Shown here: piece by piece, positions 1-51,812 of the stretch | Numbering within the stretch: position 1 is the first letter of the stretch | How the letters are laid out: each line of letters starts with the position of its first letter | Position numbers and translations under genes: made by a program | Notes under the pieces: generated by a model | The model's input: the letters and a program-made list of their open reading frames with translations, nothing else | Database searches by the model: none | Told to the model about the DNA's origin: nothing | DNA from: a virus | Lineage: Duplodnaviria > Caudoviricetes | Virus record (IMG/VR): IMGVR_UViG_3300029171_000011 | Span: 1-51,812 of that record | Direction: 5' to 3' (one strand) | Length of the DNA stretch: 51,812 nucleotides

Positions 1-99
1 ACCCTCGGAGCCGGGCTGTCTTTCAGTTCCGGAACGCTGAACGGGGCGTTCCTACCCCTCACCCTGACAGGCGCAACCGAAGTAAACACCGCCGGGCAA
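1..99. repeat. Direct repeat R1, identical to 50252-50350 (inside fibre gene)
   Basis: Exact 99-nt match read from the sequence; the copies diverge afterwards (tcgctacggttc vs acgctccggatt). Confidence 0.97.
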
Positions 100-1206
100 T
101 CGCTACGGTTCCGGGACGCGGGTGCATACCCGGATGTGTTCATGAACACGAATTATTTCATTGCTTCCAGTTCGGTAAACAACTACGTGGATATTGGGTC
201 AGTGGCCAACCGTGTCCACGTTATCAGCGACGGCCTGATCGAACTCAATAGCTCGGTGAACACCTCCCTGATTACAACCGGGCGCTTGCTCATAGACGGG
301 GACAGCACTGTGCTTTCCGGCACCTTGCCCGTAAACACCAACGCCACGCACGTCTTGGTACGGGACGCGGTTACGGAGCGGGTGGAGGAAAAGGCGATTT
401 CGACAATAGGAAGCGGGGTGTATTTGCCGTTGTCGCTTGCGGGTGCTACGGAAGTGGTCACGAATGGAAACCAGTTGACTCTTAGAGATTCAGACACAAA
501 CCCCTATATGGCGATCACTTCCGGAACATGGGAAGCAGGGACATCAGCAGGAACGCTTATCAATCTAACGGGGGCAGATGTGAGCATAGATGCGGGCGCG
601 ACAGGTGGGGACATTGCAATGTATGCAGCCAACACGTTAAGCATTGAAACAGAGAACAATATCAATGTTGTTACCAATAGCGGGAACATAAGCATTCAAG
701 CAACATATAATAGCGGCAGCGAAGACGTAACCGTTTACGCACCGGACAAACTAAGTTTGCAAGCTGAAGGACAAATTGAGATGCTGGCAGACGTAAATTG
801 TATCGGCGAAATGGCGGTACCTCACATGGTCGGAAACTCGGCGGCACCGACGTTAGGAATCGCCAACGCCGGAACGGGTGCGACTGTTACGGGTTACAGT
901 TCAGAGAACAGCATCTTATCAGGCCGATTCACCTTCACAACTGGCACGGGCGCTATGGCAGGCGGAAATGTAATAACGGTAACGCTTTCAGGTGCACCGC
1001 TTTTCCCGCAAATTCCAATCGTTCAAATCGGAGCCGACGCAACAAAAGATACAGCGGGTGGATTGGCGGCTGCCGTGCTTTTGGGTGCCGGAAAGGCTGT
1101 CCCTATTGCAACAACAACATCAGCTTTCGTCCTATACATAGACGCGACCGGGCTTGCAAATTCAACGCGGTACGACTTCACGTATACGATTTCATCAGCT
1201 AATTAA
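1..1206 (+). CDS. Alternative C-terminal part (allele A) of the tail fibre/adhesin, 5'-truncated by the contig edge
   Basis: Frame open from base 1; begins TLGAGLSFSSGTLNGAFLPLTLTGATEVNTAGQ exactly as in the 48281-51133 protein; Gly/Thr/Asn-rich beta-type sequence. Confidence 0.85.
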   Translation, partial: TLGAGLSFSSGTLNGAFLPLTLTGATEVNTAGQSLRFRDAGAYPDVFMNTNYFIASSSVNNYVDIGSVANRVHVISDGLIELNSSVNTSLITTGRLLIDGDSTVLSGTLPVNTNATHVLVRDAVTERVEEKAISTIGSGVYLPLSLAGATEVVTNGNQLTLRDSDTNPYMAITSGTWEAGTSAGTLINLTGADVSIDAGATGGDIAMYAANTLSIETENNINVVTNSGNISIQATYNSGSEDVTVYAPDKLSLQAEGQIEMLADVNCIGEMAVPHMVGNSAAPTLGIANAGTGATVTGYSSENSILSGRFTFTTGTGAMAGGNVITVTLSGAPLFPQIPIVQIGADATKDTAGGLAAAVLLGAGKAVPIATTTSAFVLYIDATGLANSTRYDFTYTISSAN

Positions 1207-1212
1207 TCAGAC

Positions 1213-1863
1213 ATGAAAAAGATACTTTTCCTACTTGCATTCATCCCCGCGCTGACACAGGCGCAAGAGCGAAGCCTCGACACCGACAGCCTCGGAGCGC
1301 TTACAAACGTGGCGGGCGTGTTCTTCCAAACCCGATTCCTTGTGTACAGTAACGGGGAATCAGAAACCTACACAACCCGCATAGGCGATACCGCGACGGT
1401 TCGCAACTTCCTGACCAATCAAGTGATCGAAACCGGAAACGTGTTTGCACAGGCAGCTGTAATCGTAATGAACCGATCCAAATACGTGAACAAAATCCGG
1501 GACATCGCCGGGGCCGCAACAACCGCAATCGGAGCCGATGTTTTTAAGGATATTCGGGCTTTGTATTACACCGAATTTGTGGATTCGGCGCTGACCGACA
1601 AGGCATGGACGTGGCGAAACGGGGGCAGCACCGACCTCCTGATCCGGTACATGGCAAACGGGAATCTCCGGGTTTCGGGCCTGCCGGGGATCAGTGGTGC
1701 AACCCGTAACCTCGATATGTTCGGGGCGAACTGGATCAGGATACAGAACTACCCGACGGGATCAGTCACGTACCTATACCGATTGCGCCGGGGCCGCTGG
1801 TTTACGATAGACCGCGCGATTGAGCTAAGAATGACGGGCATAAATTTAAACGGAACGCAATGA
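1213..1863 (+). CDS. Secreted protein with Sec signal peptide (MKKILFLLAFIPALTQA|QE)
   Basis: 216-aa ORF; n/h/c-region signal peptide with Gln at +1. Confidence 0.8.
   Translation: MKKILFLLAFIPALTQAQERSLDTDSLGALTNVAGVFFQTRFLVYSNGESETYTTRIGDTATVRNFLTNQVIETGNVFAQAAVIVMNRSKYVNKIRDIAGAATTAIGADVFKDIRALYYTEFVDSALTDKAWTWRNGGSTDLLIRYMANGNLRVSGLPGISGATRNLDMFGANWIRIQNYPTGSVTYLYRLRRGRWFTIDRAIELRMTGINLNGTQ
1261..1372. repeat. Direct repeat R2, identical to 51684-51795
   Basis: Exact 112-nt match to the contig end before the primer remnant. Confidence 0.97.
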
Positions 1864-2372
1864 AAAAGTACACCATTGCGCCCGGCAAGCACGACTTTAA
1901 GCCGACGGACAGCTTCGCCCTTTCCTCGCCCCTGATCCGGGACAGGACGTTCCGGGTAAAGTTCGGGGCGGATTGTAACTACACCTTGCCCGGCGAAGAC
2001 CAGGACGACTGGAACAAGGGCGGGGGCTTCTCCTTCTCCTTGTTCTCAAACACCAAAGAGGCAATTATGTGGGCGTGGCGGTGGAATCCGGTAATCGAAA
2101 GAATCCAGCTTTGCGCGTACTGGCACGTCAAAGGCAAGGCGTTTTATGCAGAAACCGAAAACGATTTCCCCTTTGCCGTGGCGCTTGATCAGGAATTTAC
2201 CGTGCGCATTTATAAGCCGGGCGTGAAGTGGCACGTAACGTTTCAGACGATAGACGGAACCAAGACGATAGAAACGACGGCACAGGGCCGCCCGTGCCGC
2301 CCCATCGGGCTATGGTTCGGGGGCAATCAACCGGCTCCCAAAGCAATGACCGTATTTATTGACAAACTATAA
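1860..2372 (+). CDS. Hypothetical Trp-rich beta-sandwich protein (possibly lectin/ConA-like)
   Basis: 170-aa ORF with ATGA overlap to upstream gene; DWNKGGGFSF...WAWRWNP; fold is a guess. Confidence 0.65.
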   Translation: MKKYTIAPGKHDFKPTDSFALSSPLIRDRTFRVKFGADCNYTLPGEDQDDWNKGGGFSFSLFSNTKEAIMWAWRWNPVIERIQLCAYWHVKGKAFYAETENDFPFAVALDQEFTVRIYKPGVKWHVTFQTIDGTKTIETTAQGRPCRPIGLWFGGNQPAPKAMTVFIDKL

Positions 2373-2382
2373 AAACACAACC

Positions 2383-2829
2383 ATGAAAAAATGGAATTGG
2401 AGTAAAATTATGCAGGCTATCCTTTTGCTGATCGGCGCAATTGGTGGCACTGCCTACGGACTTGAAACGGCAGGCGTGATTGATTTGAACCCCGAACCCG
2501 TACAAGTCCAAAGCGAACCCCTCGCAGCCGTGCCGGGTGCCCCTGTATCCTACACGGCGGACGTGGTGGTTATCTGGAAGAAAACAAACACGGCGCTACC
2601 TGATGCGCAGTATTTAGCCGTCACGCACCGGATAAGCCTGCCAACCGCGCCCAATATCGGCAGCGCGTTTAACGTCGTCCGGGACAGTTTTGTAAACGGA
2701 AAGATCAAAGCGCCGGTGGATGATTTTGTCCCGGTGTACGGGTACTCGGTTGTCGTTGTGTCGCGGTCGGGTAAAACGCTGGCGGAGCCGCCGGGAAAGA
2801 CTACACCCCCTACTCCTGAAACAAAGTAA
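2383..2829 (+). CDS. Exported or membrane-anchored hypothetical protein
   Basis: MKKWNWSKIMQAILLLIGAIGGTAYG hydrophobic N-terminus; A-rich leader before ATG 2383. Confidence 0.7.
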   Translation: MKKWNWSKIMQAILLLIGAIGGTAYGLETAGVIDLNPEPVQVQSEPLAAVPGAPVSYTADVVVIWKKTNTALPDAQYLAVTHRISLPTAPNIGSAFNVVRDSFVNGKIKAPVDDFVPVYGYSVVVVSRSGKTLAEPPGKTTPPTPETK

Positions 2830-3035
2830 AAAAGCCCGCGCTTGTGGCACGAGCTTCTCAATATAACCCCAAAAAACCAAATGAAAACCAAAATGAAAAA
2901 TCAAACCTAAAACCCTATCGGCTACAAATATAACCGCATTCCACCAAATGTGCAAGACATTTTTTTCTATCTGTCCCTCCCCCTACCGTTGCCTTCACGG
3001 GCGCGGTAGGTTTTTTGAAAATAAAAATAACAACC

Positions 3036-4505
3036 ATGAAAGTTAAATTCCTTTCTTTACTTTTTACCTGCCTTGCCCTTGTCGGCTTTGCGCAGGAATC
3101 GGAGCCGGATTTCATCCTCCCTCCCTTTACCGCCGAATACGACGCCACCCGCACCCTTGCCCAAACCGTGGATTACTGGCACCCCCTGATGGAATCAGAC
3201 CAGGCGTGGAACAAAAGCCGGGGGGCGGGGACGGTTGTCTTCATCCTTGACACCGGGCAAAACCCACACCCTGACCTTAGCCAGAATGGGCAACAGCACA
3301 ACTTCAACACCACCCCCGAACCGATGGCGGATGGCAACGGACACGGCTCTTATTGCGCCGGGGTTATCGGTGCGCAGAATAATACGTTCGGGGCGCTGGG
3401 TATTGCCCCTGATGCTATTATCGTTTCCGGCAAAGTCATGCGCAACAACGGAACTGGAAGCAGTACGGAGATTGCGGCGGGGATCAGGCGGGCGGCGGAT
3501 GTTTACACCGCCAATTTCAGCAGCTACGTCGGCATAATTTCTATGTCGTTTGGCGGGGGTTCCCCTATGCCCGACGTGGAGGAGGCGCTATTGTATGCCG
3601 CATCAAAGGGCATGGTCTTAGTGGCAAGCGCCGGTAATTCCGGCTTTGGCGGAACGGGTAATACAATGGGCTACCCCGCCCGGTACGAACCTGTTATTTC
3701 CGTTGCCGCCATTGGTCAGAACCTTACCCCCGCCCCGTTTTCAAGCGGCGGGGACGGGCTGGACTGTACCGCCTTCGGGGTTTCGATCTATTCCACAAAC
3801 AATAACGGTGGTTATGCCCGCGTTTCCGGCACCTCGTTTTCCGGGCCAATGGTCGCGGGGGTTTGCGCGTTAATCGGATCGTACCACAAAACCGCACTAC
3901 TAACGGGCGACAAAACCAAGATAAACGAACGGGTGCAGGAACACCTGCGCAAGTACGCCACCGACCTGACGGGTACGGGCTACGGCGCGGGGTGGGATAA
4001 CCGAACGGGGTACGGCCTGCCAAAAGCCACCGTACTGGATAAAGCACTTCCCGGCGGCGGCGGTACAAATCCGCCCCCACCAACGCGGGCGGCAAGAAAC
4101 ATAAACGTAACGGTACCGGATTCCTATGTGATGCAGTGGAGGCCTGAAAATAGCGAGGTGTTTCAAACGCTGAATTTGAAGTTTGAGGTAAGGCACCTAA
4201 GCAAAAAGAACGCTGTTCCCGCGCATCAGGACGCGGTGGGGTGGGTTGCGAACTTCTTCTTTCAACGGGGATTTATCCTCATGGCGAACGATGATGAATG
4301 GGAAGCGCTGTTTTGGGCGCGACACTTTACGGAAGTAATCAGCAAGGTACAGGGCGTCCCGCTTGTTTGCATGCGCCTGACTGCGACAACGGAAGGCGGG
4401 CAAGTGTTTACCCTATCCGACAACGAAAGGCGACAGGGACAGGCGACGAAGGTCAAGGCTGGGGTGAAACGGGGGGTTATGACGGTGAGCTTTTCGGGGG
4501 AGTAG
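3036..4505 (+). CDS. Secreted subtilisin-family (S8) serine protease with unknown C-terminal domain
   Basis: Catalytic motifs ILDTG (Asp), GHGSYCAG (His), SAGN (oxyanion Asn), SGTSFSGP (Ser); signal peptide MKVKFLSLLFTCLALVGFA|Q; GGGGTNPPPPT linker. Confidence 0.95.
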   Translation: MKVKFLSLLFTCLALVGFAQESEPDFILPPFTAEYDATRTLAQTVDYWHPLMESDQAWNKSRGAGTVVFILDTGQNPHPDLSQNGQQHNFNTTPEPMADGNGHGSYCAGVIGAQNNTFGALGIAPDAIIVSGKVMRNNGTGSSTEIAAGIRRAADVYTANFSSYVGIISMSFGGGSPMPDVEEALLYAASKGMVLVASAGNSGFGGTGNTMGYPARYEPVISVAAIGQNLTPAPFSSGGDGLDCTAFGVSIYSTNNNGGYARVSGTSFSGPMVAGVCALIGSYHKTALLTGDKTKINERVQEHLRKYATDLTGTGYGAGWDNRTGYGLPKATVLDKALPGGGGTNPPPPTRAARNINVTVPDSYVMQWRPENSEVFQTLNLKFEVRHLSKKNAVPAHQDAVGWVANFFFQRGFILMANDDEWEALFWARHFTEVISKVQGVPLVCMRLTATTEGGQVFTLSDNERRQGQATKVKAGVKRGVMTVSFSGE

Positions 4506-4818
4506 GAAAATAAACAGCTTCCACGCCTTCGATAAGGTATTGTAACTGTGCCTTCATTATTTCCCCGGCAACGGCGGTATCGTACTCAACGAACCATTGC
4601 TCGCGTTCGCCTTGTTCAAAGTTGCGGGAATGCACCACAGTGGAAGCCATAAGGTTGCTATCCTTCACAAGGACAACGGCGTGGCGGAGCGATTGAATTG
4701 TGGCGGCGCGGGGGTGCGGGCCTGCCAGCAGGTAGAACTCGATATTGCCGTCTTTTATTCTTGCTACCCTTGTGCCAACAGGTAGATGAGCTAATTGCGC
4801 TTCGGTGAGCCTTTTCAT
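4477..4818 (-). CDS. Hypothetical protein
   Basis: 113-aa ORF downstream of a boxed promoter; 3' end overlaps the protease gene convergently. Confidence 0.65.
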   Translation of the reverse strand: MKRLTEAQLAHLPVGTRVARIKDGNIEFYLLAGPHPRAATIQSLRHAVVLVKDSNLMASTVVHSRNFEQGEREQWFVEYDTAVAGEIMKAQLQYLIEGVEAVYFPTPPKSSPS

Positions 4819-4847
4819 TTTTGAATTAGTTTAGTTAATTAATAGTT

Positions 4848-4913
4848 CAAATTTACCCTCACCCCCGCAACCGTCAAATTATTACCGACCATCCGCCCCG
4901 AAAAACCGACAGA
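4848..4913 (-). promoter_or_regulatory. Boxed promoter P1
   Basis: TAAATTTG (4855-4848), TTTG 19 nt upstream, boxes TCTGTCGG/ATGGTCGG with 21-bp period. Confidence 0.7.
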
Positions 4914-4958
4914 AGTACCAAAAACTCGGTTTATCTGCATACCACACACAAACGTATT

Positions 4959-5390
4959 ATGAAAGCTAAACTCATACACATGAGCAGATTAACCAAATTT
5001 GCATTTTGGGCTGAATCGGTATTATCACAGTTTGCCGGGTTCCTGATCCAGTTCTTTACCCCCCTTGCCCCATTCATCCTGGTAACGACATTACTGGTTT
5101 TTATAGACCAGTTCACCGGGCGGCGGGCGGCAAAGAAACGCGGGGAACAAATCACGAGCGGCGGCATGAAGCGGACAATCGAAAAGCTGGCATTGTACCT
5201 GCTTTCCCTTGTCGCAGCCGAGGCCGTGTACCGGGTGTTTCTCATGCAGTCTATTCCGCAAGCGCATTTAACCTACGGGGTTGCGGCGCAAATCGCATTC
5301 ACCGAACTGAAAAGCAACTTGGAAAACGTGGGGGAAGTGACGGGAACAAAGATCAACCTCATCACTATGATCCGGTTTTGGAAAAGGTAG
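4959..5390 (+). CDS. Phage holin (holin family 4-like)
   Basis: TM helices and LVFIDQFTGRRAAKKRGEQITSGGMKRTIEK...ELKSNLENV pattern; basic C-terminus. Confidence 0.8.
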   Translation: MKAKLIHMSRLTKFAFWAESVLSQFAGFLIQFFTPLAPFILVTTLLVFIDQFTGRRAAKKRGEQITSGGMKRTIEKLALYLLSLVAAEAVYRVFLMQSIPQAHLTYGVAAQIAFTELKSNLENVGEVTGTKINLITMIRFWKR

Positions 5391-5422
5391 GCATTTATAA
5401 ATTTACATAAATTTACACAACC

Positions 5423-5758
5423 ATGAAAGAGACAACAGAATTGGGCGCATGGATTGCGCAAACGTTTGGCATTCTTTTTATGAAGCTAAAGGACGGCTTC
5501 CAGCCCGGCGAGGATTTATTGGCGTTGCTCCCGCAACTCGTTACGGCAAGCCCTGCATTTTCCGGGCTGCAAGCCCTTGACGATGAGGCGGCGAAAGCGG
5601 ACGTGCAAAGCGTGGATGATTTGTTCGCTTTGATGGCGACGCATTTGGTATCGGGTGGAATGAACCCGCTTGTTGCCAATGCCATCACGTCGGGTTTGAA
5701 AGCGGGCTACTTGGCTTATTGCGCATCGTTGCAACGCGCACCCACACCCGAAGCCTAA
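5423..5758 (+). CDS. Hypothetical helical protein
   Basis: 111-aa ORF with A-rich leader after the holin. Confidence 0.7.
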   Translation: MKETTELGAWIAQTFGILFMKLKDGFQPGEDLLALLPQLVTASPAFSGLQALDDEAAKADVQSVDDLFALMATHLVSGGMNPLVANAITSGLKAGYLAYCASLQRAPTPEA

Positions 5759-5844
5759 TTTCATGGGATGTACCAACAGGTACGTTACGCGCCGGGCAGG
5801 AATGGAAACGCCCGGCGCTCTTTGGGGAGGCCAGGCTTTCTCCT

Positions 5845-6372
5845 TTAGAATGACCAATCGTAATGATAATCGCAAACTCCAAAAATCACGTTTACTTTAG
5901 GACTTCTTTTGGCGCCTCGCGTTACGCCATCCACAATGTTTTGCGGCATGATGTCTTCGTCATAAATTTGCTTAAATAGCAGAGGGTTGTTTTTAGACAA
6001 CCAGATTCCGATATAATCAGAGGGGATGGTTTTTATAAACTCTTTGGTAAAAACCACCTCAATGTAAGGCTGCACCCAATTACCATTTTTAAATACCAGC
6101 GTTTTGAAATAGCCGCTTGGTTCGTGCTTCCAATCTTGGTGGCCATGCTGCTTGTTGGTTCGGTCTGCGCTGGTGTTGCAGGTTTCAATCTTTACAGTCA
6201 ATTTTTTTTCATCCCATTCGCGCACTATGCCCACACTGCGGTCTGAATAGCTTAGGAAAGTACAGTATTCGCCAACCACAGGAACGGTTGCATTGTTGCT
6301 CATCAACTGGTTTTGAAAAGAACCAGCGCGGCCTACTCTTTGGCCTTTCTGCGTTAAACTTTGCGTTGTCAT
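5845..6372 (-). CDS. Hypothetical protein
   Basis: 175 aa from ATG 6372, downstream of boxed promoter P2. Confidence 0.7.
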   Translation of the reverse strand: MTTQSLTQKGQRVGRAGSFQNQLMSNNATVPVVGEYCTFLSYSDRSVGIVREWDEKKLTVKIETCNTSADRTNKQHGHQDWKHEPSGYFKTLVFKNGNWVQPYIEVVFTKEFIKTIPSDYIGIWLSKNNPLLFKQIYDEDIMPQNIVDGVTRGAKRSPKVNVIFGVCDYHYDWSF

Positions 6373-6403
6373 TGTCGTAAATTGTTGATTGTTAATGATA
6401 CTA

Positions 6404-6470
6404 CAAATATACCACCACCCGCCCACGAAACCCAAAAACGATCTACCAAAGTCGGCAGTTTATAGACGAA
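6404..6470 (-). promoter_or_regulatory. Boxed promoter P2
   Basis: TATATTTG; boxes TTCGTCTA/TTGGTAGA with 21-bp period, proximal box 38 nt upstream of the TA. Confidence 0.8.
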
Positions 6471-6487
6471 TGCAACCACCCGCCCGA

Positions 6488-6700
6488 CTAATCTTCAATT
6501 AACTTGTACCCCGCACACCGCCCTGGCTTACCGAGCCGGGTGGTGAAGCGTATTACGTAGCTTTCTATCTTGTACCCCTGCTTTTTCAGGTCAAAGATAC
6601 GGGCGGCAAGACGGTGAACGCCATACTTTTCGCGGGCAACCATATCGGTAATCGAGCCGCGTTTTTTCAGGTGGGCAAGGATTTGGTCGCGCTGGTTCAT
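6488..6700 (-). CDS. Small winged helix-turn-helix protein (HTH_39-like)
   Basis: QRDQILAHLKKRGSITDMVAREKYGVHRLAARIFDLKKQGYKI pattern; ATGA coupling to upstream membrane gene. Confidence 0.85.
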   Translation of the reverse strand: MNQRDQILAHLKKRGSITDMVAREKYGVHRLAARIFDLKKQGYKIESYVIRFTTRLGKPGRCAGYKLIED

Positions 6701-8256
6701 GCGTTTTCGTGTTCATACGGGCCTAATACATCAAATTCGTATTCATTCTCCACCCCCCCGGCTACCTTTCCGCCACGGGTTATGATCCAGCAGTTACTAC
6801 CCTCTTTTATTTCTGCCCTGTACCCGTTTGCCCGAAGCCACGCGGCCTGCTGTTGTACCTTTGCGTCAGTTGCCCCCCGGTAAGTCGAAGCCGCCCGGAA
6901 ACGTTTCACAAAAGCCTTAACGGCTTCGCGGTCGTCCGGGCTGGGGTAAGCGGCATCCCCTACCCCGGCCCCGGTGTCTGTCTGTTTTTCTGTTCTGTGC
7001 GCGTTCTGTCCGACTTCTGTCTTAATATCTATGTTCTGTGTTTTTTCTGTCCAATTTCTGTCTAAATTCTGTTCTGCCCCCTCCCGGCTCCGTTCTTTCT
7101 GTCTTTCCGCGTCCCGGTTCCAGTGTTCTCGCTCCCTGATCTGTTCGGGGGATAGGGTACGGCCTAATGCGTCTGTCTTGGTTGCTGTGCGGGGGAGAGT
7201 AGCCACAATTGTACCGTCCCCCTGCACCTGGAAATCTACACGATCCTTTACGCCAAGCGCACGGGCAAGGCCGGAAAGCATACCCTCGTTTGCCTTGCTT
7301 CCAAATGCGCCGAAAACCTTACCCGCGCTGACTTTCGGGGTTAAATTGTCGCCCGTTGTGACCTCGTATATCTGCACCATAAAGCAGGCCACCACGAACA
7401 TTATGCCCGCTGCCCACATGATAAAAACCATCATTCCAACCCACCGGCCCTTTTGCGTTTCGGCACCTGTTACCTCCTTTTCAAGTAGCGCAATTGCTTT
7501 CCCGTTTGCCGCATCCACCTTGCCCCCGCTTGTCTTAACGAAGGCCGCCAGGGCGTTTTCTGCTTTGGACAGATTCTTTTCTGCCTTAGACAGATCGCGT
7601 CTGTGTTTCTGTGCAGCGCGGGTTTCCGCTTTTTGGACTTCTGACTTTGCCCATGCGTTCCCGCCCGATGCAAGCCGTCTCAATTCACCTGAAACGGAAG
7701 CGGAGACAGAGGTTTTCTGTGCGTTTTTAACTTCCGCCAGCGCGGTTTCTGCCCGCTCCACGGCGCGGTCGTATGTCTTTCTGTTTGACTCGAACGTGTT
7801 GTTGTTGCCGGCCACAATGTTACCGAAAACGCCGGTGTCTGCATCGGCTGCGAGGGCGTCTCCAAGTTCGGGGGAAACAACCAGGTTTGTAAGCAGCGTT
7901 CCGGCGAACATTACCACCGCCACGCCCACAGCGAGCAGGTCAAAGAAACGCATAGCCCACTTGCCCTGATCCAGTTTTACAGCCGGGGTACGAACGCCAA
8001 ACCAGCCCAAAACAACGGACACTGCATAGGGAAGGAATACCAGGATTTTGCGGTCAAGCAGGAAGTAAAGCCCGAACCCGGCGGCAATGGCGGCGATCCG
8101 GTGCAGGGTAGGAGAAAGGATTTCGGCAAGCTGATTCCAGTTCATTGTCAACTGCCAGCCGACTACGGCGGTGCCGAGGGCTAAGACTACGTGCGCGGCC
8201 ATCATTACGGCGCGGGCATTGGCCGCTATGTCGCGGCGCGGGTTGTTGTGTGTCAT
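6697..8256 (-). CDS. Multi-pass membrane protein with coiled coil, low-complexity linker and small basic C-terminal domain
   Basis: 519 aa; several N-terminal TM helices, Ala/Lys/Glu coiled coil, a further TM helix; own TATATTTG promoter at 8295-8288. Confidence 0.85.
   Translation of the reverse strand: MTHNNPRRDIAANARAVMMAAHVVLALGTAVVGWQLTMNWNQLAEILSPTLHRIAAIAAGFGLYFLLDRKILVFLPYAVSVVLGWFGVRTPAVKLDQGKWAMRFFDLLAVGVAVVMFAGTLLTNLVVSPELGDALAADADTGVFGNIVAGNNNTFESNRKTYDRAVERAETALAEVKNAQKTSVSASVSGELRRLASGGNAWAKSEVQKAETRAAQKHRRDLSKAEKNLSKAENALAAFVKTSGGKVDAANGKAIALLEKEVTGAETQKGRWVGMMVFIMWAAGIMFVVACFMVQIYEVTTGDNLTPKVSAGKVFGAFGSKANEGMLSGLARALGVKDRVDFQVQGDGTIVATLPRTATKTDALGRTLSPEQIREREHWNRDAERQKERSREGAEQNLDRNWTEKTQNIDIKTEVGQNAHRTEKQTDTGAGVGDAAYPSPDDREAVKAFVKRFRAASTYRGATDAKVQQQAAWLRANGYRAEIKEGSNCWIITRGGKVAGGVENEYEFDVLGPYEHENA
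6977..7176. repeat. TCTGT/ACAGA pentamer array with 11-bp phasing
   Basis: 13 exact TCTGT copies, including runs at 6994/7005/7016 and 7035/7046/7057/7068. Confidence 0.85.
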
Positions 8257-8261
8257 GTTTT

Positions 8262-8363
8262 TCTATCTGTCATAGTTAAAGAATTTACAAATATAAGTCA
8301 GAACCTTGACAGATACAACAGAAAGGTAATTCTGTGCGCACATAGAAAGAACAGAATTTCTGA
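8262..8363. repeat. TCTGT/ACAGA cluster over the promoter of the membrane-protein gene
   Basis: Exact copies at 8266, 8309, 8318, 8331, 8351 plus four one-mismatch copies. Confidence 0.7.
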
Positions 8364-8384
8364 CTTGTCCCCATTTTTTGATTC

Positions 8385-8450
8385 TCGGTCGGTAAAACCC
8401 ACTCGTTCGTCGAACACTTTGCCCTTAAAATATTTTGCGCTTTATCTTTG
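8385..8450 (+). promoter_or_regulatory. Boxed promoter P3
   Basis: Boxes TCGGTCGG (8385)/TTCGTCGA (8406), TTTG 8418, TATCTTTG 8443. Confidence 0.8.
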
Positions 8451-8484
8451 TAGTATCAATTAGCAATCAAAAAAACTTTCAACG

Positions 8485-9117
8485 ATGAAATTAGCACAGG
8501 ACGAAACGGGGTACATTTTAGTGGGCGACAGCCACCCGACTGAATGCTTTGCAGGCGGCGAGGAAGCGGTAGCCGCCTACGCAAAGGCAAATGAAACCAT
8601 TAACGGGTTTTGGAGGTCTGTTAATTCAGGTGCAAAAGTTACCTGCTGCGAGGTAGTGGTAGGGGAATACCGTTTCAAAGTATGCGTTGGTATGCCTGAA
8701 CACATCGAGGCCTACATGGACTATGTAGACCCCACCGAGGCACCCGCCCCGGTTGAACCCGAAATGCAGTACATCAACCGCCGGGAAAGTGACGGAGCAT
8801 TGTGGCCTACGTTTTGCCCGATCACGTCACCGGGTTGGGTGCAGATCGGCGCATACCCGATTGCGGGGCGGCACGAGGTGGGGGATACGGTGCTGATCTT
8901 TAACGGGTACACAGACACAGCCGAAGCTATGACAAAAGACACGGTAGTGGGGTACTTAAACGGCACGGTTCGGTTAGACGTGTTCGATATTCCCCGCCCG
9001 AATGTGTCTTACATCAACTTCTCGAAAGGCGACCACCTCACGCCCGAAGAGCGCGAAGCGTGGCACCAAGAAGCTACGGGCTACCAAGAAAGCTATTATT
9101 CAACTTTTAATCAATAA
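8485..9117 (+). CDS. Hypothetical protein
   Basis: 210-aa ORF, first gene after P3. Confidence 0.75.
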   Translation: MKLAQDETGYILVGDSHPTECFAGGEEAVAAYAKANETINGFWRSVNSGAKVTCCEVVVGEYRFKVCVGMPEHIEAYMDYVDPTEAPAPVEPEMQYINRRESDGALWPTFCPITSPGWVQIGAYPIAGRHEVGDTVLIFNGYTDTAEAMTKDTVVGYLNGTVRLDVFDIPRPNVSYINFSKGDHLTPEEREAWHQEATGYQESYYSTFNQ

Positions 9118-9122
9118 CTACT

Positions 9123-9551
9123 ATGGCAACCATTGCAACAGTAAAGTATAACGACCTCCGGGACACCAAGAACGGGCAAAAGCGGGCGCTAAAAGTAGAA
9201 GCCCCTGGCCAATCCGAAATGGTAACGATCTGGTTAAACCCGGATCAAGGCGAACACTACAAAAAAGGCGACCAAATCGGCATTGAGCAAAAGGGCGCGT
9301 TTTGGAACATGTGCAAAGACCAACCCACCACCGGCGCTCCGATTCCCCCCGCCCCCGCAACGCCGCCGACAGGCAACGGGTACACGCCGCCGGTTGCTGA
9401 CCCCGCTACGTTATTGCGCCGTGCGCAGGAATACACTACCCTGTATTTGCAAATCGCCCGGCAGGTTCGGGAAGACGCAACGTTCGCAATGGAACCGGGG
9501 CAAGTTATCGCAAGCGCCGCCGCTACGATCTTCATTCAATTACGCCCTTAA
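9123..9551 (+). CDS. Hypothetical protein (possible OB-fold/ssDNA-binding N-terminus)
   Basis: 142 aa; beta-rich N-terminus, Pro linker, helical C-terminus; function is a guess. Confidence 0.6.
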   Translation: MATIATVKYNDLRDTKNGQKRALKVEAPGQSEMVTIWLNPDQGEHYKKGDQIGIEQKGAFWNMCKDQPTTGAPIPPAPATPPTGNGYTPPVADPATLLRRAQEYTTLYLQIARQVREDATFAMEPGQVIASAAATIFIQLRP

Positions 9552-9606
9552 CTCATCCCTTTACCCGCCGGGGGCCTGAACGGGTGCCCGGCTAAAAACT
9601 TACACC

Positions 9607-10506
9607 GTGACAGACCTACAACTTTCAATAGAGCAATTCAACCCGCCCGTTGTGGTTGCCGCTGATCTTACCCTTGCCTTCAAAGACTTCTTTGCCCAAA
9701 TGAAGCAATGGGAAGAAAAAGCCGCTACCCTGATTGTCAAAGATGAAACCCAAACCGGGCTAATGTTTGAGGCCGGGGTAGCACGTAAAGCCCTTGCCGC
9801 TATCCGCATCGCCGTTGAAAAGCAGCGCAAGGTGATGAAAGAGGACAGCCTTCGCACCGGCCAAGCCATTGACGGCGTGGCGAAGATGATGAAAGAACGC
9901 ATTGAGGCGGTAGAGGCACACCTTGCCGCGCAGGAGAACTTCATCGTCAACCGGGAAGCCGCCCGCGTCGAAGCCCTGCGCGTGGAACGGTACAATTTAA
10001 TCCTTCCGTACCTCGTGCCGGAAATCCTGCCTACTCCGTACCCTGTATGGGGCGAAATGCACGAAGATGATTTTGCCGCAACTTTACACGCCGCGCAAGA
10101 TAAAGCCCGGCAGATCGAAGCGGAGCGGCTTGCACGGGTCGAAAAGGAACGAGCGGAACGGGCGGAACTGGAACGGTTGCGGGTGGAGCAGGTAGAGCGG
10201 GAAGCCATTCTTGAACAAGCGCTTGCCGCGCAACGTGAAGCGGAACGGGAACGGGATGAACTACGCAAGGCGCAAGAAGCCGTGCAGTTCATTCACGCGC
10301 AAGACAAGCAACCTACCCCGCCCGCGCCGGAGGTAGAAACGCCACCGGCGCAAACCGACCGGGAAAAGCTCCGGGCGTATGGCGCGGGGTTGTTACAGGT
10401 GCCGTGCGCACCGATCCAAGACCCTGCGATGCGGAAGGTATTGCAGGACGTGAAAATCCTGCTGGCAAAAGTTGATAAATTCATCGAACAAAAAACAGCG
10501 CAATGA
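9607..10506 (+). CDS. Phage coiled-coil protein (DUF1351-like)
   Basis: 299 aa, long E/R/A/K helices; ARKALAAIRIAVEKQRK...IDGVAK pattern seen in phage recombination regions. Confidence 0.65.
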   Translation: MTDLQLSIEQFNPPVVVAADLTLAFKDFFAQMKQWEEKAATLIVKDETQTGLMFEAGVARKALAAIRIAVEKQRKVMKEDSLRTGQAIDGVAKMMKERIEAVEAHLAAQENFIVNREAARVEALRVERYNLILPYLVPEILPTPYPVWGEMHEDDFAATLHAAQDKARQIEAERLARVEKERAERAELERLRVEQVEREAILEQALAAQREAERERDELRKAQEAVQFIHAQDKQPTPPAPEVETPPAQTDREKLRAYGAGLLQVPCAPIQDPAMRKVLQDVKILLAKVDKFIEQKTAQ

Positions 10507-10766
10507 ACAAACACAAATTAAACAGCGATGAAAGGCTTGCCGCCATGCAGGAGCGGATTGACCGCCTTTCCGATCATTCCTCACTTGCACAGCAGATGCA
10601 GGTTTGCGCACGTGACCGTGACACATTTGCGGATATGCTTAATTGTGTAATTGATGAGCGGGATGAGTTGCGGGCAAGGGTAGCGGAACTGGAAGCGCGG
10701 ATTGTTGCATTGCAAGAATCGCTTGCGCCTTTTATGACCGTTAAAATTAACAACCATGAACGATAG
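10503..10766 (+). CDS. Hypothetical coiled-coil protein
   Basis: 87-aa ORF, ATGA coupled. Confidence 0.65.
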   Translation: MNKHKLNSDERLAAMQERIDRLSDHSSLAQQMQVCARDRDTFADMLNCVIDERDELRARVAELEARIVALQESLAPFMTVKINNHER

Positions 10767-11178
10767 ATGCACCTCCGCCACCGCCCGGCGGTTGAAAGAA
10801 CTGGGCTTTGAGCAACCAGTCCCGGCACCGGGGCAGGTGTGGTATGATACAGAAGGCGACGCCCTTATCGTTTTTCGTGTCACCGGGTCGCAGGTGGAAA
10901 GCGTTACCGACAAAGAGGGCGTAGTGCTTCCTGTTGTGACGGGGCTGCACTGGATGCGCACCCGGTTTACCTACGCCCCCACCGCCCCGGACATCCTGCG
11001 GGAGTTGGGGGCGGGGCATGCGCTTACCAATTCAATAGACGGGTCAACTTGGCTATGCGATTTTATGGAATCCACAGCGCAGACCACACCGTTCCACAAA
11101 GTTACGCTTCTTGCATTTCACGAAAACCCCGCCGAAGCCTGCGCCGAGGCGTGGGAGGCAAAACAGAAACAGCCATGA
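10756..11178 (+). CDS. Hypothetical protein
   Basis: 140 aa; ATARRLKELGF...APTAPDILREL...NPAEACAEAW small phage protein pattern. Confidence 0.7.
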   Translation: MNDRCTSATARRLKELGFEQPVPAPGQVWYDTEGDALIVFRVTGSQVESVTDKEGVVLPVVTGLHWMRTRFTYAPTAPDILRELGAGHALTNSIDGSTWLCDFMESTAQTTPFHKVTLLAFHENPAEACAEAWEAKQKQP

Positions 11179-11354
11179 CCGAACCGATTAAAAACGTATC
11201 TGACCTCCAAATACAGGAAGGGGTTAAAAACAAGGCGACGGGAGAAATCTATATTGTTGTCCGAATCCTACCAAACGGTTCCCGCGTAGCTGTTCACCAT
11301 GCCGTTATAACGGGCGATGATTTAGGCAATTGGGAGAAATACATCGGACCATGA
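11175..11354 (+). CDS. Hypothetical protein
   Basis: 59 aa, ATGA coupled on both sides. Confidence 0.6.
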   Translation: MTEPIKNVSDLQIQEGVKNKATGEIYIVVRILPNGSRVAVHHAVITGDDLGNWEKYIGP

Positions 11355-11764
11355 CCCCGCAACGCATCACCCCCGCCCGCATCACGTCCCCGGCACCGAA
11401 CGAGGTGGTCGTATTCGGTTCAAACTTGCAGGGGATCATGGGCGCGGGGATGGCCTTACAAGCCCTCGCATGGGGTGCCGTACCAGGTCAGGGACTTGGA
11501 AGGGCCGGGCAAACGTGGGCGCTGCCTACAAAAGAAACCCCGTGGAAAACACTACCACTGCCCCGCATCGCAATCTACGTCACGGAGCTATGGCAGGATG
11601 TTAAACGTGCGCGTATCATTGAACCCGATACAGTGTTTCTCATTCCCCTTGTCGGGTGCGGCCTTGCTGGTTACACGCCGGAACAGATTGCGCCGTTGTT
11701 TCGCCGGTTCCTGGAGCTGGAAAACGTGGCGCTGCCGATTGAATTTATTAACATTTTAAACTGA
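11351..11764 (+). CDS. Macrodomain-like phage protein (A1S_2505-like family)
   Basis: VFGSNLQGIMGAGMA...WALPTK...PLVGCGLAGY motifs. Confidence 0.75.
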   Translation: MTPQRITPARITSPAPNEVVVFGSNLQGIMGAGMALQALAWGAVPGQGLGRAGQTWALPTKETPWKTLPLPRIAIYVTELWQDVKRARIIEPDTVFLIPLVGCGLAGYTPEQIAPLFRRFLELENVALPIEFINILN

Positions 11765-11771
11765 TAGAGCG

Positions 11772-12125
11772 ATGAATGAAATAAACTTTCAAGACGAAAA
11801 CCACCTTTCCGGCCCCCGTGCTGACTGGGACACCGAACAGTGGCTTACCGAGTTTTTCGAGTTCCTGCAAGGCGAGATGCCGGAAGGGATGAGCATGACG
11901 CGCGGTCACGCCCCGAAAATGTCTGCAAAAAAAGCGTTTGCTATAATCTGGTACTTGCAAGAACACATGCGCGTTTTGCCAGACCGAATTGACCAGTGTT
12001 GGAGTTGTGGAGAGTTGTTTGATTCGCACTCCGAAGGATTGTATTGGGAAAGCAAAGGCCGTAACTATTGCGGGTGCTGCCAGCACGAAGTCCCTGCAAA
12101 TTACGACAACAACATGCGCCAATGA
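11772..12125 (+). CDS. Hypothetical protein with C-terminal CxxC...CxxC zinc site
   Basis: 117 aa; CWSC and CGCC motifs. Confidence 0.65.
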   Translation: MNEINFQDENHLSGPRADWDTEQWLTEFFEFLQGEMPEGMSMTRGHAPKMSAKKAFAIIWYLQEHMRVLPDRIDQCWSCGELFDSHSEGLYWESKGRNYCGCCQHEVPANYDNNMRQ

Positions 12126-12200
12126 CCAAACCCTGCGCCCGCATCGGCGTGGGTGGGACGGGGAGGTAAGCCGCGCGGCTCCGGCTTTCCCGTCTCTTTT

Positions 12201-12264
12201 TCGACCAACGCCCGCATTTTCCCGACCAGTCGAGTTGCGCGCAACGAAAAAAGGCGTATCTTTG
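12201..12264 (+). promoter_or_regulatory. Promoter P4 with inverted box pair, upstream of tRNA/replication region
   Basis: TCGACCAA (12201)/CCGACCAG (12222) are reverse-complement boxes with 21-bp period; TATCTTTG at 12257. Confidence 0.65.
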
Positions 12265-12338
12265 TGGGGCTGGGACAGTTAGCAGATGTAGGTCGCCCGT
12301 CGAAACGGTGGACGCAAAGGCAGAGACGCCAGCAAAAC

Positions 12339-12410
12339 GAGTGTGTAGCTCAAGTGTTAGAGCGCCGGTCTCCAAAACCGGAGGTTGGGGGGTCGCTCCT
12401 TCCGCACTCG
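12339..12410 (+). tRNA. tRNA-Trp(CCA) with non-canonical T-loop
   Basis: Acceptor GAGTGTG/CGCACTC, D-arm GCTC/GAGC, anticodon arm CCGGT-CTCCAAA-ACCGG; T-loop GTCGCT instead of TTCGAAT. Confidence 0.75.
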
Positions 12411-12480
12411 CATAAAATAGCGCCCCTATGATCCGGCTTGCCGGGGAGGGGCTAAGGCAAAACACACTATGAGCAAGCCA

Positions 12481-12562
12481 TATTCTTTTTGTAGCTCAAA
12501 ACGGTAGAGTACCCGGCGCAGTTGCATGGTTTATCCGGTCTCGATAGCCGGCAAAAGGAATA
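12481..12562 (+). ncRNA. tRNA-like RNA without a normal anticodon arm
   Basis: 11-bp closing stem, GTAGCTCAAAACGGTAGAGT D-arm, CCGG-TCTCGATAG-CCGG T-like arm. Confidence 0.5.
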
Positions 12563-12647
12563 TAATTTAAGCCGACCCCGCCCGCCCACAGCGCGGAACG
12601 GGGCCGCAACAAGTCCCTGGCTCTTGGAGCCGGGGCAAGACATAGAG

Positions 12648-12748
12648 AACGATCTTATTCGACGTGGAAAGCGGGCAAGATCGTTGATTATAATTTGTTA
12701 GTCGCAAGACGCCCGAAAACCCGGCCTTTCCACCATGCGCCGGGTTTT
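12648..12748 (+). promoter_or_regulatory. Two hairpins with complementary loops in the replication-gene leader
   Basis: Stem AACGATCTT/AAGATCGTT with loop GTGGAAAG; stem AAAACCCGG/CCGGGTTTT with loop CTTTCCAC. Confidence 0.6.
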
Positions 12749-12776
12749 TCATTTTGTAAACATTATAATCAACGAT

Positions 12777-13790
12777 ATGATAAACATTCATCACAACCTG
12801 ATCAGGGAAGACCTAAAAGTAATAGGTTCCGACGGCCTCACCGTCCTGCTGGTTATCGCCTCGTTTATTGGCAAAGATCGCAGCGCCTTCCCTAAATTTC
12901 AGACAGTCAAAACCATGTGCGGGCTATCCAAAGAACGCACTTACAAAGCCATTGCCACCTTGCAGAACACCGGATATTTAGAACGGTCACAAGAGAACAT
13001 AGCCGGGGAATGGGGTAAGGTGACGTACCGAATTGCCACCGACAAATTGGGTATCTGGATCAATGCAAATGAGTTTGAACTGGAAGAAGAAGATAACCGC
13101 TTGCCGGAAAACCGGAATACGGATATGCGGCACCCGGAAACCCGGCAAGCATTAAGTATTGGTCAAGAAGGAAGTATTGGTCAAGATAAAGAGAATGTGC
13201 AAAACGATGTTTTGCCCGCTCCCTTTGAAAACTTCTGGGAACAATTCGGTTATAAAAAGAACAGGAAGAAAGCCCTATCCGCTTTTAACCGCCTGACCAA
13301 AGCCAATCAAAAACTTTGCGTCGAAATGATCCCGGCGTACCTCCAATTTATCGCCGCCACCGGCACCCCGCAAATGCACCCCACCACCTGGATAAACGGG
13401 GAGCGGTGGAACGATGATTTCACTATCCCCGCCGGGGGCAAGAAAGTAGTTAACACCGACGCGGCACTAAAGGACTGCGATCTACCTGAACAATTACAGC
13501 CGCTTTACGGCGCGTACATTTCCGGCATGATCGAAAAGTTTCCGGCGCTGTGGAAAAGCGAATGCCGGGTGCTGTCACAAAGCGAATGGGCATTATTTCA
13601 GGACGCCGGGCATCTGACCGCCGCGCAGCGCATCGCCATGACTCCAGAGAACGCGGCAAAGGCGCGGGGCGATGTTCACCGGATGCTGAATGAAAAGCCT
13701 TTTGAAAGGCAGAACTTTTCCACCGTGTACGATGCAATTGTGGCGGCTTATATTCATGTTTGTAACGGACAAAACGCAACAACGATATGA
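12777..13790 (+). CDS. Phage replication initiator (N-terminal wHTH)
   Basis: AFPKFQTVKTMCGLSKERTYKAIATLQNTGYL HTH; FENFWEQFGYKKNRKKA...HPTTWINGERWND motif of phage O-like proteins. Confidence 0.85.
   Translation: MINIHHNLIREDLKVIGSDGLTVLLVIASFIGKDRSAFPKFQTVKTMCGLSKERTYKAIATLQNTGYLERSQENIAGEWGKVTYRIATDKLGIWINANEFELEEEDNRLPENRNTDMRHPETRQALSIGQEGSIGQDKENVQNDVLPAPFENFWEQFGYKKNRKKALSAFNRLTKANQKLCVEMIPAYLQFIAATGTPQMHPTTWINGERWNDDFTIPAGGKKVVNTDAALKDCDLPEQLQPLYGAYISGMIEKFPALWKSECRVLSQSEWALFQDAGHLTAAQRIAMTPENAAKARGDVHRMLNEKPFERQNFSTVYDAIVAAYIHVCNGQNATTI
13104..13186. repeat. Candidate iterons/replication origin inside the initiator gene
   Basis: CCGGAAA(A/C)CCGG twice and AAGTATTGGTCAAGA twice (13154, 13172) in the linker-coding region. 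Confidence 0.5.
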
Positions 13791-13903
13791 AACCAATAAG
13801 CGAAGTTTTCCACCGTGTACGATGCAATTGTGGCGGCTTATATTCATGTTTGTAACGGACAAAACGCAACAACGATATGAAACCAATAAGCGAAGTTTTC
13901 CAC
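13716..13903. repeat. Perfect 90-bp tandem duplication bounded by TTTTCCAC microhomology
   Basis: 13716-13805 = 13806-13895; TTTTCCAC again at 13896. Confidence 0.95.
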
Positions 13904-14599
13904 GGGGATTGCATGGCGTTTATGTCGGGGTTGCCGGATGGATTCTATGATCTTGCCGTTTGCGATCCGCCCTATGGGATAGGTGAAACGGCAAAAAGGG
14001 CAAAAGAAAGGGTGACTAAAAAAGTTAATAAAAAGTGGATAGGCCGAAAAGCTCCTAATTATGGCGGTTCTGATTTGTGGGATAGTTGCCCACCACCGCC
14101 TGAATATTTTACTGAACTGAAAAGGATTTCAAAAAATCAAATTATATGGGGCGCAAATCATTTTGGTTTAATGCCGCCAAGTAGCGCGTGGATTGTGTGG
14201 TATAAAAAACGATTTGATGAGGTGAATGATTTTAGTGATGCTGAACTTGCTTACACATCATTTAAGACTGGATGCCGATTATTCCATTTTCCGTGGATTG
14301 GATTTGGCGCAGTTAACGCTAAAGAACAGCGCATCCACCCCACGCAAAAGCCCGTCGCCCTATATGAATGGATACTGCGCAACTATGCCAAGCCCGGCGA
14401 CAAAATCCTGGACACGCATTTGGGTTCCCAATCTTCCCGAATAGCCGCCTACAAATTAGGCTTTGACTTTTGGGGCTGCGAAATTGACAAAGATTATATC
14501 CGGGAAGGAAACGCCCGCTTTGAAAAAGAAATAGCCATGCCGCTTTTTGATGCTCCGAAACCCGCCCTCCAGTCACACCTAAACTTTGATGCCCTATGA
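13877..14599 (+). CDS. DNA adenine/N4-cytosine methyltransferase (beta class)
   Basis: DPPY motif IV, HPTQKP, then LDTHLGS motif I. Confidence 0.92.
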   Translation: MKPISEVFHGDCMAFMSGLPDGFYDLAVCDPPYGIGETAKRAKERVTKKVNKKWIGRKAPNYGGSDLWDSCPPPPEYFTELKRISKNQIIWGANHFGLMPPSSAWIVWYKKRFDEVNDFSDAELAYTSFKTGCRLFHFPWIGFGAVNAKEQRIHPTQKPVALYEWILRNYAKPGDKILDTHLGSQSSRIAAYKLGFDFWGCEIDKDYIREGNARFEKEIAMPLFDAPKPALQSHLNFDAL

Positions 14600-16467
14600 C
14601 GCCCGACAGCATCCTAAACGTGGAGGTGTCCGCTTACCCGGACTACCACACCACCGAAGCTAAAACAATAAACCTGCTAACGTTCCTGCAAAGCGAAAAG
14701 CACCGGGCAAAAGTGGACGCAGTACGTCAAGCCCCCGACAAGGAAAAGAGGGACGCAATCAAAGCAACCCTTCCCGCCATCACCCCGTCCGGCACGTTCA
14801 CGGCAAGGAGCGGGGACAAGCTGACCAAACACAGCGGGTTCATTCAGTTCGATATTGACGCGAAGGAAAACCCCGGACTTTTCGGAGGGTGCGAAACCTT
14901 GCAAGACTATGCCGCCGTAATCAAAGAACTAAAAAACGACATGGGGGCATTCCTTCCGTTCGTGGCATACGCCGCCGCTTCTGTATCGGGCCGGGGGGTA
15001 TGGGGATTAATCCCGCTTTCCGACCCAACGCAGCACAAGGCGCATTTCCGATCTATGCAGCGCGATTTTGCGCAGATGGGAATAAAGATAGACGCCGCCC
15101 CCTCTTCCGTTGCAAGCCTTCGCGGGTACAGCTACGACCCGACCGCCTACTTTAACCACCACGCGGACAAGTACACAGGGCTGGAAGCGGAACAAAGAGC
15201 GGAAGCCCCGAAGATCGAACGCCCCGCCCCCGCACAAACCCAAGACGGGTATATCACAGATCAGGAGCGGGTTGAAAAAATGGTTGCCCACATCGCCGGT
15301 ACGGGAAAGGACATAACGAACGGGTACGAAAACTGGTTTAAGATCGCCGGAGCTTTGTCGTCCGCCTTCGGGGAATGGGGCCGGGCGTACTTCCATGATC
15401 TTTCCCGCAACAACCTCGAATATGACGGGCGTAAAACAGACAAGCAGTTCGACGCCTGCCTGCGCGGGAAGGGGTACGGGATCGGGACGTTTTACCAAGT
15501 TTGTGAACAGCACGGGTTCAGATACAAAGAAATCGTACCCCTGCCCGAACGATACGACAAGCTGCCGGGGCGGATCATTCAGTTGCCGGGGCAGGAAGGG
15601 GAAGAAAAACGCCCGGCATTCGATCCGATGGGGTGGGTTATGTCGCACGAATACGACCCTACCAAACCACGGGTGCAAGTTCCGGCGGTGCTTTCTCTGC
15701 GCATAGACGGCAAGGATTACCCGATACTTGGCAAGGGTATGATCTGCGCAATTGTGGCAGAGGAAAAGGCGGGAAAGACAACGCTTGCCAATGCCGCTAT
15801 CGCCGCCGCAATTTCAGGCTTTCCGAAACTCAACTTTTTTGCAGATATGCCGGACGGGATCGAGTGCTTTGATACCGAGCAGCCCGATTACTGGTTTGAA
15901 GGCAACCAGGCGATGATTTACCGAATGGCCGGTCTAAAAGAAAAGACCGCCCGCTACCGGGCTTTCCCCATGCGCCCGCTTTCCCCGGCGGAACGGGTGG
16001 CAGTGATTGATGCCCGCCTGCGGGGCCGGAAAGACCTTTCTTTGGTTGTGATTGACGGGTTGGTTGACCTTTGTACGAATTTCAACGATGAGCGGGCGGC
16101 ATCCGAAACACTCCAGCACTTGATGCGTTGGTCGGATGAAACCGGGGCGGCAATAATCACCATGCTGCACCTAACGAAAGGCAGCCGGTTTATGCGCGGG
16201 CATTTGGGGTCAATATTGAAACAGAAAGCAGACAGCGGGATAATGCTTACCCACAAAGAGGGGGAGGCAAATTATGACGTGAGGTGTCACTTTGGAAGAT
16301 ACGCCCCCTTCCCGGCTTGGTCGTTTTACCGGGATCGGGACGGGATGCCGTGCCTTTCGCACCCGGACGCGCTGCCAGAAAGACAAGACGATCCGTACCC
16401 GGTGCCGGTGCAAATGTCCATGCCGATTGTTTCCCGGCGCAACGATGATGATGATATTCCTTTTTAA
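14596..16467 (+). CDS. Primase-helicase fusion (BT4734/VirE_N + PriCT-2 + RecA-like ATPase)
   Basis: KATLPAITPSGTF...FIQFDID and SVSGRG; YENWFKIAGAL PriCT-2; AEEKAGKT Walker A, VVIDG Walker B, RGHLGS. Confidence 0.88.
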   Translation: MTPDSILNVEVSAYPDYHTTEAKTINLLTFLQSEKHRAKVDAVRQAPDKEKRDAIKATLPAITPSGTFTARSGDKLTKHSGFIQFDIDAKENPGLFGGCETLQDYAAVIKELKNDMGAFLPFVAYAAASVSGRGVWGLIPLSDPTQHKAHFRSMQRDFAQMGIKIDAAPSSVASLRGYSYDPTAYFNHHADKYTGLEAEQRAEAPKIERPAPAQTQDGYITDQERVEKMVAHIAGTGKDITNGYENWFKIAGALSSAFGEWGRAYFHDLSRNNLEYDGRKTDKQFDACLRGKGYGIGTFYQVCEQHGFRYKEIVPLPERYDKLPGRIIQLPGQEGEEKRPAFDPMGWVMSHEYDPTKPRVQVPAVLSLRIDGKDYPILGKGMICAIVAEEKAGKTTLANAAIAAAISGFPKLNFFADMPDGIECFDTEQPDYWFEGNQAMIYRMAGLKEKTARYRAFPMRPLSPAERVAVIDARLRGRKDLSLVVIDGLVDLCTNFNDERAASETLQHLMRWSDETGAAIITMLHLTKGSRFMRGHLGSILKQKADSGIMLTHKEGEANYDVRCHFGRYAPFPAWSFYRDRDGMPCLSHPDALPERQDDPYPVPVQMSMPIVSRRNDDDDIPF

Positions 16468-16576
16468 TCACTAAAACTTTAAAAGCATGACACATGCCGA
16501 AGCCGCTTTCGGCTATTCTGGAAGATGGGTTTGTTATGTTCGATGATTAGATTGCCCCGTCCCCCGCTTTTCCGTC

Positions 16577-16643
16577 TTGGTCGGTTATTTGCCGGGGTTG
16601 GTCGAAGAAAGTTTGTTTTTGCGGGGGCGGGGTGGTATATTTG
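16577..16643 (+). promoter_or_regulatory. Boxed promoter P5
   Basis: TTGGTCGG (16577)/TTGGTCGA (16598), TATATTTG 16636. Confidence 0.8.
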
Positions 16644-16744
16644 GGTATCAATTAACTGAGGCACTGCCGACGTGCAACCGTGTAGGGCGCATGGAAGGCA
16701 GTGCAGGGTTATGCGGTATTCTTTCACACATTCAACTCAAAAAA

Positions 16745-17008
16745 ATGAGCAAGAAAAAAGTATCAGACTTTGAAATCATGGACAAAATAGCGAGCGAAGG
16801 AAGCGCAGATGGTATTGCAATGTTCCCCGACTTATTGCGTGGCAATTTGACAAAAAAAGGAGGCGAGATAACGTTCGGCGTTCCCGCTGATGCGCTGCAA
16901 TGGACGCTCAAAGGCTCTCATTACTTCATCTTATACGCGGTCAAAAAGGAAGATTACAAACGAGTTAAAGATGAACTTGAAACACCTGCTGATGTAATTC
17001 CCGCATAA
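16745..17008 (+). CDS. Hypothetical protein
   Basis: 87 aa from ATG 16745 with A-rich leader. Confidence 0.65.
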   Translation: MSKKKVSDFEIMDKIASEGSADGIAMFPDLLRGNLTKKGGEITFGVPADALQWTLKGSHYFILYAVKKEDYKRVKDELETPADVIPA

Positions 17009-17024
17009 CAACAACCTAACGACA

Positions 17025-17222
17025 ATGAAACCTTATAATAAATTCGCAGACAAATTCGGCAACCAGTACGGGTTTGATAATTACATGGACTTTGCAAAAT
17101 TCTGGTTCAATCTTTCTTATCGGGTTCAGGTAAGCCACTTTCCAGAAAACCGCGCCGTATTGCAACGCGCCGCTGCAAATTCCAAAGAAGCGAGAACGAA
17201 AATCAATTGCCCGGCACAGTAG
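17025..17222 (+). CDS. Hypothetical protein
   Basis: 65-aa ORF. Confidence 0.6.
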   Translation: MKPYNKFADKFGNQYGFDNYMDFAKFWFNLSYRVQVSHFPENRAVLQRAAANSKEARTKINCPAQ

Positions 17223-17364
17223 CAAGACACCTATCCACCGAGGCCACCCCACGCGGGAACGGTGGAGCCGCAAGGCGGCAAGGCCAAACCGAATCTTAAC
17301 CGATTCAATGACACAACCCGCCGGGCAAATCTAAAGGGGTTTGATTGAAACCCGGCGGGAAAAC

Positions 17365-17483
17365 GGACAGGTGGTGGAATTTGGTAGACACGATCCCCGT
17401 ATCTTGGCAGGCGAAGTGCAGTCGTTTAACAGCGCAGGATTCTTAGCAGGTAGCCAATCCCGGTTCGAGTCCGGGCCTGTCCA
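17365..17483 (+). ncRNA. tRNA-Leu-like shell with enlarged anticodon/variable region
   Basis: Acceptor GGACAGG/CCTGTCC-A, D-arm TGGTGGAATTTGGTAGACAC, T-arm CCCGG-TTCGAGT-CCGGG; about 65 nt between D and T arms. Confidence 0.7.
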
Positions 17484-17599
17484 CAACAAAGAAGTGTTCC
17501 GCAAGTAAACGCCGGATAAAAACAGGGTGGGAGACCCATGCGCGACCGGTGCCGCTCGAAGACGTTCAAGCTCGTGACACCCCGGAAAGACGGGGAAAC

Positions 17600-17684
17600 G
17601 GAAAGATGGGTGAGTGGCTTAAACCACCTGTTTGCTAAACAGGAGCGTGTAACAGCGCCGCAGGTTCAAATCCTGCTCTTTCCG
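17600..17684 (+). tRNA. tRNA-Ser(GCT)
   Basis: GGAAAGA/TCTTTCC-G acceptor, CCTGT-TTGCTAA-ACAGG anticodon arm, long variable arm, GCAGG-TTCAAAT-CCTGC. Confidence 0.93.
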
Positions 17685-17784
17685 CATAGATTACATTTTG
17701 TTTCCCCGGCGAACTGCTGCAAAGGTAGCGCCGGGGAGTTTGAAAAGGGCGGTTTGAAACACGGTGTTTCGCTGTCGGCAGACA

Positions 17785-17868
17785 GACGCGCCAATGTAAG
17801 CGTGGAGTGCGCACAATACGCAAAGCATTGGATTTACGTAAGGCGGTTCGAGTCCGTCACCGCGTCCA
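17785..17868 (+). ncRNA. tRNA-like RNA with T-arm and acceptor-like stem but no D-arm
   Basis: GACGCG/CGCGTC, GGCGG-TTCGAGT-CCGTC, internal CCAATG/CATTGG hairpin. Confidence 0.5.
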
Positions 17869-18320
17869 CAACGCACATGGAGAGAGGGGGAGCGCGCCAA
17901 AGGGCTGCGGGGAAATTAGTTTGTCGCGCTGGAGGTCGGCACGAATTAGGTCAAAGGTTTTTGTAGTCCCGGACGGGATTGCGATTATCGAGTAACCCTG
18001 TTCGGTAGCCCGGCACAAAATGCGGATCGGAAGTATCCTGCCTGTTGGTTTCCGGTAGCTCAAAACAGGACGGCTAAGAGTACTCAAAGGCTCCCCCATA
18101 AGTGCGAAAGACGATGCCCGGCTTCGGTCACCGGGAGAATGCGTATGGCCTTGCCGATGCGTCGGTTCTTGGTGTTACTTTAGACCGAAGTAGCCTATCC
18201 CTAAACGTTGAGGCAAGCGCCACGCAGAAACAAGAATTGGGTTTTAGATTGTTTGTTAACTGATCCCCCGAACCCGGCCCTGCAAAGGTGTCCGGGGCGG
18301 TGGGGGTAAAAACGGGGAAC

Positions 18321-18578
18321 GTGAAAAAGAAACCGATGACGCTGGAAGAATTGCAAGATAAAATAAACAATGCTTCGTGGTACACAGTGCCGGAAGAAGT
18401 TTTGTTTAATTACCGCAACGCTGAAAGCAAAGAGCAGACGGCAGAACGGGTGCGGTTGTTCCGGGAGCAAATGCAAGCAAGTCGCAAAGCCGAAACCACC
18501 CTTTCCGGCACCCCGAAGCCAGTTCGGTTTCCGTTCCGGTTTGAAAACATTGAAGAGGCACAAATTGAAACCGCATGA
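18321..18578 (+). CDS. Hypothetical protein
   Basis: ORF ATGA-coupled to next gene; start GTG 18321 or ATG 18336. Confidence 0.55.
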   Translation: MKKKPMTLEELQDKINNASWYTVPEEVLFNYRNAESKEQTAERVRLFREQMQASRKAETTLSGTPKPVRFPFRFENIEEAQIETA

Positions 18579-19090
18579 GCAGCAATGTAATGTCAGTCGC
18601 AGAGTGGCGCAAGACCACCGAAAAGAAAGCCGCCAAGCTCACGCCCAAAGCGCGGGTGCAACAACCGTACAAGGATCAGTCAAAGTACTGGACGCGCATA
18701 GCGCTTGATCCGGGAACCAACACCGGCGTTTGCCTGTACCGGGAAGACAAAATACAAGTAATTGAAACGATGCCGATCCACAAGGCGCTGGAAGCCGTAA
18801 AAACGTGGATGGATTTATACGGGGCCGATGATATTCTTGTCCGCTTTGAAGACGCCCGCCTGCGTACCTGGTACGGCTCCGATAAGCACGGGGAAAAGAA
18901 GAAAGGCGCGGGGAGCGTGGAGCGGGACTGTGCCATCTGGCAGGGCTTTTTAGACGATCTCGGAGTGGATTACGACCGGGTACACCCCCGTGACGTAAAG
19001 GCCACAACGGCGGAACAATTCCAAAAGATTACGGGATATTCCGGCAGGACTTCAATACACGCCCGTGAAGCGGCGTGGATGGTGATATGA
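18575..19090 (+). CDS. RuvC-like Holliday junction resolvase
   Basis: IALDPGTNTG, RFEDAR, HAREAA RNase H-fold catalytic pattern. Confidence 0.8.
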   Translation: MSSNVMSVAEWRKTTEKKAAKLTPKARVQQPYKDQSKYWTRIALDPGTNTGVCLYREDKIQVIETMPIHKALEAVKTWMDLYGADDILVRFEDARLRTWYGSDKHGEKKKGAGSVERDCAIWQGFLDDLGVDYDRVHPRDVKATTAEQFQKITGYSGRTSIHAREAAWMVI

Positions 19091-19269
19091 GAGCAAGATA
19101 TTCCGCTGCCGCGTTTCAGGTTATTTTCCTTGCCCTCGTTTTGGGTTGGATCAGACTTGTTGACTTACTCCCCGTCCCGGAGTGCTACCAAGTGATAATA
19201 TTTTTCTTAGTCCCGGCAGTTTGCGCGTTTGCATGGCCGCGAAAAACGGAAAAAGAATCCAAAGCCTAA
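19087..19269 (+). CDS. Small two-TM membrane protein
   Basis: 60 aa, two hydrophobic segments, ATGA coupled. Confidence 0.6.
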   Translation: MRARYSAAAFQVIFLALVLGWIRLVDLLPVPECYQVIIFFLVPAVCAFAWPRKTEKESKA

Positions 19270-19788
19270 ATGCCCGCCCCCTTCCACATAACGAAACTGG
19301 ACACCGGCAAAATGTCGGACACGTCTCGCGAAATCTTCCGGGAACAGTTCGCCGTGTTGGAGCCGGGGCAATACTTCGTGCAGTTCAAAACCCACAAAAC
19401 CGCCCGCTTCACCGCAACCCGGTACAAGTGGTGGTTTGATTGCGTTCTCGGTTTAGCGCTGCCAAAAGTCCGTAACCATTTCGGAATGGCAGACCGGCAC
19501 GGACAAATCACGTACCCGGACACGGTGGAACAACTGCACCACATCCTGAAAATCGTTTACAACCCCGTCACAATCGTAACGGCGGACGGGACGGGAATCA
19601 GAACGGTAGGGCAAAGCACAACGGGGATGCCCGACAAGGATTTTATTGCCGAATTTTGTGAACAAATTATAGCCGACTTCTCCGGCCCCCCTTATTACGC
19701 TTTCCCGGACACCGGCTGCCCGGATCGGGAAGAGTGGGCGGATATGTACAACACGGGGGAGTGGCACCAATTCAAACAGAAAAAATAA
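19270..19788 (+). CDS. NinB-like recombination protein
   Basis: EQLHHILK...QSTTGMPDKDFIAEFCEQI resembles NinB/Orf. Confidence 0.6.
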   Translation: MPAPFHITKLDTGKMSDTSREIFREQFAVLEPGQYFVQFKTHKTARFTATRYKWWFDCVLGLALPKVRNHFGMADRHGQITYPDTVEQLHHILKIVYNPVTIVTADGTGIRTVGQSTTGMPDKDFIAEFCEQIIADFSGPPYYAFPDTGCPDREEWADMYNTGEWHQFKQKK

Positions 19789-19795
19789 CAGACAG

Positions 19796-20548
19796 ATGGC
19801 TGAAAAATCAAACATTCAATGGACAGACGCAACTTGGAACGTTGCCGTCGGATGCAGTAAGGTTGATGAAGACTGCAAATTTTGTTACATGTACCGAGAA
19901 AGCATGAATAATACCCGGTACGATCCTAAAGTGGTGAGGAAAACAAAAACGGTTTTCAACTTACCGCTCAAGCTAAAAGAGCCGTCAAAAATATTCACAT
20001 CTTCTCTAACTGACTTTTTCCACCCGGAAATTGATGCGTTCAGGAATGAGGCATGGGATATTATACGCAGATGCCCGGAACATACTTTCCAAATCCTTAC
20101 CAAGCGCCCTGAAAGAATAGCTGAATGCCTGCCTCTCGATTGGGGTGATGGATGGGATAATGTTTGGCTTGGAACATCGGTAGGGAGTAACAAAGGCAGA
20201 CACAGGATTGAGCAACTTGTCGAGGTGCCTGCAAAAATCCGGTTCGTTTCTTTTGAACCGCTTTGGGAGGAGGTGGATTTGAACTTTGATGTTTCAACGC
20301 TCATAAAAATTGATTGGGCGATCATTGGCGGGGAAAGTGGAAATGAAACAGGCAAATATCGCTACCGTCCCTGTAAACTGGAATGGATTGAAAGTATGGC
20401 GACCGAGCTATATACTTGCGGGACAAGTATCTTTATCAAGCAGCTTGGAACACACTTAGCAAAGGAAATGGGTATGAAAGACCGGCATGGGGGAAATATC
20501 GAGGAATGGCCATTCCATTTACAGGTCAGAAACTTTCCAAAGATATGA
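19796..20548 (+). CDS. DUF5131 / Gp37Gp68-family radical-SAM-like protein
   Basis: IQWTDATWN..GCSKVDEDCKFCY, FQILTKRPER, NVWLGTSV, SFEPL, IDWAIIGGESG. Confidence 0.9.
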   Translation: MAEKSNIQWTDATWNVAVGCSKVDEDCKFCYMYRESMNNTRYDPKVVRKTKTVFNLPLKLKEPSKIFTSSLTDFFHPEIDAFRNEAWDIIRRCPEHTFQILTKRPERIAECLPLDWGDGWDNVWLGTSVGSNKGRHRIEQLVEVPAKIRFVSFEPLWEEVDLNFDVSTLIKIDWAIIGGESGNETGKYRYRPCKLEWIESMATELYTCGTSIFIKQLGTHLAKEMGMKDRHGGNIEEWPFHLQVRNFPKI

Positions 20549-20874
20549 GCAACCGCATCATCTCCGCCACAATCGAATGTGCCGGAAAAAGAACCCGCTA
20601 CCCCACCGCCGGGAACCTCGAACACACTAAGCGTATCGGCGCGGAACTCTTGCGCAGGTCGGGCGAAATTATTATCTTTGAGGACGGCGCACCCGTGGCG
20701 GCATTCCTGCCAACCGCGTTCTTTGTACCCGAACCAGGGAAGACAGGCATGTGGTGGAAAGGAACGCACAAATGGAAGCCCGCAACGCTTTGCATCACGT
20801 CGCTAACCGACGGAGGAGACAAGGTACACGGAAGCGGGGCCTCCGTAACAGAGCCAGTAAAATACAAATTTTAA
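20545..20874 (+). CDS. Hypothetical protein
   Basis: 109 aa, ATGA coupled. Confidence 0.55.
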   Translation: MSNRIISATIECAGKRTRYPTAGNLEHTKRIGAELLRRSGEIIIFEDGAPVAAFLPTAFFVPEPGKTGMWWKGTHKWKPATLCITSLTDGGDKVHGSGASVTEPVKYKF

Positions 20875-21120
20875 ATGGAAAAAGTGCAAGTACACGAACA
20901 CCCGATCCCGGACAGGTGGGTGATCGGCACCCTGCAAGAACACGGCGGGGTGGACGTTTTCATCAAGCGCCGGGGAACCGGGGCATATATAGTTACTCTT
21001 GCCGGGAACGTGATGGACGCCGGAACCGGACAGTTCAAGAACTGGCAGGAGTTAGTGACGGCGGATGTTTATGGAAGCATGTACGCCGCGTTCGAGGCGT
21101 TCCAAAAGTTTTACCAATGA
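20875..21120 (+). CDS. Hypothetical protein
   Basis: 81-aa ORF abutting its neighbours. Confidence 0.6.
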   Translation: MEKVQVHEHPIPDRWVIGTLQEHGGVDVFIKRRGTGAYIVTLAGNVMDAGTGQFKNWQELVTADVYGSMYAAFEAFQKFYQ

Positions 21121-21605
21121 CCGACCTATTCAACACAACCAGTTCAGGCAGCGAGTTTTCAGAGTGTCGAAAGTACAGGTATGCGCTTTGGCGGATATGG
21201 GACTTATCGAAACCGCTTGTGATGTTTGTCGGGCTAAATCCGTCCACGGCCAACGAAACCACCAATGACCCCACAATCAGAAGTGTAATTCGCATAGCAA
21301 AGGCGAACGGGTACGGAGGGGTGTATATGATGAACTGCTTCCCGCTTGTCACCCCCTATCCGGGAGAACTTGAATTAAGCGGGGATATGGAGTTTAATGA
21401 CTACCGTCTTAAAAAAGTAGCCCGCCTTTGCAATGCAGTTATTTTTGCGTGGGGAACGTTTTCTGTTGTGAAAGAGCAGGGCCGGGATCGGGCTTTAACT
21501 GAAATGTTCCCGAATGCCTACGCCCTTGCAATCAACAAAAACGGAAGCCCGAAGCACCCGCTTTACTGCAAAACAGATACAACTTTCGTAAAATGGAATC
21601 TATGA
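21117..21605 (+). CDS. DUF1643-family protein
   Basis: FSECRKYRYALWRIW, FVGLNPSTA, DPTI, AWG, PKHPLY. Confidence 0.88.
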   Translation: MTDLFNTTSSGSEFSECRKYRYALWRIWDLSKPLVMFVGLNPSTANETTNDPTIRSVIRIAKANGYGGVYMMNCFPLVTPYPGELELSGDMEFNDYRLKKVARLCNAVIFAWGTFSVVKEQGRDRALTEMFPNAYALAINKNGSPKHPLYCKTDTTFVKWNL

Positions 21606-21907
21606 CCGACCTACACCACCTCCCCGCCTCCGAACTTTGCGCCCTTGCCGAAAAGTGGCTGAAGCGCCTAAAGGCAAGCAAGGGCCGGGACTTGCCATTA
21701 AGATTCTTCCCGACGAAAGAACCTGAAACTATGCCCGACCCGTTGGACGTGTTCCGGGAATTGGTGGAGCGGGTGAAGGCAAAGTACTCTGTTTTAGAGT
21801 TCGCTGAATGGCTTGCCGATAACCACGCGGGGTTTGCGATTCCAGACATGGTTCTGCAAAAATATTTGAAATCAAAACAGTCTGGCGATGTGGTGGAGAA
21901 CAGGTAA
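21602..21907 (+). CDS. Hypothetical protein
   Basis: 101 aa, ATGA coupled. Confidence 0.6.
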   Translation: MTDLHHLPASELCALAEKWLKRLKASKGRDLPLRFFPTKEPETMPDPLDVFRELVERVKAKYSVLEFAEWLADNHAGFAIPDMVLQKYLKSKQSGDVVENR

Positions 21908-22412
21908 CGACACCCCCGCCCCGCAATGGGTCTACGTCTGCATTCAGTTCCCGTTTATCTTCCTGTGCAAGATCGGGATCGGCGGGAACTGGATTCGCCG
22001 CACTATGGACATATCGAAATCAAGCCCCGGTTTCCTGATCCCCGTGTTCCTTGTTTACATTCCACTTGCTTACCAGATTGAGCAGTGGCTGCACCGAAGC
22101 CTGCGCCGGCTTAATATCGGGTTTCGGGGGTCAGGCCGGACGGAATACTTTTTAGTTATTGCGGCTTTATTTGCAATCCCCGTCCTTGCCCTTGTGGCCT
22201 TCCCCCTTTACCTTGCCCTGCTTCATGCGGCGGTCTATATCGTTTGCGGGGAGATCGTCGCGCAGAACGCTTTAAAATGGATCATTGCACACCCGCTTGC
22301 TACCGTGTACTTGATTGCAATGTGCAAGGTCATGGTGATTGCGGGGCAGGTGGTGATGTACCGGGGGCGGGTTTCGAGTCGAAGGTTTGCAAGATTCGCG
22401 GGGAAAGCGTAA
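21888..22412 (+). CDS. GIY-YIG/T5orf172-like domain fused to TM helices
   Basis: WVY...KIGI...IEQWLH...GRTEYF followed by hydrophobic helices. Confidence 0.55.
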   Translation: MWWRTGNDTPAPQWVYVCIQFPFIFLCKIGIGGNWIRRTMDISKSSPGFLIPVFLVYIPLAYQIEQWLHRSLRRLNIGFRGSGRTEYFLVIAALFAIPVLALVAFPLYLALLHAAVYIVCGEIVAQNALKWIIAHPLATVYLIAMCKVMVIAGQVVMYRGRVSSRRFARFAGKA

Positions 22413-22436
22413 CTTTGATGTCAAAAGCGACAGATA

Positions 22437-22991
22437 ATGCCGAAACTTTCCGATAAATACGAAGCGTTTTGCCAAGAGTATGTAAAAGACATGAACATCA
22501 TACAGGCAATGATCCGCGCCGGGTATGCCCAAAAATACGCCCACCGGCAAGGGTATAAAGTGTTGGCAAAAGTTGGCATTCAGGAACGCATAACACAACT
22601 TCAAGCCACCGCCGCCAAGCGCAACGAAATCACCATTGACCGCATTATTGCCGAATACGCCACTATCGCATTCCTTGACCCGTCCCGAATCTTTGACGAT
22701 GACGGGAATTGCCTGCCACTCGATCAGATAGACAAGGCAAGCCGCCGCGCCATTGCCCGCATCGTTACGCAGGAGATCGGAAGCGGGGATAATAAGGTAG
22801 GGGAAATAAAGCAGGCGATCACATACGACAAGATCAAGGCGCTCGACAGCCTTTGCCGGGTGCTTGGTTTCAACGCCCCAATCAAGCAGGAACACGCCGG
22901 GAAAGACGGCCAACCCCTCCCCGGCACCGTGTCTGTAACTATCCTTACCTCCACCCCTCCGATAACATCAGAGGATGACATTACAGAATAA
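22437..22991 (+). CDS. terS: Terminase small subunit
   Basis: FCQEYVKDMNIIQAMIRAGY, IAFLDP, DKIKALDSL; directly upstream of TerL; TAACTTTG at 22410. Confidence 0.92.
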   Translation: MPKLSDKYEAFCQEYVKDMNIIQAMIRAGYAQKYAHRQGYKVLAKVGIQERITQLQATAAKRNEITIDRIIAEYATIAFLDPSRIFDDDGNCLPLDQIDKASRRAIARIVTQEIGSGDNKVGEIKQAITYDKIKALDSLCRVLGFNAPIKQEHAGKDGQPLPGTVSVTILTSTPPITSEDDITE

Positions 22992-24153
22992 ACCAATAGC
23001 ATTCAGCACCACCCCCGTTTTTCAGTGGAATTACGAGGCCCAAAAGCGCGTGGTTGTCAACCAGGGGGGGAGTAGCAGCGGGAAAACGTATAGCATCTTG
23101 CAAGTGCTGTTGCTTCGCCTAATCGAAAAGCCCAACCAAGTCTGCACCGTAGTCGGTCAAGACATTCCAAACCTGAAAAAAGGGGCGCTACGGGACATTG
23201 AGCGCATCTTTGCCGACTGTCCCGACCTTGCCCGCTTCGTTGTTTCGCATAACAAGTCAGACCGAACCTATACCTTCCTGAACGGGTCGGTGATGGAGTT
23301 CACGTCCTACCAGGACGAGCAGGACGCCAAGAGCGGAAAGCGGGATTACCTTTTTGTAAACGAGGCCAACGGGGTAGCGTGGGAAGTTTATAACCAGCTT
23401 GCCATGCGTACCTCCACCCAAATATTTATAGATTACAACCCCACCGCCGCGTTTTGGGCGCATACCCGCTTGCTTGGTCAACCTGACGCCGTGTTTCTTT
23501 ATTCCCGCTACACGCACAACCCCTTCGCGCATCCGGCCATCGTTGCGCATATCGAAGCGTACAAGCAAAACGACCCGGAAAGCTGGCGCGTGTACGGGCT
23601 TGGAAAGACGGGCGCAATACAGGGGCTTGTATTCCCGTCCGTTACCATTGTCCCCGAACTTCCCGCGCACTACCGAAAGCGGGCCTATGGGTTGGACTTT
23701 GGTTTCAACCACCCCACCGCCGGGGCGCTGGTTCAGGAAACGGAGGGCGAACTATACCTGCATGAATTGATGTACGCATACGAGCAGTCAAACAAGCAGA
23801 TAGCCGAAGCGCTCAAAGCATCCGGGGTGGCGGGTAGTGTGGTATGGTGCGACAGTGCCGAACCTCGAACGATTGCCGAACTTCGGGCGCTTGGTATCAA
23901 TGCGATGGGGGCGAAGAAGGGGCCGGATAGCATTACGGCGGGGATAAAGTTGATGAAGGCGTTCAAGCGCATCAATATTACGGCAGACAGCACGAATGCC
24001 CGCAAAGAGCAGCAGAATTATAAGTACAAGCAGACAAAGGACGGGGTGTATTTAGACGAGCCGGTAGACAGCTTTAATCACTACTTCGACGCGGCACGTT
24101 ATAGTACTGTTATGACGTGGGGCAAGCTCAACACGCTCGACAACCTGCTTTAG
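22975..24153 (+). CDS. terL: Terminase large subunit, PBSX family
   Basis: QGGSSSGKT Walker A, FVNEAN Walker B, DYNP, GLDFGFNHP, CDSAEP, NHYFDAARY. Confidence 0.96.
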   Translation: MTLQNKPIAFSTTPVFQWNYEAQKRVVVNQGGSSSGKTYSILQVLLLRLIEKPNQVCTVVGQDIPNLKKGALRDIERIFADCPDLARFVVSHNKSDRTYTFLNGSVMEFTSYQDEQDAKSGKRDYLFVNEANGVAWEVYNQLAMRTSTQIFIDYNPTAAFWAHTRLLGQPDAVFLYSRYTHNPFAHPAIVAHIEAYKQNDPESWRVYGLGKTGAIQGLVFPSVTIVPELPAHYRKRAYGLDFGFNHPTAGALVQETEGELYLHELMYAYEQSNKQIAEALKASGVAGSVVWCDSAEPRTIAELRALGINAMGAKKGPDSITAGIKLMKAFKRINITADSTNARKEQQNYKYKQTKDGVYLDEPVDSFNHYFDAARYSTVMTWGKLNTLDNLL

Positions 24154-24282
24154 TTGTTCGTTTTACCTTGTAATACCCGGCGAACCGTTGCAGGTTGCGA
24201 CCTACCACAGTGTAAAGGCGGCAGAGCAGGACGCCGAAGCCCTGCACCCGTCCCCGCACTTTCGGGGTACGTTTTCCTAACC

Positions 24283-24349
24283 TTCGTCTATAAACTGCCT
24301 CGATTCGTCGAGTTTTGTTTGAGTTCGGGGCGGGGTTGGGGTATATTTG
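24283..24349 (+). promoter_or_regulatory. Boxed promoter P6
   Basis: TTCGTCTA (24283)/TTCGTCGA (24304), TATATTTG 24342; TTCGTCTATAAACTGCC shared with P2. Confidence 0.8.
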
Positions 24350-24384
24350 TAGGGTAATCAGTAAATAACTAAAAACTTAAAGAA

Positions 24385-24609
24385 ATGAAAAATGTAATTT
24401 CGGTAAAAGGTCGGTGGAACCGCAACGAGACAATCTCTTACACAGTTGCAATCGGCACCGCTGACTCGCAAAACGGCATTGCCTTTCAGGCAACCGAACG
24501 CCGCGAAGAGCAAACTACGCCGTCACCCGTAGAAGACGGCACAGAGCGAGAATATTTTCAAACTATGTTTGCCGGCCAAGCAGACGAAGTTTGGGTAAGC
24601 ATCATCTAA
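24385..24609 (+). CDS. Hypothetical protein
   Basis: 74 aa, first gene after P6. Confidence 0.65.
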   Translation: MKNVISVKGRWNRNETISYTVAIGTADSQNGIAFQATERREEQTTPSPVEDGTEREYFQTMFAGQADEVWVSII

Positions 24610-24650
24610 CCACCCTGCCCGGCCTCGCGCCGGGCGCAAACCTTACGACC

Positions 24651-24884
24651 ATGCCACAGACAAAATTACCTACCGTCGCCAATTTCGACGCGACGTTGAA
24701 GGCCGCCGGGTTCCGCATGTCCGGCAACGCCGGACACTACCACCTGCCATCTCATTGGGAGGCACTGCACTTGCGAGCAATGGCAAATTGGTTAGACATG
24801 CGTCATTCGTACGATTTACACGAAGTTTCCCGCGCTTGCGCCATGCAGTGCCTTTGCCTGTACGTTGAAAACTTTGCGGGATGA
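24651..24884 (+). CDS. Hypothetical protein
   Basis: 77 aa from ATG 24651. Confidence 0.55.
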   Translation: MPQTKLPTVANFDATLKAAGFRMSGNAGHYHLPSHWEALHLRAMANWLDMRHSYDLHEVSRACAMQCLCLYVENFAG

Positions 24885-25050
24885 AAAAACGCAGTAACCA
24901 CGGGCACCCGGTAGCCCGCGCAATTATCGGGGGAATGCTACTGTTAGCTGCCTTTTTAATGTGGCTTTCGGCATAAAAAAAAACGCAAGAGGGAGTATAT
25001 CGCTTTCCGCCCCCGGCTCGCAAGGTCGGGGGCTTTTAAAATTCAAGGAC

Positions 25051-25311
25051 ATGAAATTAACTATTCCAACCTGGCCAACGCAGCGGCATATTATTATCAA
25101 TGCCTCGATATTGCTATTGTTCTTTGCCACTGTCATTTTCTTAGCAATCACATTCACCGCCCCGGAAAACCGGAATGCTGGAACGCTTTTAATTAGCGAA
25201 ACCGCCCTTTGCAGTGACACTATTTCAGACGGAAGGCTTAATATAAATGGCACACTTGTTTCTATAACCGTCGAAAAAGGGAAGTGTGTATTTGTTACAA
25301 TTAAATGGTAA
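25051..25311 (+). CDS. Small membrane-anchored protein
   Basis: 86 aa with one long hydrophobic helix. Confidence 0.55.
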   Translation: MKLTIPTWPTQRHIIINASILLLFFATVIFLAITFTAPENRNAGTLLISETALCSDTISDGRLNINGTLVSITVEKGKCVFVTIKW

Positions 25312-25316
25312 TCGGA

Positions 25317-25694
25317 ATGAAAAGCAAATACGTTTACGTCGTTGGCGTCTACCCGCCCAACCACCCGGAACTTGCCGGGCAACCCGCGCCTATGCGCATC
25401 AAGCGAACCGAAGCCAAACGGGACGGGGCACAGTTTTGGGAGACGCGGGAGGAGTGCGCGGAGTGGTTATCGGCTGACATATTACGACAGCTAAAAGAAA
25501 AGTTTCCCGCTGGCACTAAGCAAGGCGATTTAGTCAGGCGGATTGAGGTTATTAGCCAAGAGGCAAAAGAAGTGGCACGCGGGATAAGTACAAACGATTG
25601 GGGTGTTGTAGAGCAGGCCATCATGCGCGTTGTTGCACACATTCGGGGACTTCAAACCCCTGGGTTTCCTGATGGTGGTTTTCATTCCACATAA
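25317..25694 (+). CDS. Hypothetical protein
   Basis: 125-aa ORF. Confidence 0.6.
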   Translation: MKSKYVYVVGVYPPNHPELAGQPAPMRIKRTEAKRDGAQFWETREECAEWLSADILRQLKEKFPAGTKQGDLVRRIEVISQEAKEVARGISTNDWGVVEQAIMRVVAHIRGLQTPGFPDGGFHST

Positions 25695-25725
25695 TTTCTT
25701 GTAACTTTGCAGGAAACAATGCCGC

Positions 25726-26871
25726 ATGATCCGCCCAAGCAATCCTTACAACACCGTCGCTTTCTACGCCACCGATGACGACCAGGCCCATCGGGGGTAC
25801 CTGCATTCCCCCGTCTCCGTCCTGCCCCCGTTCCAGTTTACGGTAGAGGACGATGGGGAAACGGTGGACACGTGGACACTGCGAAACGTGGACACCGGGG
25901 TAGAATCGTCTCAAACCGTCTCACAGATCGAAGTCGAAACCAGCGCGGCGCTTGACCGGGCATGGTTTACGTACAAGGGCGTGGCGCTCACCAATGCCCC
26001 CGTGCCGGGTATTTACCAGATCATTGTAACATTGAAAGGCGGGGCCATAATGCGCTCGCAGCGGATTTTTATGTCCCGCATCTTCGACACGTTCGCCACC
26101 CCGTCCCTATCATTCACAGATGGCGACTGCCTGACCGACCCGGAAGGGCTTGTCTTTTCCCTGCCTTTCGTCGCCACCTTCGGGGCATGGGGAACGGATC
26201 GGGTACTTTTGGACGTAAACGATACGGGTAATTTTATATTCATCGGAAACTTGTCAAACTTCTCCCTGACCAACACCCACCTCGGAACGGCGGGCGGCGC
26301 TGCAATCATCCGCATAGAAACAACTACTGTTCTTCCGAACGAACCGGGCGCGGTGAACCGCATCTACCGGGATTATACGTTCACATGGAGCGCGGGCTTT
26401 CCCTGCGACGGGGTACTAACGGCAAGCACGGCGGTAACGGAGTACGGGCAGGATATGTACGTCCTGACCTTCACTAACGCCACCGACTTGACCGACCTTA
26501 ACCTCATGTACCAAACAGGGTACGTGCAAAAGTTTTACTTTTTCGGTTACAGGATAGACCACACCCCCGTCATCGAAGAAGCGTTTGAAACGAACGGGGT
26601 TGGGACGCGTTTTTTAGCACAGGCAACCAACCGGGAAGCAGTCGGTTTTGACTTCTGGCCCATGCCCGGCTATGTGCAAGCGGTTTTGCAAGCGGGCGAC
26701 CAACACGGCACCGTAACCCTTTCCCGGATAGGTGGAACACCCGAAACGATCTACGAAGTGGACGTGGAAAGGAAGGATGTAGCGGGCGCAATATGCCCCG
26801 CCGGGGTGCTACGGTTTACGTCCGCGCCCGTAGCGGTGCAGGGGTGTGAAGCCGACTTTGATTTGGATTAA
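25726..26871 (+). CDS. Probable virion (tail/baseplate) protein
   Basis: 381 aa, acidic Thr/Gly/Val beta-rich composition like the other structural ORFs; own TAACTTTG at 25702 without boxes. Confidence 0.65.
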   Translation: MIRPSNPYNTVAFYATDDDQAHRGYLHSPVSVLPPFQFTVEDDGETVDTWTLRNVDTGVESSQTVSQIEVETSAALDRAWFTYKGVALTNAPVPGIYQIIVTLKGGAIMRSQRIFMSRIFDTFATPSLSFTDGDCLTDPEGLVFSLPFVATFGAWGTDRVLLDVNDTGNFIFIGNLSNFSLTNTHLGTAGGAAIIRIETTTVLPNEPGAVNRIYRDYTFTWSAGFPCDGVLTASTAVTEYGQDMYVLTFTNATDLTDLNLMYQTGYVQKFYFFGYRIDHTPVIEEAFETNGVGTRFLAQATNREAVGFDFWPMPGYVQAVLQAGDQHGTVTLSRIGGTPETIYEVDVERKDVAGAICPAGVLRFTSAPVAVQGCEADFDLD

Positions 26872-26897
26872 TAGTACTTTTGTTCATTTAATAATTT

Positions 26898-26927
26898 ACC
26901 CGCCGGGCTTACAGGTTCGGCGGGTTC
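26898..26927 (+). terminator. Probable intrinsic terminator
   Basis: ACCCGCCG...CGGCGGGT hairpin followed by TCTT. Confidence 0.5.
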
Positions 26928-26945
26928 TTAAAAGCATATAGAAAA

Positions 26946-27191
26946 ATGGCACTAAAACCCCGACACGACCCGACTTGCTTTGTCGGTGCGCTAAAGGTTT
27001 CCCGGCTCGTTACCGGCGTAATTACGGAAGTCACACCACACCGGGACGGGTGGCAGATCGAAGGGCTTTCTGATCAATACGGGCAATGGTGCCAGTTTTT
27101 CACTACGAACGCGAACACGGCAAACGTGAAGCCGGGGCAGCGGTTCGAGTTAGAGGGTAACACAATCAAAATATTTGCCCCCGTCGAATAA
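26946..27191 (+). CDS. Hypothetical protein
   Basis: 81-aa ORF. Confidence 0.55.
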   Translation: MALKPRHDPTCFVGALKVSRLVTGVITEVTPHRDGWQIEGLSDQYGQWCQFFTTNANTANVKPGQRFELEGNTIKIFAPVE

Positions 27192-27245
27192 TCCCGGCAC
27201 TTGGTCGGGTTTTCTTGCTTTCCGGGGGCTGGCGGGGTAACTTTG
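27180..27245 (+). promoter_or_regulatory. Boxed promoter P7
   Basis: CCCGTCGA (27180)/TTGGTCGG (27201), TAACTTTG 27238. Confidence 0.7.
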
Positions 27246-27260
27246 AAAGAAAAACAACTT

Positions 27261-27527
27261 ATGGCAAAGTACAGGTTTACTTTATCCCACGTCAATAGCG
27301 GGCAAGCATGGGCATCAGCGCCGGGCGAACTCGATCCGGAGGAAATGAAACAAGATATTGAATCGCTTAAAAACGCGGTAAGGGGTGGATTGGGTGCGTT
27401 AAAATTCGAGCAACTTCACGGCGGCATTGTTATTATTCCTGACGAAGTTTTACGCGGATGTGTTGTGTCTTTTTTTGAACACATCGAACCCGCCCCTCCC
27501 ACCGGGGCGCAAACAACGGAAGGATGA
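27261..27527 (+). CDS. Hypothetical protein
   Basis: 88 aa after P7; ends TTEG. Confidence 0.65.
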   Translation: MAKYRFTLSHVNSGQAWASAPGELDPEEMKQDIESLKNAVRGGLGALKFEQLHGGIVIIPDEVLRGCVVSFFEHIEPAPPTGAQTTEG

Positions 27528-27796
27528 GCGAGTATAAAAACAAATACCTACGGGTGCAGGAAAAGACAAGCAAGCGCGTTGTATTGCGCATGGACGTGTC
27601 ACACCTTAGCAAAAGAGGCCGGGGCCGGGAGTGGGATATACTCGATGGGCAGTACCCGCCAAGCAAGTACATAACTTGCTATGAGACTTCGCAGATGGAA
27701 CTACATGTATTTATGCCCGCGCCCGTCACAAGCCAATCAGACGTGAAGCAGTACAAGGTGGAATGGTTTCAGGAAGCTAAAACAACGGAAGGATGA
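27524..27796 (+). CDS. Hypothetical protein flanked by 17-bp direct repeats
   Basis: 90 aa, ends TTEG; AAACAACGGAAGGATGA at 27511 and 27780. Confidence 0.65.
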   Translation: MSEYKNKYLRVQEKTSKRVVLRMDVSHLSKRGRGREWDILDGQYPPSKYITCYETSQMELHVFMPAPVTSQSDVKQYKVEWFQEAKTTEG

Positions 27797-28059
27797 ACAT
27801 TTCAATTGAAGAAATAAAAGAAGCCGCCGAACGCGGACATAGCATTGGATCACTTATCCTGATGCTTGAAAAGAAAAACACTATGTTATTGGAGCGCAGG
27901 CATTGGTTTATTATGAAGGACGGTAGAAATGTTTGCGAATTTTGCGGGCGGTTGTATTCATTCAGAGATTCGTCTAATTGCAACCAGCACCTACTTGCAA
28001 TCAGACGAATTAATCACCCCCTCGGACTCACCGTAAACGTCCCCGATGCTGCATCGTAA
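27793..28059 (+). CDS. Hypothetical protein (CxxC...CxxH zinc motif)
   Basis: 88 aa, ATGA coupled. Confidence 0.55.
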   Translation: MNISIEEIKEAAERGHSIGSLILMLEKKNTMLLERRHWFIMKDGRNVCEFCGRLYSFRDSSNCNQHLLAIRRINHPLGLTVNVPDAAS

Positions 28060-29756
28060 GTCCCGCTTTCGATGCGCATCCAACCGAGGCCTGTTCTAAC
28101 GAGCAGGCTTTCATCGTATGCGGCAAAGTCCTCCGCACACACCCGTAGCGTCACGTTTTCCTGAACCTTTACCCGCGCCTGACTGTCGAACGTCACCGGG
28201 TCGCCGTCCCACGTTCCAGTTAACCGGGGGCGGTTGTACGTGTGGTAAGTGCGCATTAAGTTAGGGATGGACAAATGCCCGTTCAGTAGCAATTCGCCCG
28301 TCAGGGCGGACGTGTACGAAGTGATAAAGTAATCCCCCCCCGATTCGCAGGCATTGACAAACACGAACCCGGCGTCCGCAAACGAGTCTGGGGAGTTAAT
28401 CAGGGAAGCTACATCGTTGTTGGTTTCGTTAGCGGTGTACGTTTTCTTTTGCCGGTCAAGCTTAGAAAAACAATCGTACAGGTACGGCACCCCTTCAAAG
28501 ACCGTGCTTACCTTTTCCATAAACGCCCACTTTTCTTCGCTGATTTGCTTGTCGGACGCATAGGTGTACTTGTTCGTGCCCGTAAGCCGGGAGGGTTGGG
28601 TGCTGGTTAAATCCTCCCCGTTCGCGGCGGCAAAGTACGAGGTGTGTTCTATCCGTATCTCATCACCCGCCGTGTTGATCCTAAACTCAATGTCAAACTG
28701 TGCCTTGAGCGAGCCAAAAAGCGATTCCATGCTCCACTTCCCGTTTGTCGCGTCGTTCGTTGCCCCGGCCCGTTTCACGTCCGACTTTTGGAAAACAATG
28801 AGGGCGGCAAGGTTTGCCTTTGCGGCGGTATACACATCGTTTACGGGGTGGGTGTCGTCGGGGTTAATCGAAAAGAAGTCGGAAACAACGGAAAGCCCGC
28901 AGGGCATATAGGTATCGAATATTTCAGAAAGCAGCACCCCGTTGCTTATTGCAATGCTGTTATAATTGTCCCCGTCAAACTCCGCACCCCCCCGAACTTC
29001 GGCAATTGCGCGGTAAAGGTACGACACGTTAAACGGCTGCTCGATCAAAAGCCCAACCGGAACGGGCCGGGCATAGGTCGAATCGGTGGGGCAGTTATCA
29101 TCCACCAATATCCATTCATCCCCGCACGGCTCCACGGGGACGCCCGCAAGGCAGGTAGAGGTGTAGATTTGCCGGATATACGTGGATCGGACAATATCGA
29201 AGGGCGGGTCAAACGTTACGACCTGCTCGATCAGCGTCCACCCTTCGCCGGGGGTAATGCAGTCGGTAATCGGTACGTCGTAGTCCCCCGTCGGAATACC
29301 AACCGCGCTATATTCGCAGGTGATAAGTTCATATTCGCCTAAGACCGTGTTAACCGTTACTTTTGTCGTATCGGTCAGGATGTTAATCTCCGTGTCCCAC
29401 GCGGCAAGGAAGCAGGCGTAAGGCGTCATATCATCCCCCTGCACCGTTACCCGGCACCTGTCCAAGTCCCACGCGAAATGTGACGTGCCGATGCGCAGCG
29501 ACTTGGAAAAGAACAGCACGGCATTGTGGTAGATGTTCAGCGTAATTTCGTCGCAGTCCGCCGCGTCCTCCAGGGCTTTGAGGTATGCGTAATCCGCCCC
29601 CCGGAACGTCAGCGCGGTCTTTAGGGCGCGGGCGTAATTGCCGAAGTCCTCATCGCGTACCGTTTCGATTTGCAGGGTGGGGGCCGATCCGAAAACCGGG
29701 TCGCAGGAGACGGGGGTAACGCCGTCGTCAAATTCGTATGTGAAGCCTCTAAGCAT
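28014..29756 (-). CDS. Probable virion tail/baseplate hub-like protein
   Basis: 580 aa, acidic, Cys-rich, beta-type; hub-like IRIEHTSYF pattern; function inferred. Confidence 0.7.
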   Translation of the reverse strand: MLRGFTYEFDDGVTPVSCDPVFGSAPTLQIETVRDEDFGNYARALKTALTFRGADYAYLKALEDAADCDEITLNIYHNAVLFFSKSLRIGTSHFAWDLDRCRVTVQGDDMTPYACFLAAWDTEINILTDTTKVTVNTVLGEYELITCEYSAVGIPTGDYDVPITDCITPGEGWTLIEQVVTFDPPFDIVRSTYIRQIYTSTCLAGVPVEPCGDEWILVDDNCPTDSTYARPVPVGLLIEQPFNVSYLYRAIAEVRGGAEFDGDNYNSIAISNGVLLSEIFDTYMPCGLSVVSDFFSINPDDTHPVNDVYTAAKANLAALIVFQKSDVKRAGATNDATNGKWSMESLFGSLKAQFDIEFRINTAGDEIRIEHTSYFAAANGEDLTSTQPSRLTGTNKYTYASDKQISEEKWAFMEKVSTVFEGVPYLYDCFSKLDRQKKTYTANETNNDVASLINSPDSFADAGFVFVNACESGGDYFITSYTSALTGELLLNGHLSIPNLMRTYHTYNRPRLTGTWDGDPVTFDSQARVKVQENVTLRVCAEDFAAYDESLLVRTGLGWMRIESGTYDAASGTFTVSPRG

Positions 29757-29769
29757 GGTATTTCTATTT

Positions 29770-29835
29770 TATGTCGGTAAATTTACGTCATTCGTCTGAA
29801 AATGTTGTATTGTAGTCGGGGGATGGGTAACTTTG
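29770..29835 (+). promoter_or_regulatory. Boxed promoter P8, back-to-back with the 29756 gene
   Basis: TATGTCGG (29770)/TTCGTCTG (29791), TAACTTTG 29828; GGGTAACTTTGAAAGAAAAA shared with P7. Confidence 0.7.
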
Positions 29836-29850
29836 AAAGAAAAAAGGACG

Positions 29851-30129
29851 ATGGAAACCTTCCAAGATTTTGTAATCCGGTTTTTAAAAATCGAAAAGGT
29901 AGCATCCCTGTGGTGGATGTCTGACTTTTACGAAGAGGCTTGCAAAAGCCTATCGTTGGACTTCAATAACATACAATACAACACCAATATATTGCGCCGA
30001 AAAATGCGCCTTTTGGTTAAATCAGGAGTTATAGAATGTCGTAGAACCGGCACCGGCATGACGGGTAGAGCCGACACGGGCTGCACAAATATGAACACAT
30101 ATACCCTGCCCGGATTTTGGGATAACTAA
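29851..30129 (+). CDS. Hypothetical protein (possible wHTH)
   Basis: 92 aa; LRRKMRLLVKSGVIECRR...YTL. Confidence 0.55.
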   Translation: METFQDFVIRFLKIEKVASLWWMSDFYEEACKSLSLDFNNIQYNTNILRRKMRLLVKSGVIECRRTGTGMTGRADTGCTNMNTYTLPGFWDN

Positions 30130-30175
30130 GCAATCAACCCGCCCCTCCCACCGGGGCATAAAACAAAGCGCGATC

Positions 30176-30607
30176 ATGCAAGAAAGATTTAAAGCAAAGG
30201 CGAAAGGCAACTCTGGGACATGGGGCGTATACGATACCCTCCGAGCTTGTTTTGTTTTGCAAAGCGTTTCCCCTAATGCAAAGTACAACAAAGAGGTTGC
30301 CGACAAGGCCGCCTATCTTTTCAATGTTTCCGGCCTTCCGTTTGATGAGCCGGGTAAAAAACAACCAACCATGCCGCTACAAATCAAAGTAGGTCACCGC
30401 TACCGCACCCGCTCCGGGGACGTGGTGGAGATAACGGAACGCAACTATTCTGAAACCTACCCGTTTCTTGGCACGTTTATTACAGGCCGCGTGGGCTACG
30501 TATCTTCATTCACACCCAGCGGTGAATGGATTACCGGGGACGCAACAGAGGACGACCTTGTATTCGAAGAACTCCCCGGCGACGGGGATTTGTTAACCAA
30601 GAAATAA
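30176..30607 (+). CDS. Hypothetical protein (possibly two fused small domains)
   Basis: 143 aa; second half IKVGHRYRTRSGDVVEI is a typical small phage domain with an internal ATG at 30371. Confidence 0.6.
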   Translation: MQERFKAKAKGNSGTWGVYDTLRACFVLQSVSPNAKYNKEVADKAAYLFNVSGLPFDEPGKKQPTMPLQIKVGHRYRTRSGDVVEITERNYSETYPFLGTFITGRVGYVSSFTPSGEWITGDATEDDLVFEELPGDGDLLTKK

Positions 30608-30615
30608 CGGGAAGG

Positions 30616-30843
30616 ATGGCAGCGCACATTAAAATAAAAACGCCGGAAGATTTTGCAGTACACATAGATGCGCCGTTCGGTGTTGACTATACCCTATGTG
30701 GACTTGAAACATCCGGGGACAGCGGGCTTGGCATACTTGCCGGGGTTCCAACGCGGGAAAGGGTAAACTGTGTAACTTGTATCAGAATCGTACTTTTTTG
30801 TAAAAAAGTAAAGGCCGCTGAACTTGCTACCGATAACCATTAA
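30616..30843 (+). CDS. Hypothetical zinc-binding protein
   Basis: 75 aa; H...TLCG...VNCVTC. Confidence 0.6.
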   Translation: MAAHIKIKTPEDFAVHIDAPFGVDYTLCGLETSGDSGLGILAGVPTRERVNCVTCIRIVLFCKKVKAAELATDNH

Positions 30844-31711
30844 TCTCCACCCCGCGCTCCTTTGCCCACAGTTCCGCAAAGTCCGCGCTGATCCAGTTTA
30901 AATTGTGGGTGCAGTTGTACCCGCCTAAAACTACCTTCACGTCGCCGGGTCGCTTGCCCTGCCAGTCTAAGTTATTCCACGAATCAATCACAGCACGGGT
31001 ATAGATTTGATTCAAACGATCCATGCAAAACTCCCGGCTATCGTCAACCCGTACCCCGGCGTAAATCGCGTGGGTGTCCGTGCCTAATTCCGTTGCGTAC
31101 TCAAAAGAAAGCGTCCGATCAAATTCCATGTACAGGTCATGGGAGAAGCGGGCGAAGTGGCGCTTGGAAAGACCCCCGTTTGCATTCGTAAAGAAGGCGG
31201 CAAAGTCACGCTGAAACTTAGCGAGCGGCACCCGCCCCGCTACGGCTTTCCGCATCTGATCAACGATCTGCCGGGCAGCGGGGTTGGAGCGCAGGATGTC
31301 GGCAATGTACCCATCCGGGGTTTGCTTGCCGTCCTGAAAGCCGTACAGGTCAAACACCTTTGCGGCAATATCTTTTTCCACTTTGGCCGGGTCGGTAAAG
31401 ATTGCCTGGTATTTCGTGCCAAGCCCGAACAGGCGCAGGAAGCGGTTGTAAATCTTGGACAGGATGCTTTTGTTTACCTTCGCCGTTTCCGCTTTCAGGA
31501 TCAGGGACGCGGTTGCAATCTTGGCGATATTGCGCACGGTAAAGACGATCTTCCCGTTCTTGTCCGTGTCAAGGCCCGCAATGAGCCGGGCGGCAATAAG
31601 GAACAGCGCCCCGTCCAGCGCATCGAAAAGGAGTTCAAGGGCATCGCCTGCCGTCTCGCGTTCCTGTTCGCGGGCGTCGGTTAAAAGGTCGTATTTTTGT
31701 ATTTCGTCCAT
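30827..31711 (-). CDS. Minor head/head morphogenesis protein (MuF/SPP1 gp7-like)
   Basis: YAGVRVDDSREFC...GGYNCTHNL C-terminal motif; near portal on the same strand. Confidence 0.75.
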   Translation of the reverse strand: MDEIQKYDLLTDAREQERETAGDALELLFDALDGALFLIAARLIAGLDTDKNGKIVFTVRNIAKIATASLILKAETAKVNKSILSKIYNRFLRLFGLGTKYQAIFTDPAKVEKDIAAKVFDLYGFQDGKQTPDGYIADILRSNPAARQIVDQMRKAVAGRVPLAKFQRDFAAFFTNANGGLSKRHFARFSHDLYMEFDRTLSFEYATELGTDTHAIYAGVRVDDSREFCMDRLNQIYTRAVIDSWNNLDWQGKRPGDVKVVLGGYNCTHNLNWISADFAELWAKERGVEINGYR

Positions 31712-31769
31712 AAATTTGTGCGGTTGGTCGGTAAAGTTAGGGCAACTGTATGCAATTTACGTAACTTTA
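31703..31769 (+). promoter_or_regulatory. Boxed promoter P9, overlapping the start of the MuF-like gene
   Basis: TTCGTCCA (31703)/TTGGTCGG (31724), TAACTTTA 31762. Confidence 0.7.
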
Positions 31770-31779
31770 AAAGAAAAAC

Positions 31780-32469
31780 ATGAACGTACTGATCGCCTGC
31801 GAAGAAAGCCAAGCCGTGTGCAAAGCGTTTCGGGCTAAAGGACACGTAGCTTATTCCTGCGACACGCAGGAGTGCAGCGGCGGGCGTCCTGAATGGCATA
31901 TTGTTGCCGATGTGTTGACGGTGATTAATGGCGGGGCGTTCGTAACGCAGTCGGGTGACGTGGTAACTATTGAGAAGTGGGATATGGTGATTGCATTCCC
32001 GCCCTGCACCCATTTATCCGGATCAGGCGCTCCAAGCTGGAATGCAAAACAAGCAGACGGCAGGCAGCAGGCGGCGTTTGAATTTGTTGTGAATATCTGG
32101 AATGCAGATTGCCCACTAATTGCAATCGAGAACCCGACCGGGTGGCTTAACACTAATTGGCGCAAGCCCGACCAAATATTTTACCCGTTCCATTTTGGTG
32201 ATCCCTACATGAAAAGAACTTGCCTTTGGCTAAAGGGGCTGCCAAAGTTGGCCCATACCAATGTAGTTGCGCCGGAATATCACTATACATCTAATTCAAC
32301 GCAAGGCGGAAAACTCAAAGACGGGACACGCAGGAAAAGCAAGTTGCCGATCCGGAAGGCGTGGGACAGTTCAACAGAAAGATCGAAAACATTCCCCGGA
32401 ATTGCGCAAGCCTTTGCAGACCAATGGGGCAGCGGTGTGCTTGCACCCGTACAATTAGATTTGTTCTGA
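31780..32469 (+). CDS. Short phage DNA cytosine-5 methyltransferase-like protein
   Basis: FPPCT catalytic motif IV, ENP motif VI, KRTCLW, RSKTFPGIAQAFADQW. Confidence 0.8.
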   Translation: MNVLIACEESQAVCKAFRAKGHVAYSCDTQECSGGRPEWHIVADVLTVINGGAFVTQSGDVVTIEKWDMVIAFPPCTHLSGSGAPSWNAKQADGRQQAAFEFVVNIWNADCPLIAIENPTGWLNTNWRKPDQIFYPFHFGDPYMKRTCLWLKGLPKLAHTNVVAPEYHYTSNSTQGGKLKDGTRRKSKLPIRKAWDSSTERSKTFPGIAQAFADQWGSGVLAPVQLDLF

Positions 32470-34218
32470 TGTTCCCGCGTCCAAATACTTGGCGCGGGCT
32501 TGCTGTTTCTCAATCCACGCCGTTACGATCACCTGCTGCGCCGCATAATCCTTTTTGTGGAACATCCCGCCCTCGCTCACCATTGTTTCCCGTTGGAACA
32601 GATCGAAGCCTTCCCAAAGCACCCGCTCCGGGTCGGTCACGTCCCTGGCTGACAGGATGAACGCCGTATCTTCTGCCGACTTGCCGGCAAAGGGTTTCCA
32701 TGCTTCCAGTGCCTTCGCCTCATCGTACATGGCCGGGTTGTTTTCGTACATGCGCCGCAATATCTGATCGCGCACATGGTCACGGATCGAGGCGTCCAGC
32801 CCGGCGTCTGCCGTGGCTTTATAGTTCGCTACAAGCTCCGTAAACGATTGGAACTTCAAGTCAGCGGGATACTTGTACTCAACATCCACCTCAACGTCCC
32901 AATGCCCGGCGCTTGCCGTCCAGATCATTTCCGCTACGTCTTCTACCCGGCTGGTAAAAGGGGTGACCTTGTTGTATTGCGCCTCGTAATTCAGGACAAA
33001 TTCAAGCGCCGTTTTTTCGGTCGCCACCTTGCGCGGGGTGGTGTCCTGGTTGAAGATCGTCAGGTAGATTGCAAAGCTGATTAGTTGCTCCCGGTTGTCG
33101 AAGCGTTCAAGGAGGTCGAGCGGGCGATCAACGTAATGCACAAATTTTGCCAGATCGAGCATTTGATCAATCGTTTCCGGCATAGGAAGACGCTTCGTTA
33201 CCTGCTCACTATTTGCGACAATATACCCAACCCCGTGACAAGCGTTACAGCAACTATCCGCATTCCTTACCCCGCCATAATATCCACTTTCGCAGTGCAT
33301 CCCTTGTTCATTTACGTGGGTGCAGCGCTTTGTATATTCAAACCTTTCGGCAAAGGCGTGGATAATTTCGGTCACATCGGCCAAGTTCCCCGTCTTGATC
33401 AGTTCCCGGAGTTGCGGGTTCGCTTCGTTGTACAACGTGACATAATAATCCATCGTTTCCGCCATGTACGCCCCCAGGCACGCGCCGGGTAGCGTCTTGG
33501 TGGTGTTCGGGTATTCAAGGACGTAGTACGTTACCGGCTTTTTGTCCTGCATCCAATCCACCTGCGCATAACCCGGAGGTGGTTGCATATCCTTGTGCGC
33601 CTCGACCGCGTGGGTGGTCATCCCGGCGGTGTAATACCTCCACTCCGCATAAGTAGCCCCGCCCTTCGCTTCCTTGACCTGCTTGATCGTCACGGCAACA
33701 GGGATGCCAGATTTATTGATCTGAACGTCCCAAACCTCCTCGCAGGAAAACACAACGGGGTAAACGTACCGCGCCGCCACCGTCCCGCCTTGCCCGAAAA
33801 CGGGATCGGATTCAATGATGATCCAGGAGTTCGGGTCGAAAATACTTGCATGGAGACACTGGTTAAAAGTGTATTCAAGTACGGGCTTGCGGGCGTAAAA
33901 CACCGACATATCCGCCCGGATTTTGTCGCCCTTCGTCTTATCCTTAAATTCGATTAGCGCCATTGGAGCCACGCGGGACAGGGAACGGTACACGGCATAA
34001 GCCGGGGCCAGGGCCGCGCCTGTGACGGGATTTGATACGCGGATGCGCTGATCCTCCAACTCCGCGTCCTCGGTGCGGCGGTACTTGGTGATTTGTTGCC
34101 GCTGCTGTTCGCTTTCCTCCGCGTTGAACATTTCCGCCGTTTCCCGGATTTGTACGGCGCGGGCGTAATGCTTCCACGGTGTTCCCCGCTCAACTACCCT
34201 TTGCAATTCCTGTATCAT
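32455..34218 (-). CDS. Portal protein
   Basis: About 587-aa helical protein with inserted CxxCxGxG Zn finger (CNACHGVG), adjacent to MuF-like gene; TAATTTTG promoter at 34242-34235. Confidence 0.75.
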   Translation of the reverse strand: MIQELQRVVERGTPWKHYARAVQIRETAEMFNAEESEQQRQQITKYRRTEDAELEDQRIRVSNPVTGAALAPAYAVYRSLSRVAPMALIEFKDKTKGDKIRADMSVFYARKPVLEYTFNQCLHASIFDPNSWIIIESDPVFGQGGTVAARYVYPVVFSCEEVWDVQINKSGIPVAVTIKQVKEAKGGATYAEWRYYTAGMTTHAVEAHKDMQPPPGYAQVDWMQDKKPVTYYVLEYPNTTKTLPGACLGAYMAETMDYYVTLYNEANPQLRELIKTGNLADVTEIIHAFAERFEYTKRCTHVNEQGMHCESGYYGGVRNADSCCNACHGVGYIVANSEQVTKRLPMPETIDQMLDLAKFVHYVDRPLDLLERFDNREQLISFAIYLTIFNQDTTPRKVATEKTALEFVLNYEAQYNKVTPFTSRVEDVAEMIWTASAGHWDVEVDVEYKYPADLKFQSFTELVANYKATADAGLDASIRDHVRDQILRRMYENNPAMYDEAKALEAWKPFAGKSAEDTAFILSARDVTDPERVLWEGFDLFQRETMVSEGGMFHKKDYAAQQVIVTAWIEKQQARAKYLDAGTSEQI

Positions 34219-34266
34219 TTGCAAGTATTTTCGACAAAATTAAGCGTTTTATCTTATTTTTGTTGC

Positions 34267-34725
34267 ATGGACGCGAAAGACTTCTCCGCTACATACCGCG
34301 CGCGCATGGTCGCCATGCAGCAAAACAGGCCAAAAGAGGTCTTGATAATTGCGTCCGAACTCAAAGCGCAGGTGCAGTTCCGCATCCAAAGCACGGGTAC
34401 AGACTTCACCGGCGCGGCGTTCGTGGGCTATTCCCCGGCGTATGCCAAAACCCGAAAAGCACGGGGGCGGCAAACGGCGAACGTGGACTTTACGGCTTCG
34501 GGGCAGCTTTGGAATAACATCCGCCCCGTTGTGATCGAGAACACGGAAACGAGTACAACGGTAGAGATCGGGGCGCAGGATGCGGGGAACCGGGCGAAGT
34601 TGTTTAGTGCGCTCACGAAGCCCGCCGGAAGCCCACGCGGAAAGATTGTGCAGCCGTCCGCTAAGGAGATCGCGCTTGCACAACAAGCGAATCAAAGGAG
34701 GATAGCTAAATATTTGCAACCATGA
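34267..34725 (+). CDS. Virion morphogenesis/tail completion protein (Mu gpG-like)
   Basis: FVGYSPAYAKTRKARGRQTANVDFTASGQLWNNI pattern. Confidence 0.7.
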   Translation: MDAKDFSATYRARMVAMQQNRPKEVLIIASELKAQVQFRIQSTGTDFTGAAFVGYSPAYAKTRKARGRQTANVDFTASGQLWNNIRPVVIENTETSTTVEIGAQDAGNRAKLFSALTKPAGSPRGKIVQPSAKEIALAQQANQRRIAKYLQP

Positions 34726-34994
34726 AAGATACTGACTTTGAAAAAGATAGCCACGCCCACTCGTTTTGGGAGGAGTGGCAGGACGCCGCCGCCCGGGCGG
34801 GGGAGCCGGATTCTTGGTTAAACTACATCGGGCAAGGAACGCCCGCATTGTTGTTTCCGATTCCTTCCGAAGCAACGGCGATATGCTTTACTCATAACGG
34901 CTACTTTTCGACAGACAAGGAAACGGGTGAAAGCGCTTTTAATGTAAGCGGGGAAATCCCATTTGATGAAAACGCAGTAATCAACTTAACTTAA
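34722..34994 (+). CDS. Hypothetical protein
   Basis: 90 aa, ATGA coupled. Confidence 0.55.
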   Translation: MKDTDFEKDSHAHSFWEEWQDAAARAGEPDSWLNYIGQGTPALLFPIPSEATAICFTHNGYFSTDKETGESAFNVSGEIPFDENAVINLT

Positions 34995-35001
34995 ATCAGA
35001 T

Positions 35002-35166
35002 ATGAAAAAAGCATTCGGTTGGATTTTCCGCATTCTTGCCCTCGCTGCCTTCGCGGTTGCGGTAATGACGGTGTTCCTTGTTTTCGGCCCGGAGATCGGG
35101 CTTATTATCGCCTCGCTCCTTGTCGGGTTCCTGCTCTGGAGCTTGGCGGGTAAAATGATCGGGTGA
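35002..35166 (+). CDS. Small two-TM membrane protein (not in ORF track)
   Basis: MKKAFGWIFRILALAAFAVAVMTVFLVFGPEIGLIIASLLVGFLLWSLAGKMIG. Confidence 0.6.
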   Translation: MKKAFGWIFRILALAAFAVAVMTVFLVFGPEIGLIIASLLVGFLLWSLAGKMIG

Positions 35167-35360
35167 TGGAAGTTGTAAAACAAAAAACAAGGGTGTCGGG
35201 AACGGTAACCTTTGAGAACGAGGGAGAGGTAAGATTCGACATTGAAAACGGGGAGCTAATCTCCCTTGATATTTTCGCACCAAAAGGCGAAGATTTTAAA
35301 GCACTGGATCAGTCCGATCTTGTGAAAAACCTACGTAAAGGAATACCGCCGCATGGATAA
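35163..35360 (+). CDS. Hypothetical protein
   Basis: 65 aa, coupled to neighbours. Confidence 0.5.
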   Translation: MMEVVKQKTRVSGTVTFENEGEVRFDIENGELISLDIFAPKGEDFKALDQSDLVKNLRKGIPPHG

Positions 35361-35994
35361 CCTACTCGTTTCCGCATTCGCCCCCGCCGTCACCGGCCTC
35401 GGCTTCGTTGCCCGCTACGGTGGTTTAGTTCGCCCGCTTCGATACGAAGAACGGGACGGGGACGGGAATGTTTACCCCATCGCCTACCCCGTTAGCTGCC
35501 TGATCGAGAGCAGTTGCACCGATCCGTCCGTATACAAAGCCCTGACTCCGGATAGCGCGTTTGCGTCCGTGTCGTACTTTGAGCGCAGGGGTGCGGGTAC
35601 GGTCACGTTTGGAACGCCCTCGCAGCAAGAGCTTACCTTCCGTTTGCCCCTGCGATTCGTGGCCTGGTTGAACTTCCAAAAGTTGGGGGTGGAGGGTTGC
35701 CCTTCGACCCTTCCCTATATGATGGCGTTCATTCAATCCCTGCGCTCGCAAAACCTCACGGCAACCGATACCAGCCTAAGCCAAGCGGCGCGGGTACAGA
35801 TACGGGGCTTTGAGATACCAGAGCAGCGGGCGGACGTTATCTTTGCCCCGTACAGTTACGCGGCGAAGGAGTGGGCGTTTATGCCGCCGTATGGTTTTTT
35901 CGCCGTTGACCTGGTTGCGGAATTAATGGTTAACATCGGGTGCTTTGTCGCACCGGATATTCAGACCGAAATAGACTGTATAACGACATGGTAG
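35353..35994 (+). CDS. Probable tail terminator/neck protein
   Basis: 213 aa; position in tail module; function inferred. Confidence 0.55.
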   Translation: MDNLLVSAFAPAVTGLGFVARYGGLVRPLRYEERDGDGNVYPIAYPVSCLIESSCTDPSVYKALTPDSAFASVSYFERRGAGTVTFGTPSQQELTFRLPLRFVAWLNFQKLGVEGCPSTLPYMMAFIQSLRSQNLTATDTSLSQAARVQIRGFEIPEQRADVIFAPYSYAAKEWAFMPPYGFFAVDLVAELMVNIGCFVAPDIQTEIDCITTW

Positions 35995-36314
35995 AACAAA
36001 CCCTATACATCCCCCTCGTCTTCGCCCTGTGCGCCGTCGCTTGGCAGCGGATCACGGAGCCGGGGGAGATATTCGGCTGGCTGCCCCCGCTGCTGTTTAA
36101 GCGGCAATTCCTTTCTGGGCAGATCACCGTCTTCCAGAACGCAGTTACTAAGGTGACGTGGCGGTGTTCGATCTGCATCGCTGGGCAGTGGTGCATGTGG
36201 TTTACGGTAGTTGACATGATCTTGAACGGCTTTGAATGGTACAAGCTCCCCGCCCCGCTGCTTGCCTGCGCGGGGGCGATCATCATTGAACGGTATTTAA
36301 AACAGATAGAATGA
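35988..36314 (+). CDS. Membrane protein with CxxC (DUF1360-like)
   Basis: TM helices; PGEIFGWL and CSICIAGQW motifs. Confidence 0.55.
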   Translation: MVEQTLYIPLVFALCAVAWQRITEPGEIFGWLPPLLFKRQFLSGQITVFQNAVTKVTWRCSICIAGQWCMWFTVVDMILNGFEWYKLPAPLLACAGAIIIERYLKQIE

Positions 36315-36583
36315 AAAAAACAGAGTTCAAAGGGCGGATTGATGTTCCTATGCCCGCCGGGTACGTGTACAAAGTAATTGATCCTGACAACGTTTTAAGC
36401 CCGGCGGGTGAAAAGATGCTTAAAACAAGGGAGGCACATTTATCTATAATGGTTCCCCCTTCGTTGCAGCTTGACCTTTGGGATTTTCTTAGCGGCGTTC
36501 ATCTCGAATCCGTAACCCTGAAAAATGATCAGGGGCAAGTTATTGAGCTTAGGAAAATCAACCCGGCAGATGAAAAAAACTAA
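36311..36583 (+). CDS. Hypothetical protein
   Basis: 90 aa, ATGA coupled. Confidence 0.55.
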   Translation: MKKTEFKGRIDVPMPAGYVYKVIDPDNVLSPAGEKMLKTREAHLSIMVPPSLQLDLWDFLSGVHLESVTLKNDQGQVIELRKINPADEKN

Positions 36584-37199
36584 ACAACCCCTCCCCGGCG
36601 TACTCGAACAGTACACGCCGGAACAGGTAGACGACGCAATGCGGGCGTACTACATGGTAAGCAGGGAAAGCCCGGTGCAGCGTATTTGGATAGACGCCCT
36701 GAACCGGCACGTCCCGGACTTTACCGGGGCAAGCGGGCGCAAGTACTACATTTATACCCCGGAGATGGGACTGCCCGCCGGGCGGGCGCACGGGCTTAGG
36801 AAGGCAATGGACGCCGTGATTGCAAACGCATCCTTGCAGGACAACATCGAAGTATTGAACGCAATCCGAAAGGCGTACAACGACATGCTGAAAAGCAACG
36901 ACGCCGTGTTTTTGGGGTATACGATTCAGGCGGCGCTCAATGCCCTTGCAAGCAGCTATACAAGCGAAAACCACGTTGCTGTAACTGCCTGCACGTATTT
37001 CATTATAGCCGAAGGTGAAGACCTTTCGACATGGGATGAACGGACGGCACGGGAAAAGGTGGAGGACTGGAAAAGAATCAATGAATTGGATTTTTTTTTG
37101 TGCTGCTTAGGGTATCGGGCGGGGTGGAGCAGCACATTGGCCGAATCCTTGCAGCGATCCCTCCCGACCCGAAAACAGCCCCAAAGCGCACCCGAATAG
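36570..37199 (+). CDS. Tail assembly chaperone (G-like)
   Basis: Upstream of tape measure; contains T9 slippery run at 37091-37099. Confidence 0.7.
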   Translation: MKKTKQPLPGVLEQYTPEQVDDAMRAYYMVSRESPVQRIWIDALNRHVPDFTGASGRKYYIYTPEMGLPAGRAHGLRKAMDAVIANASLQDNIEVLNAIRKAYNDMLKSNDAVFLGYTIQAALNALASSYTSENHVAVTACTYFIIAEGEDLSTWDERTAREKVEDWKRINELDFFLCCLGYRAGWSSTLAESLQRSLPTRKQPQSAPE

Positions 37200-37417
37200 G
37201 CCCGTATGTTTTAACGGGGAAGGTGGCGACGCTTGCAGCAGAAGAAATGCAGACCACGTTTGAAACGGTCTGCCTGTCCATTTCGCACTACATGGGCTTC
37301 CGGGAAAGCGAACTTTTGGCGATGGATTATCAGGCGTTTTACCGGAATTACGTCCGTGCATACTCGAAGCAAAAAGCGGAGGAGCGGGAGATAGAAAAGC
37401 TACGAAACAAAAAGTAA
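37091..37417 (+). CDS. -1 frameshift extension of tail chaperone (GT-like)
   Basis: GAT TTT TTT TTG slippery site; the -1 frame stays open to 37417 and ends 5 nt before the TMP start. Confidence 0.7.
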   Translation, partial: FFFVLLRVSGGVEQHIGRILAAIPPDPKTAPKRTRIGPYVLTGKVATLAAEEMQTTFETVCLSISHYMGFRESELLAMDYQAFYRNYVRAYSKQKAEEREIEKLRNKK

Positions 37418-37422
37418 AGACG

Positions 37423-40059
37423 ATGGCACAGCCTGATCCAATTAATTTCACCACAACATACGACGACAGTCCTTTTGTCACTGCATTCAACCGTTTTTTA
37501 GGCAATGTTGATAAAAGTCAAGAGGCTGTTGATAAGCTATCAAAAGACGTTCAGGCAGCGATGAATAGCGCAGCCAAAGAAACCGAAACCTTCAATAAAG
37601 AGCTTGCCAAAACAGAGAAGGCAGCCGCCGCCCCGGCTAAAGCCATCACCCAAACCAATGCGGCAATTGATGGGCTTATAAAACGAAACCAAACCCTCGC
37701 TACCGTAATCGCAGACCTGGAAAAAGCAAAGAAGCGGGACGGATCAATAACGGACGCGCAGGCCCGGAAGATGGAAGGGGCAAGGAAGGAGATAGAGGAA
37801 AATGAGGCTGTAATAAAAAAACTTACCGCCGCCACGAATGAAAATTCCAAAGCAACAGAAGCAAATGCCGACGCATCTAAAAAGCAGGGCGAAGATGCTG
37901 GCAAGTCAGGCGGCAAACTCGTTTCCTTTTCCTCAATCCTCAAAGACATAGCGGAAAGCGGGGGCGATGTGAAAGGCGCGCTGGAAAGGGCAAGCGCACA
38001 GATGAAAGAAAACGGGCAAAGCGCCGGGAGCCTGTTCAAAGGTATGTTTTCCCTGAAAAACATTGCAACCGGGGTTGCCGGGGCGTTTGTGGCCCTCGTT
38101 GGAGTTTCTTTGGCTGCGTATTTTAAAAACAACGAGGAAGCAGCAAACAAGCTATCTGACACTTTCGCCGGGTTCGGGGAACAGGCAAAGGTAGTCGGCG
38201 GGCGTCTTTCGGATTTTGGCGGCAGCCTTGTACGGGTGTTTCAGGGGGAGGCCGTGCGGGGGGAGGTACTGGAAAAGCTGACTAATATATTTTCCAACTA
38301 CGGGGACGAGTTGGAGCGGGCAAAAACGTTAGGGGAAGAACTTAACCAATCCGCCCGGTTCTTAGAGGCCCTTGCCGCGCAAACAATCCCCGTCCTTGAA
38401 AAGCGAATTGGACAGGAAGCGCGTTACCGCGATGCGGTTTCCAATACGAACGCAGGGTTTAATGCGCGGCTCGGAGCACTAAACAAAGCTTCGCAGGTTA
38501 GTTCTGAAATCGAAAGGACTCGCATCTTTGAAGCAGAGCAACAACTTGCGGCCATCCAGCGGCAAAACCTTGAACTTGACGGGACGGTAAAGCAGACGAT
38601 AGAGGTATCTAAAGCAGAACAAAAACTTATAAAACTGCGCAACGATGCCGCCTCCCGCGAACGTTCAGACGCTGCCACCGCCCGGCAAATCAGGCAGGAA
38701 CGGGCGGATAAACTGGATGAGGAGCGGAAGAAGGTAGAGGCATTAAACAAGGCATACGAAGCGCTATTGTCCCGCCTTGCGCAGCGGGTGGAGCAGGCGC
38801 AAATATCCGAACTGCTTGGCACCGACAAACTACAAGCCGAAAAAGAAGCCGCCCTTAAAGAGGTGGACGCTTTTGTGAATGAAATTGCCGCCGCTGCCAG
38901 TGCCGCCGGGCGCTCGCTTCCAGAAGGGTTTGCATCGGACATTCAAGATTTGGTAAGCGCTGTTGAAACGGAGTTCAGAAAGGCAGTTGATAAGCTAAGG
39001 CAAAAGGACGGTGGGGTGTTCGATCAATTGTTACTGCCAAAAGATCGGGGCGCAGGGCTTGAAAACGAAGCGCAGCAGGCATTCAAACGCCTCAACAAGG
39101 TTTTTGAGGGAAACTTACCCCTTTTGCAGCGCATTAAAGACGGCATTGCCTCCGCGTTCGGGTTAAGTCGGGAAGAATTAGAAAACGGGTTTAAGGAAAT
39201 AAGCGCGGGGTTTAACCTGGCGTTTGGCAACTTTATTACGGGCCTTGACGCCGCCACCGAAGCCCAGATAAGCGCACAGGACAAAGTAATTGAACGCCGC
39301 CGGGAACAAGTAGAAGAATTACAGGAACTGCTTGATATAGAATTGCAGCGGCAAAAAGACGGCTTTGCCAACTCCGTAGGCGCACGGGAAAAGGAACTTG
39401 CAGAAAAACAAGCCCTGCTTGAAGCCGCCGAAACGAAACGCGCCGCCCTGGAAGAAAAAGCCGCCCGGCGAACACTGATTATAAACAGCGTACAACAAGC
39501 AAGCGAGGCGACCCTTACCGTTGCCCGCCTGCTTTCCGCATCGGCTAAACTTGGAATCTTTGGGTTCATTGCCGCCGCCGCCGTTGGGGTTTCGACCGTG
39601 TTCTCGATTCTGGCACAGGCAAAAGCGCAGTCTGCGAAGTTCGCCACCGCGCCGGGGTTCAAGGGCGGGACACCGTTCCTTGATGGAGCCGGAAACGGGA
39701 AAAGTGATTCTATCCCCGTGTGGGCGTCGAAAGGGGAACGCATTATGCCCGCCCACCTAAACGAGATATTGGGCGGGGCGAAGATGCCAAACGACCTATT
39801 AGTAAAGTACGCCCTTTCCGGGATGGAACGGGAGCGGAAAACGGCGGAAGATGTGAGCAGACGGCAGGCGAATATAGACGGGCACAAATACGCCCGTGAC
39901 GCGTTCGCCGGGCTTACGCGGGACGATATGGCGGAACTGATGCGGGAGGTGGTAAACAAAATGGATGAGATACCAAAGCACTTCTACGGGCCGGACGGCA
40001 GCAAGGTGGTTGAGCGGAAGAAGGGGGGTAAGATCATTCGGCAGACGGTAGATAAATAA
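37423..40059 (+). CDS. Tape measure protein
   Basis: 878 aa Ala/Glu/Lys helical protein with two hydrophobic segments; C-terminal GKSDSIPVWASKGERIM motif. Confidence 0.85.
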   Translation: MAQPDPINFTTTYDDSPFVTAFNRFLGNVDKSQEAVDKLSKDVQAAMNSAAKETETFNKELAKTEKAAAAPAKAITQTNAAIDGLIKRNQTLATVIADLEKAKKRDGSITDAQARKMEGARKEIEENEAVIKKLTAATNENSKATEANADASKKQGEDAGKSGGKLVSFSSILKDIAESGGDVKGALERASAQMKENGQSAGSLFKGMFSLKNIATGVAGAFVALVGVSLAAYFKNNEEAANKLSDTFAGFGEQAKVVGGRLSDFGGSLVRVFQGEAVRGEVLEKLTNIFSNYGDELERAKTLGEELNQSARFLEALAAQTIPVLEKRIGQEARYRDAVSNTNAGFNARLGALNKASQVSSEIERTRIFEAEQQLAAIQRQNLELDGTVKQTIEVSKAEQKLIKLRNDAASRERSDAATARQIRQERADKLDEERKKVEALNKAYEALLSRLAQRVEQAQISELLGTDKLQAEKEAALKEVDAFVNEIAAAASAAGRSLPEGFASDIQDLVSAVETEFRKAVDKLRQKDGGVFDQLLLPKDRGAGLENEAQQAFKRLNKVFEGNLPLLQRIKDGIASAFGLSREELENGFKEISAGFNLAFGNFITGLDAATEAQISAQDKVIERRREQVEELQELLDIELQRQKDGFANSVGAREKELAEKQALLEAAETKRAALEEKAARRTLIINSVQQASEATLTVARLLSASAKLGIFGFIAAAAVGVSTVFSILAQAKAQSAKFATAPGFKGGTPFLDGAGNGKSDSIPVWASKGERIMPAHLNEILGGAKMPNDLLVKYALSGMERERKTAEDVSRRQANIDGHKYARDAFAGLTRDDMAELMREVVNKMDEIPKHFYGPDGSKVVERKKGGKIIRQTVDK

Positions 40060-40093
40060 AAAAGCCCGGCACTTTTCACGGTGGCCGGGCTTT
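40057..40093. terminator. Bidirectional terminator between convergent operons
   Basis: AAAAAGCCCGGC...GCCGGGCTTT. Confidence 0.75.
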
Positions 40094-40100
40094 GGGTTAT

Positions 40101-40280
40101 TTATTCAAACCACCCGTCGTTTTCTTTGATAATTTCTTCCTCGGTTTTGCCAAGGAAGGCCCCTTCCTTTAAAATAACATCCGGGAACCATAGCCCGGTG
40201 CAGATTCCCGCCTCGTTAAAGGCGAGGTCGTGTTCAATTTTATTTTTAAACACGCCTATGAAAACAAACTTTTTTTTCAT
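40101..40280 (-). CDS. Hypothetical protein (59 aa, not in ORF track)
   Basis: MKKKFVFIGVFKNKIEHDLAF...NDGWFE. Confidence 0.5.
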   Translation of the reverse strand: MKKKFVFIGVFKNKIEHDLAFNEAGICTGLWFPDVILKEGAFLGKTEEEIIKENDGWFE

Positions 40281-40353
40281 AATCTTTTGCTTTGCCCCTA
40301 CTTTGATCCGGCATCGGGTTTCCGGTTCCAGCTTTTCAGCGCCGGGAATCGCG

Positions 40354-40659
40354 CTATTGGCAAATTGAATTGAGTTGTAATTCGACCCTCGAAAATCCAG
40401 TCGGCCTCACATAGATTCCGTTCCAGTGGGTATTTCCCCCACCCTGAACAAATCCTTCCTGTCCAACCATAATACAGAAGTCGCCTTCTTCTGTATTATC
40501 TTCTTCGTCGCAAAGAACGACAGAAGTTGATTGATAGAATCCGACTTCTACGCCGGAATCGGCGTCTACGGATGGGGTGTTATTTTCTACAAGAACCCTC
40601 ATGGTTTTAGGTAATTCTGCGCTTACCCATGCGCCGTTTATTTTTCTTGTTACTTTCAT
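40354..40659 (-). CDS. Hypothetical protein
   Basis: 101-aa ORF. Confidence 0.6.
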   Translation of the reverse strand: MKVTRKINGAWVSAELPKTMRVLVENNTPSVDADSGVEVGFYQSTSVVLCDEEDNTEEGDFCIMVGQEGFVQGGGNTHWNGIYVRPTGFSRVELQLNSICQ

Positions 40660-40725
40660 TTTTCTTCCCGCACGACTTCGCGGCTTTTTTTACCCTGCTT
40701 GCGTTACGGCAGGGGTTAAGAAATA

Positions 40726-41004
40726 TTATTTATTCGGGCAATACATCAGCTTGCCGCATACGGCTATTACTGATACGCCCCTGTTGGATATAAACTCGCT
40801 AACCTCGTCGTAGTTAGCGTAAGTTGTGTTTAAGGACACCTCTTCAAAATAGGTGTCCTTTTTCCACCTGGTTATTTTCAGCCCGAACTGGGCTGCTGCC
40901 CTCTTGAAGGCTTCCATCCTCCCGTCAGCGCTTCGATCCATCCCATCCTCTTTCAGGATGGAATTTATTAGATCGCTTTGCTCTTTCTCTGAAAGATATT
41001 TCAT
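40726..41004 (-). CDS. Hypothetical protein
   Basis: 92 aa, first gene after P10. Confidence 0.65.
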   Translation of the reverse strand: MKYLSEKEQSDLINSILKEDGMDRSADGRMEAFKRAAAQFGLKITRWKKDTYFEEVSLNTTYANYDEVSEFISNRGVSVIAVCGKLMYCPNK

Positions 41005-41046
41005 TTTTATTTTTTTTGAGTACCAGGTTCCTTCCTTAGTACCCTA

Positions 41047-41113
41047 CAAATATACCTCCACCCCGCCCCGAACCCCAAAAACGATCTACGAAACACGGCG
41101 ATTACTCGACGAA
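41047..41113 (-). promoter_or_regulatory. Boxed promoter P10
   Basis: TTCGTCGA/TTCGTAGA with 21-bp period, TATATTTG; closely similar to P2 and P6. Confidence 0.8.
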
Positions 41114-41174
41114 CGAAAGAGTTTAACAGACGAAATAAATATTTAGCCCCCGGTTCTCGCAAGGGGCCGGGGGT

Positions 41175-41447
41175 TTAGTTTGACATCAATATGCCAATCC
41201 CGTTAAGATATTCGCGTACTTTGTTTTGGTCTAATTCAACCGGGATAAGATCGCAATCCGCCCACACCTTGCCGTCAAAATAAACGCCTAATCTTTCACA
41301 TCCACTCATAAAGACCACTCTTTCGGGTGAGTTGCTGGTTGCGGCAAAATGATACGCCTGCCCAATAAAAGGCTTGTGACCCACCGGCATCACTGCATCC
41401 CAAAGTCCAGCCCCTTCCTTTGGGGTTAATGTAGAAATGTGCCTCAT
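41175..41447 (-). CDS. Hypothetical protein
   Basis: 90-aa ORF. Confidence 0.6.
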   Translation of the reverse strand: MRHISTLTPKEGAGLWDAVMPVGHKPFIGQAYHFAATSNSPERVVFMSGCERLGVYFDGKVWADCDLIPVELDQNKVREYLNGIGILMSN

Positions 41448-41734
41448 CTTTTTAAGTTTTCCAGTTTCACCCCGTCTATAAACACCGAATCAACTTCAAA
41501 GAATGGACGTTCACAAAGTTTATCCCTCCAATAAAAGACCGCCCGTGTTAATTCAAGGTTGTCCTCAATTCGTTCCTGTAATATGCAGTCCATAGCGCCA
41601 ATGCCATAGGACAGCCAAAGCTTGGAGCCGACCAACGTGAGCCGGGGCGAAGCGTTTGTCCATACCTGCCCCGTACCTTTCAAACGGATTTCTAAAAACG
41701 GCGGGAGTTCCCGTAATAAGGCAAAGACGCTCAT
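41444..41734 (-). CDS. Hypothetical protein
   Basis: 96 aa, ATGA coupled. Confidence 0.6.
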   Translation of the reverse strand: MSVFALLRELPPFLEIRLKGTGQVWTNASPRLTLVGSKLWLSYGIGAMDCILQERIEDNLELTRAVFYWRDKLCERPFFEVDSVFIDGVKLENLKR

Positions 41735-41905
41735 AGTTTTAAATTTTATTCATTATCCAAACCGCCACCCCCACGCACACCACCCCTGCAACAATGTGCC
41801 ACTTCGCTGCGCTCGCATCGTCAGGGCTATGCCACGCCCAATAAAGCAAGGTTGTGCCGTACAGGAACGAGGCAACACCGAAAACCCAGAGGATGATAAG
41901 GAGGG

Positions 41906-42268
41906 CTACCATTCCGTTTCAACTTTTATATTCCACCCCCACGAAAGCATGTATTCCTCAATGTAGGTGCAAAGGGTATCACAAACACCCGGCATTGCTT
42001 CGTCAATCGTGATATAGAAAACACCGTCCGTTTCTTCCGATACCTCGACGCAAGAAAGGGACGCCCAATTAACCGGCTCGCTTGCGTCAATGCCGAAGGC
42101 GGCAAGGCGTCCGGGATCAATGCGGGTTAGTGTCGAATGCTCGGTGCTTTGCTTTGTCGGAACGTATAGCGCAGCGAGTAGCAAGTCTACCAAGTGCCGG
42201 ACGCGTTGGGCGGGCAACAGGTCGAATCCGATTTTACGCAGGAGGTCGAAGTGTTCTTTGTTGTTCAT
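41906..42268 (-). CDS. Hypothetical protein
   Basis: 120-aa ORF. Confidence 0.65.
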   Translation of the reverse strand: MNNKEHFDLLRKIGFDLLPAQRVRHLVDLLLAALYVPTKQSTEHSTLTRIDPGRLAAFGIDASEPVNWASLSCVEVSEETDGVFYITIDEAMPGVCDTLCTYIEEYMLSWGWNIKVETEW

Positions 42269-42274
42269 CCTGTT

Positions 42275-42484
42275 TCAGTTCCCCGGCCACGTCCACGCGC
42301 CCGGCTTGAGTTCGTTAATCGCCTCGACTATTTTAGCGAAGCAGTTTAAAGACATCCCCCGCTTCCGGCGCAGGGCATTGGACAATGTTCCCCGGTAGAT
42401 ACCCGCCTTGACCGCTACTGCGGATTGCGTTAACCCGTGTTCGTGCATTGCCAAATAGATAGACGTTATTAATGTTTTCTCCAT
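42275..42484 (-). CDS. Cro/C1-type HTH transcriptional regulator
   Basis: AMHEHGLTQSAVAVKAGIYRGTLSNAL; TACATTTG box 4 nt upstream of the ATG. Confidence 0.8.
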   Translation of the reverse strand: MEKTLITSIYLAMHEHGLTQSAVAVKAGIYRGTLSNALRRKRGMSLNCFAKIVEAINELKPGAWTWPGN

Positions 42485-42579
42485 GCTACAAATGTAGCGT
42501 AAAACACGCAAACAAACAACCCCCTGTAACACTATGGCCGCAACAACGTAATTTTGTAGGAAACAACCACGCAAGGCGC

Positions 42580-42930
42580 ATGAATACGGAGTTATATAAT
42601 TTGGTTAAAAAAGGGGCAACGTTTACCGAAGATGGCGAGCGAATCACGGTAACAAACGAGGAAATGGCCGCGTTTGCGTGGGAATCCCATAAGCGCAAAA
42701 TGAAAAAGACGCCCCACCGAATTGCTGAATACTTGCTACTAAAGCACAAAACCGCAGTAACACCTTACGGTTCTTCCCGCTTCACCATCGTTCACAAAAC
42801 GCGCTCTAAGCACCTGCTTGCCGATGGCGGAGACTGGCAAACGTACACCATTGCCACGGAACCCGTAGGTGTGGAGAAAGCGGGCAAAGCAGAACCGAAA
42901 GCAAAAACCGCAAAGGATGGCAACGTATAA
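42580..42930 (+). CDS. Hypothetical protein, first gene of capsid operon
   Basis: 116 aa after TAATTTTG at 42549. Confidence 0.65.
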   Translation: MNTELYNLVKKGATFTEDGERITVTNEEMAAFAWESHKRKMKKTPHRIAEYLLLKHKTAVTPYGSSRFTIVHKTRSKHLLADGGDWQTYTIATEPVGVEKAGKAEPKAKTAKDGNV

Positions 42931-43135
42931 CGGATACATCGGAAAGCGCCGCGTGATGAGCAATATCACCGAAGATCAAAAGGTTAGCATGGGGCAAAAC
43001 CCCATCTACAAAAATATAACTTTCAAGGCTATCCCCGGCTCTGACATTGCGCCGGTAGGGGTAGACAAGAAAGTAAAACCGGCACCTGCCCCGGAACAAA
43101 AGCAGGAAGGCGCACAGGATGCGCAGGAGAAGTAA
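42917..43135 (+). CDS. Hypothetical protein
   Basis: 72 aa from ATG 42917. Confidence 0.5.
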   Translation: MATYNGYIGKRRVMSNITEDQKVSMGQNPIYKNITFKAIPGSDIAPVGVDKKVKPAPAPEQKQEGAQDAQEK

Positions 43136-43150
43136 AATACTTCTGAAAAT

Positions 43151-44014
43151 ATGATTAAATTAGAATTAACGCCGGATCAATTTAAACGATTGACTGGTGT
43201 GCAGATGGAAAAAATGCCCGATAGATTCCCGGACTTATACGAAGACGGCGAACTAAAGGAAGGTGCAGACATTTTTGGCGCAATCATTGACTTGAATAAA
43301 ATCAAGATCAAGGAACACGGAGACAACCAGTGGAAAGCGTCGCGGAAATCCCTTGAAAAGCACCTCAAAGCCGCCGGAATAGACGACTTTGATAAAGCGG
43401 AGGAAGGGTTAGAGTTGCTGGTTCAGCAGCTTAAAGGCGCGCAGGGAAAAGACCCCGCCGCTAAATTGACCGAAGAGGAGGTAATGAAACACCCCGCATT
43501 TTCCGCAGCCGTTGAGGCAAAGGTGAAGGCGCTGAAAGAAAGCAAAGAGAAGATCGAAGCGGAGTTCAGCGAGTTCAAAACAAAGCAGGAATTTGCCGGG
43601 AAAAATGCCGCACGAAAAAGCACATTTCTTTCCGCCCTTCGTGAACTAAACGCCGGGTTCGGGGCTAAAGGTGAAGACGCAGCGCTTAATGCCTTCCTTG
43701 CCCTGCATCCTGACAAGTACGTGAACGAAAACGGGGAGATCGTAAACGATAAAGGAGAGCCGATACAAGACAAAGAATTTAACAAACAATCTGTAACCGA
43801 TTTCCTTAAATCGGAGTGGCTTTTCGGCATGAACCAGGCACCCGCACACAACTCACCACCACCCGCAAACGGAGGCGGAAACGGCAGCCCGGCACCAAAA
43901 CACAACATTACCTCAGTAGCACAGTTTGAAGAACTATTGCAACGAGCAATCACCCCGGCAGAAAAGGCAGACCTTTGGGCTTCCTATAATGTCGTAGCTG
44001 ATAAGATCAAGTAA
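43151..44014 (+). CDS. Capsid scaffolding protein
   Basis: Charged coiled coil with Pro/Gly linker and short C-terminal helix, directly upstream of the MCP. Confidence 0.75.
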   Translation: MIKLELTPDQFKRLTGVQMEKMPDRFPDLYEDGELKEGADIFGAIIDLNKIKIKEHGDNQWKASRKSLEKHLKAAGIDDFDKAEEGLELLVQQLKGAQGKDPAAKLTEEEVMKHPAFSAAVEAKVKALKESKEKIEAEFSEFKTKQEFAGKNAARKSTFLSALRELNAGFGAKGEDAALNAFLALHPDKYVNENGEIVNDKGEPIQDKEFNKQSVTDFLKSEWLFGMNQAPAHNSPPPANGGGNGSPAPKHNITSVAQFEELLQRAITPAEKADLWASYNVVADKIK

Positions 44015-44036
44015 GAAGCATTTTTTCGACATGAAA

Positions 44037-44081
44037 TAAAACCCCGCTGTGCAGCAAGTGTTCAGCGGGGTTTATTTATTT
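44037..44081 (+). terminator. Hairpin between scaffold and MCP
   Basis: TAAAACCCCGCTG...CAGCGGGGTTTATTTATTT. Confidence 0.55.
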
Positions 44082-44100
44082 AACGCTAAATCATTTCCTA

Positions 44101-45240
44101 ATGGCAATTACCGGAACCGCGCTCGCCTTTGTAATCGAGCGTCTTAATCGGATGTATGCTGATGGCACCCCGCCGCCGGTATTACAGCCACTAAACACCA
44201 ACTTCGCAACCGCGAATGCCCTACTGCGCGAAAACCGCGCCCGAATTTCCCCCGTACTGATTGACAACCAATGTGTCGCCTATAAAGTGGGCTGGCAGAC
44301 GTTTGCCGATTCCGACACCCCGGATGTAAACGGCACAGTTGCCGACCTTACCGACGGCTGCGACCTGACCCCGGCAACGGTTTCAAGTACGGACGCTGCG
44401 ACGTATGAAAACAACATCGGTATCGAGGAAGTAATTTCCGAATCTGACAACGTGTGCGGCAACCTGTTCAGCGACACGGGCAACTCCGGCCACGCACGGC
44501 AGGAAGACGTAGCTACTTTGATCGCCGGGCAAATGGCGCATGCAATGGCAAAAATCCGCTACGGCTTGAATGTTCAGGCTATCACGTTCCTGCATTCTGG
44601 TGCAACGCCAATTAACCGCGATACGAACCTGCCGGATGAAGTAACCTTTGACGCAACCCTTGATGAGTTTCAGGTATCAGATGCAACGTTGTTTCAGAAC
44701 CCGGACTTCCTTACGGATATAGATGCGATTGTTGCCAACAACCGCATGGGTGATTACTTCTTTGTAAATGGCCGCCGGGCTTGGTACAATGCTACTGTAA
44801 ATAGCCAGTTCAACCGCCTGAATGATGATCAGCGCAGCCAAATCCGTTTCGACAATTACAATATGTATTTTGACATCCGTGATTTGGACAGCACCCTGAC
44901 GGGTATCAACTCGTTTGCGGTAACGCCGGGCGCGTATGCAATTTGGAACGCGCATTACTCCAGCCCCGTCCCGCGTCGTTTATCAAACGGTTCTTCGGGT
45001 GAAGAGCGTTGGGCTTTTACCATCACTGACCCGGAAGCGGTTATCTTCCAAAACGGTCGCTTGGTTCCTCTTACTTACGAGGTGATTTACCAGCGCCAGT
45101 GCGGCGGACAACGTGCCGGCCAACAAATGTATGACACACACACTTGGAAGATCGTATTTATTGGCGGTTTCAAGTTGGCACCCGCTTCTGCGAACACGCA
45201 CACGGGTATCCTGCATTTCACAGGCACAACCGGCGTATAA
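44101..45240 (+). CDS. Major capsid protein
   Basis: 379 aa after scaffold; size, composition and C-terminal TGILHF pattern; inferred from synteny. Confidence 0.75.
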   Translation: MAITGTALAFVIERLNRMYADGTPPPVLQPLNTNFATANALLRENRARISPVLIDNQCVAYKVGWQTFADSDTPDVNGTVADLTDGCDLTPATVSSTDAATYENNIGIEEVISESDNVCGNLFSDTGNSGHARQEDVATLIAGQMAHAMAKIRYGLNVQAITFLHSGATPINRDTNLPDEVTFDATLDEFQVSDATLFQNPDFLTDIDAIVANNRMGDYFFVNGRRAWYNATVNSQFNRLNDDQRSQIRFDNYNMYFDIRDLDSTLTGINSFAVTPGAYAIWNAHYSSPVPRRLSNGSSGEERWAFTITDPEAVIFQNGRLVPLTYEVIYQRQCGGQRAGQQMYDTHTWKIVFIGGFKLAPASANTHTGILHFTGTTGV

Positions 45241-45276
45241 CCTTATTTTCTAACACAAACTAAATATCGAATTGAT

Positions 45277-45807
45277 ATGAAACGCATCCTTTTTTCTTTA
45301 GCCGCCCTTGCCGCTGTTTTGGCGAGCGCGGCATTGATCTCCAACACGGACGTTAAGACGGCGACGGTAGAGCAACTTTCCGGCACCGACCTGGCCCGCC
45401 TTGCCCGGATCAATGCCGATGAGGCGGAGGTAGCCGCATCTTCGTACTACATCTATCCAACCGGGGGGACGAGTTACGAAGGCGATACAATCAGCAACAC
45501 CACCAACGACACGGTAACAATCCCCGTAAACCTGCTATCGAACCGCGAGGGGTGTTGGTGGATCACAAGTACCAACATTTCCGGGACTACGGCGGTGATC
45601 GCTATTGCACAGGAAGCCTCGTACATCGGAACCGTTGGCAGTGCTTTCGACTGGTACGAAGTCGGGCGCGATACCATTGCCGGGACGGACGTTTCAAAGA
45701 TTTGTTTCGACCGGATTACGGGCTATAAAATGCGCCTGATCCTGGACGGGTACACGGGTACGCAAAGCACGAGAATCCGGACTAAGTTCAGCGCCAAACC
45801 ACAGTAA
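45277..45807 (+). CDS. Signal-peptide-bearing beta-sandwich protein directly after the MCP
   Basis: MKRILFSLAALAAVLASAA N-terminus; Thr-rich jelly-roll-like body at the usual decoration-protein position. Confidence 0.7.
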   Translation: MKRILFSLAALAAVLASAALISNTDVKTATVEQLSGTDLARLARINADEAEVAASSYYIYPTGGTSYEGDTISNTTNDTVTIPVNLLSNREGCWWITSTNISGTTAVIAIAQEASYIGTVGSAFDWYEVGRDTIAGTDVSKICFDRITGYKMRLILDGYTGTQSTRIRTKFSAKPQ

Positions 45808-45810
45808 CCG

Positions 45811-46884
45811 ATGCCGGACTGCCTAAGCACATTGATCGGGATTGCAGCGAATGACTGTGAATGCTTCGCGGGGATAGATGAAGATTATACCGTTTCAGAC
45901 AGCGGTTTTTATCTCACTGATCCCTTGTACGGCGTTCCGAACCTTAACGCTACCCTTGCCACCGCCAACCCTTGCGCAAGCGGGGACGGCGGGGTGTGGG
46001 ACATCCTGAATGCGGCATTGCAGTCCGGCATTCGTGATCTTAGAGGCGACCTTACAGCAGCCCTTTCCCTTCACCGGCAAATGGCCGGGGCATGGCGGGG
46101 GAACGCAGCAAAGACACTTGAACCAACCGGCACCGTCGCAACGGCAAACGGAAAGAACGGGGTGCAAATCGCGTCTTGCCGCCGCCTGATTGATATGGCC
46201 TTTGTGGTCACTGATCTTTATGTCGGCTCCAACCTGACAGGCACGACCGCTGTAAAGTTTTCGGCTAACATCCCGTCTGATGAATTTACGCAGGCAGATG
46301 TTACCGTCAACACGGTAGCAGGCACATTCGCAAAGCACCACCTCGCTACCGGAATACGCCTGCCCCTTTATAGCCCTTCCGAAGACCGGATTTTTTACAA
46401 CCTGTATTGGGAGCCGGGTGTAGGGGAAAGGCCGCTTTCGGGTAAGATTTGGTGTTGCGGTGGCCCCGGCGGCTGGTCTAAGTACGTGGACATCGGCGGC
46501 TTTAATGTGGCGGCTATTGACCCTTACACGAAGTACAGTAGCAGCGGCGGATCGGGTTTGCTCGTTGGCGGGTACATATCCTGTAACGAACTGGATTTTA
46601 TCTGCAACCTTGACCAACTGAACGGCGAATACAATTGGAAGCACCTGCTTGGCCGGACGCTGTTGTTTAAGTCCGCAATCCATGCCATTGCCGGAATGCT
46701 TGGAAGTGACGCCGTAAACCGCTACACGCTTATCAACGCCGAGCAGTCAGGGAAGCGGATGAAAGACCTAACGGACGCCTACAATACGAACATCGAATAC
46801 ATTGCAAAAAGCTTGCCGACCGGGTTTTCCGCGTGTTGGGGGTGCAATAAATCAGATTTTACAATCAGCAAAAATAGAATATAA
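45811..46884 (+). CDS. Probable head-tail adaptor/structural protein, Cys-rich
   Basis: 357 aa with 11 Cys; position in structural operon. Confidence 0.6.
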   Translation: MPDCLSTLIGIAANDCECFAGIDEDYTVSDSGFYLTDPLYGVPNLNATLATANPCASGDGGVWDILNAALQSGIRDLRGDLTAALSLHRQMAGAWRGNAAKTLEPTGTVATANGKNGVQIASCRRLIDMAFVVTDLYVGSNLTGTTAVKFSANIPSDEFTQADVTVNTVAGTFAKHHLATGIRLPLYSPSEDRIFYNLYWEPGVGERPLSGKIWCCGGPGGWSKYVDIGGFNVAAIDPYTKYSSSGGSGLLVGGYISCNELDFICNLDQLNGEYNWKHLLGRTLLFKSAIHAIAGMLGSDAVNRYTLINAEQSGKRMKDLTDAYNTNIEYIAKSLPTGFSACWGCNKSDFTISKNRI

Positions 46885-47489
46885 TGGGACTTTCCATTTT
46901 CGATATTGCCTGCACCAACGACTGCGACGAGGTACTGCTTCCTGCATTGCCGGAAGACCCGTTTTGCGTACCCGCGCCCGTACTTTCGGAGGTGAACAGC
47001 ATCATTTTAACCCGCGTTGGCGGGACTAATCCGATAGACTGGACGGTAAGCCCGGCGGAAGCCGTCGCTGATACCATAGACAATACCAACGACGATAACA
47101 CAAAGTCCCGTCAGTTGGTAGTGTCGGGTGAAATTCCTGACCATGAACCGGCGGTATACCTGGGCCCGAACTTTCAGGAAATGGTAGTGCGCCGGACTGA
47201 AACCGCCTCTTTGAATGTCCCTGTATCGGATGACAACTACGACTTCCTGCGCAACTTGCAATGCAGCAAGGTGCCGTCACAGTGGTACTTCCAGTATACA
47301 ACCTACGGGGGTAAGATTTTCGGGGGGGAGAACGGAATTACAATCAATGCAATGGATGTATTCTTTCCGAAAACGCGGGGACTTGACGGATATGAAATTG
47401 CGCGGCTGACAATTAAGTTCGAGTATGTTGTTGCGCCACAGCGCAGCGACAACCCGCTCGCAACAACCGGGGGCGTCGGTGGAGTTTAA
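46884..47489 (+). CDS. Probable major tail tube protein
   Basis: 201-aa acidic beta-protein; paralog of the next gene. Confidence 0.6.
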   Translation: MGLSIFDIACTNDCDEVLLPALPEDPFCVPAPVLSEVNSIILTRVGGTNPIDWTVSPAEAVADTIDNTNDDNTKSRQLVVSGEIPDHEPAVYLGPNFQEMVVRRTETASLNVPVSDDNYDFLRNLQCSKVPSQWYFQYTTYGGKIFGGENGITINAMDVFFPKTRGLDGYEIARLTIKFEYVVAPQRSDNPLATTGGVGGV

Positions 47490-48315
47490 TAACGCCTTTT
47501 TGGGGACGCTTGCCGCCCCGGCCTATATCGGCTCCCTGCCCGTGTCTACTGATCTGGGCGGGGGGCTGGCATTGTCGGAGGTGTGCAACATTTTATTACT
47601 TCCACTTGGCGGCGCGTTCCCCACTACCTGGTCTGACCTTGCCGCGTTACAGGCCGCAATTGATAACACCGATACCACGGGCGGATATGGGAAGTGGCTA
47701 CCGGGCAAAGGTTCGATTCCCGCTTCAAACGTGCTTACCGCTCCGATGGGAAGGCAGCACCTGAAAAAGGTGGGGGCGGAATACCAATTAACCTTTGAGG
47801 TGCCGATCTACTGCGCGGCGTATTACGAAGCCTGCCGGACTATCCAAAAAAATCCAACTTATTACAATTTATGGTTTTTTACCGTCGCGGGGTTCGGGTT
47901 CGGCGGAAGCAGCGGCATACGCCCGTACTACCTGCACTGCGACCTGCCGAAAGGTGGCAGCGATGGCGCGGTAGAAGTGGGGATTATTACCGTCCGCTGG
48001 CGCGCCGATGGCGACCCCGCGCGGGTATCAATGCCGGGGCTGAACGGCGGGACGGATGAAACAAGCGAACTAAGCATTACCATGTTTGCACAACAATTCA
48101 TATCAGTTTCTTCATCCACCCTAACGTGGACGCGGAATAACGGCGAGATACCGCCTTCGCCCTCGGTGCGCTTCCATGTGTTCCAAAACGGGCAAAAGCT
48201 GCTATCCGGCGCTTATGTTATCACAGAAGGAACGGGTGTCGGTGAAAGTGAGGTGGTTATTGATTCAACATACTATACAGATGGAAATACTTACGAAATT
48301 GTCGCCTATTTTTAG
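47479..48315 (+). CDS. Tail-tube paralog with C-terminal extension
   Basis: Shares LSEV, IDNT, GxIP and FGGxxGI motifs with 46884-47489; GTG start assumed. Confidence 0.6.
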   Translation: MEFNNAFLGTLAAPAYIGSLPVSTDLGGGLALSEVCNILLLPLGGAFPTTWSDLAALQAAIDNTDTTGGYGKWLPGKGSIPASNVLTAPMGRQHLKKVGAEYQLTFEVPIYCAAYYEACRTIQKNPTYYNLWFFTVAGFGFGGSSGIRPYYLHCDLPKGGSDGAVEVGIITVRWRADGDPARVSMPGLNGGTDETSELSITMFAQQFISVSSSTLTWTRNNGEIPPSPSVRFHVFQNGQKLLSGAYVITEGTGVGESEVVIDSTYYTDGNTYEIVAYF

Positions 48316-51133
48316 GCTGTTTTTCCTGCTTGCCCTCCCCGTTTTCGGCTATGCGCAGCAGTTCCCGGTCAATAATCAGAAAATTGTGCAGGGGGTAGGC
48401 ACCACGGCGCAGGGCGTTAGCTCTTACAGTTCCTCCCCTCCCACCGTCAACCCTGCCGCAACGACCTGGCGGCACGTTACATCATTGCACATGGACACGG
48501 TTAGGCAGGTGCAGTACATTTATAAGCGCCCGCGCTGGTATCCGATTAGCGTTGTGCGGGATACGGTAGCACCGCCCGCCACAAAGACAAGCGGCGCGGC
48601 CACAATTGACTATACGGAAAGCATCTGGCAAAATACGGTGGATTCCCTTACCTATTATTACGAAGAAGAAAATGCGTGTTGGCAGCCAATCGGCACTTAT
48701 TTAAGCAGCACTACCCCCGTAGATGTAGCCGCAACGGGTTCAACCGGCGCGATCTGTTACGGGTACGGGCTTTGGTACGACCCGGACGTGGATTCGATTT
48801 ACGCGCAGCAGGGCGCAACGTGGACGGCCATTGGCGCGGGTAGTGCGGGCGCGGTGGATAGCATTGTAGTGCTGCAAGATTCTATCATTGTCGGGTACTC
48901 GGAAGGGGTAGAGGTAACACGGGACACCATCGGCTACCCTGCCGGGGCTACCGTTACCGCATCCAACGGCCTTACCAAAACCGTGAATGATATTAAGTTA
49001 GGCGGCACACTGACAGGAAACACATTTGTTTCAGGTGCAAGTACATACGACCTTGATTTAACTGCTATGGACAGCCTTTCTATATCGTTTTCAAAGCGCT
49101 TGCTTATAACGCAAAACAGTCAGCGGTTCCTACACCAAACCGGCGGCGGTGGAGGTGGAGGTGTTTTCGAGAATCTATTCTTAGGCTATCAGGCAGGGTT
49201 TTCTGCACAAGGCACTGGGACGGGATACGCCAATACTATTATTGGACACAGGGCCGGATACGCTCTTACACTTATCTCGGCAGGCGGATTAACAACCGCA
49301 ACCTCGAACGTATTTCTGGGTTACACGGCAGGGCTTGGATGCACAAATTGTACAGGCAATACGTTTTTGGGTACCGCATCCGGCAGCGCAGCGGTTTCAA
49401 CTTACGCGAACACTTACGTCGGTTGGCACGCCGGTATTAACGCTACCGGTTCTTATAATACATTTTTAGGCCGAGATGCCGGGTCTACTGCGACTTCCTC
49501 CGAAACAGTCGCCGTAGGGGTTTTAGCTGGCAGCAAATCAAACGGGATACGCAATACCTTTTTGGGGGCGTACGCGGGGCAAGATATTGCGTCTGCCTCG
49601 CAGGAGAATGTTTTTATTGGATGGAAGGCGGGGGGAAATTCAGGCAATGTGTCAGCGGGTTATAATATTTTTATCGGAGCGGAAGCTGGATTTAACAATA
49701 CAACCGGAAACACAAACACGTTTGTCGGACGCAACGCTGGAAAGGCAAATACAACCGGCAACGTGAACACCTACATAGGAAATAATGCCGCCACGAACAT
49801 GACGACAGGTAGCAACAATATCTTAATTCAGGCTGGAGCAGCGGCGTTTCCATCCGCCACACAGTCTAATAGCATACTCATAGGCCCGAATATTTACGCG
49901 ACCGGTACTTATACCGGATCCGCGATGCGGATGGGAATTGGAAACGGGACATTTCGAGACCCACGGGCGACGCTACACGTTAGGGCGTACAACAAAAGCA
50001 TTAACGACACTACTTTTTGTGTTAGCAATAGCACGGCAGAGGCGTCCGTATATCATAACCTTTTTATCACATCGGATGGCAGAACCGTAGTACAAAACGA
50101 AACCGCTACAAACGTAGCACTCGAAGTGCCAAGCGGCGATACTGATTTTTATAACGACAGTCGAATCAGAGGGACTTTGGAAGTCAACACTCTTTCCGGC
50201 ACTGCAACACAGCTCGGTGCGTTCACGTCAGGCAACGTGGCCACAACCGCAACCCTCGGAGCCGGGCTGTCTTTCAGTTCCGGAACGCTGAACGGGGCGT
50301 TCCTACCCCTCACCCTGACAGGCGCAACCGAAGTAAACACCGCCGGGCAAACGCTCCGGATTCGGGACGCGGGGAGCTATCCGGATGTGTTTATGAACAA
50401 CACGTATTGGCTTGCCGCCTCATCTGCGCTAACATACATAAGCGTTGGAAGCGATCTCGATACAATAAGCATTGTAACGGACAGGGGAATAATCCTGAAC
50501 ACAAACGGGAACATTGACGCAATCGGGGATACATTAAAAATAGACGCTAACCTCGGAGATGGGCATGTTCGCATGACTGGCAACCTCGGAGTTGGCGACA
50601 TCACTAACGGAGACGGAATAACACTTGCGGCATACGCGGCGGGCAACATCCTTACAAGTGTAACAATAGACGGCACCGGAAATTCCGGGCTGTTATTCGA
50701 CGACGGGGCATTAACACTATCCAACAACCTGTCAGAAGTTGCAGACACCGTAACCCGAACCCTCGGAACCGGCCAGCAAATCTATGCTAACGGGTACGCA
50801 ACGTATTCTGGCAGTGGATTCACGTATAGCAGTGGGCGCATTACAAACGGCTCCGGCGCGTCTCGAATTTGCAAAATCCGGTACTATTTCACAGCGGAAA
50901 CGGCGGGGGTACTTACAGATGCGCTCACGGTTCGGGTAATGATTTGGGACGGCGCAACCTACATGGAACACCGGGCGGGACGGCTGACTATGACGTTAAA
51001 TGACGACTGGGAATTAACCGGATCAAAGGAGACGATTATCACGCTTCCTGACGGAGACGGGGTGAATATCGCATTCGATTCTACCGATGGCCTTGACGTT
51101 TCCAATTTTGGGTATGTGATTGAAAAAATCTAA
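48281..51133 (+). CDS. Tail fibre/adhesin-like protein (allele B) with N-terminal signal peptide
   Basis: MEILTKLSPIFRLFFLLALPVFGYA|QQ; many N(T/V)F(L/I)GxxAG beta-roll repeats of YadA-head/Bacteroidota fibre type; variable C-terminus. Confidence 0.8.
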   Translation: MEILTKLSPIFRLFFLLALPVFGYAQQFPVNNQKIVQGVGTTAQGVSSYSSSPPTVNPAATTWRHVTSLHMDTVRQVQYIYKRPRWYPISVVRDTVAPPATKTSGAATIDYTESIWQNTVDSLTYYYEEENACWQPIGTYLSSTTPVDVAATGSTGAICYGYGLWYDPDVDSIYAQQGATWTAIGAGSAGAVDSIVVLQDSIIVGYSEGVEVTRDTIGYPAGATVTASNGLTKTVNDIKLGGTLTGNTFVSGASTYDLDLTAMDSLSISFSKRLLITQNSQRFLHQTGGGGGGGVFENLFLGYQAGFSAQGTGTGYANTIIGHRAGYALTLISAGGLTTATSNVFLGYTAGLGCTNCTGNTFLGTASGSAAVSTYANTYVGWHAGINATGSYNTFLGRDAGSTATSSETVAVGVLAGSKSNGIRNTFLGAYAGQDIASASQENVFIGWKAGGNSGNVSAGYNIFIGAEAGFNNTTGNTNTFVGRNAGKANTTGNVNTYIGNNAATNMTTGSNNILIQAGAAAFPSATQSNSILIGPNIYATGTYTGSAMRMGIGNGTFRDPRATLHVRAYNKSINDTTFCVSNSTAEASVYHNLFITSDGRTVVQNETATNVALEVPSGDTDFYNDSRIRGTLEVNTLSGTATQLGAFTSGNVATTATLGAGLSFSSGTLNGAFLPLTLTGATEVNTAGQTLRIRDAGSYPDVFMNNTYWLAASSALTYISVGSDLDTISIVTDRGIILNTNGNIDAIGDTLKIDANLGDGHVRMTGNLGVGDITNGDGITLAAYAAGNILTSVTIDGTGNSGLLFDDGALTLSNNLSEVADTVTRTLGTGQQIYANGYATYSGSGFTYSSGRITNGSGASRICKIRYYFTAETAGVLTDALTVRVMIWDGATYMEHRAGRLTMTLNDDWELTGSKETIITLPDGDGVNIAFDSTDGLDVSNFGYVIEKI

Positions 51134-51138
51134 CAGGC

Positions 51139-51636
51139 ATGAAAAAGATACTTTTCCTATTCCTGCTTATCCCCGTGATGGCACAGGCGCAAAAGCCAGT
51201 ACAACTTCCGGTAAATTATTTTGACGGCGCGGCGATTATAAGCACAGGCGACACAATTCCGTACACATGGGCGCGGGGCATCGCTACACCTCCGGGAAGA
51301 CTGGAAGTTCGGGGCTACCCGCAAATATCGTACCCGTCACTGCGTGTACCCGACTGCGAAGCATGGGAAACGTTCAGCGCTTGGGAGGTAAAGAACTCGA
51401 ACATAATCATGTGTAATCACGCGTGGGCATACGCAGAATGGAACGAGGTCAACACGCTCGATTTGTTCACAACACTCGAAATGCCGCCGCCTTGCGGACG
51501 CACACGCCACGAAAACGAAGCCCGGATTTGTCGCACTTGCTTGCGGCATGAAACGCGGGTAAGGATGCACGGCATGAAAGAAGTAGAACGAAAATCAGAA
51601 TTTCAAACACTGCTTGAAAAAATAAACGACAGATGA
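51139..51636 (+). CDS. Secreted protein present only in allele B
   Basis: MKKILFLFLLIPVMAQA|QK signal; CNH...CRTC motif. Confidence 0.7.
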   Translation: MKKILFLFLLIPVMAQAQKPVQLPVNYFDGAAIISTGDTIPYTWARGIATPPGRLEVRGYPQISYPSLRVPDCEAWETFSAWEVKNSNIIMCNHAWAYAEWNEVNTLDLFTTLEMPPPCGRTRHENEARICRTCLRHETRVRMHGMKEVERKSEFQTLLEKINDR

Positions 51637-51795
51637 AAAGTATAATCTTAGCGGCTTTGATGCTGCTTTCTATTTCGGTTATTGCGCAAGAGCGAAGCCT
51701 CGACACCGACAGCCTCGGAGCGCTTACAAACGTGGCGGGCGTGTTCTTCCAAACCCGATTCCTTGTGTACAGTAACGGGGAATCAGAAACCTACA
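51633..51795 (+). CDS. 5' part of the allele-B copy of the 1213 gene with a different signal peptide
   Basis: MKSIILAALMLLSISVIA|QERSLDTD..., mature part identical to the 1213-1863 protein. Confidence 0.8.
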
Positions 51796-51812
51796 GATCG
51801 TGACTGGGAAAC
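51796..51812 (-). other. SISPA/random-amplification primer remnant (technical)
   Basis: GATCGTGACTGGGAAAC is the reverse complement of GTTTCCCAGTCACGATC. Confidence 0.92.

Follow-up and report, generated by a model that had tools for sequence, protein, structure and literature searches.

Clusters of the word ACAGA in a phage membrane-protein gene and its promoter: a candidate DNA-to-membrane tether

Why should a phage gene that encodes a membrane protein hold within its own coding sequence, and again around its promoter, dense clusters of a single five-letter word? The locus lies in IMG/VR record IMGVR_UViG_3300029171_000011, whose 51,812 bases form the window (the whole stretch of DNA that was analyzed), and terminase, portal-like, holin, initiator, and primase-helicase genes are present in it. 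An earlier note on this DNA had proposed an autoregulated, centromere-like site whose binding protein tethers phage DNA to the membrane. The features concerned are as follows.

6488..6700, minus strand: 70-aa HTH_39 winged-helix (wHTH) gene, which overlaps the membrane-protein gene at the latter's stop codon
6697..8256, minus strand: gene for the 519-aa membrane protein, which is predicted to comprise four transmembrane (TM) helices, a coil, a tail in the cytoplasm, a disordered linker, and a small domain at the C terminus
6775..6929, minus strand: C-terminal domain (aa 443-494), helix-helix-beta-hairpin with a basic core, putative reader of the word
6977..7176, minus strand: main ACAGA array, 13 copies, coding for the linker; the core at 6977-7072 holds five 11-bp gaps
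7569..7784, unstranded: second cluster, 7 copies in both orientations, within the coiled-coil coding region
8262..8363, unstranded: putative promoter/operator cluster, 5 exact ACAGA/TCTGT copies and 2 TCAGA-type variants
8288..8295, minus strand: -7 box of the Bacteroidota type, TATATTTG, of the membrane-protein gene, invariant in four of four aligned loci
8443..8450, plus strand: divergent -7 box, TATCTTTG, putatively serving the rightward early genes and conserved in the alignment
13104..13145, plus strand: CCGGA-type repeats, within the linker region of the gene for the replication initiator (12735-13790)

Word clusters in the gene and its promoter

Direct counting placed all 13 copies of TCTGT between 6977 and 7176 exactly where the earlier note had put them, with successive gaps of 4, 8, 5, 11, 11, 19, 11, 11, 11, 30, 42, and 32, and no other 5-mer is clustered as densely within 200 bp anywhere in the window, the density of ACAGA being far above the genome background. 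The claim that codons cannot explain the array held up, since 20,000 codon-resampled versions of the same protein contained on average 2.5-2.7 copies of TCTGT and at most 8-10, against the 13 observed, and these are spread over all three reading frames (5, 2, and 6 copies). The array is a real DNA-level feature. The claim of 11-bp phasing needs qualification: five equal gaps among 12 have a chance probability of about 0.004-0.009 (any repeated gap being counted), and the spacing is strong in the window but weaker and not strictly conserved in relatives, four of which show a distance of 11 eight times against 3.7 expected (P = 0.03) and multiples of 11 at P = 0.007, the arrays in both comparisons being nonindependent. 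The word was also said to recur at 7569-7784 and to cluster in both orientations over the promoter, and both clusters were recovered; the former holds 7 copies against 1.9 expected (P = 0.0005), and the latter comprises five exact copies in 130 bp (8266, 8309, 8318, 8331, and 8351, in both orientations) together with the two TCAGA-type variants and includes an inverted pair (8261-8277/8302-8318). Of the 25 word sites, 20 are within the coding sequence, at distances of 0.5-1.3 kb from the promoter. Inference of the word from the linker amino acids was noisy, ACAGA ranking first in the window and third in the relative L001 and falling outside the top four in L123 and L124, and no conclusion here rests on it.

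The promoter box TATATTTG matches the Bacteroidota -7 consensus as it appears in the available text of PMC6847099, and two word copies upstream are, like the box itself, invariant in all four aligned loci. A further stretch, at 8257-8270, lies just upstream of the start codon and holds one word copy; it is almost invariant despite a reading frame relative to the gene that varies among relatives, so that it is conserved as DNA. The placement of word sites on either side of the conserved -7 box would fit autoregulation of the gene.

Whether homologs carry arrays, a check proposed in the earlier note, could be answered from close relatives. Nine homologous proteins were found at 44-78% identity, plus three from a further search, and the DNA of L001, L002 (partial), L123, and L124 was analyzed; a linker array is present in all three full-length close relatives and in the partial L002, which has 11 linker copies. 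The three full-length relatives (43-53% identical) hold 9-11 linker copies and 5-8 coil copies, both significant (P = 0.003 for the coil clusters), as well as 5-7 copies upstream, and their TM-coding and end-domain-coding parts were free of word clusters; across all four full-length close genes, the ranges are 9-13 in the linker, 5-8 in the coil, and 5-7 in the upstream 130 bp. Across their entire records, the window, G001:C5, and G002 each have their densest 5-mer cluster in the membrane-gene array, and in G405 the array shares first place. The phage contig that carries L124 is 48 kb long and was binned in a Saprospiraceae genome, and L123 lies on a 4-kb contig in a Coxiellaceae bin, where we infer that it was misbinned. 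No relatives were found in annotated phages or plasmids or by four scans of viral contigs. In G405, the family gene is frameshifted by 1 nucleotide inside its own array (L156, 6067-6149) and ends at 383 aa, through slippage, phase variation, or sequencing error.

The membrane protein and the candidate reader of the word

The architecture put forward in the earlier note, with TM helices, a coiled coil, a linker, and a small basic C-terminal domain, is borne out by prediction except in one respect: only the core of the end domain is basic (residues 443-494, with 11 K/R and 4 D/E), residues 430-519 as a whole being neutral (12 K/R and 13 D/E). Hydropathy indicated four to five hydrophobic segments, at about aa 14-36, 57-90, 99-131, and 270-302, in a part of the protein where the AF2 model is of low confidence; basic loops occur at the N terminus and at 69-70 and 89-103, and the positive-inside rule suggests that the chain crosses the membrane four times, leaving the coil outside the cytoplasm and the tail within it. 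The extracytoplasmic coiled coil is predicted at about aa 128-270, between TM3 and TM4. In the full-length AF2 model (mean pLDDT, 56), the coil is confident, the linker (389-435) is disordered, and a small end domain follows; this domain, when modeled alone with 19 sequences, forms a helix-helix-beta-hairpin (pLDDT, 76; pTM, 0.63) in which R454 and G478 are nearly invariant.

A comparison of the end domain with solved structures gave no Foldseek match at an E value of ≤0.001 (best VIA Z, 4.2) and no HTH or OmpR-type fold match, and a PDB sequence search with it gave no match; the absence of a PDB match implies neither a new fold nor a role unrelated to DNA. The 519-aa protein matched no Pfam or PHROG family, initiator families included; its Atlas matches were to unnamed clusters only (0.91, Bacteroidota; 0.89; and 0.88), and an Atlas search with the end domain gave nothing usable. 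DUF4407 (PF14362) was weakly matched by 3 of 47 family members (best E value, 4.7e-5) and not by the 519-aa query, and a literature search for this domain found nothing on mechanism.

The neighboring gene offers another possible reader. It was confirmed, as claimed, that the 519-aa and 70-aa genes are coupled, overlapping by ATGA, and that the neighbor is a wHTH gene, of the HTH_39 family (PF14090; E value, 1e-16; 60.8 bits against a curated cutoff of 21.3). The HTH_39 protein might thus read ACAGA, with the membrane protein merely hosting the sites or holding the wHTH protein as an adaptor, and its recognized DNA-binding fold and its coupling to the membrane gene in five of five close loci speak for this arrangement. 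We nevertheless consider it improbable. HTH_39 is missing from three of the five phage records that carry the family, these being the records of three further phage loci, and one of them, a 46%-complete fragment, contains L157 and its ACAGA copies. Of the seven loci found with a wHTH alignment, six, five of them near identical, lack both the membrane gene and an ACAGA cluster, and wHTH relatives at 46-49% identity were found without arrays. The wHTH protein is at most an accessory regulator.

A further check set out in the earlier note was whether the word covaries with the C-terminal domain among homologs. A profile search yielded 68 representatives that share a membrane and coil module and differ in their linkers, with end domains of the helix-hairpin, HTH, or zinc finger type or with none, and word and domain covary in two natural swaps. 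In the first, L155 and L157 are 60% alike in the membrane module and 23% alike in the last 70 aa; L155 carries GGCAC (11 copies against 3.1 expected) and L157 carries ACAGA (7 against 1.3), both at P = 0.0007. The word of L157 is that of the window on the other strand, its end domain is 16% like that of the window, and its cluster has a P value of 0.11 with the word left free. In the second, L142 falls in a clade of helical-hairpin-type modules with 98/100 support and yet ends in a zinc finger that is 49% like that of L151, and it shares the TAACG of L151 (7 copies; P = 0.003) and not the word of its kin. The swaps are few (two), and their words, except for ACAGA in L157, were chosen after looking; likewise, 4 of 11 zinc finger types show enrichment of TAACG and 1 of 5 hairpin types that of CACGA, with words picked post hoc. 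These two swaps, in which the words track the C-terminal domains, are the best evidence for the end domain as the reader. Arrays without the wHTH gene, wHTH relatives without arrays, and a word that follows the domain together make the C-terminal domain the most likely reader, and we consider that it probably does read the word.

A candidate membrane tether and its competitors

The setting of the gene bears on what such a reader might do. CheckV rates the window as 75% complete and linear; the partly overlapping ends suggest, against this rating, a nearly whole circle. The overlap (1-1372 and 50252-51812) consists of two short blocks with differing gene versions in between (ORFs 136-1206 and 48176-51133, neither with a family match), which may represent a tail gene that varies within a mixed population, and the final 17 bases resemble a library primer. 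Contig comparison bore out the window sequence in one sequencing run, which may be its source, and gave only short pieces elsewhere; no RNA data set containing it was found. Terminal repeats occur in one of the five phage records that carry the family (G405). Six-frame searches, whose positive controls were detected in 10-14 of 14 genomes, found a tyrosine integrase, resolvase, ParA, or ParB in none of these five records, which are partly incomplete, and no integrase was found among the 41 ORFs of G001:C5 or the 44 ORFs of G405. The host is probably a member of the Saprospiraceae.

Several other features of these records were recorded. A subtilisin-family protease gene adjoins the holin gene in the window (3015-4505) and likewise in L001 and L124, and in G405 it adjoins the endolysin gene instead. 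Intergenic stretches at 6388-6488, 24283-24374, 40666-40728, and 41040-41118 match DNA that lies 3' of the wHTH gene of L001 and of L002, and they have the appearance of one promoter element, with Bacteroidota -7 boxes, present in several copies. A 90-bp tandem duplication at 13712-13891, its copies 99% identical, runs from the last part of the initiator gene into the first part of a methylase gene; it is either genuine or an assembly artifact. In G406:C1, a dense repeat of GCACC and CCATC (12-15 copies in 200 bp) occurs at about 31700-31900, near the record end.

We suggest, on the strength of sequence patterns and predicted structure, that the gene may specify a one-gene, autoregulated DNA-to-membrane tether that maintains the unintegrated phage genome, a reading to which we assign a probability of roughly 0.5. 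The C-terminal domain would bind the ACAGA copies in the gene that encodes it and in that gene's promoter; numerous molecules of the protein would load onto the linker and coil arrays and oligomerize through the membrane and coil part; occupation of the promoter sites would let the protein repress its own gene and thereby fix how many tethers there are; and the genome would be held at the inner membrane, for lineage maintenance or for the placement of replication. Since integrase, ParA, and ParB were not found, the tether would position or segregate the circular genome without a motor. A more far-reaching and tentative proposal is that of a motor-free partition system, used by nonintegrating phages of the Bacteroidota, whose gene also serves, as one stretch of DNA, as its centromere and operator; the protein, threaded into the membrane during its synthesis, would grab the array of its own gene, so that each genome tethers in cis. 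If this were true, swapping the end domain together with the written word would give the system a new address and would bring further compatibility groups into being.

The wider family sets limits on this proposal. From the matching Saprospiraceae-family genomes, 30 loci were fetched, 29 of them new. With the word left free, a significant cluster (P < 0.03) occurs in 6 of the 21 distant homologs that are long-tailed and in 1 of the 8 that are short; the idea that homologs without the end domain lack arrays was set aside, as this is no clear contrast. A mobile-element-type neighbor lies within about 1.5 kb of 16 of the 21 long-tailed homologs (integrase in 8 cases, primase in 2, ParA in 2, and Rep/SSB, ERF, HTH_17, and RHH in 1 each) and of none of the 8 short ones, and the end domain thus goes with mobile DNA. 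Strong arrays are chiefly a property of the phage branch, and many members reside on integrating elements; with 8 of the 21 long-tailed homologs beside an integrase and 2 beside ParA, motor-free segregation is not the role of the whole family. L137, L138, L140, L143, L144, L148, L149, and L152 form a clade of chromosomal proteins of about 390-400 aa that lack the end domain and are encoded among housekeeping genes, possibly a domesticated or ancestral membrane module.

Among the competing explanations, the protein could be a transmembrane transcription regulator of the ToxR/CadC kind, whose coil senses an envelope or superinfection signal and whose C-terminal domain represses the divergent promoters, with the internal arrays serving as auxiliary operators or as a titration sink. 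In favor of this, a divergent promoter that faces early recombination and replication genes has an invariant -7 box with word sites on both sides, and no other repressor was recognized among the 76 ORFs scanned per library. We regard this account as rather unlikely, however, given that four-fifths of the sites lie deep in the coding region, that upstream word copies are few or absent in L132, L142, L147, and L151, and that fold searches with the end domain yielded neither an HTH nor an OmpR-type match.

It is also unlikely, in our estimation, that the protein is a SpdB2-like conduit, an oligomeric channel or docking site that passes marked DNA across the septa of a filamentous host, or that it acts in entry or exclusion. 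Its four predicted TM helices and coil recall SpdB2, which forms pores and is found on some actinophages according to the available text of PMC4447253, and members of the family turned up in 43 of the 401 Saprospiraceae-family genomes (G001 included) against 2 marginal matches besides G001 in a phylum-wide sample of 400, some Saprospiraceae being filamentous, as the accessible part of PMC9304909 records. The profile is biased toward the Saprospiraceae, though, so that this enrichment may reflect search sensitivity, and the same portion of PMC9304909 describes the abundant wastewater genera of the family as single rods. Moreover, DUF2637 was matched by none of the 47 family members at an E value of ≤0.001 (and not by the 519-aa query at ≤1), and no translocase was recognized in the phage (76 ORFs scanned per library).

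Two further explanations carry very little weight. That the array is a replication origin, with iterons for the phage initiator, is very improbable, even though the pattern usually marks just that. When viral DNA was scanned for four ACAGA copies spaced 11 bp apart, 119 loci were returned, 80 of them with flanks; a same-strand ORF of ≥150 aa covers the array in 40 of the 80 and is lacking in the other 40, and 33 of the 40 covering ORFs match initiator or DnaD-type families, so that four such copies are the usual signature of a protein-bound array in the reader's own gene. ACAGA at this spacing marks initiator linkers in many unrelated phages (L004-L122). The initiator of the window, however, has linker repeats of its own, the CCGGA-type repeats, which are likely to be the true origin iterons, and no ACAGA, and G001:C5 combines a different initiator and different repeats with the same ACAGA array in the membrane gene. 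A by-product of protein low complexity or local duplication, to which the predicted disorder of the linker and a 41-bp internal duplication within it might point, is hardly credible for a word that uses all three frames, exceeds synonymous nulls, and recurs in both orientations in noncoding DNA and in the structured coil.

The tether, if real, would matter in several ways. Many phages and mobile elements have neither an integrase nor ParAB-type motors, and a single self-addressed membrane tether would be a minimal answer to the question of their persistence. It is an old idea that membrane attachment by itself can segregate a replicon, and the tether would provide a direct test of it. The natural swaps of domain and word would serve as ready specificity controls and as a compact readout code for an uncharacterized DNA-binding domain.

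Comparison with known systems

In initiators of the lambda O type, the iterons lie in the linker of the initiator's own gene. The window shares with them a phased short word in a disordered linker beside the putative reading domain; it differs in that the array gene encodes a membrane protein and that a separate initiator has repeats of its own. A type I partition system (ParA, ParB, and parS) has a ParA ATPase and a ParB, and neither was found in the five phage records, which are partly incomplete. The p16.7 protein of phi29 is a single-pass protein and is not sequence specific, and it is unlike the window protein in lacking an array and in belonging to a lytic, protein-primed phage. It is nonetheless a phage membrane protein that organizes viral DNA at the membrane (PMC11476376, available text).

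RicO/ricS of Staphylococcus aureus, as described in the accessible portion of a preprint (bioRxiv 10.64898/2026.03.06.710092), is a site-specific DNA-to-membrane anchor without an NTPase; it is chromosomal, with an N-terminal DNA-binding domain, a coil, a C-terminal amphipathic helix, and nine dispersed 18-bp sites. Relative to that description, the window protein has the reverse domain order and an integral anchor, and its sites are packed into the gene itself. SpdB2 of pSVH1 binds DNA nonspecifically, works with TraB, and forms pores, so far as the available text of PMC4447253 states. On that basis, it resembles the window family in a coiled coil, in carriage on mobile elements that include some phages, and perhaps in four TM helices, the window protein having four to five hydrophobic segments; the window family is unlike it in giving no DUF2637 match, in the absence of a recognized translocase from the phage, and in the predicted placement of the coil between TM3 and TM4. 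SpdA2 of the Streptomyces plasmid pIJ101 binds a site, sps, inside its own gene and has a mild effect on segregational stability; SpdA proteins are 117-163 aa long, and the site is a 12-bp palindrome in one to three copies (PMC4170104, available text). By that account, the two systems are alike in a site within the protein's own gene and in the lack of a motor, binding in the window being predicted, and unlike in that the window has a 519-aa multipass protein, about 25 pentamers (direct repeats in the array), and a word that varies between relatives.

No published description of this design was found in the literature searched, which left most subscription papers and supplements outside. Since it lacks a defining feature of each, the window system is a member of none of SpdA2/sps, RicO/ricS, and SpdB2. 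By analogy with what the available texts report, it may work like a blend of the three, with its site as in SpdA2/sps, its anchor as in RicO/ricS, and its four-pass protein as in SpdB2.
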